From Azolla caroliniana (taxonomy: Eukaryota > Plantae > Polypodiophyta): a DNA stretch of 64,000 bases. Of this stretch, positions 1 through 64,000 are shown piece after piece (within the stretch, counting starts at the first letter, position 1; every line of letters starts with the position of its first letter). Position numbers and translations under genes: made by a program. The stretch is taken from contig JBHGNT010000020.1 in NCBI GenBank assembly GCA_043228905.1, forward strand, positions 10,230,001 through 10,294,000, written 5' to 3'. Under the pieces are notes generated by a model. That model worked only from the letters and a program-made list of their open reading frames with translations. It ran no database searches and was not told the origin of the DNA.

Positions 1-1879
1 CTTCATCTAAGCATCCACCACGACAAAGAAGATCAATTATAACATTGAAGTGACTTTGATTAGGCCCTATTTCCTTGAATTTCCTTACTGTAGAACTAAA
101 GAATTGATGACCTTCTTCCAAAAGCCCAGCTCGAGTATATGCTGTGAGCACTGAGGTTAAAATAACTTTATCTGGCTCAATGCCTTCTTCTTGCATATCT
201 TCGAGAGATGCTTCTACTTGAGAATGCATACCAGAATGAACATAAGCTCCAATCAAAGCACTCCATGATACTATATTTCTCTCTGGTAACATTTGAAACA
301 CTCTGTGCGTGGCTTCTGGCTTCTCACATTTTGCATACATGTCAACAAGTGTGCTTCCCACAACAACATCTAATGCAATACCACATCTGATTATTTTATC
401 ATGAATAAGTTTACTATGCCTGCATGCTCCTATGCTACTGCATGCCCTCATAAGATTGAGGAAAATGACTCTATTCGGGACAATGCCGCTTTCTTGCATC
501 TTATCGAAAAGACAAAGTGCGCCAAGGTTTTGTTCATGTTCAACATATGCTCCGATGATTGCACCCCATGATACAACATTTTGATGTGACAAGCTTTCAA
601 AGGCATAGTAAGCATCCTCAAGACAACCACACTTAGCATACATATCAACCAGAGTCGTGCCTACATTTATATCTGATTCATACCCATATTGAACAGCATG
701 ATAGTGCACAAATCGTCCATCATTCACGGCTTCTATATTACCACAAGCTTTCAAGCCACTTACCAGTATCACTTTGCTAGGCATTAATAATCCTTCACTC
801 ACCTTTTTATAGAGTTCCAATGCAACCGAACTAAGTCCATCACACTTTGCATATCCTGAGATCATCACACCCCAAGATACAACATCCTGACAATTCCGCA
901 ATTTGTCAAAAATGTCTCTTGCATCTTCTAGGCTCACACATTTTGCATACATATCCATAACAGTATTGCAGATAACAATATCATAATCTAGCTCCAATTC
1001 CATGATATGTGCATGAATGAGCCTTCCCTGTACCAACATGTCTAAATTACTACATGCTTTTAGCAGGCTTAGGATAAGAACCTTGTTTGCCTCAATTCCC
1101 TGATGATGAAGAAGCATCTTATTGTATAGATCAAGTGCTCTTTCTGACTCGCCGAGATCTGCATGGCCTGCGATGATGGCTGTCCATGTGTATATGGATG
1201 GTTCCTTAATCTTGTCAAACACTTGGTTTGCTTCCTGTAGACTACAACATACTACAAAAAGCCGAATGAGGTAATCAGCCAAGAAAGCATTAGAATCAAG
1301 GTGAGAAATGACCATAAGTGAGTAAACATATCTTCCTCCAACAATATCTCTAGTTTTCAAACAACCTTGAAGAAAACATAAAATGATGTTCTTTGATATA
1401 GGAATACCCTGTTTGCCCATGAGATCTGATGCTTGGAATGTTCCCATGATACCTTCAGAAGAGCATGCTTTCAAGATGCATATAGACATGAACTTACTTG
1501 GTTCTTCCATTTTTTCATACAATTCAAGAGCTTTCTTAGCGTCACCGATGCAAACATGGGCAAAAACAATAGCATTCCATGTTTGAATTGTCTTAGGTTT
1601 TATGCCAGAAAACAACGCATTAGCATCTATAATGCTTCCACAGAGAGCATATGCTCTGATAAAATGTGCATCTAGAGATGGGTCTGAATGGCCATACCTA
1701 GACATGAGAGTATACATTTCCTTTGCAGATTGTAAATCCTTGACTTTTGAGCATTCTTGGAGAAGAGAATGCAATGTCTCTTGGGTTAAAGAAGAACCTC
1801 CTCCTTGATCAAGCAGAAAATGGTGGGCGATCTTGATGGCATCATGAAGCCCTGTGGTCTTCTTCGTCTTGAAGTTCAT
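1..1879 (-). CDS. PLS-class pentatricopeptide repeat protein (organellar RNA-editing factor type); 3' end runs off the window
   Basis: ATG at 1879 (MNFKTKKTTG...). The ends I translated manually are in one frame and show PLS motifs: FIRAYALCGSIIDA, TWNAIV, GSTLVDMYAKC, VSWSALIGAY, SHFNVIIDLLCRGGCLDE. Absent from the ORF track, presumably because it has no stop within the window. Confidence 0.88.
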   Translation of the reverse strand, partial: MNFKTKKTTGLHDAIKIAHHFLLDQGGGSSLTQETLHSLLQECSKVKDLQSAKEMYTLMSRYGHSDPSLDAHFIRAYALCGSIIDANALFSGIKPKTIQTWNAIVFAHVCIGDAKKALELYEKMEEPSKFMSICILKACSSEGIMGTFQASDLMGKQGIPISKNIILCFLQGCLKTRDIVGGRYVYSLMVISHLDSNAFLADYLIRLFVVCCSLQEANQVFDKIKEPSIYTWTAIIAGHADLGESERALDLYNKMLLHHQGIEANKVLILSLLKACSNLDMLVQGRLIHAHIMELELDYDIVICNTVMDMYAKCVSLEDARDIFDKLRNCQDVVSWGVMISGYAKCDGLSSVALELYKKVSEGLLMPSKVILVSGLKACGNIEAVNDGRFVHYHAVQYGYESDINVGTTLVDMYAKCGCLEDAYYAFESLSHQNVVSWGAIIGAYVEHEQNLGALCLFDKMQESGIVPNRVIFLNLMRACSSIGACRHSKLIHDKIIRCGIALDVVVGSTLVDMYAKCEKPEATHRVFQMLPERNIVSWSALIGAYVHSGMHSQVEASLEDMQEEGIEPDKVILTSVLTAYTRAGLLEEGHQFFSSTVRKFKEIGPNQSHFNVIIDLLCRGGCLDE

Positions 1880-1939
1880 TCAAAAGATGCCATTAACGTA
1901 AAACACAGGGGTAATAAATACTGACCAAATCATGATAAA

Positions 1940-2320
1940 TTTGCCACATTTAGCCATCAAGATAAATAAAAAGCAAAAAACAAAACACTACCCAAATCGT
2001 CATTGATTTGCATTGGTATAACCCATCAACATAAAACAAAAAGCAAAAAAATGCTGCCCGAATAAATTAAAGGTTTGCATTGTTTGTTATACATTAACAT
2101 AAAATAAAGCAAAAACAAAACACCGCCCAAACATTCTTCTGAACCCATCAACAGAAAACAAAAAGCTAAAAGAAAAACACTTCGCAGAGCGCATCATAGG
2201 TTTGAATTGTTTTGACCCACCAACATAAGAAACAAGAAAGCAAAATACAAAGTGCAGCACAAAAATCACCATAGACTTGCATCCATTTAGCCCACGAATA
2301 TAAAACACTGTCCAGGTCAT
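1940..2320. repeat. Degenerate tandem repeat (~70 bp, about 5 copies) upstream of the PPR gene
   Basis: Recurring acccatcaaca(t/g)aaaacaaaaagc-aaaa...ttgcat units. Confidence 0.55.
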
Positions 2321-3785
2321 CATAGATTTGCAACTCTCAAATTTTGGTTTCCTTGATCACTCACTCCGTTTTTCCAAAGAAAAACTTTGATCTAACCAAT
2401 GTAGTGTCAGTACCTGTTTTTGGTAATTTTCTGAATTGTCTTTTAGAATCTTTCACTTAACGGGAGGCAAATGGATGGAGAATCTGCTTCAGCCCTTTTA
2501 ATGGAGAATCTTGGGCCATTTTGTAAACACTCTATTATATACTTAAAAGCACAATGGATCAATCTATCCCATCTTCAGCTTAATGTTTTACCAATGTGCT
2601 AAAGTTTTGGTGCCATTATTGCCCACAAACATCTCTCCTATTCCCTCATGTCTCTTAATTTTTTTCGCAAGAAGCCGATTGTGATAAGTCATTATATACA
2701 AGAAGAGGTATCTACTAAATAATGATGATCCCAGATGGGGCACCATTGCTAATGGGTTCTTGTAACATTAGCTTTTGTGTTCTCGCTACATTTTTTGATA
2801 TCGCCACAAGTGTAATAAACTAGGATTCAACATCAATGCTAGCTAGCCATGAATGAATGTTTGATTTGTTGTTCACGTGTATTAATTTCGCTAGGTCATA
2901 TAGACCATATATGGTTGGGTGAATCTTCCCTCTAGAACTCGGTGGTATTTGGCAATTGATGTCATGCTAGAACCTCGTCCTTGATTAATTCGAATTAAAA
3001 GTTAGATGTAGAATGATTGAGATCTTGTTCTATGAGTATATACAGTTGACCCAACCCATTGGTTCGAAGGATAACATTGTAATGGTTGGACAATACTTGG
3101 ATAATTAATTAATTATTTAGATTTAATTCATGAAATTACAAGTTTAGGCATTACTTGTGAGATTACTCTTGTTAAGTTGTGACCTATCTTCGTTTGCCCA
3201 TTTAAAAAATTTATTAACCCTTCTTTATGCACTTTTTCTATCGTGTTTAAAGTGAGGCAATTTAATTTCTTAAGTTTAGAGATTATTCCGGTTTTGTGTT
3301 TAGAGGAGACGTGGCTGATTAAAATATATATCATATTTCCAATTAATATCATCCAAGGTTTTGATGTTTGGCCACCTTTTTTGAATGTCAAGAAAATGAT
3401 CAAACTTTAAACATTTCCCTTCCATGAATTAGATGCTCGCTTCAAATAGCCTTTTACTTCTTCAAGCATTCATGTAAAGAAAATGTAGCAAATGCCGTTT
3501 GAGAGATCGAATGGCACCACCACCAAAAACCTTAGACCAATTCACAATAGGCAGAAAAAGATGCTTGAGACGAAGGAGGGGGTTGTCCTCCCATTGGAGA
3601 TTCCTAGAATTTGCCCGTTTTTCGGAAACTTTTGTGTGCACATCACCCCTTGAAGATTTGTTGTATGTCCACTCCACCTAAATAGAGTACCAAATAAATT
3701 GAGCACAAGATTTACAACCAGAATATTAGATCACCTTAATATGCCTTAAAAATCTATCTAATGCCATGTAAGAAAAGAACAAAAT

Positions 3786-5872
3786 TTATACTAATTCATT
3801 TTCCCATACAATAGCTACTCCATGATGATGTTGACCATAGCCATGACCATGACTATGATGATGATGTTTTCTTCTTCCACGAGTCGAGGTCACCAAACTT
3901 GCTTTCCCATTATGAGAATACTCAAATATGTTGCTATTATAGAACCGTGAAGAAGTTCCTCCTTTTATTGCCGACTTAGACTTTTGGAAATGCCTATGAG
4001 TAGCTTTCACAACTCGATCCAATGCCCCTCCATCTCTAGCCAAAAAACCTTTAATAGGCCGTTTGTTAAGGTATAATAAATGTGGGGTCAATGTTCTCAT
4101 AAGTTTCCGAAGATGATCCTCGCTGACATTGCTAAAAATAGGATTTCCGAGAAGATTAAGAACCATCAAAGAACCACAATTTGCTGCAAGTTGACTTATC
4201 GATTTTGTCGAAGCTAGCTTATTGGAGTGTAGGTCAAGTACATGAAGCTCAACCAACTTCTGGAGGCTTTCTATTTCACAAATCTTGTTCCCTCCTAAAT
4301 AGAGTTCCTTAAGGTGTGTACAATTTGACAAACCTACAAGACAATATTCAATAGCTCAATGATATCCAACAATAATTTATCTTTTAGAAATTTAATATAG
4401 TGTAGTAGCTTTATTTATGATAAGCTCCCTTAACTCGCTAAAATCTTGATCTTTCCTCCTAGATTAAGGTAAACTAACCAATCCATCATGGATATACCTT
4501 TTCAACATTTTTTCCTTTTATACAAACATCTCGTTTATATTACAATAATTTTTATACGGATTTGCAAAGAGGAAAAAGATATTTCCAACTCTACCATATT
4601 TTATTCTTGTGAGCCGGTTATGAGAAAGATCAAGAATGCGTAAGCTGGTGAGCTCCTTCAGGCCGTCAATTCGTGAGATCCTATTTTTGGACAGATTCAG
4701 CGAGTATAATGTCCGGGGTAAACATCCGATTGATATTTCAACTGCACAATAGGAAAACCCGTATCGACAATTTTATCATACATACATACACATATGTATT
4801 GTATGCAACATGGAACATATTTGAGGTCTACGAAAATTTGATACAATGCTTTAGACATTTCTCCATCTAAGAAAGACCTCAATTGCCCGCCCTCGTGTTC
4901 CCCTAGAGTGTGAAGCATTATGAGCTTTAATACCTAGGCGAGACTCGCATACCTAGCTCAATATGATCCCTATAGTCGACACAATTTGTTCATCTATTTA
5001 AGCTCTTATTTGCAATGTGGCACACCAGGAAGATGTTTAAAACTTTTGGTGAATAGTAAAGGAAACTGACCGATAAAATTGTTGGAAAGATTGATGGTTC
5101 GCAATGAGCTGAATGTTCTTAATGCGGGAATTTCATGGAGATTTACACCAGACAAATGGGCCATTTTAGATGATGCATGCAAACTCCTGACTGCATCTTC
5201 TACAAATACATCCTCTTCCACTCGATGTTCGATAGCCTCGAATGATGATTTCACAACCTCCAAATCATCATTACAATAGTTGTCACCATAATGAACACCT
5301 AATACATTTGATTGATTCATCCATTGCTCAACTCGAGTATGCAAAGGGTCAACTTCAACATCCAAAGTGAAATACTCTGATACACACAATATTGATTAGT
5401 GAAGGCTTTTATATCATTGCATAAGCATATGATTATGTACTAAGTGAAGTAGATGACCTTTGTCAAAAGAATCAACTTTCATTTGAGCTCCATCTTCACT
5501 TGCAACAATTATATCCTTTGAAGCTTCAAGCTGCAAGAAAAAAGAACCTTCTTTGTCACTAGAATCAGAAATGCATTCACTTGGGGAGGTTAGAAAGGAT
5601 TTCCACATATACTCCCTCTTCCAAGATATATCAGATACAGAATAGGTGCTCAATTTCTATGTTTTGCGATTGGTATTGCATTCGGTGGATGGACCAAAAT
5701 GACTGCTAAACCTTTCTCCACCTTGACCAAAAGCAACACTGTATTGTTCTCTATGTGAATCAATTTTGCTTAAACTAGTTGCACCTTCTCTAGAACTCAG
5801 AAATACTGCATAAAAATAATCATCTTTGTCATAATGAGATAAGGTTAAGGGGTTCCAAAAATGTACTATCAC
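3786..5872 (-). CDS. SDS22/outer-arm-dynein-LC1-type leucine-rich repeat protein (At1g78230/At4g03260-like); 5' part disrupted, possibly a pseudogene
   Basis: Spliced exons ...-5071, 4741-4594 and 4333-3786 join in frame as LRTINLSNNFI-VEISIGCLPRTLYSLNLSKNRISRIDGLKELTSLRILDLSHNRLTRIKYG-LSNCTHLKELYLGGNKI. The RVEQW motif lies upstream. There is an in-frame stop at ~5657 and a frame change near 5390-5415. Confidence 0.75.
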
Positions 5873-5940
5873 AAATGATTGTCCTCACTCTCATAGTTTT
5901 TTTTATAAGAAAGCTTTCACACAAAATGCTTGCTTGCCGG

Positions 5941-6353
5941 TAGCAATCGGCAACGGTTTGGTTTGAATTGAACCGAACCGCAAACAGCTTAACGGTTAAA
6001 AGAGTTCAGTTTGTTCAATTCGATTTAAACAATTTGATGATTTTTAGGGTTGCCACTTGATTATTTTCTTAAATATTTTTTGGACATCCTTCTCATTTTA
6101 AGCCTAATTTTGACATTTTAAGAAAAATCTTTAATGCTTTAAAATATTGAAAAAATAAAATTTAAAAATTGAATATTGAAAATTTGAATTTTGACCTAAC
6201 TTGAAAACTAAAACCAAACCACGAGAACGGTTTGGATTTTTTATAACAGTTCAATTTGAACAATTTCGGTTTAAATGGTTTCGTGGTTCAGTTTATGTTT
6301 CAATTTTTTTAAATAGTTTGCATTTGACATTCTCAAACCGTTGCTGATTGCTA
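5941..6353. mobile_element. hAT-type MITE
   Basis: TIRs TAGCAATCGGCAACGGTTTG / CAAACCGTTGCTGATTGCTA; 8-bp TSD cttgccgg / cttgccag; subterminal aaccg motifs. Confidence 0.85.
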
Positions 6354-7369
6354 CTTGCCAGTAAAATATTTGAATCCCTTTTCCCTGAGGGAAATGCCAT
6401 CCTATCACTCACACCATGTATATAGGGCAATTGTGCATTCAACCAGATGAACATCTGAGCGCCCATGATAAAATATTTACCCTTAGAGTAATCTGATTCT
6501 ATGGCTACGAACCTTTAGGGAGATCTGATTCCATGGCTACTCTTCCAGATTTTGACTTGCTTACATGATATAAATATACATGATAAAAGCCTTCCCATGA
6601 CCTCAACTTTCAAAATGGAAAGCCCCAAAGATTGAATCAGAAATAGGATATTATACATGATAAATATACTTCTTATAAGAAGAGACTTCATTGAACGTAT
6701 CATTCAGGAACCCAAATTTTGCCATAATCCAGTGAGAGATATGGCAGAGACTCACCTTGGAAATGAATGAAAAAACCAAATGAGTGAGTAAGAGCATCTT
6801 ACATCAATCGGATACGCCCATATGAGAGACTTCGAGGTATCACCTTCCAAAACCTTCCCGAAATGGAGGAGAATCCCCAAATAAATAAATCAATGCAACA
6901 TGCTAGACTATATACACATATCCATAAGGTACTTTATTGTCTCACATTTGAAATTGGAAATGAATCAATGGCCTCACGAGAAAAAACCAGAAGAATATAT
7001 TACACCAAACAGATAACTCCAATAAAAGATTTCAATGTCTCCTTTGAAATAAATGAAAAGCCCTGAAAGGGTAAATCAGAACAGTATGGTACACCATACA
7101 ATTACCTCCAATAAAAGTCTATTGAAGTATATCATATTGATGATTGGAACATGTCATTCAGGGAATATTAAATTTAGCCATAATCAAGGGAGAATTGTTG
7201 CAGCATTCGACAGGAATGCTGAATTGAGGACACTTCCACTGCGTCGAAGAGGAAGCCAGATGATGGTCAACAAGCTATCGCACCTTTGAAGAAGCAGCAA
7301 TTACGAATGAGATCTCTGCCAAGTGACAAGATGAAGAAGAATGTAAGACTAGTGGTTCTGGACCTGCAT

Positions 7370-7745
7370 ATCACACTGCCAGATAAATTTGTTAGGTTTG
7401 GTACCAGAGAAAAGTATGGATATGTAAACATTGTGCATTGCATAAGGCTAGCAAGTGGAAAACTGAATCTCATCAAACCAACATGAGATTGAGATTGTGC
7501 GTTCAGCCAACATCAAGAAGACAAAGTAAGTATGCAGACTACCCAACAAGCAATATGTACAAAGATATGTAGCAATATGTGCGTGGACTTGGCAACATGG
7601 ATTAAATACATTGCCAAATAAATTTGCTAGGTTTGGCACCAGAGAAAAATTATGAATATCTAGCGTAGCATAAGAGTAGCAAGTGGAAAACTGATAGTCT
7701 CATCAAACCAACTTGAGATTGAGATGGTGCGTTCAGCCATCATCA
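7370..7745. repeat. Local direct duplication (~130-bp unit, 2 copies)
   Basis: ataaatttg(t/c)taggtttgg..ccagagaaaa...gcaagtggaaaactga..tctcatcaaaccaac.tgagattgagat.gtgcgttcagcca at ~7380 and ~7618. Confidence 0.7.
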
Positions 7746-7899
7746 GACTACGGAACATGGATAGACAGCAAGAACCAATATAAGTTCATCAGGGCTCGAT
7801 AACCCTATGTTATTCACTTACATACAAGAGTGCCAACCCTACATACACATTTGTATCCAGAGAGAAGGGATGCAAACACACTTTACGAACGTGTTCCAG

Positions 7900-9330
7900 A
7901 TATCAACCCCGCAGACTACCTCATCACAAAGAGGAGACACCCTCAAGTAGTAGGATGTCTAGGATAGGTGGAGACCAAGAGCACAAGGATACCAATCACT
8001 ACATCTCCACCAGTAAAAGATTGGGACATTCGAGTTTGTAATAGCCACTACATGGAGGATGGTTTGGCACACATCCAACGAGTCCCAGGCACATAGTCTC
8101 TACTAAACCACATCTCTCCATGCAGAACATTCAACTTGCATTCATTGATTTGAGACTCGGCCACATGAGCTCCTTATACCACATCAATCTATGTGGATCT
8201 TCCTGCATGCATCCACTCAAACCCAGGACATAGAGGCTCTTTTCTCAACATCTACATATGTGGAACAGCTTGCATGCATCCATTCACAGACATGCAAGAA
8301 GGACTCCTTGCTACTCAATTATCCATGTAGAACCTTGTGTCAAAATATGGATTTTTGCCACCACAGTCAACCCCAGTCTCTTGAAAGCGCTGCTGTATGG
8401 CCTCCTCATCCACACTTGGACACAAATAGAGCATCCTCTTGCCATGTTGTCCAGGATGACATGTGGCAACACATCCATCATACATTACACTACCCAAGAC
8501 TAATTAGCTGCATTTCCCACAATGGTGGTAGCATTGTTCCATACGGCGAACCTCATCCACCAGATCTGAACCATGGCATGTAAATAAATTACACGTAGGG
8601 CATTCAAAGCTTCGAAGAAAATGGTGATCAACATAAGAAGGTGGAGGATCGTTTGTATTCACAGGTAAGGAAGTGGTTCAACAAGAATGTCATCTAACAT
8701 TGAGGAATTTCCACCTTCGAAATACCCCACATCTCTCCAAGATGATAAAAGGAACATAGTATGGCCACAAGACCTGTGGCAACTCAATACCTAAAAGGCT
8801 TGGACCACACCAACAGATCCAAGAATGGCATATTACAAACATCATTCCATAAGCTTCTCAACTGATGGGTTTATACAAAGTCGAGATACATGGATCTCTA
8901 CACGCCCCATAGAGCTTGCAAAGTCATTTGCCAATTCAAGAGTTTTTTTCCTCACACCAGGTAGGAAGGCGCTTCACATACCTAAGGCTGATGCAATGTG
9001 CATGTATATGTATAGCTTTTCCAACATTGCAAGACATTTGAGAGAAATATGGAAACACACTTTGCTTAGAACACAACCCTCCAACAAATGAAAAGGAAAC
9101 ACCTTGTCACTTTGGATCCCGAGGCTTGGACCAACTTCAAAAGCATATGCAACCAAACCTTATCTTAGCGCATGAGTCACGGAGAGAGTTGCATGCCACT
9201 TGACTTCTTGCATAGTCTTGCATCTCCAAGCAGAGGACTGCTGAGGCAACAGATACACTAAGTTCCTGGATACAATGTGTCATCTAGCACCAGATCATGC
9301 AAATCATTTCACATCATGCCTGATCCACCC
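7900..9330 (-). pseudogene. Decayed coding sequence, possibly F-box/LRR-like
   Basis: Frameshifted fragments read DLHDLVL..IVSRNLVYLLPQQSSAWRCK...KW (F-box-like), plus LSGC and KLECPNL; many stops. Confidence 0.3.
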
Positions 9331-10439
9331 AAGCATGCCAACGGATATTGCATCATTCCACCATACTAACCAACATTAGACACTCTGTTTCCCTCGTCAG
9401 ATCATCACTAACTCCATACATGGTAGTTTCATACATTTTCTGCTGGTCAACTCATATTTATAGCCATTATAAATGGTAGTCATGGAGCTTTAGGAAACCC
9501 AGAGCTTTCATTTTTTCAATATGGATACCAGAAGCTGCCCATATTTGTAATCATATTTAGTCTCATAGGCCGATTAGGGCCTCTAAAATCAGCATCTAAT
9601 ATACGTCAATTTCTCTTCCTTTCATTTGGTTAGATCATTGTTCTTATTAAATGAAAGTTGAAGGTTGGAGATGTGCCAGGATACCATGAACGTTAACCTC
9701 TCCATCTATTTTTTTTCTGAGTTTCATAAAGAGAAAAATATTCTCTATCAGTATTTATGGATATCGTCAAAATCATTCAATGATCTTTGTCCCCTTAACT
9801 CTTTCTCTACATTAAGGACCTGCCTCCGTCTATTCGTCTATGAATGAGCAAAAAGCCTCTTCCTGCCTCAACTCCCTTTCTCTTTCTCAACGAATTGTTT
9901 TAGGCATCAGATCAAGAAGGCAGAAGGAAAAAAAAAAAGCCCAAAGAAAGGAAATGAAGAAAGTATGACAGGGCTCTCTGATTACCCTTCCTTTTTCTTC
10001 TTCACCTTCCTTTCTCTTTCCCCCCTTTCCTTCTCCTTCTTCTCCTTTTATATTTCTTTCTGTCTGTCTGTCTGTTCGTCCGTCCGTCTTCTGTTCTGTT
10101 CTGTTCTGTGCTTATGTGCGCGAGTGTGTGTCTTCTGTGTCGCGTTGTGTTTGTTCGTCGTCACACCTCCTCTGTTCCTGTTCTTCTTCTTCTTCTTCTT
10201 CTTCTTCTTCTTGGTGGGCGATTTGGGCAATATATAGATATATTGTTATATGTACATATATAGATATATTATATATATGCATATGAATTATGTGATGGTA
10301 TTTTGTATGGTGTCTACTCGGAGGGGGTTCCCAACAAACACAATCCAATTCCAATCAGCAAATTACCGGTTTCGCATCCAAGGGTTTCGAGGGGGGGGAG
10401 GGGGGGGGGGGGAGGAGGGGCTGTCTCTGGCTTTGCTTG

Positions 10440-10595
10440 GACCCTGTGTCCATCTCTGCCTTTGCCTCTCTCTGTCTGGACTTGGACTTGTGTGTCCATC
10501 TCTGCCTTTGCCTCTCTCTGTCTAGACTTGGACTTGTGTCCATCTCTGCCTTTGCCTCTTCCTGAACTTGTGTCCATTTCCGCCTCTGCCTCTAT
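10440..10595. repeat. Tandem repeat, ~40-47 bp, about 4 copies
   Basis: tgtccatctctgcctttgcctctctctgtct(g/a)gacttggacttg repeated. Confidence 0.8.
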
Positions 10596-12139
10596 CCAAT
10601 TCCAATTCCAATTCCATTCAACAAATCTGTGATTTCACATCCAAGAGTTTGATGTGGTGGGTCTTTGTTCTCCATCTCTTTGCCTCTGCTTGGGTGCCTC
10701 TGCCTTATAGATGTGTATGTATACCTATATATATGTCCACCATCTCCACATCATTTGCTTCCATACCACTTCTTTCACATCCTCTCTTCATGTCCGACAA
10801 ATAGGGCAACAACTAGTGCCAGAATGTGAGAAGATTCACATCCCTATCTCTAATGCATTCATTGCCCTTGAACAAGCTTGGGAGGTTCCATGTATCACGC
10901 TTTCTGATATACTCCCCCCCCCCCCCCCCCTTTGACCAATATTCGATACCGACTTTAACCTTTCTGAGTTCTCCACACATTGCCTATTCGGGTCCAATCC
11001 AAACACGAATTCCTCACCCAATCACAATGTACACTTTCAATCACAAACATTCATTAATAACAATTGTTTCCACATATACCACATGAAAATATTTCACTTT
11101 TGGTTTCATATGTCATATTTTACATCTCACGAAGACAATATAATCTCTCTCATCGTCCATTTAGGTCCCATGTGACGTCACTCCTTGGCTCCATCTGCCT
11201 CTCTCTCAGGTGTTTATGTGTAAATAGTAATTATATTAATTATATTAATTATTGAATGTGTAACTACAGTGGATCAGGGAAGCAAAGCAATTTCACCTTT
11301 GATTCCTTGTTATACGATATATAGCCCTTGACACTTAATTCCCCCAAATGATCTATTCCATCATGCTACGTAAAAGCAATTTCAAAAGAACCCCATTTAT
11401 TCCTCATAATATCCCTTGTCACTTAATTCCTATAGATGGCCAAATTCCGTCATGCTACCTAACGGCTAATGCAATTAGCAAACTTTGTTGTCTATAAACC
11501 CACAAACATCTAGTCAATCCTAGGTCATCATTTTGGAACTATCCAGCAAGGAGAATGGCCATACCACTATGTCTTTCAAACATAAGATGTGTCTTCGAAC
11601 CCCATAATGAGTGTACAAAACAAAAGGATTTCACATACACCAATTTAGGCACAACATCTCTCTCTCTCTCTCTCTCTCTCTCATGTTGCCTTGGTATAAC
11701 ACAATATGAACTGGTCATAAATTTGAAAGAACCCATGTTTGATCCTTAGACAAACTAACACATCCATTTAACTCCATAAAATAATTCTTTGATCTGTGGT
11801 GTATACCAAACGATAATATAGACATTATTACAATAGGTAGGATAATCTAAGTTTGGTCCTCACTCCGTCCCAACATCATGTTTTAGACCTATCTTGGACA
11901 TTAGAATATACATGTCGCTCTCCACATAATGCACAAAATGTTAAGCATAGGTCACATTCCACCCCTAGGGTTCAACGGTAAAAACTACCTCCTAGCTATT
12001 ATCTCTCTAGTTAGATATGGAACCATACAACACAAGGTAAAGTCAAAATAAAATCCCATTTTATATACCAAGGACCCAACAAATCATCATCCTTGCTGAG
12101 TAGCTTACTACCACACACCATACCCACTACATCAATCAT

Positions 12140-12860
12140 CTATTGAGAGAGCCTCCAGCAAGTAGAGTATACAGTCATACGGTACCCATCACTCTACATC
12201 AATCTCATTTGTACCTTAGCATTTTATAATGAAAGATTGCCAGTTCTCCATTTTCATACTTTTTTAAGTTTTAACATGAGAAATCAGTAGAGGATGCAGT
12301 CATACCCATCATTCTACATCCATCTCATTTGTACCTTTGCATTTCATAATGAAAGATTGCCAGTTCTTCATTTTATGTTTTAACACGAGAAATCACCTAT
12401 TAAAAGATAGTGGCATTACAGAAGTAACCACTGGATTAAATTAAACATGGAATGTTACCACTGTAATCAGTTTTCTGATGAAATGCAAGCAAGTATCAAG
12501 GTTGTTTTGCCATTTTTTTGGAATAATCAGGTAAGTAATCATGATATCAAAATAAAATGATGAAAGACTCTATGAACACCACAACTCAAACCCATTGCCT
12601 GTGAGGAGCAATACACACCCTTACTACTTTTAATGAGAAAAGCATTGACCAGAAGACACACTTCAGGCCATTGCGACACAATAATGATCTTCACATTTAT
12701 AATCCTGCTGATTGACCAGAAGACACATTGCAGTATAGCTCAACATTACTACTTCTAATGAGGAAGGCATTGACCAGAAGACACACCTCAGGCCATTGCA
12801 ACACAATAACTATATCTTCTTCATATTTATAAACCTGCTGATTCCATTAAAATTGGAGTA
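12140..12860. repeat. Two local direct duplications downstream of RPL32
   Basis: tacccatca.tctacatc.atctcatttgtacctt.gcattt.ataatgaaagattgccagttct at ~12143 and ~12303; ttactactt.taatgag.aa.gcattgaccagaagacacac at ~12621 and ~12747. Confidence 0.7.
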
Positions 12861-13342
12861 TAGCTCCACATTGCAATTCTTAGGGAGGTCGGAACTCAAA
12901 CAGTTAAATCCCAGGAAAAATCTCATATTAGAAATACAAAATATGAGATCACAAATACCATTAATAAAACATCTGCATTTAACCATCAAGCTAAATGGAA
13001 AGAGAACTTCAAAACCATGATGACGACAATAACACTAAGTAGCAACAATAGTTCCACAAAAATCCAACTCAACATGACATAAAGTTTTTATTGATCCCTC
13101 CGTCAAAAAGCTGATTTCAATTTCACTTGTTAAAATTATAAAACATGAACTGAAAAAACATGAATTCAACTGAATCAACACAACAACATTGAAAGATATT
13201 AAAATTGCAACAATTGTGAACAAAAATGGCAAACCAAGATTTCGCATAGAATTGTCAATAGGCTAACTCAACATAGGAAGTCGTCTAACAAAGATGAGAT
13301 GGAGTTTTCATCATCATACACAATCTGCTATGACCATTCATT

Positions 13343-15333
13343 TTACTCGTTTTCTTCACTGCGCAACCTCGCAGATGCATTTGTAACTGCAATATTGAGC
13401 TGAGCAGCACGTTCAACGATGGATTTTCTCTTTAGAGTTGAAACATTGTGAGCAATCTCAGCACAGAATTTCCTGTTCAGAATAGAATGTTAAAATTAAT
13501 GAATAATAATAGTAATGAACAAGTTTAGAGTTTCCTTTTCTCAAAACAGTAGTTCTGGAGACATGGTAACAGTTTTCAGGTTTTCCTTATGAAAGCCAAA
13601 GTTTCAATCAAACCAATGAAAAATGAGAACAGTTCAAAATAAGAAGCGTAATTGGTTATAAAACACACAATTTGTAAATTTCCTTCCAGAAGACTGATTT
13701 CAAATCAACAATAGTAGGTTCTGATAAATCTACTTAATCAGTCAGAAACAAGAAAAATTCAAAGTAAGAAATCTAAACCAGTGACAAACAGATCAACATA
13801 TCAGGAATCCCTTCAATAAAAGATGATCATTGAAAATAGCAAATTAATATGGACACTAAAGAATTGTTCAAAATAAACTGCACCTACATCAGCTAATATT
13901 GGAATAATATATAATAATCAAGATTGAGAAAAGTATTAGTTCATATGAAAAAATTTGACCTATTGTTCATTAAGATTTGACGTTCATTAAATATGCCAAT
14001 CAAAGCACAGACAAATAGCTTGACTCTTGACCAGGAAAAAGGAACAATAGCCTCAAACTAATTCATCAGAGAAATAAAAATGTATTACCACCACCGATAG
14101 CAAAAAGAATAAAGTACTTGACATAAATATTAAAAATGGGAGCTCAGAAGTTTATCTTCACCAGTTATCATCAGAAAGAATCAGAAGCAGAACTGGCATT
14201 TTAGACTGGTTAGAAATATCTCGTCATCGCTCCTCCCGATTATGAGTAACTTCTCAATGTACGGGATTTCACTAATTCTAGGGTTTTCCTTAACCAATGA
14301 TTTAGTGAGTTCACAATCGTCATTGCATTCATGTGCAGATATTCAAAAAGTTTTGAGGCAACATTGTGAAAACTAGAAATAGGCATATGACATAGAATTA
14401 TAACTTTCGTTTATCATTTATACCTGTTGTGCATCATGAGCAAATCAAGCTCAGCAGGATTGTGAACCAAAAACTTCTTAAAACCAGAGGGGAGGACATG
14501 TCTGGTCTTCTTGTTAGAGCCATATCCTATGTTCGGCATGAGCATGCATCCTTTGAACTTCCGGCGAACTCGAGAGTCAATACCTTTTGGTCTGCGCCAG
14601 CTAGGCTGATGTTCGTAATGATTATCATCAGAATAACAAAGGGAAAAAACGTTAGGAATAAGACATTCATAGCGGCAATCAGCTATTTCTTTAGTAGCAA
14701 GAATTAATGATTTCTAATCTAGGGCTTACCTTTGAAAAATTTTACCTTGGCCAATATTTTCGTTTGCCACAAATCCAAACACAATAAAACAATCTCCCAA
14801 TATTTATCTTAGTCAGTGCCTTCTATATTAGAAAATGCAAGAAAAAAGACGAAGAGATCTCTTTAACGATTAAAACGGAAAAGAACCCTACCCTAGCAGT
14901 AGCATGCAGACAGTTTATTTTCTGTAATTGCCTGCTATTACAAAATGCAGGAAGAAGATGATGATGGTGATGATATTGAAGAAGAGAGAACAGTCAAAGT
15001 AAAAAGCCACCAATTTAGACCAAAATTATGTTTGTATCTTCGACTTACAATATGTAAAAAGATTAATCAGTTTATCCATTATGAACAAGCCAAGGAACCA
15101 AATTCGCAGGTAAAAGTCTACGATTTGGAGGATTTTTTATGCATTTTCGTTCACACAGTCAAAGTCTCTAAGCTTTCATCTAGGCAGGAGCTCTCTCACT
15201 CTCGCTCGGTCGCTGGGGTTAAAAGGAGAAGAAATCGTTTTACCTTGACACAGATCTTACGGTCGCTCTGTGCGCGGATGAACTTCTTCACGCGCTTCTT
15301 CACGATCTTGGGCTTGACAAGGGGAGCCACCAT
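13343..15333 (-). CDS. RPL32: 60S ribosomal protein L32 (eL32), 133 aa, 3 coding exons: 15333-15244, 14605-14424, 13472-13343
   Basis: [30 protein letters not shown]|[19 protein letters not shown]...LMMHNR|[46 protein letters not shown] junctions; exons total 402 nt. Confidence 0.97.
14139..14233 (-). ncRNA. Intronic box C/D snoRNA of the U38/snR61 type (25S rRNA 2'-O-methylation guide)
   Basis: GGAGC-G-AUGACGA (box C) ... GCCAGUUCUGCUU-CUGA (D') - UUCUUUC-UGAUGA (C') ... CUGA (D) - GCUCC. It has a 5-bp terminal stem, and the 13-nt guide is complementary to the conserved LSU sequence AAGCAGAACUGGC. Confidence 0.88.
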
Positions 15334-15500
15334 GGCTGCGAGCTGTAAGCTATGTCCACTGCACTCCCTTTTCTTTCTTCTGGCCCCTCCTCCTTCTCCT
15401 CCTCCTTCTCCTTCTCCTTCTCCTTCTCCTTCTCCTTCTGCGCGAAGATGAAGAGATGGAGAAGCCAACAGAGAGACACACAGAAGACGGGTGAGTATGT

Positions 15501-15877
15501 TTTAGGGTTTTTTTTTTTCTTCCTTCCTTCGTAGCCCTAAGGTTTTCTCTAATTCCAAAACTAACCCCCCCCCCGTCTTTCTACTCTTTAGGGTTTTTTT
15601 TTCTTCCTTCCTCCGTAGCCCTAAGGTTTTCTCTAATTCCAAAACTAAACCCCCCCCCCCCCAATCTTTCTACTCTTTAGGGTTTTTGGTTACATATTTC
15701 CTAGCCCTAAAAGGTTTTCTATAATTCCACAACTACCCCCCATCTTTCTCCCTTTAGGGTTTTTCGTTATTTCCTAGCCCTAAAGGTTTTCTATAGTTCC
15801 AAAACTACCTCCCATCTTTCTCCCTTTAGGGTTTTTCGTTATTTCCTAGCCCTAAAGTTTTTTTATAATTCCAAAAC

Positions 15878-15882
<5 letters not shown>
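15501..15882. promoter_or_regulatory. Tandem array of five 72-89 bp units, each with a telo-box (AAACCCTA), directly upstream of RPL32
   Basis: tttagggttt at 15501, 15587, 15676, 15753 and 15825, each followed by tagccctaa(a)ggttttct.taattccaaaacta. Confidence 0.7.
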
Positions 15883-15911
<29 letters not shown>

Positions 15912-15915
<4 letters not shown>

Positions 15916-16625
15916 AAAAGCACACAATTATATTAATTGTACATTTGTATGTAAAATGTACTTAGTTACAAGTTACAACACTCCTTAGTCTCCTCTACCT
16001 ATCTATCCTATGCTCATGTAGGGAGACTGACGTCCTGTAATGCCATTAGAAAACCTGGATATGCATTTGAGGAAACGGTCCCCACATGTTGTAATATCCA
16101 GAATTTCCACATAAGAATACCTTTCAACTTCTTCATATAGACTTTCACCCCATGTTTACTATCAAACATGAAAGCATTACGCATATTCCAATTGTGTTAT
16201 AGTCCCCAATAACATACAAATTGGAACAATATCTCCATCTTTGAACATACTGATAAAAAAAACCCATTGTTGAGGTCTCCAATAACAACGAGTTAAAACT
16301 TGCCAAATGCCCAATAAATACTTCCAAATGGTAGACACTATAGAACATTTAATGAGCCGATGTGTACTGTCCTCCAATGGAATGGTGCAACAAAAACAAG
16401 TGCCTGACCCTAGTCCTCGTCTCTTTAAGGTTGAACCTAATGGAAGCCCACCAATCATGACTCTCCATATGAATACCTTTGCACGAAATGGCAGATGGGA
16501 ATGCCAGCCACATTATAATATTTTCCACCACTTTGCATTCGACTTACATATATTCCATACCTTTTCTGCTTTAGGTGATAGCCAAGATAATGATGTCATT
16601 GCATGATAATACATTCATAGTTCTA
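15912..16625 (-). mobile_element. L1-type LINE 3' fragment (ORF2 C-terminal zf-RVT region plus 3' end)
   Basis: IGGLPLGSTLKRRGLGSGTCFCC...EDSTHRLIKC, homologous to 57700-58100. The terminus abuts the (CT)n tract at 15883-15911. Confidence 0.85.
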
Positions 16626-16745
16626 ACCATACTTCCCATCCGTGCCATACTCATACGTCAATATCTGTATCATACTCATAAGTGAAAAGGCTCCAAGCAT
16701 GATTGAAATCCATACGCGATACATAGATATATACATATGGTGTAC

Positions 16746-16811
<66 letters not shown>

Positions 16812-16812
<1 letters not shown>

Positions 16813-18410
16813 AACGCGATGACGTTTCAAGAATAGTGTTGAAACATGTTTCTGATGTAACTTTGTCCTCAGAACTCCGTTTTTATGATTTTTGGCTCAT
16901 TGCGAAGCTTGTTCAGAGGGCTTTCCAAGGATTATTTGGACATTACGTTTCATTATCGTTACAAGAGGCTACAAGCAAAAGTGTCATCGTCTCAGGTTAG
17001 TTCTCTTAATCTCTATTAGGATGGTTGACACAACAACAGGAAGTGAGTTGATGATTGTTGATGGATGTGGTAGTGATGATGGTTATGAAAATTACAAGAG
17101 GCAAAAGTGTATTGATTCTACAAAACATGAGAAAACATCATATGTTGCTATTCTTGGTGAGAAAGATGCTAGAGATTGTGTGGAGGAGGATGTTGTCGAG
17201 GTGGTGATGGAAACCAACTCTATGTTAGCAACTTTTGATAGGTTCTATGATCGTGGTGTTATTTTGTATTTCACTAGCAAACTTCCTTTGGTATCATGGA
17301 TTAAGCAGTGGTTGAATTCATTCATAATGTCTAATTGTGTTGAGGATGTGTATGTGGGTCCAAGAGGTTTTTATGATGTAGTTTTTCGATCGTCAGAACA
17401 CCGTACAACTTTGATGGCAAAGGTACCAATCTTTTTTTATAGAAGATTAGTGCATGTGATGGAATGGGATCCAATGGTGGATTATAAAGATTTTAAAACA
17501 ACAATGTCCAATTTGGGTGACCGTTGATTGTAGTAACTCATTCTTTTGAGATTTACTACCAGGATTGATGTCCCAAATTGGTAAAGTTTTGGTTGCTCCT
17601 CATGTTAATTCGTTGAACAAATGTAGATTTTGCATGTTATGGATACAAGTTGTAAACTTTCAGGATGTTTGAGTATCGATACATCTTGATTTGGTCGATT
17701 TCGTTTTAAGCTTCAATGGGAAACTTTTGCAAGACATTGTTTTAAATGTGGTAAATTGGGGCATTTAATGGCTGAATGCCAATATCATGGTGAACTATCC
17801 CCAAAAAATAATGTCAAAGGGAAAAATAAGGAAGATGTTGAGAAGGATATTGTCTCAATGGTTGATATGGTCATGGATGAGGGAACATCTCATGGGTTAG
17901 AGCGAGATCCTAAAGATCATGGTCATGCTAGAGGTGTTGGGGAGGAGAATGGAGTATGTAATAATGATGGCCCAAATGTTGAAGATGGAGAGTGGCATCA
18001 AGTGAAGAATAAGATAAAAGGAAGGGTGTTGTCATACAAAGGGAAACAAAAAAAACTTATGGTACGACATTACCAAAAGATAATTTGAGATTGAAGGAGG
18101 GGTTTAAGAAAAATCCTTGGCAGAAACAAGTGCGAAATCAGAGATTGTCCAACAATTTACAATTTGATTCTTCGAGAAGGGTGGTACGACCTCAATTAAA
18201 TCACGAACTTCGTTCTCATAGAGCTAGACAACAAAACCCTAATATTGGTGGAGGGGATGTAGTACACACAAATCCTTATGCAGCTCTTGAACAAGTAGTT
18301 AGTACATTCATGAATACACTTGCTCATAAAGAGCAAGTTCTTACCAAAGGTGTTAAATGAAAGTGGTATCATGGAATGCGAAAGGGGGCATCTTCTCCTC
18401 ATAAGACTTT
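16812..18410 (+). mobile_element. L1-type LINE 5' part: 5' UTR plus degenerate ORF1 (DUF4283-like domain and CCHC knuckle)
   Basis: VYVGPRGFYDVVF...LVHVMEWDP and CFKCGKLGHLMAEC (~17738-17780); frameshifted; starts right after the (GT)n(GA)n tract. Confidence 0.8.
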
Positions 18411-18447
18411 TTCTCTCTCTCTCTCTCTTTTCGTAAGTACCTTACCC

Positions 18448-18593
18448 TAGTGGTAAGTTGTTAACACTACAAGCACTGCATCATGGGTTTGAAACCCAAT
18501 CTCCTCACCTCTCTATTATATAGTGGTAAGTTGTTAACACTACAAGCATTGCATCGTGGGCTCGAAACCCAATCTCCTCACCTCTCTATTATA
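18448..18593 (+). repeat. 73-bp tandem dimer with pol III A/B-box-like motifs (tRNA/SINE-like)
   Basis: tagtggtaag...ggg(t/c)t(t/c)gaaaccc...tctcctcacctctctattata, starting at 18448 and 18521. Confidence 0.55.
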
Positions 18594-18619
18594 TAGTTCA
18601 TATTCTCTTAATTCACTAG

Positions 18620-18698
18620 ATGCCACTGTGGAATGTTGGGGTTGAACCCATGATCACCTGGTCTCCATTGGGCAACCTTACCAACTGAGCTCATAAGA

Positions 18699-18700
<2 letters not shown>
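18620..18700 (-). mobile_element. tRNA-derived SINE-like head
   Basis: Minus strand reads gagctcagttggtaagg (A box) ... gggttcaacccc (B box); it does not fold into a full cloverleaf. Confidence 0.4.
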
Positions 18701-18730
<30 letters not shown>

Positions 18731-19174
18731 CTCCCTTCTCCCTTCCCCCTCCCCTATACCTCTCACTACCTTTTTATACACTCTCTCTCTTCCCTCGTTT
18801 CCCTCGAACCTTCTCCCCACCACCTCTTACTAACTTCCTTTTTCTTTCCCTTCCTTTCCCTTCCTTTATTTTCACCTTCTCACCATCTTATGTTTACTTA
18901 CTTATAATTACATACCCTATCACTCATTCATTTCCCCTTATCACCCTATCCCACTCACTCATCTGTCTTATCACCCTATCAATCTTCCTATCACCAACTC
19001 ATTTTCCCCTTTATCACCACCTCCCCTATCATCAAGATCTTCCACCTTAAATCCTTATAGCCTTCCATCTATTTACACTCTTATTACACCCCACTCACTA
19101 TGATTATACTTTCCCTCTTTCTCCTCCCTTCCCCATTCTCAACATCCTATATAAACTACCTTTTGTATTTCCAT

Positions 19175-19229
19175 GACCTTTTGCACTAATGAGCTCTAAG
19201 CGAGTGAAACTAGTTTGCTGCATAAGGTC
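19175..19229 (+). ncRNA. Degenerate minimal type I hammerhead ribozyme (Penelope-like element type)
   Basis: GACCUU-UUGCA [CUaAUGA] GCUC-UAAGC-GAGu [GAAA] C-UA-G[UU] UGC-UGCAU-AAGGUC. Stem I is GCA/UGC plus GACCUU/AAGGUC, stem II is GCUC/GAGU, and stem III is the palindrome AACUAGUU. The core has two transitions from consensus. Confidence 0.65.
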
Positions 19230-19385
19230 TTTCCTTTCATTTTAATGAAAATTTCTTGAGTCTCTCTCTCTCTCTCTCACCTCTATGCTTAGAATCTCTT
19301 TTTTTTCTATTACATTATCTACCATATCACAAAGTCGCCCGCACTCCTTGCTACAACCGAACGGTTAATAACAAAAGAGGGAGGT

Positions 19386-19419
<34 letters not shown>

Positions 19420-19421
<2 letters not shown>

Positions 19422-19571
19422 GTCCAAACCGGTGTATAAGCCGTTTACCAAACCGGTTTAGGGATCGGTTTGGTTCAAGTTTGAGAACCCCTAAACCGGT
19501 TTAAGCTTAACCAGTTTGGCTTGGATCAGGCTAAACCGGCTAAGCCTAAACCAAACCGTTGTCGATTCCTA
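19420..19571. mobile_element. Truncated hAT-MITE end (same kind as 63394-63614)
   Basis: aaaccgg/aaccg motifs ending in accgttgtcgattccta (right TIR); the left TIR is missing, with (GA)n in its place. Confidence 0.6.
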
Positions 19572-19599
19572 CTAACTAGACTAAGTTGAGCTTGATCTC

Positions 19600-20508
19600 T
19601 CAACAATGAGTATAAACACGAAAGTGTTCAAAATGGTCAAAGTCAAATGTCGAGTTGTGATGTTATGCACAACTCAAACTCACTTTTCTCGATCGAGCCT
19701 CTGAACCTATATGGTGTCCAAATTAGTAGAAGGTGTGCAAAGAGTGACAGGGTTGATACATCTAGTGACGAGGCTTGTGTAAATCAACCTTACACTTTTA
19801 GAAGAATTCTCAAACAAGTTTAGTATCAAAAGATTTAACTTTTTGTGTTATGATTGCCAAATAACATTTGATACCAATAAGTCATGTTGTGGGAATCTCT
19901 GTCTTTCTAAATTTGGAAAGGCAAACTTAAGGGGAATGCGACAAAAATATCTATCGCTTAATGGTGAGGAACAAGATACTTTCCTTATCGCACATATGCA
20001 ACTTGTGAAGGACCACATTGGAGAGGCTTGTTCAACGCATGTTGAATATTTTCTTGGACTAAGAGTTGTCGAGTTGCTTTTAAAATTGCTCACAACATTG
20101 GTAACATGAGGCTCTAGAGAACTCGGCTACAATTAATAAAGGGATCGTGGATACCTTTTGACAAGAATGTGCCTCGATGTAAGGGTCACATTGGGCGCCA
20201 TGTTATTAGTTGGATGGAGATATACTTCTCAAGGCAATGTGATATTATGCCTACATTTTTCTGACAACTTCACTCGTCATGAGGTTTACCAAATGTATAA
20301 GGATGACATGTTGTTAGAACGTGTACCCTATATACAATATCGACATATCAATCGATTTTGGAGGTTACAATTTAACAATGTGGTTATACCTCGCAAGGCT
20401 CAGATGGGTGTTTGTTCAATATGTACAAGTCTAAAAAACATGGCAACAAGTGGGAGATCAAATGAAGAAATAAAGAATTACAAGAGTCTATTAAAAGAAC
20501 ATCGTGAA
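19600..20508 (+). mobile_element. Degenerate Cys-rich DNA-transposase-like ORF (Sola/DUF7869-like N-terminal region), cut by a Copia LTR
   Basis: CCGNLCL...LHFSDNFTRHEVYQMY...FWRLQFNNVVIPRKAQMGVCSICTSLK...LLKEHRE; frameshifted; stops exactly at the LTR edge. Confidence 0.5.
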
Positions 20509-20609
20509 TGTAAAAGTTACGTGCGGAAAGGTAGACACAACCGGCTCAGCCGGATAGCAACAGAAAACAGAATGAAGATTTAATGGAAGCTTGAAAATAC
20601 ACAGTACAT

Positions 20610-20657
<48 letters not shown>

Positions 20658-23570
20658 AGAGAGAGAGAGAGCAGAGAGTAGAACATAAACTCAATTTCAA
20701 AAACTCTATAGACTCTGTACATACAAATGTGTTTTAGAGCACTTTTATACAAGTCCTTAAAGGACTGACAGAAGTACTAACAAGTACTTCAATGCTTGTA
20801 TCGAGCGACTGATACTAACTCCTAAAAATATGCCTACGTACTAGGCTAGGGTCGTAGGCCTCTAACAGCCTACCGGTTACACCGATCCGGATTACGATCC
20901 GGCTCTTGGTTCTGGATGCCAATCCGAACATCAATCTGGTTTCTTGTTTCGGATACCGATCCATCTCTGGCTTACTCAACCGATCGGATCATGTTGAGCT
21001 TGTCCGCTCAACACTCCCCCTCAAGCTCAACTTGAGGTTGGATCATGGTGTCTGTCTTTGCCAATCCTTGTTGCCGGCTTCTCCTAGCATCTTCACGCCT
21101 TGCTCGTGCTCCTCGACCAATCCGGTCTCGCACACCTCGGCCTTCTCATTCGGCTTGTTTGCTCCCTTGGCTCATGTTAGCTCCCTCATTGTTGTGGTAG
21201 TGGCGCTCCTCAACCCGTCGACTCTTCTGTGTTGGTGTTGGCTTCGGCTGCCCTTTCGTCCGCTTGGCCTTCAACTGATTCAGCTCTTCTGAATCGAACA
21301 TTTCGACCGAATTGGCTACTCCCTATTCGTTCTAGCTCTTGTCTGAATTGGTTGTCTCCGATTCATCCTCTTTTAGGAACTTGACCACATCTGCCCATGT
21401 CTTGCCTTCCTCTTCCGGTCAGCTCTGTCCTTCTTGACTTTGCCAACTTTACTGCCTCTCTCGGCTCTTTCTCCCCCCGATCCGGTTGGCTCTAGTTTTG
21501 GCTCTCTCTAGCAGCTTCTTTAGCCGATTTGGACGTTCCGACTTCTTCAGTCGGTCCGAAATCGAATTCATCTTTTCAGACATCTTCTCACTCCTCCTTT
21601 TTGGTTTCACTCCTCCCCTTCAAGTTCGGCATGTCGAGATGCTGCAAGCCAAGCATAGTCAAAAAATGTTGCAACTTGTCTAGGCCAAGAGGTTTGGTGA
21701 AGATGTCGGCGAGTTGCTGATTAGTTGGTACATGCAGAAGTTCCACTTCACCAAAGAGGACTCGCTCACGGAAAAAATGGCAGTGCACCTCAATGTGCTT
21801 AGTTCGAGCATGGAACACGGGGCTTCGCCGATTGGATGCTACTAAAGTTGTCGCAGTAGATCATGACCGGATCAGACACCTCCACTCACAGATCCTTCAA
21901 TACCAATTTGAGCCAAATGGCTTCGCATGTCGCGATAGCCGCTCCTCTATATTCGGCCTTGGGGCTCGACAATGCCACTGTCGGTTGTTTTTTGCTACTC
22001 CATGCAACCACGGCGCTTCCAAGTGAAAACACATAACTGGATGTAGACCTGCGGTCACCGGGATTTCCAGCCCAATCGGCATCCATGTCGCTGACAAGCT
22101 GTCCAACTACACCGGTCCAATATAGCAATGCTTGATCCTTAGTTCCACTGCATATCACATGATCCTATGCGCGCACTGAAGGTGTTCGACGGTCGGTTGC
22201 GATATAAACTAACTGATCAAGCTAACCAAGATACACTTCTCTACCTTAGCATCTTGCATTTTCCGCTTCTCATCCGGCACATGCACATATGGAATGCTAC
22301 TAAATACCTGAAGGTGCGTCAAATTTGGCTTCCGCTCGAAGTACAATTCGTGTGGCGACACCTTTGTCCCAGAGACTGATATCTGATTCTAGATGTAGAC
22401 AACTATCCGGATTGCTTCGGCCTAGTAGATCTGGGGCATGCTCTTCTCCTCCAACATTGCCCTCGCTGCTTCTACCAACGTCATGTTCCATCGTTCGGCC
22501 ACTCCGTTCTGCTCCGGCGTATATCTATATGAGAATTGTCAACGGATTCCCTCAAGTGGTCTGTAGATAACTTGTGAACTAGCCGGAAAAGTACGCTTTC
22601 CCGCCATCCGATCTCAGACACTTGATCTTTCTTCCGATTTCTCGTTCCACATTATTCTTCAAGTCCCAGAAGCATGAGAAGACTTCGCTCTTCTTCTCGA
22701 TTAATTAGATCCAAGTGTGTTGGTTGAAGTTGTCGATGAAGGAGACGAAATATCGACTCCTACCAATGCTCACATTTTGTGTTGGTCCCCACACATCCAA
22801 ATGGATAAGATCGAGTCGGTTCTGGCTCCGATTCTTCTCATTGGGGAACGGAAGCCTATGCTTCTTCTCGAGGAGACAAGCTTCACAAATCTGGCCCTTT
22901 TGGCCACTAAACTTTGGCAGTCTGGAAACCACATGTTTTGACTGCATCTTTTGAAGCGTCCGGAAGTTGATGTGGTCGATCCGCTTATGTCATAGGTCGA
23001 TTTTCAACTCAATCCTCTGTCCTTTCGCAAATATAGCGGCATCGAATCATTGACGTCCTTGTGCAATGATCCGGCCTTCCTCCTCAATGAAGCAATCGTG
23101 ATGAGTGAACTAGACCTGCATTCCTTGAATGATCTGGCCAACTGACACCAAGTTCTTGGTGATTGTCAGAACATGCAGGACGTTCCTCATAATTCCTCTC
23201 TAATCGACATTGCTCAAAGGGACATCTCTTATATGCTCGATGGGATGTGGGGTGTCTTCTCCAGTTTCGACCACCCCCGACTTCTCCGGTTTCTCAAGAA
23301 AGGAGAACCACTCTTTGTGGTTCGTCATGTGATTGGAAGCTCCGGAGTCCACATACCACACCACTTCTAACCTTGAGGTGGATACTCCCATCCAGTTGGC
23401 CTCACGCTTCATTACGAGGGTCGGTCCCGATTCAGCTCTCTATGAGCCGTCGGCCAATTGTGATCAGTGATGCCTATCTACGTCTTTCCGGTTCAATCTG
23501 GCTTTGTCCGAATCGGCCCTTTTTTCCAGCACTCGCTTTCTCTATTGCCCTTCCGGCCACAGTACTAGGA
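20509..23570 (-). mobile_element. Ty1/Copia LTR retrotransposon, 5'-truncated and internally deleted; 3' LTR at 20509-21013
   Basis: Protease WYVDSGASNHMT, integrase LIHLDVWGP...YFVSFID, RNase H DADWAG...RRSTS...WSSKKQPTVALS..AEY and RTKHIEV...QLADIFTK. PPT ttgagggggag at 21014-21024; the LTR reads TG...CA. Most of the RT is missing. Confidence 0.92.
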
Positions 23571-24652
23571 GTTATATAAAAGAAGTCATTCTTGACTTCA
23601 TTTGTAAGTGTGTGAATCAAACTCTAGATTGATCTTATAAAGTTTTACCAAAAAACAACGATTCTCGACTTAAATCGAAGTGGCTTCATAGGCTCATGTA
23701 ATCTATTTGAACCTTTCATTGTGGTCATAATCTTCATCTTTCCCCAAGCTTGCTTATCTAGGAACTTGCCTATGTCATTTACATTGGTATGGAATGTCTG
23801 CACCTCCATTGTCTCTTGACTTTGTATGGACTAGAAAGCAACACCTATATCGACGTTTGAGCCTAATGGCCATATATGTTGAACAACCAATAGTATGTTA
23901 TTCATCCTCAACTACAACTACCCTTTGCTTTCCATAGAAAACATGGCCACCTTTACATTAAATGAAACCTATGTTAAGTTCATAACTTGAACAAAACACC
24001 TTTTCCCTTGCATATTTTAACCCCTTGTGAAAGCCTCCACATCATGTGAACATTTTTCACTCTATGACTATTGAACTTGGAGCATCCACATCTATCATGG
24101 ACTAAAGTGAAATTAACATCTTTAAAGCATTCTCGGAAAGTGATTAATCGAGTCATTTGGGCCCCTTGTTTTATCAACTTTGTAAGTCCTTCAACACGAA
24201 CAAGAACTATGTTTAACAAAGCCCCTTCCATAAATGTCTGAATTCTTTCATTTGACAAAAATAAATAAATCAAACTCACTTTTTGATGAGAAAGATCACC
24301 TACAACAAGAGTTTCCTGGGCAAAAAAAGACATAATAATCATGACAATATTAGTAAACCGGATGCCCATAAGAAGAATAATTTGTTGCTAAATGCACAAA
24401 CTGTATAATGAATTAGAATTTTCAATTCCTGAGTCAGATAAATGCATATATATTACCATAATTTATAGAACAGAAACTGCTTTCTGTTTATCCATTGTGT
24501 TAAAAAATCAATACAAGACTGCTGTTGGCTGGGGCAAGCCAAGCCATGGCAAAAATCTCCAATACAAACTCTTACATGTGAGCACAACACACTTTCATGC
24601 CTGGATTTAAATAGATTTACAACATGCTTTCACATCCAAAATGAGTTATTCA

Positions 24653-27600
24653 TTACCCACGGATCTTCATTTTGAGTGGTTTCGCAAGGTCTTTACACAC
24701 CTTTTCGAGCATATTCAAGAAGTCCCTAACTATCATAAACAACCTTAGGGGTTGTGTCTCTCTTGCATTCCCATGGAAGTACGATGTTGCTTTCTTCACC
24801 TTATCAAGGACTTTTTCTAAATCTTCTTTTGCTTTTGCCACATCAGCTTCTGCCTGGGAACAGAAAATTTCCATGTTGGAAGAGAAAATATCTTCGGTTG
24901 TGAAAATACCTGTGGTCTGTGCTTTCACTTGAAAACTCGTTTTCAACCTATTCTCAATAGATTGCAACCCATTTGTTAGCTTCAACACAGCTTGAGTCAG
25001 TGCATCAGCATCCACTCCTGCTGCTTTCCTCACACTTTCTAGCTCTGAACATAATTCTATAACTATCTCTAATCCTTTACGCTTCACATCAGTCTCAAAT
25101 TTCTGTCCTTGTGGCCCAGATGATGATGATGATGACGATCCTTGCCCATCATTTGGTTGCAAAGCTTTAAGACCTTCAGACTTTATTATTTCTTCAGTCA
25201 CGAAATGGAGAAGAGTTGTTTTCCCATCAGCACTCTTCACGTCAGATAATTTTAGCAATGCATCTAGTTTGAATGCATCCGCTTCGCCACGGTTTGTTCC
25301 CTTATTCATACGGTTTCCTGTCTTCAAGACTGCTTCCAATAGCTTCAAGAAAAGCCGACTCTCTTTTACTTGCACACATGCAGCCTGTATTCTCACAGCA
25401 GTTGGGTTCTTAAACAGCACTAAGATACAAATTCACAAAAGTAAACATAATACACAAGACAAGGCAACCATTCTTCTTATGTTGATGTTAAAATTATTAT
25501 AATCACGATTCATCTCGTAGGCCGATTTTGGCCTCTGGTAGATGCTAGCCTCTCAACGCAAATTCCAGCCATTCCTAACACAGATCAAAAGATGCCAAGA
25601 GACTTTTACCGGTAGAGTCATCCCCGAGAGTGTGTCAACTTTGGCCTACCCAATATTTCTTGAGAGCTAATGCTCCATCTTAGTAACAAATGACACAAAC
25701 ATCTCCCCTCTACCCATCAGAACCCAAGACAAACATTCCAGAAGATAGGGCCACTAGACTATCAGGGTAGCAGACATCATCATGATTACATTGTCCAAAA
25801 TTCAAGGCATCCACAACAGGAATGATAGAGCATTCAGGAGAGACAACTCATGTAAAACCTCATCCAGAACTGCTTTTCCGAAAATCAGTCTACTCCAGTG
25901 AGCACATTTTTTCTATTACTATGACATATCATCCTATCAGGATACACAGTTTTAAATCTCATATATACTCCAACGCCCACATTGTTTCCACAATTATGAC
26001 ATATTACTTACTATCATGATCAACAGTTTTACTCAACAACTGTACTATGTTTTGTTGGCCTTGGCAGATGTTATTAAAGATCTCCCTGAGGCCATTGTTT
26101 ATTATTAACCCAGACATCTGTTTCAAATCTCACTTCCATGATTTCTTTACTAGAAGACCTTGTTGAATGATGGACACATGATCAACTGAGCCACTGGTTC
26201 AGACCTCATTCTCCCTTTTATGGCAACTATGCACTTGTGACTGATGCTAACATGTTACTGTAGTGGGCAAGAAACACTTTTTATGGCAACTATGCACATG
26301 TGACTGATGCTAACATTTTGTTGTAGGAGGTAAAATCTCAATATTATATTGGCACTTTACTGTAGAAGTTTCATATGCCAATGATACTAACACTTTATTG
26401 TAGAAGATATGCCTCATGCTTCCTTTTTGAAATAGGACAAGTTATTACTAGATGATATTGCTAATTCAGTTATAAATGAACGAGGATAAAGAATCACACC
26501 TCCAAAGTTTGTAATGTTTCTTGAACTTGAACCAAATCATCCTTGAAACAAGCCTTGTATTGCATAGCTTGCAGGCGTTGGAACGCATTTGGTATATCTA
26601 GAACCAACTTGAGAAATCTCTCTGATGGGTCCAACTCTGACTTATCGCCAGAATATTCAAGCAACGCCTTTTGTTCTTCTTGTGTTGGGGTCATCTTCAC
26701 CAAGATATCCAACAACTCTGCCTTCAGGCCATCACCTGCAAAAGATGACATCTAAATAAATGTGTCATAAAAGAAGCATAGCAAAACTTCTGAGAATCAT
26801 AGACTGAAAAAACTATATTAGAAACTCTTTATGGTATGGATTATACTTTGAATCTACAGTAGCAATTTATGAGCAGGTGTTTCTCGACAATTCTCCAAAG
26901 ATATCAAAATTGATTAAGACTCTTGGATATGGTCCCAAAAAGAATCTAGTTAAATTTGACAGAGTTTAGGGTTTCGGGTTTAGCAAACCTAGCATAAGTC
27001 CATGGGCACTAAAACATTTCACAAACAGATGATTTCATATCTTCTAGATAATTCAAACATACTTGACCCGCATCAGACTTCCTAATATGGAATACCCATT
27101 TGCAGCGGCTTAATAATACTCTCCATCCAACATCAACTATGATTTGATAATTCTATCATATATTCTGGATATTCTGGCAAAATCTACTACCTAAGATCAA
27201 TTTCTGAAGCACTTTAGTAGAAGTTAGCCATGTACCTTCAAGCAAAGCATCACAAATATCTTGCGTAGCAATATTGAGCGCCCGCAACTGGATTGCAATA
27301 TTCTGGGCTTTCTTGGGATCCAGAATTCCTCTCTTTTTCGGTGGTGCATGTGCAGATCTGTTAAACTCCTTTGCAGGATTCACATTTGTGCCAAATAGAG
27401 TTGCTATTTCGTCCTCATTCAACCTACACAGAACAGACAAGAAACAACATTTTCAACAGGGCAAGCATTATCAAGGATAAGAACCAAAGCTAAACTACAA
27501 GATACATCAGTCAAAATATTTATATACTCACACAAAAGAACCAGCCTTAAGCCTATCCCAAACCATGGATTGTGACGGGTCAGCTCGAACTTTATCCCAA

Positions 27601-29867
27601 TGCAATGGTTTTAACTTTTGTGGATTTTCTAACTCCTGCATTGTGGGTGGTTTGGGTAAAGGACGACCCTTCTGGGAAGGTGGTGGTGGTGGCAAAGAAG
27701 CATTTGACTTGGGAGGCAGAGGTGGTGGAGGGGGACCCTTTGCATTAGGAAGGGGAGGTGGTGGTGGAGGAGGACCCTTTGCGTTAGGAGGAGGAGGTGG
27801 TGGTGGTCCCTTTGTATTAGGTGGTGGTGGTGGTGGTGGAGGAGGAACCTTTGCATTAGGAGGAGGAGGCGGTGGTGTCGGAGGACCCTTTGCATTAGGA
27901 GGTGGCGGTGGTGGTGGTGGTGGTGGTGGTGGTGGACCCTTTGCATTAAGTGGCAGTGGTGGTGGTGGTGGAGGCGATGGGGCCTTTGCATTAGGAGGAA
28001 CATTTGCATTAACTGGGTTCGTTGGTGGTGGTGATTTTGCATTAATCGATGATGGTGGAGGTGGAGTATTAACATTTGACATCGGCAGTAAAGGTGTAGG
28101 TTGTAGTGTAGATAACGTGTTGGATAGTTTGTAGGCTGATGATATCAATGATGAGTCATTTATAGGTTCCTTGATAGGAGGAAGCGACATATGACCACTA
28201 TCGAATGCGACAACTACCTCCTTCACAGGCACTGTAGACTGGACATCAGAGACAAACACATGTGTGTCAGTTTGATAGCCTTGCTCTGCATACGAGGCTG
28301 CCACTAACTTCACAGGTACAGAAGATGAAACCTCTCCTACGTTAGAACTAGATAGCCCTACTTCTGAAGTTTGTTGCCCGAATGAAGCAGCTACTGACTT
28401 GACAGGTATAGAAGATGAAATCTCTTCTCCATGAGAGCTAGATGGCATTGTTTCTGAAGGTCGGCTGGAAAATGCTGCAGCATATGACTTCACTGGAATA
28501 GAAGAATGGATCTTTTGATTTTCTTCTAAGTTAGAGGTCATTACTTCTGAGGATTGATTAGAAAACGCCGCTGCATATGACTTTACAGGAACAGAGGAAT
28601 GGATTTCATTGACAATTGAAGTAGGTTTCTGATGTTGTGCTTTGAGAATATTTGCAGAAACAAGCGCAGGAGGTAGTGGAAGTGCAGGTACAAATTGTGG
28701 AATGAACTTAAATGGCACAGACTGAGTTGGGTTTAATTTCTTTGGTTCCAAGTTTTGCTGAGAGATGAATGCATCATTGATCATCTCATTCACTAGATTT
28801 GGGTTTGATTTCTGTGATGTTGCACTTTGCTCTGGCATGAATGTGTCAGTGATCATACCATTCACTACATTTGCATTGGATTTCTGCTGTGTCTGCCTTT
28901 GCTCCGGCATGAATGAGTCAATGACAGTATCATTCATGGAGCTTCGGTTTGGTTTCTTTAGTGCCTGCCTTTGCTCTGGCATGAATGAATTTGTGGTCAT
29001 ATCATTCGCCAGATTTGGGTTTGATTTCCTTGTTTCCCACATTTGTTCTGGCATGTATGTGTCAGTAATCATATCATGTGCAAGTGGGTCTCGTTTTCCT
29101 CCATGAGATATCGGAGAAGACAACATTGGTCCAAAAGCCTCTGCCAAGGATTGTGCAGCATTGATAGAAGGTGAATGTGAAAGTGGTGGTGGTTCATAAA
29201 TGTCAAGACATTGTTCTACCATTTCATGATCCACAGCTGGCAGTGGCCCAAAAGATTCAGCCAATATTTTTGCTGCATTGATAGAGTTCTGATGTGAAAA
29301 TTTACCAGGCTTTATCGATGACGATGGTTTTCCCTGTGGCATTTCGGTGGAGACCAATACATTATTCTTACCGTTAAATGGATGTTCCATCGTTGAATCC
29401 ACAACATCATTATGTACTTTTCGCCCCTCCTCAGATGGTTTGAACCCATTTAAAGGTTGGGCACCTTGAAATGGTATAGATGATGAAACTGGTGGAGTCC
29501 TCACTGCTGGCCTTTTTACATTTTCCAAAGAAGATGATAGTGGTGGAGTTTTGAAACCTGTTGGACGATCCATTCGTGTCAGTTCTACATCAGTTTCTGG
29601 TATCTTATTATGCTGTCCTTTGACTTTGTATAAAGGGTCATTCACACCTGCAAGAGAGTTAGTATTTCTCCTCTCCTTGTTCGCTGCAGCCACTGTTGCA
29701 GCATTATGCTTGAATGGTGGGCTCTCCACTTTAAAAGCCTCTTGCCATTGTAAAGATTGGCTATCTTTCGCACTTGGATTGAGCAGTTGAGAACCATGAG
29801 AAGCATGAGAAGCATTTGGATTTGGTTTCTTATTCTGATTCTTGGACTTCCTGAAAAGGAAGCACAT
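24653..29867 (-). CDS. Formin (FH1 plus class I-type FH2), ~1163 aa; exons 29867-27532, 27423-27236, 26735-26500, 25384-24653
   Basis: Polyproline FH1; [12 protein letters not shown]...[11 protein letters not shown]; [14 protein letters not shown]; [36 protein letters not shown]; [12 protein letters not shown]. Splice phases are consistent. The start codon is inferred. Confidence 0.92.
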
Positions 29868-31912
29868 ACTTGCTTCCAATTACAAACACTAACAACTTGT
29901 TCAGGTTAGTGTTTGTTATTTGATGAATTTGTTTTGGTTATGTTTCTGTTATTCGACGAGTTCAGGGTCTAACATGAAGATGGAGAATTGGTGAGTTGAT
30001 CTGTGAATGGATCGACCAAAGCATATATCCCTTGATGAGGAACAAACCGAAACATTAGCTCTGATGACTGACCAACATCATTCAGAGTTGGGCAATAACT
30101 GCATGCAATGTACTCTTGATGAGAATCTCATTTAAGCCAAGAAACAAGGAAGAATAACTGCATGCAAATGAACAGAGTAGAGGAAAATGTTTAAATTGAA
30201 GGCCGGAATGCTAATAAAGAAGCAAATAAACAAAGAGGGGAAATCGTGAAAGAGAAAGGAATAGAAAACGAGATGAGCATCAAATGTGATACTTGCAACT
30301 TAACAAACAAGATGAGAAACTGTTCGCTACAACGATTGAAAGAGGAGTTTGACCAAGAAAATATGCTACTTGTTATTTAACTGAGAAAATGACTAAAGAA
30401 GTCTGCCCAGAAGAGACGTAAACAAACAATGACCTGAAACTTTGGACAAGAACTAGGTTTTTCTGCAACTGAGCAGAGAATATGAAAATGGTGACACAAT
30501 AAACAATGAAAGAGAGTGGGTTTTTGGCAGTTGAACATAGACAAGAGAAGGTTTACGATTTCAATGGAGACGAGCAAAAAACAAACAAACAAAAAATGAA
30601 AGAAAGAAACCTTTAAGCCTCAACTATCCTGCTAGCAATTCAATTGGGAAGATGAAAAAGAAGAAGAGCAGTAAACAAACAAACAATGAAAGAAATAAAA
30701 CATTGAATTCCAGTAGACTGCTAGTAATTCACTGGACCAGATGAAAAGACAGAAGATCAATAAACAGCCACTAATGCAAGAAAGCACGACATACCCAATA
30801 ATACAATTGAAATGACGAAAAAATGTCACAATTTCAGCCAAGACGAACGAAAAACAAACACTAAAGTAAAACCTCAAGCATCAATTATGGTGATTACATG
30901 ATCAATTGAACAGAAACAATGGAAAAATGCCCTAACCATGCACGAATGAAGAGTAAAACACACAAAAACAAATAAGAGAGAGAAGAAAAGGAATAATCTA
31001 TCTGCTCTGCGAGACAATGTATTAAGTTTTCGTTTGCTGATAAGCAGGAGACCATGAGCTGGGAAAAAAGCAAAGAGAAAAGAGAAGGATGGAGATGGAG
31101 ATTACATTCCAAAGCTACAAATTGCAACTTTTCCACAGCTGGGTTCAAAACAATGAAATAGGACATCAAAACATAAATAATCCACCGTTACGGAGATGAA
31201 CACATGAGGAAAAAACGGAGACAAACGAGACCTTTAGAAATTTCATCCATTCAGAAAGGTACAAAAACATACTGTTCAATGAACATATAAAGATGGAGAT
31301 ATGCCCAAGAAGGTATATATATAAAAGGAATTATCTTTCGAGAAACAGAAAAGGAGTTGATTCAAGACGAAAAAAGAAGGATTTAAATCAGATAAGAAAA
31401 AAGAAGGATTTAAATCTTACGATAACTTCTGATCAGAAAACAGAAGGGTAAATCAATCTCAGAACACAGCCGAAGAAGTATTTGAAGCTAAAAGACTTTC
31501 TGACCAGACCCGAAGACAGAAGTGATCGGTTTTTTATCCATTCTTTTCTTCCTCCCTTCTTTACTTCTTTCCTTATTCCACTTTTTCTTTCTTTCTTAAG
31601 ACTGAGCTTTGGAGCACAAGATATGGAGATCGATCCAAGAATAGACCGAAGTATCGAGAGAAGGAATATTAGGAGGATTTGCAGCTAAAAAAGGGACTTC
31701 CGATCAGAGAAAAAAGAAGACGAAATCAATTAAGTCAAGCATTTTCGTCTGTAATCCATCCTTGCTTCCTTTTCTTTAGTTCGTGTGAGGTCTATGAATG
31801 GAAAGGATTCCTGCACAGAGATATGGGGATTAGGTCCTTACCTGTGAGAAGCAGGAGTTCCCCGCTGACGCAATTGGAGCTTCTGTGCGATCGCAGCGAT
31901 GGCTTTCTTTCT

Positions 31913-32485
<573 letters not shown>

Positions 32486-35400
32486 CTTTCCGCTCTGTTT
32501 CTGCGTTTTGCTTTTATGCTCCTTCTTTTAAAAAATTTCTATACTTCTCTGTTTTTTGTTTTCTGTTTTTTCTTTCCACCTTTCTTTTGCAATCTTCATC
32601 TTCTTTGCAAATTTTTGGATGCCTTTGTTCATTTAAATTATTTAATTTTTTGCTCATTTAAATTATTTAATTTTTTGCTCATTTACATTTGATTGATTAT
32701 TTGTTCATCTTAATTATATAAATTTTTTGTTTTGTAAGAGCGTGCTCCCACGACGCACATCTCTCTTGTTGTGTGTTCTTCTTTTCTCATGTTGTACGTG
32801 GGCACACGCGTGCACGTGTGTCTGTCTGTGTGTGTACACGTGCGTGCGTGCGTGCGTGCATCCATCGAAACGACACCAGCAGCAAGGACCTGTATTGGTC
32901 GGCGTACATGGAAAACCCTTTCAGACCTTGTCTCGATCTAATCTGGTCCATGGACCTTGCACAAACAAAGAGGCTAACTCTTTCTTTCTTGTGATCAGGC
33001 ATATGCGTAAAACGACACGAGTAGCGAGGACGCCTGTATTGCCATACGTGGAAAACCCTTTCAGACATTCTCTTGATCTAGTCAGGGACCTGTACAACAA
33101 TTGGGTAATTGTTTCTTACCTATGAGGTGGTTATGTAGATAGATAGATCTCATTTGCGAAGCTTCCATATTTCGGTTTGTACCATCCACCCATGATTGCC
33201 AATGTTGACCATTGCTCTCCTATCAACAAGTCGAGGGATAAGGTTATGGCTTCTTGAAGGGGATAACAAGTCGGAAGTTGTGGAGGAGAAAATATTCCCA
33301 AGTTAATGATGCCCAAAGTTGTGATTTATTATTACCGACCCTGCAAGTTACCTCCTCGATCATTGTGTGCAGAAAAAAAATCATGTCCTATTTAAAATGT
33401 GTTGGCTTTGTAAGGGGCATTACCAACCAAAAGCAAACGATTTTGCACCAAAATATAAGATGAGATTGACATCCTCCCATGCAATTGCTCAACATTCCCA
33501 TGTAATGTATCATGTAAGCAATACCATGCATGCCATGTAATGCTCCCAACAAGATTTAGCATACATGCACAATCAAAGGGGATGTTGGCTTATGGCTTCT
33601 CTTGTTCTTTCAAATGATATCCCTAAGATTGTATAAATAATATATAGATAGATAGATAGAATTTCATAGGCATTTTGTTTTTGGTGTTAATTCTCCTCAT
33701 AAACAAACAATAGTTGTGAAAGTCAAGAAAGCCTTGTGGGCCAAAGCACTCATTGTGATATCCTTAGTCAAAGAGAGAACCCACATTCTTTTATGGCACC
33801 ATGCATGAAAGTAAGACCAGATCTACACGGGTGAATCCATTTTGAACAAAGCATACATGGTAGACAATAAGCACCATGTACGGGAATTCCCTTTCTGAGT
33901 AACCTCTTGACAATTTAAGATAGTTTCACAAGTGTTGGCCATGGTAGTTGGAAATGTTTGCCCTTGGTATGTTAGCCATGAGTGTGAAAATTAGTTCATG
34001 TATGAAAACTTTGTAAATATTTGTTTTAATTTTTTAATGAAGTGTTGCAAATATATATAACGCTTATACCCACCATGCATCTTCTCATAGCTCTCTCTAA
34101 AAATATGAACAAATGGGAAAAAGATATGAAGGTCATCATATCGTTTATAGGGAGGGCTTACCTCCGAGCACATAAACTTGTGATATCAAATTAGGTATCT
34201 TTAACCGTGATTCATTCTTCATCTCAATAGCGTGGAGATGTATACATGTGTGATTCTTGGAAGCCCAAAAAAACTTCCACACAACAAGGATGAGATTTGA
34301 TCTTATAATTTTCAATTACAATATCAACCATTTCAATCATTATGAGACATCGTAAGTAAGACCAAAATATTGCATGCTAGATAGTTACTTATAGTTTGTT
34401 TCAATATCATGGAGGCATTATCAACAATAATAGGGTGGCTTGAGGATGCGCCAAGTGATTAATCATTATATACAACAAGAGTTGATGACAAATGAACATT
34501 TCATGTCAATCAATTAGCTCATTGCAAAGAGGGTTAAGACAAAATAGTCATGTTTGTGAGGTAATATTCACTTTTTCTATTTCATACCACCAAAAAATTA
34601 AAGAAACTAAAACATTCACCTACTTCAATTATTAGACTCCTTTGTTATGTGGAAGCATATATATGCCAAAGTTTTGAACTTCATTGTTGTTAAATTGATA
34701 GTTTTGATGGATACAATTTGCCTAGTATGATTGTTGACACAACCATCCAAAGGCAAATGCCATAATCTTTCTTAGCGAAATTAGGAATTCTTGTTTTCCT
34801 TAGCTTTCTTGTTTGCATTAGGATGCAATGATGTGAAGAGTTGAATGATTGATATAGATCTCCCTCTCTCCTCTAGTACTACAATGCTACAATTTCTAAC
34901 ATTCATTGATTTTCTTCATCGTCGTCTTATCTCTTGTTCTATCTTATCTTTATTCGTCTTTCTTTTCTCTTTTTCATTCCTAATTCCTTATGGTAACCAT
35001 GCAAAGCTCAACTTCACCTCGATTTTTACGATATGTGATGCAATATATTCCTTTAAGATGTTGACATAACTTCACACAAGTAGTGTTGCATACTCATCGA
35101 AAAGTCGAGACTTTCCAAAATTTCCCATAAACATTGTCGCACGGGAAATCTATTTATGTACTCCAAAGTTTCCCTCGTAATAAAAAAGTGCATTCATATA
35201 TGTCTATTGTGGAGTTTCAAGTAAGTTTTTCTGGATCATACAATTATGTTGGCACTCTGTCATACTAATTTATTAGTAGATTTTGTAGACGATGTTACTT
35301 TAGAAACCTAAAAAATAAAAACTGAGTGTACAGACATACCACACTACTTTGAAGGGAGAGCATTTAGAACGTAATATGCTCACTTCTAAGTAACTTCACT

Positions 35401-37124
35401 CATCATGAATCTCAAAGCCTAAACATACATTGTAAATAGACATGGTTTGTATGTTCACAAATAAGAATTTCATAATGATCCACATATCTAGAAGAATCTA
35501 GTAACTATTTTACGGACTTTGGAGTGATGAAGGTGAGTATATGTATATGAGGGAGAAATGGGTGAAAGAAATGAGGTGCACTGTTTGGTGTCATCTCATC
35601 CGCTTATCTAATATTGAACTCATTTGATCTATTTTTTAAAATAAGACCCACCACCATTGCTTTGAAAAAAAATGCCAGCCAACTTAGGACTTGGAGGAAC
35701 TGTTAGCACACCATTAGTTTATGTAGTCAAATGAGCATTTTGATTGAGAGAATGAGCTGGACGTGTGTATCGTTTGTATATAATATCCGTGAGCCTTTCA
35801 ATATATTGCAAGCTATTATATATTGTTAAAAGATGGCATATTGTTGTTGTTGTTATTGTTATTTGGTACTAACACTTTAGGTTAATGGTGGGAAACTTTG
35901 AGACGAGGTGAAAACCTAGAAAAGAATACTAATGAATGAAGTTGTGCCCAAAAGCTTCAACAATTTTTTTGAAATTTGACAATAGAAGTATCATGCAACC
36001 AACTATAGAGCGCTTGAAGAATTTGAATTCACAAAAATCAGGTTAATATAAGACCATGTGGCTACGTGATATTAGTTTAGTCCATAATCCCAAAATCTTA
36101 CCCAATTTAGAAATTGGATTTGGTGCTAGGCATGTAAATTATTCAATAGACTTTACACCTACAAACATAGTAGTAGGATTCACACAATAATCTTATTAAT
36201 GTATGCCATTTATTGAAGAAGAAGAAGCTACGAAATCACAATTGTTGTTTCTTTCACGACAACCAATGTAGGTAAAAGGTCACTGAAGAAGAAAGTAAAA
36301 ACCATTTCTTGATTACAAAATCTTAACTACCCTAAACAAATTATTTGTAGATATCATGACAAATAATCCCCTTGTATTAGGTTGTGACATCATAAGTGCT
36401 CCAATTATAGCATTAAATCATCACAATGTTTTTTTGTCAATTATCTTCTTAGTTTAACAATTAATTGAGCATTGATATGTTATGATTCCCAACATGATAT
36501 TCATGCCAACAATAGCAACCCGCATCCAATGAGTAGTTGCTATCATAAATATCACGTTAATATGTACAATATCATTCATAATTCCAATAATTTTGATTTG
36601 TCACATTCAGCATGTACTTCACAAATGATAAATGATATTGGTAATCAATGTCGATCCTTTATGGTCCATGCTTAATATTGACAACGTATGTTATTAGATC
36701 CATGCTTAACATTGACAACTTATGTTATTAGTTCACCTCTAGTAAAATTATCTTGTATGAGGGATATGTATAAAGGCTATCTCTCAAACCTTTATAGACC
36801 TCTCAAATTTGTGAAGATTGACTCTTGGGATCAAAATTGCATCCAAAACTTGAGTAAATTTGTAATGGGTAACAAATATATACAATATTCTTTTACATGC
36901 ATCCAAAACTTCAGATAATGGCCATGGAAAGGGTTATTGAATACATGCTTAAGGTTCAAAAAAGTCCCTCACATTGACTTCCTAGTATTGCATGGGAAGC
37001 AAGCAAAAAGATCTAAAAGACGCATAAAAGCAAATTTTTGTGTTTCGGTTGAATGCAAGATATAGAAAAATAGTTTGGTAGATGGGAAGGAAGACACTTG
37101 CTTCATGATGCATCACTAGACACT

Positions 37125-37490
37125 TACTTCCAAGCATCTTAGCTCACATGCATTGCGATGTGAGACGGGGCGTTGGGGCACAAGTGATGAGAGTGGCTGG
37201 CTATGCACACTTTGCCCTAAACAAGTTCGAGAGTCTAAGTATTACACTTTGATACAATGCTCTGCTTTTGATCATATTCGACCATGCTTTTCACATCTCT
37301 TCGATCGAGCCCAATCCTTGCACGAATTTCTCTCACAACCACAATGTGCACTCTCAATTGCAACATTCATTGGTAAAGTTCTTGAACATCGAGAGTCGCT
37401 ACTCACTTTCACACGTATCACGTGAAATGTAATATTTTTGGTCTCATAGGTCATATTTGACCTCCGAAGATGATAATACAACCCTTGCTA
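37125..37490 (+). mobile_element. Non-L1 LINE 3' fragment (RTE/CR1-like C-terminus)
   Basis: SSHALRCETGRWG...LCTLCPKQVRESKYYTLIQCSAFDHIR, the C-terminal Cys/His region typical of such elements. Confidence 0.65.
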
Positions 37491-39338
37491 TCTTCACTAC
37501 TTCCTAAATAGTGATAGTGCAAGGGAACCCTCTCAAGTGTTGTAAAACTAGATGACATAAGTCCATCTCCTCTCGGGACAACGTCCCCATATAACATAGT
37601 TGTGAAAATTGCCAAATCAGCTTCCCGTTCATCCTACGGAGTTGTTGTGTTACCCCATGAAATCCATCAAACAAGAAGCCATTTCTCATGGTTCAATTAA
37701 ACCACATCCCCCAATATCTAAGGTAGTAAAAAACAAACTTATATGATGGTGTGGCTAAATAGTTCTAGTATAAAGCCATTTCATGGTAGAACATGTTGGT
37801 TATTTTACTAGAACTATTTAGCTTAAGCTCTATTTTTATTTTATTTTATTTTTACTTTCGATGAATGGGTAAATATCCTATTTTGTTGTAAAACAATTGT
37901 CTCATGGGCCAAATTTGGCCTTAGAAGACGTTAATATATCTTTCTTTCTTTCTTTCTCTTTCTCTCTCTCTCTCTCTCATTAGGAAAATCATTTTCTTAC
38001 ACATCTTGACCCCCACCCAAGTTTGTCTTCTTTTTTCTGCATAAGTCCTAGTGCAAGTGTAATTCTTCATGATAATCTCTCACTCACCTTGTTCATGCAA
38101 ATGTACTAAGTATCTACTAAGTATCCGACTTCATTAGGAAGGAGGATTATATTTGTGCCATTTCTTTTGGTTATGAAAGGGACACTATCTCTTTCGATTG
38201 CTCTTGTGGTCCCCTCATCCTTGTACTATGTGATTGCAAATAAATGGAAATTTGATCCCTCTCTCTCTAGCTATCATATTGTTCAATCAACTCCTTTCAC
38301 AATTGGCAATGTTGCTAGAAATAAAAGGGAGGAAAAGCAAAAAAATAGAAAAAAGGAAAAAAAATGAAAGCAATAATTTCGATGCTGAAATACAATTTGA
38401 AGGCTTTAACTTTACAGGTAATACAAACTAATTTGACCTTAAATTCATAAGTTATTGTTGCAACCATCAAACTAACCAATCCTATGCTTGCACATTCTCT
38501 CAAGATCCTCTTGTGTTTAATGTTCAATTAAACATTAAAGAGGGCACTCCTAACATTGGGTTGGGATGACCATATGAGGGTCAAGGTGTGACTATATTTA
38601 TACAAAGTTATCGGTAAACCCATCTAAGGCTAGATGAATTGTGTGTGTGATGGTTGTAAATTGTAATCATGTGCATAAAGACAATGGTGGGCCAACATAA
38701 CCCACAACAACTAACAATCATTAGAAAAACCCCCTCCCAACAACTTTGGTGGGGATTATAAGATGTTGGAACAAAGGAAAATGCAAAAGTCTTCATGAAA
38801 AACTAAGCTAGTAGCCAAATTTCATTTATTTGATCTTCCATAAATTTGGTTCTATGGTTGACTATATGAACAAAGAGCATGCCTAGTCGTCGTCAATGAG
38901 AGAGAACATCCATCCTTTTAGTGTCTTGATGACCATCCCACTTTGGGGAATTTATTGTTTGTATAAATTGTTTGCTTGAAAAGGTCTCCTTAGGGAATTA
39001 TGAATTATTTCAAAAACCTTTAATCTTAACATATAATTTGATTATGAAGTAGGAAAGCTTCGACTTTGGTTGAACTACTATGCTGGTTCAAGTCTCATAT
39101 TACATAATAAATCACAATGTGCAAGCACTGCCTTTCCGCACCATGTTAAGAGACTTTGGACATTCCTCAAATTCTTGAAACGATCTAGATTAAAAAAAGA
39201 TTGCATTGTCCTTTACAATGTTAATGAATAGGGAGTACATCATTACAGTTATAACGCAAATGTAACTTGATAAACACAATGAAAAATTTATCCACAGTGA
39301 TGATACTTAACGTTCTCTCTCTCTCAATACTTTCTCTC

Positions 39339-51784: not shown

Positions 51785-53034
51785 TTTTCTTAAATTTTTC
51801 TTTCTTGCAAGTCCAAAAAGAAAAGCTTTACACTCTCATTGATTTGGCTAGCTAGCTGAGATTGGCTCTGGGTTAACTCTGGCTTTTTTTCCTTCCATGG
51901 TTTTTGACCTATGAAGAAGAAGAAGAAGAAGAAGATAATGCTCTCCTTCATAGGTGTTTGATAAAACAGTAGTGCTTCATTATCTTCCTCCATCGGAAAA
52001 AAAAAACTAATGGGTTAAGTGTGAAAGAAATGCTTCATCATCTACCAAAAACTAACAAGGTTGGTTCCTATGATTTTTCGAACACCACTTATACTCTCCA
52101 TTGGATGAGACTTTCGAACACCCAATGATTTTTGTTGCTTCAGTGAAGGATATATCCTTTCTTGTCACAAGTTCATAAAATATGAGCATCATCATTGCAT
52201 GTTTTCTGTGAAAAAGTTGGGCCTGAGTAGTGGGGAATAAAAGGAGACCTTTGATACAATCAATTTGTTGTACAGTTTGGTCATGATAATTACTTATTCG
52301 AGATGAATCACGTGTGTGTTGTGTGAGGATGCATTTGTCGCATGTAATTTATTTATACCCAACATACCAATGACATTCTTTGAGCCATTTTGAAATTATT
52401 ATGACACATTGTAGTCATTACAAACTTAATTACAGACTTTATTTGATTAGTTATCTAACATAATACAGAAGCATACACAAGACACCAAGATAAAGACAAG
52501 ATGCTCAATTCGGATTTTTCAGAGTATTGGGATAGCAATGGTTAGCAAAATGCTGATATAGCTTTGAAAAAGAGATTCCTATGAATAAGACAAGAAGTTA
52601 TATCTGTTAAGATCTTAACTTCATGGGATCGTACATGTGATCCATCCAAATAACAAATTGAAACTACCTAAATCCTTTCATTGAATATTTACATATTGAA
52701 CGTATATGTGGTCAGATATTAACAATAACTGTTAATATCTTATTCATCTAATTCCTGATCTTAACAAGCAGACAAAGTTTCATGTGAGGTAATTGAATGG
52801 TTCAAACATATGATTCGCTATTAACAATTCCCCCTCTTTCCTTAAATCGATTCTTTGGCAAACCTTCATCAAAACGGTATGTCAATGTATTACTCGATGA
52901 CACTCCCATCTGGAGCCGTGAATATGTTTTGAAGAGCATCTCTTTCTCCATTATGTAAATATACTGGCAAGGTACAAGTGTCAAATGGAATATTATAATT
53001 CATATATGTTACAATTTTCAGTCTTTGGCCTACG

Positions 53035-53345
53035 TACGACATTGGCCATATAGTAATCCTTGTAATTTCTTCAAGTTGGAGCTCGGAACTTCATTTATCC
53101 TGATGACATAGAAAACATTCAGATGTAATGATAAAGGAATTTAAACACTTTGACCAATGTACTAATGTTCGTTTCCTCGATCATCCAGTAAATTTTATGA
53201 TCATTCAGCCTTCATACTCCATTGGCCACATCGCGATACATCTGATTTCTTCAAGTTGGAGCATGGAACTGCATTTATACTGATGACGTAGAAAACGTTC
53301 AGATGTAATGATAAAGGAATTTAAACACTTTGACCAATGTATCAA
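53035..53345. repeat. Direct duplication (180-bp spacing); each unit bounded by a short inverted repeat
   Basis: cattggcca...ttcaagttggagc...tgatgac.tagaaaac.ttcagatgtaatgataaaggaatttaaacactttgaccaatgt at ~53040 and ~53220. Confidence 0.75.
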
Positions 53346-53361
53346 TGTCAATATTCCTCAA

Positions 53362-56300
53362 TCATCTGGTAAATTTCGTGATCATCCCTTGTATCCCACA
53401 CTTCAAACTGTCGATAACTGAATTATTATATACCGATGGTTTATAGCAAAAGCCCAATGTGCCTGCTTGCTGAAATAGTTCTGATGCTTTTTGATATTGC
53501 CTTTTGCCAATAAACGCAGAAAGCACAGAGATAAATGTCTTCTCAGGCGGTATGTGGCCTTTTTCCATCATTTGTGAACAAAGAAAGCTTGCAGTGGTTA
53601 TAGAACCTGCATGCACAAAAGAAGAAGAAGAAGAAGAAGAAGAGAGGCTTAAGTTCATACAAACTTCAAAATAACTTGTTTGTAAAACACTTCATAACAA
53701 GATTAACAAGTTAACCAATCAAACGCTACTCATTTCCAATGCACTTCATGATGAGCTTAACAAGTTGAGCAATCAAACATTTCCATTACCCTTTTTAACA
53801 CACTTGACAATAAGGTTGTTATAGCTTTCAAGGTCGCATTGCATTAAGCATTGGGATAGAGATGCCACATCCTCTGTTCTACCAAAGGAATCGTATATGT
53901 TGAGCATCACAACCATCGCTGTAGCATCCGGACGATTCAAACCATTATACAATAATTCTGCCTCAGAAAACCTCCCTTCTTTTCCATAAGCCTGGATTAG
54001 CATTGTTTTGATATACGTAGTTGGGGTCAATCCCGAATCATTTTGCATCTTGGTATAATAGAGTTCAGCTTGTGGAATCATGCCAAGGCTACAAAAAAGG
54101 TCAATAATTGCACCATAAAGCTTCTCATCAGGTCTCAAACCATCAGATTCCAAAACTGATAGCAATGCTTTACTACCTTCAATGATGGATAGCTTCTTAT
54201 ACAAACTGAACATGCATGTGTATGCAGCTGTATCTGCAAACCCTTTCGCGTGCATCACTTGGAAGACCGACTCAGCATGAGATAGTTTTTGTTGCTTCAC
54301 ACAACATTGTAACACAATAATCCAGGCATATCTTGACATGGTAAAGCCCCGAGATTTCATCTCATCAAACAGCTCTAACACTTGAGCATAACTACATGCT
54401 TTCATCCTTACAGTTGCCATTATGATAAACACTCTATCAGTGACCACAAGCCCAGCTTCATCCATCTCTTTAAAAGCACGTTCGGCATCTTCATAGAGAC
54501 CCAACTGGCCATAAATAGAAATTATCGTACCATAGATCACTTCATCCATCAGACATCCCTGTCTTTGCATTTCAGAGAAAAACCTCATTGCTAGCTCGTA
54601 ATTTCTAGCTTTGCAAAAGAAGTGAACCAAATATGTATATGTATATTTACCTATGATCAAGCCTTGCATCTTCATCTTTTCATATGTATCTAGCATCAAA
54701 TCCTGTCTTCCTAATTTTCCCATCATAGTGATCACCATGTTGTAGAGAATCCCATCAGGGAGATGGCCGAACGACATCATCTCTTCAAAGACATGGATGG
54801 CCTCTTCAAACTTGTTCATCTTTCGATAAACATTGATCACCACCCCATAAGTGTAATCATTCGCTTTCGCTTTCGAGTCACGAAGGTCGTTCCAAACATC
54901 AATCGCCTTTATGTAAAGGCCTTTCTTGTACAAGGAAGAAAGCATGAAATTATATACCACAATGGGTGGGATGAGTCCTTGCATCCTCATCATCTCGTAA
55001 AACTCCAGCATAAAAGTTATGTGGCCTGATTTTCCAAATATACAGATCAAGCTACATATTACAACTTCATCCGGTTCACAACCTACACCCAACATCTCTT
55101 TATAAAGGCTTTGAACAATATCAAATTGTTTCTCTCGTCCGCATATCCTCAATAGGATTGTGTAAGGAATGACACTCGGCACATAACGACCCTGCACATT
55201 AATGTATAAGCTTGTTTTTTTCAAACATTCTGTTATGTATGGAAAAAAATAAACTTTTTGAAACCACTAAACAATCAGAAGCAAAATATCCCCATTCTTA
55301 GTTTTCCTATGTAGAAAGTCAATCTAAACAAAAAGAATAAATGATCCTTACCAAGGAAAACAATCAAGTTTTATGAATTCTGGGTCAAACAGAGGACTTG
55401 GAAGTTAGGGCAGCAGAAGGTTGTAATGTAAATTACATTTAAGTTGACCAAAAGATGGTATGCTGTCTAAGAAAAATCGAGTTTCATAAAGATCATAAAC
55501 AGTGCTCCTTCATAGAAAGTTCTTGAAGCTTCCATCAAAAGAGAAAAGAGAGCTTTAAGTATATATCATTTTTCCCGTTTGCACTTGACCTTGGGTTTCG
55601 TTCATTGAGTTCCAATCCTTGCGTCGTGACTCTCGACAGTAATTCAAATTAGATGTATACACATGCACAACCATTGTCATTTCCCTCTGAAAAGATTTTC
55701 GCAGTTCAATAGATTGATTCAGACTAATTGTCCGGCATAACAAGACATTACGTGCTAAAGCATTGCCTTTACTACATCACCACATAAGAGACGTTAGAAG
55801 TATTACCAATTATTAGTCATAGATTCACAAGCTTACATTTTCGAACTTTCTAAAGTTGAAGCAGTAAGTCTCGTGACTAATGGAAGGTTGTGAATTTGAA
55901 TCTCGAGCAATAGGTTTGATGTTACCCTAATCTTTTTAAAACCCTTCATAAGTTTAAGTTTGAAATCATGCATAATCACAGGTTTCCACAAAATAAGTGA
56001 TAGCATTGTCCTTAAAGAAGGGAGACTTCCAACCACCTATCTATAGCTAGCTGGATCTATCCAGTTAGACATAACCAGAAAGAAAAACATGAGCACGCAA
56101 TACAGATATTAACTGGCATAGATTCCACTTTCATTTAGCCAAAGGAAAAAAAAAAACTGAACAAGTGGAACTAATTAACTAATATACTTTCTACTTATAA
56201 CTTATAGAACAAAATAGAACTTATAATTACCTATTTATAGCTAGATCTAGCCCCAACTAGCAATAACCAGAAAAAAACCTAACCAATAGGTAAGAAGATT

Positions 56301-57274
56301 AACTAACGTACCTGCCACTTCCATTAAGGCAAAGACAATTCGACCTTATAATCAACCATCTAAAGATAGACAATCTACCCTGTTAGTGATAACTGAAGGG
56401 AAAAGAAAATCCTGAAAAGAGGGTACCGATATTTAACTAACACCGACTATGTGCAAATTAGGCAAGAACTACCTATATCTATATCTATATAAGCAACAAA
56501 ATTTATCCTGATTAGTAATAATCTAAGGAAGGAAGGAAAAAACAAAAGAAAAAACTGGACAAAGGTAATGAGATAAACTAAATAACAAAAGACAAGAAAA
56601 GAATCCAAGTTAGAGGGGGCACCCAATAAACATACCTGCCTCTTCATCCACTGAAAGAAATCGTATGCTTGAACCCAATTCCTCTGTTCCTTGAGAATGA
56701 TACACATCTCTTTGAAAGAGAGGCGACCGACCCAAGGATTCATAACGAGACTAAAGTCATATGAGCTCCGGGACTTTGAAGCCAGTTTGCGAATGGTATG
56801 TATGGCCGAATCGACATGTTTCGCATATTGGTAATCGATCCGACCATTCTCTAAGAATTGAGCCATTTGGGAAGGAGACCTTTTGATCCATTTATAGCCT
56901 TTTGCGTTAGGGTTATTCTTTCTTAGTTGGCTTTCCCAAGCTATCCTCTCTTTGATGACCCTTCTAGCTCCATCATCAGTTAGAGGCCATCTCTTATTAG
57001 AGACTCTCTGCCTAGATGAAAGATCACTGAGCTTCCTGTGCTCTCTTTGAGCTTGGCATGTTATAATCCCTTGAAGGAACATGCCATGATAAGGGAGGGA
57101 TGGAGAAACCGAGGTTCTTCTCCATATTCCCTTTCTTCTTCTTCTTCTTCCTCCTCCTCCTATTCTGATGCTTCTTCTTGTAGTGGTAGTGGTGTTGTTA
57201 GTGTTGCTTTTCTGTTGAGGAAGTGAGAGTGATAAGCTATGGCCGAAGAAGTTACAGAAGCCGAAGCTAGACAT
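53362..57274 (-). CDS. P-class plastid PPR protein, EMB976/At5g27270-like, ~761 aa; exons 57274-56636, 55191-53790, 53606-53362
   Basis: Transit-peptide-like N-terminus, then LTDDGARRVIK...KWIKRSPSQMAQFLE...LSFKEMCIILKEQRNWVQAYDFFQWMKRQ|GRYVPSVIPYTILLR...EMLGVGCEPDEV, matching the EMB976 N-terminus as I recall it. Tandem P motifs follow. Confidence 0.85.
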
Positions 57275-57578
57275 TAGGGGAGGGAAGAAAAATGCCCATT
57301 AATCCAAAATCACAGCATATCCATCCATTTGAGGGGGAGGAGAAGGAGAAGGAGAAGGAGAGATTTAACTTTTAGAGACTATCTCAAGACTATGTACATA
57401 TATGAAGAAGGAAACTATGTACATATGTATAAAGACTATATGTATTTAGAGTCTATACAATTGTATCATTTTTCTTGTGCTCCTTCAAGAGTCTCTCTTC
57501 TAGCACATTGTCTCCATTCCTAGTGCGGCTCTCGCGATCCCCGGCTAAAATGACCCACCTCCTTCTTCGGGACACACC

Positions 57579-57632
<54 letters not shown>

Positions 57633-57636
<4 letters not shown>

Positions 57637-60600
57637 TGAAAACACACAATTATATTAATAAATGTGTGTAAAAAACACTACTTACAATGGTTGTGACCAT
57701 GAAGTATGGTCACCCAATCCCCAATATCTCAAAAATAGAAAAACAATCTCCATCTCTGACTTTGGGTCCACCTGTGTAAATTGTGCAAACACCCACTGTC
57801 TAGGTGTCAAATAGCACCGTGATAAAACTTGCCAAATTTGAGAAATGTAACTCCAAATCTGAGAAGCAATCGGGCATTGTATAAATCGATGAGTACTATC
57901 TTTCATTTGAACAGTGCAGAAAAAAGCAATTACTCGTTGCTAGTCCACGACACTTTAGAGCTAATCCCAAAGGCAATCCTCCAATCAAAACTCTCCAAAT
58001 GAAGACCTTTGCTACAAGTGGCAATTTAGAATGCCAACTACGTTGTAAGATTTGCCACCACCCATGATCAGATTTGTGTAATCTCCATTCTTCTTCAGCC
58101 TTAGATGATAACCATCCAAGAGACTCAACAGAGCAATGATACAAAATATTAGTAGTCACTTGTAACAACGATGTTTGACCCTTTAAACACCAATCAATCC
58201 ACGGTTGTTCTCCTGTTTTAGAGGGAAGGGACCTTGCATCACTGGAATATTTCGTAGTTGTTGCCAAATAAACCCATAATTAGGCGGAATGCGTAATAAT
58301 TGTCGTGCTTCAACAAACTCCAAAATTCTTTGAGATGAAGCCTTAACTATATCTCCCACCTCTTTGACCCCCAAACGAAACAAACGATTAAATTGAGAGC
58401 GTAATCTCTCCTTTCCTGGCCAACATAATAACCGAGAAGACACGAGTAACTCTTTTTGCAAAGAATTACAGTGCTCTCTACTAGATGATGGTTTCCATAC
58501 ACATAACAAGAGTGCTTCTTGCCATGAGGTAACCAAGTATTGAACACATGTAGAGCCCTGAATCCTAAGTGAAATACATCCATTTAGTAATTGCCACCAT
58601 GAAGCCTTAATTGTTGTCCTCCCATGTGTTAAACCCTTGTTCTCAATGAAATATTGAATAATAGATATCCATGTTTGTGAGATTGAACACATGTCTTGTA
58701 ATAATGAAAATCTATGACCCATCATATGCTTAGATAAATTCAATACTCCAGCTCCCCCCAAGCGCTTCGGAGTTGCTAGATGATTCCATGCAACCCAAGT
58801 GATTCCCATCTTATCCATTTTCTTCCACAACAAATATCGAAGAGGTTGCAAAATAGAATGCAAAGCTTTCTTTGTCCACGACAACAATGGCAAGTAATAT
58901 AATATCATAGGTTCCATAATACATTGTACAACCTTCAAACGTACATGAAATGACCAAGATTGTGATTTCCAATACATGAACTTATCCCTCAACTTACTAG
59001 ACATCCATTCAATCAATTGACCATTTGTAACACTCATTCCTAATGGATAGCCCAAGTGTTGAAAAATAGAGCCTTTCTTCACCACGGATCCTTGCCATCC
59101 TAAACATTCCAAATCCCTTTCAGTACACTAAACTTCCTCCAATTAATATGTAATCCGGAAGCCAATGCAAATTGGTTTCATACAAGCATCCCCTTCTCAA
59201 GATTCTCTCGTGAGGCTTGTAGAAACATGAAAGAATCATCAACCAAAGCTTGTGCAACTAGTTGCCCTCCAGACGGAAGGTGTAGACCCACAATATCACC
59301 ATTTGTTGCAAGCCTTGATAGCATCACTAACAAGGGATGAGTAACAATAGCAAACAACAACGGGCTAATAGGGCATCCTTGATGAATGGATCTTATAAGG
59401 GCAATATCTGATGTAACTCCTCCATTAAGCATGACTCGAGACACCGCATCTTGTCCTAATAAAAATATGAGGCGAGACATCGAGGTTCAAAGCCCATTGT
59501 ATGCATTAACCCAGAAACAAAGGACCAATTAACATGATCAAAAGCTTTCTCCAAATCTAATTGCACCATAATCAATTCTCGATGAGTGTTTCGAGCATAA
59601 TCCATGGCCATTTGAACATTTAAGACATTATGCAATATATTCCTACCTGCAATAAAACCATATTGGGCTGGATGTATCAACTTTGACAAATACTTTTGTA
59701 ATCTACTTGCTAATACCTTTGTAAATATCTTATACAACCCCCCCCCCATCAAAGAAATATGTCTCCATTGATGAAATGACTATGAAGATGCCACCTTTGG
59801 AACTAATTTAATTAGACCAACCTTCCAAGCTTGAGCCATACGACCAGAATCCCAAGAATGTTGAAACATCAAAGTTAAGGGCCCCTTTAAAATGTGTGAA
59901 TATCGCTTAAAAACTTCATTTGTCAAGCCATCCCAACCAGGGCTCTTACCACTAGGAAGATGCCTTAAAACTGTGTCCACCTCATCCTTAATGAAATCCG
60001 CATCCAATTCATGACTAATGAGGTCATGCACAATACATCCAACCACATCATAAAACTCATGACGTGCTCTACTCACCTCATTTGTCATTAACAATTGTGG
60101 GCCAATCAACTCCTTAAAGTAATGAACACATATGTCAATTATTTTAGTAGGATCCACTATCCATTCATCACCTTGCTTCACATGTACCACATTAGATCGA
60201 GTATAAGTAGGATGTAACGCTTGGAAAAACAAATGGGATTGACATTGATTATCTATGAGCCCATCCCTCAATTGTCGCATCTTCGCATAACGATAACTTT
60301 GGCATTGCAACTACGAAATAATAACATGCAATTGACTTTGGATATCCAAAAGCTCCTCATCTAAAGGTGCACGTATCAATAATGCATTACACCTAGAGAG
60401 AACTTGCGAGAATTTTAGAAGGAGACCTCTTCTTCGTTGAGCATTAGTTACTCCATACATACAATGAACGATCTTAATATTTCGTAATGTGATATCCCAT
60501 GCTTTAACTCCTTTAAGATTCACTTCTTGTGAAAAATTTACCAAATTTTGCTCCATGAGAGAATTAAAGTGAGGTTGAAGCAAAAGAGAAGAGTTAAAGC

Positions 60601-60916
60601 GTAATGGAGGCTTTCCAAGTAAGGATTTATACATGTCAATTGCATGACCACAAATCTCCAAACAAATAGGAAAGTGATATGAAGTTCCTACATCTTGTAA
60701 AACTGTCATACAAAGTGATGTCGGTAAAAAATAATCATTGTGCATCACATACATTCTATCTAACCGACTCCATGTTTGTCTATGTTGAGCGGATTGGAAA
60801 GTAAAACCTGGATCATTCCCATGCAACCATGTCCAAACATCCAACTTCAAAAACTCCATAGCCAATGAATCCCAAACAAGTTGCTCAGGATCATCCATGA
60901 TTGAATGTTCAGACGT

Positions 60917-60918
<2 letters not shown>
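57633..60918 (-). mobile_element. L1-type LINE, 5'-truncated, degenerate ORF2 (end of endonuclease, RT, zf-RVT), flanked on both sides by (TC)n
   Basis: SRLDRMY, GKSPGWDGLT, QYGFIAGR, LDLEKAFDHV, QGCPISPLLF, LVDDS, HLGYPL, LATPKRLGGAG; stops and frameshifts. (TC)n tracts at 57583-57632 and 60919-60960. Confidence 0.93.
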
Positions 60919-60962
<44 letters not shown>

Positions 60963-61087
60963 TGTCGAGGCGAGGCGAGGCACGATCCAATCGAATCACA
61001 ACTCTGTTAATGCACCAAACAGCCAAGCGAGATGAATCTCCAATGGATATCATGAAGTCGAACGATTGTTCTGATCCCCCTACGACA

Positions 61088-61108
61088 AACCCTAAACCTT
61101 AAACCCTC
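61088..61108. promoter_or_regulatory. Telo-box cluster
   Basis: aaaccctaaaccttaaaccct. Confidence 0.4.
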
Positions 61109-61899
61109 GGCCTCAAAGTTCCATCCCTTTGATGACATCTCATCTTACCTACACATACATAATTGATTGCATCGAATACAGTAGACGATCATTCGCTACT
61201 TTAACGTCGGAATAATGTGAACAATCGAGTTGCTTGTTACTTGAGCCACTAAATGTTTGAAGATGGCCAAAAAAATTGCAAGTGTTTGGTCAAAAAATGA
61301 TTGATGTGTCGGGACTCAGTATTAAAGCACTCGCAAAAAAGCATGACACTCTCCCAACCATCCAAGGCCTAAAGTATGATTGATTTTGAGGGCACTGTAT
61401 TTTTCAAGGGGATAAATGTACCAATATATAGACACTTGCCACTCTAGAGTGTCTAAAATATTTGACTAGGCATGTTGACCTACCACTATGTATCCTCCAA
61501 TCTCCAAGTCCTATCAGGACAACAACTACAAACAAAGACAATTAATATATTCCAGGGTTACCCTAGAATGTGTATCTTTGGGACTAGGAATGTAAGGACT
61601 CCTTGAGCAACATTCTCATTGAAGGATTGTGCTCAAACCTCGTACTTATGCTTCTCACATTGCTCTATACAATTAGCTAGGTCATGACATAAGAATGTAA
61701 ACTCACTTATCTATATTGGGATTGCTACTTATCACAAGGGTAAAGTGGGAATCGATTATGACAATAGACTAATTAAACAACACCTTAATTTGACAGACAA
61801 GGTGTGATGGATGTTCAACTAATATACATCTTTTGACACCAACCATTGGAATTCATCGACAAAGTTTCGATCATATTGCAGGGATTTCTAAAGGTGGTA

Positions 61900-62140
61900 T
61901 TTTGTTGAACATTGGAAATAGGGTTGAGGCGTGTTGTGGAGAAGCTGGCTAAGCAAAATGAGAGACGGAATGCTTAGTAATATATGTGGCATAGACTCCA
62001 TTGATAAAGGTCATTGGTGGTAATTCCTTGATTGATATGGATGTTAAATGTGGTTGTATGGTTGAAGCTACATGACTTTTCAAGAGTTTTCTACTTAAAT
62101 ATGGTGCAATATTCATTGTAATAGTGGACTGTTTTGTATA
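61900..62140 (+). pseudogene. PLS-PPR gene fragment
   Basis: GNSLIDMDVKCGCMVEA motif surrounded by stops and frameshifts. Confidence 0.5.
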
Positions 62141-63393
62141 TTGACTTCTTTAATACCAATGGAGGATATTTTTTTTGAAAAAAAAAAGCACCTTAATTCA
62201 ACAAGTATAGGTAGGTTTAAAGTATTACACTATCATAACAAGAAAACATAGATCAAAACAACGGTACACATTGTACAAAACTGCATGAAAGCATGCTATG
62301 CATAGAACTTTAAAATATTATTTAAGGGTTAATTCATAATATACCCCTAAATCCATTATAAATTATTATTTGTCATATATGTGAACTCGGTCATTTATAG
62401 GATTTGTTGGTTTCTTGCAAAAAACTATCCATAATGATTCTAAATTGACTAAGATTACTAATCTTTTACAAGGTTAGACATAAATTTGTTAAACAAAAAA
62501 CTTGAAAAGTTTCAAGTCATTTATTTGAAGTCATTGGTTTAACATGTTTGTCTTGCTCTTACATTCATTCCACCAAACTTGTCAAAACCCTTTGAGGTTT
62601 AAAATAACACCTTTGATTATGCCACTAGAGTTGCTCTTTGTGAAGATGGTAGACCTATTGCATTTTAAAGCAAAATTTTAGAATCTACTCAATATTGATA
62701 TGTAGTTCAAGAAAAATTTTGGTGGCGGCCATCTACACCATCTACACATTAAAAACTTGGAGACTTTACCTATATAGAAATTAGTTTGTCATTACAAACG
62801 ATGTTCGATCCTTGAAATATTTCTAAACTAGGGAGATATTGTTCTCTTAAGGAAGGCTTTTTGTAACATATTCCCAAATCATAGCCTCAATAATTTGATT
62901 AACTCATTTAGTTTGTCCATGAGATTGAGAATGATTGAAAGAACTCATGTTTAGTTTTTAGTTTTATGAAGACTTGCATCCAAAATTTGCTAGTAAACTT
63001 AGGATCTCTATCATTCACAACATCCATCAGCAACCTTAAAAGCAAAATAACCAGTCAACCAATTGGTGAGCCAAATCTTGACTTGTTACCTTGCCTTTTG
63101 TGGTTGTTTTAATCAACTTATGAATAGGTTTATTGTGGGTCTTATTTATCCAACCCCAGATAACTTCGTAGTTGCACAAAAACAATGCATTATCTTTTAA
63201 TGCTTGTCTTCTAATGATGGTCGTGGAGAGTTCTATGATTGTTTTCCAAATACCGACTTTGGCTGCAACCAACCTAAGAGGCATGATACCACGAACTCAC
63301 CCACAAGTCTCTCAGCATAAGGTGGAGTGACCAAAGGGGTATGTCCCATGAGAAGACATTTGATGTTTTGCAAGCAATGGTCATCATACAGAC

Positions 63394-63614
63394 TAGGAAT
63401 CAACAACGGTCCGGTTTCGACTTAACCGGTTTGGCCTAGTGCAAACCAAACCGATTAAGCCTCAACCAGTTTGGGAGCCGGTTTAACTCGGCTTGAGCCA
63501 CCGAAACTGAGGTTAAACCAGTTAAGGAAGTTGAAGCCTAAACTAAACCAAACCAAACTGCTAAACCATTTAACAGTTCAGTTTAGGCTTGAGTCAAGCC
63601 GGTGCCGATTCCTA
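63394..63614. mobile_element. hAT-type MITE
   Basis: TIRs TAGGAATCAACAACGG / CCGGTGCCGATTCCTA; 8-bp TSD atacagac / atacggac; aaccg motifs. Confidence 0.8.
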
Positions 63615-64000
63615 ATACGGACACAAATTTCCTTATTTAAACTAGGGTTGACATTATTATCAAGGTGGTATTTGGATAAGAAAAACAAAATAGGGGTTGA
63701 CTTGTTATTTGTGGTTACATCCAAAGAACTTGCAAGGGTATTACACTAGGAGATAACATTGGGCAAGATCTCAACATTCAGAACCAAGAGAAAGTGCACC
63801 TTATATACAAAAGAACTTTAGGATGTAGCTCAAGGAAAATTGACCCTCCCTCCTTAAAGCTAAATCTCCTTAAACTTCTTATTCCCATAATCCTTCACAC
63901 TAAGCCTACCATAACCTCTTCAATTTCATTTGATCCTTGTATCGTCATGAACTTGACTGGATGCATGAGTGCTAGTGGTTGAGGAATGCAAAGGTTGGTT

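What the first reader, a model, noticed from the sequence alone, without database searches (positions are those of the whole stretch)
18728..19260. Minimal type I hammerhead ribozyme in a ~530-bp non-coding unit between (CT)n tracts: candidate Penelope-like or retrozyme element
Seen: GACCUU-UUGCA-CUAAUGAG-CUC-UAAGC-GAGU-GAAACUAGUU-UGCUGCAU-AAGGUC at 19175-19229 places all hammerhead elements in type I topology. Stem I is bipartite, stem II is short, and stem III is reduced to a palindrome. A TATA-like tatataaa lies ~27 nt upstream, an AATGAAA follows, and the pyrimidine-rich unit is bracketed by (CT)n at ~18700-18727 and 19261-19278. Established: minimal type I hammerheads with a palindromic stem III are characteristic of Penelope-like element repeats, whereas described angiosperm retrozymes carry type III. 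Inference: this is a decayed copy of a ribozyme-bearing, possibly microsatellite-targeting retroelement family. The two core changes (CUGAUGA to CUAAUGA, CGAAA to UGAAA) are transitions and probably inactivate this copy.
Basis: partly seen in the sequence, partly recalled or inferred. Interest (0 to 1): 0.8.

Follow-up and report, generated by a model that had tools for sequence, protein, structure and literature searches.

The report
Endonuclease-less Penelope element patching chromosome interiors
This self-cutting RNA motif is the damaged tail end of a plant jumping gene that encodes no recognisable DNA-cutting enzyme yet lies scattered along all chromosomes, likely by copying itself into existing DNA breaks; several sister copies begin at the motif's predicted cut site, so the ribozyme likely does cut in the living plant.

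Summary
The hammerhead is real (19175-19229). It lies in the 3' end (about 18700-19376) of a 5'-truncated Penelope-like element. Sister copies mostly keep the intact core (26-27 of 30); this copy carries G5A and is likely dead. Full-length relatives are 4.7-6.1-kb units: a helical ORF1, a likely -1 frameshift, and a telomerase-like RT with no GIY-YIG endonuclease, in a land-plant clade with Selaginella and gymnosperms (Coprina-like). It is not a retrozyme and not microsatellite-targeted: the downstream (CT)n is internal, and 1 of 50 3' junctions abuts a microsatellite. Three features differ from textbook endonuclease-less elements. (1) 84 of 96 RT copies lie over 1 Mb from chromosome ends. (2) 12 of 46 insertions carry 0.1-3-kb target duplications, others small deletions, which points to priming at host DNA breaks. 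(3) 4 of 6 5' ends caught by a pattern screen, plus 2 found separately, fall at the predicted cleavage site, genomic evidence of cleavage in vivo. Copying starts just 3' of a conserved small hairpin. This scan noted the family before on other DNA of this genome and read it as telomere-attached, which my test does not support.

The parts
18700..19376 (+). 5'-truncated copy of an endonuclease-less Penelope-like element: most of the 3' UTR / pseudo-LTR, no coding sequence
   Evidence: 94-95% identical to copies that continue upstream into the RT ORF; 5' boundary; common 3' end
18700..18727 (+). (CT)14 at the 5' truncation point; other copies have (CT)n here inside the 3' UTR, so it is element sequence or a microhomology join with a flanking tract
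19148..19155 (+). TATA box, likely the element's promoter; 27-28 nt before stem I across subfamilies, so transcription likely starts at about the first base of the hammerhead
   Evidence: 66 of 68 counted motifs, duplicates included; one copy begins at that base (L219)
19175..19229 (+). type I hammerhead; predicted cleavage between 19215 and 19216 (GUU triplet); G5A at 19188 likely inactivates this copy; C11.1U at 19205 leaves a G-U pair
   Evidence: contigs of run X4 read G at 19188 and C at 19205 in 3 of 3
19207..19216 (+). 10-nt palindrome forming stem III; predicted to pair with a second hammerhead (duplex -8.4 kcal/mol)
   Evidence: palindromic in 9 of 9 subfamily representatives, loop UA or AU
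19261..19278 (+). internal (CT)n of the 5' UTR / R-like region; not a target site
   Evidence: the same ~100 bp follow it in other copies
19340..19366 (+). conserved 11-nt motif (19340-19350) plus 4-bp hairpin (19355-19366); likely RT landing and start signal
   Evidence: motif invariant and 24 of 24 stem cells paired in 6 subfamily representatives, 2 of 4 pairs compensatory, 7 of 500 shuffles as high; no folding-energy support
19367..19376 (+). 3' end of the copy, about 10 nt after the hairpin and about 20 nt before the ORF1 start codon of tandem copies
   Evidence: 43 of 50 junctions end 5-20 nt after the hairpin
19377..19575 (+). 3' flank: an unrelated high-copy repeat that brings its own (GA)n; not part of the element
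   Evidence: 1651 candidates, 40 scored

Best explanation
The stretch is the 5'-truncated 3' end of a two-ORF Penelope-like retroelement with no recognisable endonuclease, which likely spreads through chromosome interiors by priming reverse transcription on DNA ends that the host has already broken. Shown by sequence: unit = ORF1 (helical, Pro/Asn-rich), overlap with slippery heptamer and stem, telomerase-like RT, 3' UTR, TATA, hammerhead, 5' UTR, hairpin; fixed 3' ends, variable 5' ends, tandem arrays. Inferred steps: (1) Pol II starts about 27 nt after the TATA, at the first base of the hammerhead. (2) ORF1-RT is made by -1 frameshift. (3) Two hammerheads, at both ends of a pLTR-ORF-pLTR or tandem transcript, pair through the palindrome and cleave some transcripts. 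(4) The RT binds the conserved motif and hairpin and starts cDNA 5-20 nt 3' of it on a free genomic 3'-OH, helped by a few bases of microhomology. (5) cDNA runs off at the cut site, at the transcript start, or falls off earlier. (6) Host repair joins the other end; staggered breaks or fork restart give 0.1-3-kb duplications, near-blunt breaks give small deletions. The window copy is one such product, 5-6% diverged from its closest relatives, with a likely dead ribozyme.
For: RT motifs and tandem units. RVT_1 only in Pfam. Best fold match is TERT. RT ORFs stop just after the thumb/linker in all subfamilies fetched. The only GIY-YIG hit in G000 looks like a host SLX1-type gene, and a PLE endonuclease query found nothing. 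Tree: host RTs nest (SH-aLRT 100) with Selaginella, Ginkgo, Cryptomeria and a Picea-containing cluster, inside a clade (99) without GIY-YIG-annotated members. 84 of 96 non-redundant RT hits lie >1 Mb from contig ends; 1 of 8 telomere-bearing ends has a copy, in the polarity opposite to telomere priming. 12 of 46 insertions have long duplications; empty paralogous sites confirm 7 duplications and show 4 near-blunt joins or small deletions. A head-to-head pair of two subfamilies with six telomeric repeats between and a 42-bp duplication outside. 5' ends at the cut site (controls 84, 85).
Against: No biochemical or transcript evidence; runs were contigs only. 34 of 46 insertions, including the window copy, show no long duplication of their own, and for most the empty site is unresolved. 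Copies are modestly enriched near ends (4 within 100 kb against 0.9 expected; 11 within 500 kb against 4.4), 30 of 129 RT hits are on unplaced contigs, 8 of 50 junctions lie in a satellite that is common at chromosome ends, and 34 of 42 ends examined lack telomere arrays. Subfamilies A and B carry telomere-like repeats in the pLTR. The cut-site counts are small, 2 of 6 screened ends lie 8 nt further on, and whole-window enrichment over the controls is only P=0.056. ORF1 has no confident model or family, so a hidden nuclease is not excluded. In an animal PLE the hammerhead was dispensable in vitro (PMC11167929).
Confidence: 0.72

Rival explanations
1. Classical telomere-attached Coprina element: copies are primed on telomeric G-overhangs, and interior copies are relics of chromosome rearrangement or misplacement.
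For: Clade membership with Selaginella. Telomere-like C-rich repeats in the pLTR of subfamilies A and B. Modest end enrichment and many copies on unplaced satellite-rich contigs. Most ends are unassembled.
Against: Only 1 of 50 3' junctions is followed by C-rich telomeric repeats, two units only; one other is G-rich. No copy in the expected polarity at 8 telomere-bearing ends. Young copies sit inside Copia/Gypsy sequences with reconstructable empty sites. The window's subfamily lacks those repeats.
Confidence: 0.1
2. Copies are inserted at nicks made by another nuclease acting in trans (a LINE APE or RLE endonuclease, an undetected GIY-YIG PLE, or a cryptic ORF1 activity). The long duplications would then be staggered cuts, as proposed for Dualen.
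For: Long duplications are known for a nuclease-bearing LINE (PMC9977147, passages). LINE-like RT ORFs are present in the genome. ORF1 is uncharacterised. Family searches in G000 score only the best candidates.
Against: No target motif evident among 50 junctions. Outcomes range from deletions of up to 17 bp to 3-kb duplications, with telomeric and 5S-like filler at 5' joins. No PLE endonuclease found. The ORF1 model is all-helical, though of low confidence.
Confidence: 0.13
3. The hammerhead is a passenger: templates are uncleaved, and 5' ends near the cut site come from RT stalling or strand switching at stem I or the palindrome.
For: Most copies that contain the ORF1 start keep an intact upstream hammerhead and promoter. 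Two D copies end inside the distal helix. Hammerhead mutants still inserted in vitro, and no RNA-seq ends were seen at the cut site, in an anole PLE (PMC11167929).
Against: Three copies start exactly at or one base after the first nucleotide of the 3' product, a fourth within its microhomology, and two further cases were found independently. A helix stall would be expected at the 3' foot of stem I, about 12-14 nt further on (inference). The core is conserved across 9 subfamilies whose flanks have diverged.
Confidence: 0.25
4. Non-autonomous retrozyme or microsatellite-targeting short element of 530 bp.
For: The window copy has no ORF and has (CT)n at both sides.
Against: It is collinear with the 3' end of RT-bearing copies; 5' ends vary continuously; no short tandem monomers or LTR pair; 1 of 50 junctions at a microsatellite.
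Confidence: 0.02

Closest known systems
EN-minus PLEs of the Coprina clade, including Selaginella moellendorffii Sm1/Sm2 (described in PMC4209133, PMC8557442, PMC13159263)
   Same: No endonuclease; DKN motif; no IFD; no CxC; coiled-coil-like ORF1 with frameshift; type I hammerhead in the pLTR; tandem arrays; occasional telomeric repeats at 5' ends; RT groups with a Selaginella protein at 37% identity.
   Different: Dispersed in chromosome interiors; 3' ends not on telomeric repeats; long target duplications; stem III is a 2-bp palindrome, whereas the Selaginella ribozymes are described as having a typical helix III.
EN-less PLE-X families of Chara and Selaginella (Chlamys clade; PMC8557442 section 9)
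   Same: No endonuclease, hammerhead present, genome-wide in Chara by an unexplained route.
   Different: PLE-X have the CxC motif and belong to the IFD-bearing Chlamys; this RT has neither (motif A-B' spacing 58).
Poseidon PAc of Anolis (PMC11167929)
   Same: Reverse transcription starts inside the RNA at a stem-loop, which fixes the 3' ends of genomic copies; hammerhead upstream of it.
   Different: PAc has a C-terminal GIY-YIG endonuclease and one ORF; no RNA-seq ends at its cut site were found, whereas here several genomic 5' ends lie there.
Dualen-4b LINE of Chlamydomonas (PMC9977147) and rotifer R9 (cited there)
   Same: Unusually long, variable target duplications (median 900 bp for Dualen; 126 bp for R9).
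   Different: There ascribed to element-encoded endonucleases; here none is encoded.
Retrozymes (plant LTR type with type III hammerhead; animal non-LTR type with type I; 10.64898/2026.07.22.740005)
   Same: Type I hammerhead with palindromic stem III, as in the animal kind.
   Different: Retrozymes are non-coding; this is the truncated end of a coding element.

Membership tests
Type I hammerhead ribozyme | core CUGANGA ... GAAAN ... NUH with three stems in type I order | tested here: met
   family copies; the window copy itself has G5A
Type I hammerhead ribozyme | compensatory change in stems | tested here: met
   distal stem I 6-8 bp in 9 of 9 representatives, swapping GACC/GGUC, GGUC/GACC and GGCC/GGCC; cross-type pairing 2-5 bp; stem II invariant
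Type I hammerhead ribozyme | match to an Rfam hammerhead model | tested here: not met
Type I hammerhead ribozyme | self-cleavage | not testable with these tools
   indirect only: genomic 5' ends at the predicted site
Penelope-like elements | telomerase-like RT with DK(G/N), motif B' MG, YIDD and thumb RGY | tested here: met
Penelope-like elements | pLTR / tandem or partial tandem arrangement, 5' truncation, inverted 5' pieces | tested here: met
EN+ PLE (Penelope/Poseidon, Neptune, Nematis, Hydra, Dryad) | C-terminal GIY-YIG domain | tested here: not met
Naiad/Chlamys/PLE-X | CxC motif, IFD, N-terminal GIY-YIG | tested here: not met
Coprina (EN-minus PLE) | no endonuclease, DKN motif, optional coiled-coil ORF1 with frameshift | tested here: met
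Coprina (EN-minus PLE) | RT groups with named Coprina references (Sm1, Sm2, Cc1) | tested here: inconclusive
   groups with a Selaginella RT (P0153) that is not labelled Sm1/Sm2; no labelled Coprina sequence was available; quick tree, SH-aLRT only
Coprina (EN-minus PLE) | attachment to telomeric repeats at chromosome ends | tested here: not met
   caveat: 34 of 42 ends examined lack telomere arrays
Retrozyme | non-coding, LTR-flanked or short tandem units | tested here: not met
Microsatellite-targeting PLE | 3' junction inside a microsatellite | tested here: not met
   1 of 50

The most novel reading that the evidence does not exclude
A land-plant lineage of endonuclease-less, telomerase-like retroelements has left the telomere and acts as a genome-wide break-patching RT: it primes on host breaks or stalled forks, competes with telomerase for the same ends, leaves duplications of up to 3 kb, and uses templates whose 5' end is cut by a dimer-dependent hammerhead. 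The genomic copies would be a fossil record showing that a PLE hammerhead cleaves in vivo.
Probability: 0.5. Interest if true: 0.78.

Novelty: new variant of a known kind. Interest (0 to 1): 0.6.

Why it matters
Two points are stated as open in papers read here: how endonuclease-less PLEs can spread through a genome (PMC8557442) and whether PLE hammerheads do anything in vivo (PMC4209133, PMC8557442, PMC11167929). This family has intact, identical young copies on different chromosomes, at least nine subfamilies for comparison, a compact RT with a defined RNA start signal, and junctions that record both the priming event and the RNA 5' end. That makes both questions directly testable. It also suggests a route to kilobase tandem duplications in plant genomes and a living model for the step between telomerase and mobile RTs. 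The window copy itself is an ordinary dead fragment.

Tried and rejected
Rfam gave no hammerhead match. Expression: no RNA holder listed, and the five runs laid were contigs, so nothing can be said about transcription or RNA ends. No empty site for the window copy was found, in runs or among 19 paralogues of its 3' flank, and no duplication within about 10 kb on either side. ORF1 homology: no hit in the protein search, Atlas scores at most 0.82, low-confidence model, so no fold search was run on it. The 3' hairpin has no folding-energy support (z about 0 to +0.7; the fifth sequence in that call had wrong coordinates and is ignored). I considered whether the 3' motif is an HDV-like ribozyme and rejected it by eye, as the flanking P3 pairing is missing (recalled consensus). 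AATGAAA as a poly(A) signal: rejected, the element continues 125 nt and has no poly(A) tail. Duplications dropped before counting: L072, L081, L087 (satellite), L062, L018, L080, L097, L079, L110 (match not anchored at both junctions), and L055-57, L060 (5' boundary unresolved). [quoted passage not shown] 2017 and Lin et al. 2016 were not held; they are known here only through citing papers and may already report interior copies, long duplications or conifer EN-minus elements. No supplement was read; those of PMC8557442 hold reference PLE sequences that bear on Coprina membership.

Full report
Observation. The sequence at 19175-19229 has the described layout: stem I in two parts (3 bp next to the core, 6 bp distal), a 4-bp stem II, and a 2-bp stem III inside a perfect 10-nt palindrome. 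Alone it is unremarkable (z -1.89; no Rfam hammerhead hit). The family settles it. A DNA search of the own genome G000 (523 Mb, 22 large contigs) gave 132 candidates, 40 scored. Among the 30 loci fetched, 26 have CTGATGA, 27 GAAAC and 26 the stem II closing C (some loci are duplicates). The window copy differs at 19188 (G5A, known as an inactivating change; recalled) and 19205 (G-C to G-U). Both are the transitions expected from methylated cytosines (inference).

What the unit is. It extends past the second (CT)n to about 19376, and in other copies it continues upstream into an RT ORF. Complete units lie in head-to-tail arrays of 4.7-6.1 kb: ORF1 of about 750-880 aa (helical N-terminal part, then Pro/Asn-rich repeats), overlapped in the -1 frame by an RT ORF of about 660-680 codons. 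At the overlap, five subfamilies share an A-AAA-AAC heptamer followed by a stem (z -3.5 for one), a likely frameshift signal. The RT matches RVT_1 only, and its model (pLDDT 87.6) matches TERT best. The ORF stops about 95 residues after the thumb motif, where endonuclease-bearing relatives have about 250. A GIY-YIG family search of G000 gave one hit that reads like a host SLX1-type gene (name recalled), and a PLE endonuclease query gave none (no positive control genome). An RT query gave 455 candidates, 129 scored, in several subfamilies at 59-100% identity, some with identical core proteins on different chromosomes, which implies recent activity.

Relationship. Named relatives are Cryptomeria (38-42%), Ginkgo, Selaginella moellendorffii (37%), a cluster containing a Picea protein, and Closterium. 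In a quick ML tree of 67 chosen proteins, the host-type RTs form a clade inside a group with those land plants (SH-aLRT 100), sister to Closterium (95), within a clade (99) that holds none of the 14 GIY-YIG-annotated rows. DKN motif, no IFD and no CxC fit Coprina and exclude Chlamys/PLE-X as defined in PMC8557442 (passages and section 9 read). No labelled Coprina reference was available, so membership is likely, not proven. The host is a land plant (TTTAGGG telomeres; PPR genes with E motif), likely a fern (earlier notes of this scan; not established here).

The ribozyme across subfamilies. Every subfamily fetched has TATA, then 27-28 nt, then the hammerhead. In nine representatives the core is kept (position 7 U or A), distal stem I swaps sequence while staying paired, stem II is invariant with loops of 3-9 nt, and the stem III palindrome persists with loop UA or AU. 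This fits the dimer model of PMC4209133 (parts 1-2 of 4 read): predicted palindrome duplex about -8.4 kcal/mol, while the open junction costs 1.6-12.4 kcal/mol against the monomer minimum.

Where copying starts. All subfamilies end just after a conserved 11-nt motif and a 4-bp hairpin. In six representatives all 24 stem cells pair, two pairs change on both sides, and 7 of 500 shuffles score as high; the hairpin has no energy support. 43 of 50 junctions end 5-20 nt after it, about 20 nt before the ORF1 start, with no poly(A). Where the target is known, the overlap with the element RNA was 1-6 nt in the 7 junctions scored cleanly out of 12 shown. This parallels internal initiation at a stem-loop shown for an anole PLE (PMC11167929, parts 1-2 of 4 read). 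One junction of 50 abuts a microsatellite, the window's own, and that (GA)n belongs to a separate repeat.

Where it inserts. Of 129 RT hits, 30 are on unplaced contigs and 3 were dropped as tandem repeats of one locus. Of the remaining 96, 4 are within 100 kb of a contig end (0.9 expected), 11 within 500 kb (4.4) and 12 within 1 Mb (8.8). Of 42 ends read over 10 kb, 8 carry telomere arrays; one has a copy, broken in ORF1 and capped in the polarity opposite to overhang priming. So there is mild end enrichment, but the bulk is interior. PMC8557442 describes EN-minus PLEs as generally restricted to termini, with the Chara PLE-X as an unexplained exception in another clade.

Insertion scars. Of 46 insertions with both boundaries placed, 12 have a direct duplication that starts at the 3' junction: 112, 119, 122, 125, 286, 349, 389, 484, 818 and 982 bp and two of about 3 kb, at 93-100% identity (control 1 of 220 mismatched pairs; no N near the junctions). 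Paralogous empty sites in other repeats confirm seven as true duplications and show four insertions with near-blunt joins or deletions of up to 17 bp. One 5' join has 22 nt of G-rich telomeric repeat on the flank strand, another a 211-nt filler with a 5S-like piece. On C3, two subfamilies lie head to head around six telomeric repeats, inside a 42-bp perfect duplication: both ends of one break appear to have been primed. Long duplications are known for the Dualen LINE and ascribed to its two endonucleases (PMC9977147, passages). With no endonuclease here, and outcomes from small deletion to 3-kb duplication, host-made breaks are the simplest source (inference). The window copy shows no duplication.

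Evidence of cleavage in vivo. Four pattern searches asked for the sequence 3' of the hammerhead with a non-matching base two positions before the cut, which catches 5' ends in windows of 17-21 nt. Of 17 hits, 8 are an internal duplication of subfamily F (judged from the matched letters), 3 are intact ribozymes with point changes, and 6 are true 5' ends. Two start exactly at the first base after GUU (L205, L214), one at the next base (L203), one within a 3-nt microhomology spanning the site (L202), and two 8 nt further on (L207, L208); P=0.007 for 4 of 6 in 3 of 19 positions. Two more were seen independently: a full-length D copy starting 1-4 nt after the site (L066) and an inverted F piece ending at it (L186). 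Control windows of 109 nt upstream gave one end, at the first base of stem I, the predicted transcription start. Against: numbers are small, whole-window enrichment is only P=0.056, other 5' ends lie elsewhere in the 5' UTR, and most copies with an ORF1 start keep an intact upstream hammerhead and promoter, so uncleaved, tandem or circular templates are also used. PMC11167929 found no RNA-seq ends at the cut site of its element.

Literature coverage. Ten searches listed no paper, by title or abstract opening, that describes PLEs in ferns, long duplications made by an endonuclease-less PLE, or genomic 5' ends at a PLE hammerhead cut site. Also read as passages: PMC13159263, PMC6431247, PMC12477314, 10.64898/2026.07.22.740005. 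Three key papers were not held and no supplements were read, so these points may be in print. Earlier notes of this scan describe the same family elsewhere in this genome, after I had reached my reading.

Verdict. Observation confirmed. The PLE reading is right; the retrozyme, microsatellite and GIY-YIG ideas are not. Known kind (Coprina-like EN-minus PLE with type I hammerhead), new variant in its interior spread, insertion scars and cut-site 5' ends. Interest 0.6.

Noticed in passing
L046 / L064 (G000:C3, about 1.691-1.699 Mb): Two different PLE subfamilies head to head, six telomeric repeats between, 42-bp perfect duplication outside: both ends of one break primed.
   Followed up: partly
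L095 1-3715 (left end of C7): Telomere array joined directly to the middle of ORF1 of a tandem copy, in the polarity of de novo healing of a break.
   Followed up: partly
L082 3165-3257, minus strand: 5S rRNA-like piece (E 4e-06, below gathering score) in a 211-nt filler at a PLE 5' junction; similar sequence precedes L205. Could be a captured RNA or a 5S-bearing repeat.
   Followed up: partly
L032 4050-4110 and equivalents in four other subfamilies: Conserved slippery heptamer plus long stem at the ORF1/RT overlap, a likely -1 frameshift signal; pseudoknot not tested.
   Followed up: partly
L032 1277-1415; L051-L061 pLTR; ORF1 PN repeats: Telomere-like C-rich repeats in the pLTR of subfamilies A and B and in ORF1; subfamily B copies often sit in a satellite of about 180 bp that is common at chromosome ends.
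   Followed up: partly
L176, just upstream of ORF1: Copy in which the whole hammerhead core and stem II are replaced by three bases while stem I strands remain.
   Followed up: no
P0019, P0024, P0027, P0156, P0122, P0029, P0030: EN-less PLE RTs in Cryptomeria, Ginkgo, Picea (there labelled as a mitochondrial gene) and Closterium (ORF1-like part fused to RT), annotated as uncharacterised proteins.
   Followed up: partly
window 18448-18700: 73-bp tandem pair and a high-copy short repeat (tRNA-like by eye) directly 5' of the PLE fragment.
   Followed up: no
window 19377-19575: Separate high-copy repeat with (GA)n and AAACCGGTTT-type palindromic units (1651 candidates).
   Followed up: partly
window 24000-29900, 39339-41858, 46475-47479, 53773-55266 (all minus): Host genes: formin (FH2, Pro-rich), two PPR proteins with weak E-motif hits, Endonuclease V. 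Also a decayed L1-like ORF1 (DUF4283 weak, zf-CCHC) at 16889-18088.
   Followed up: no
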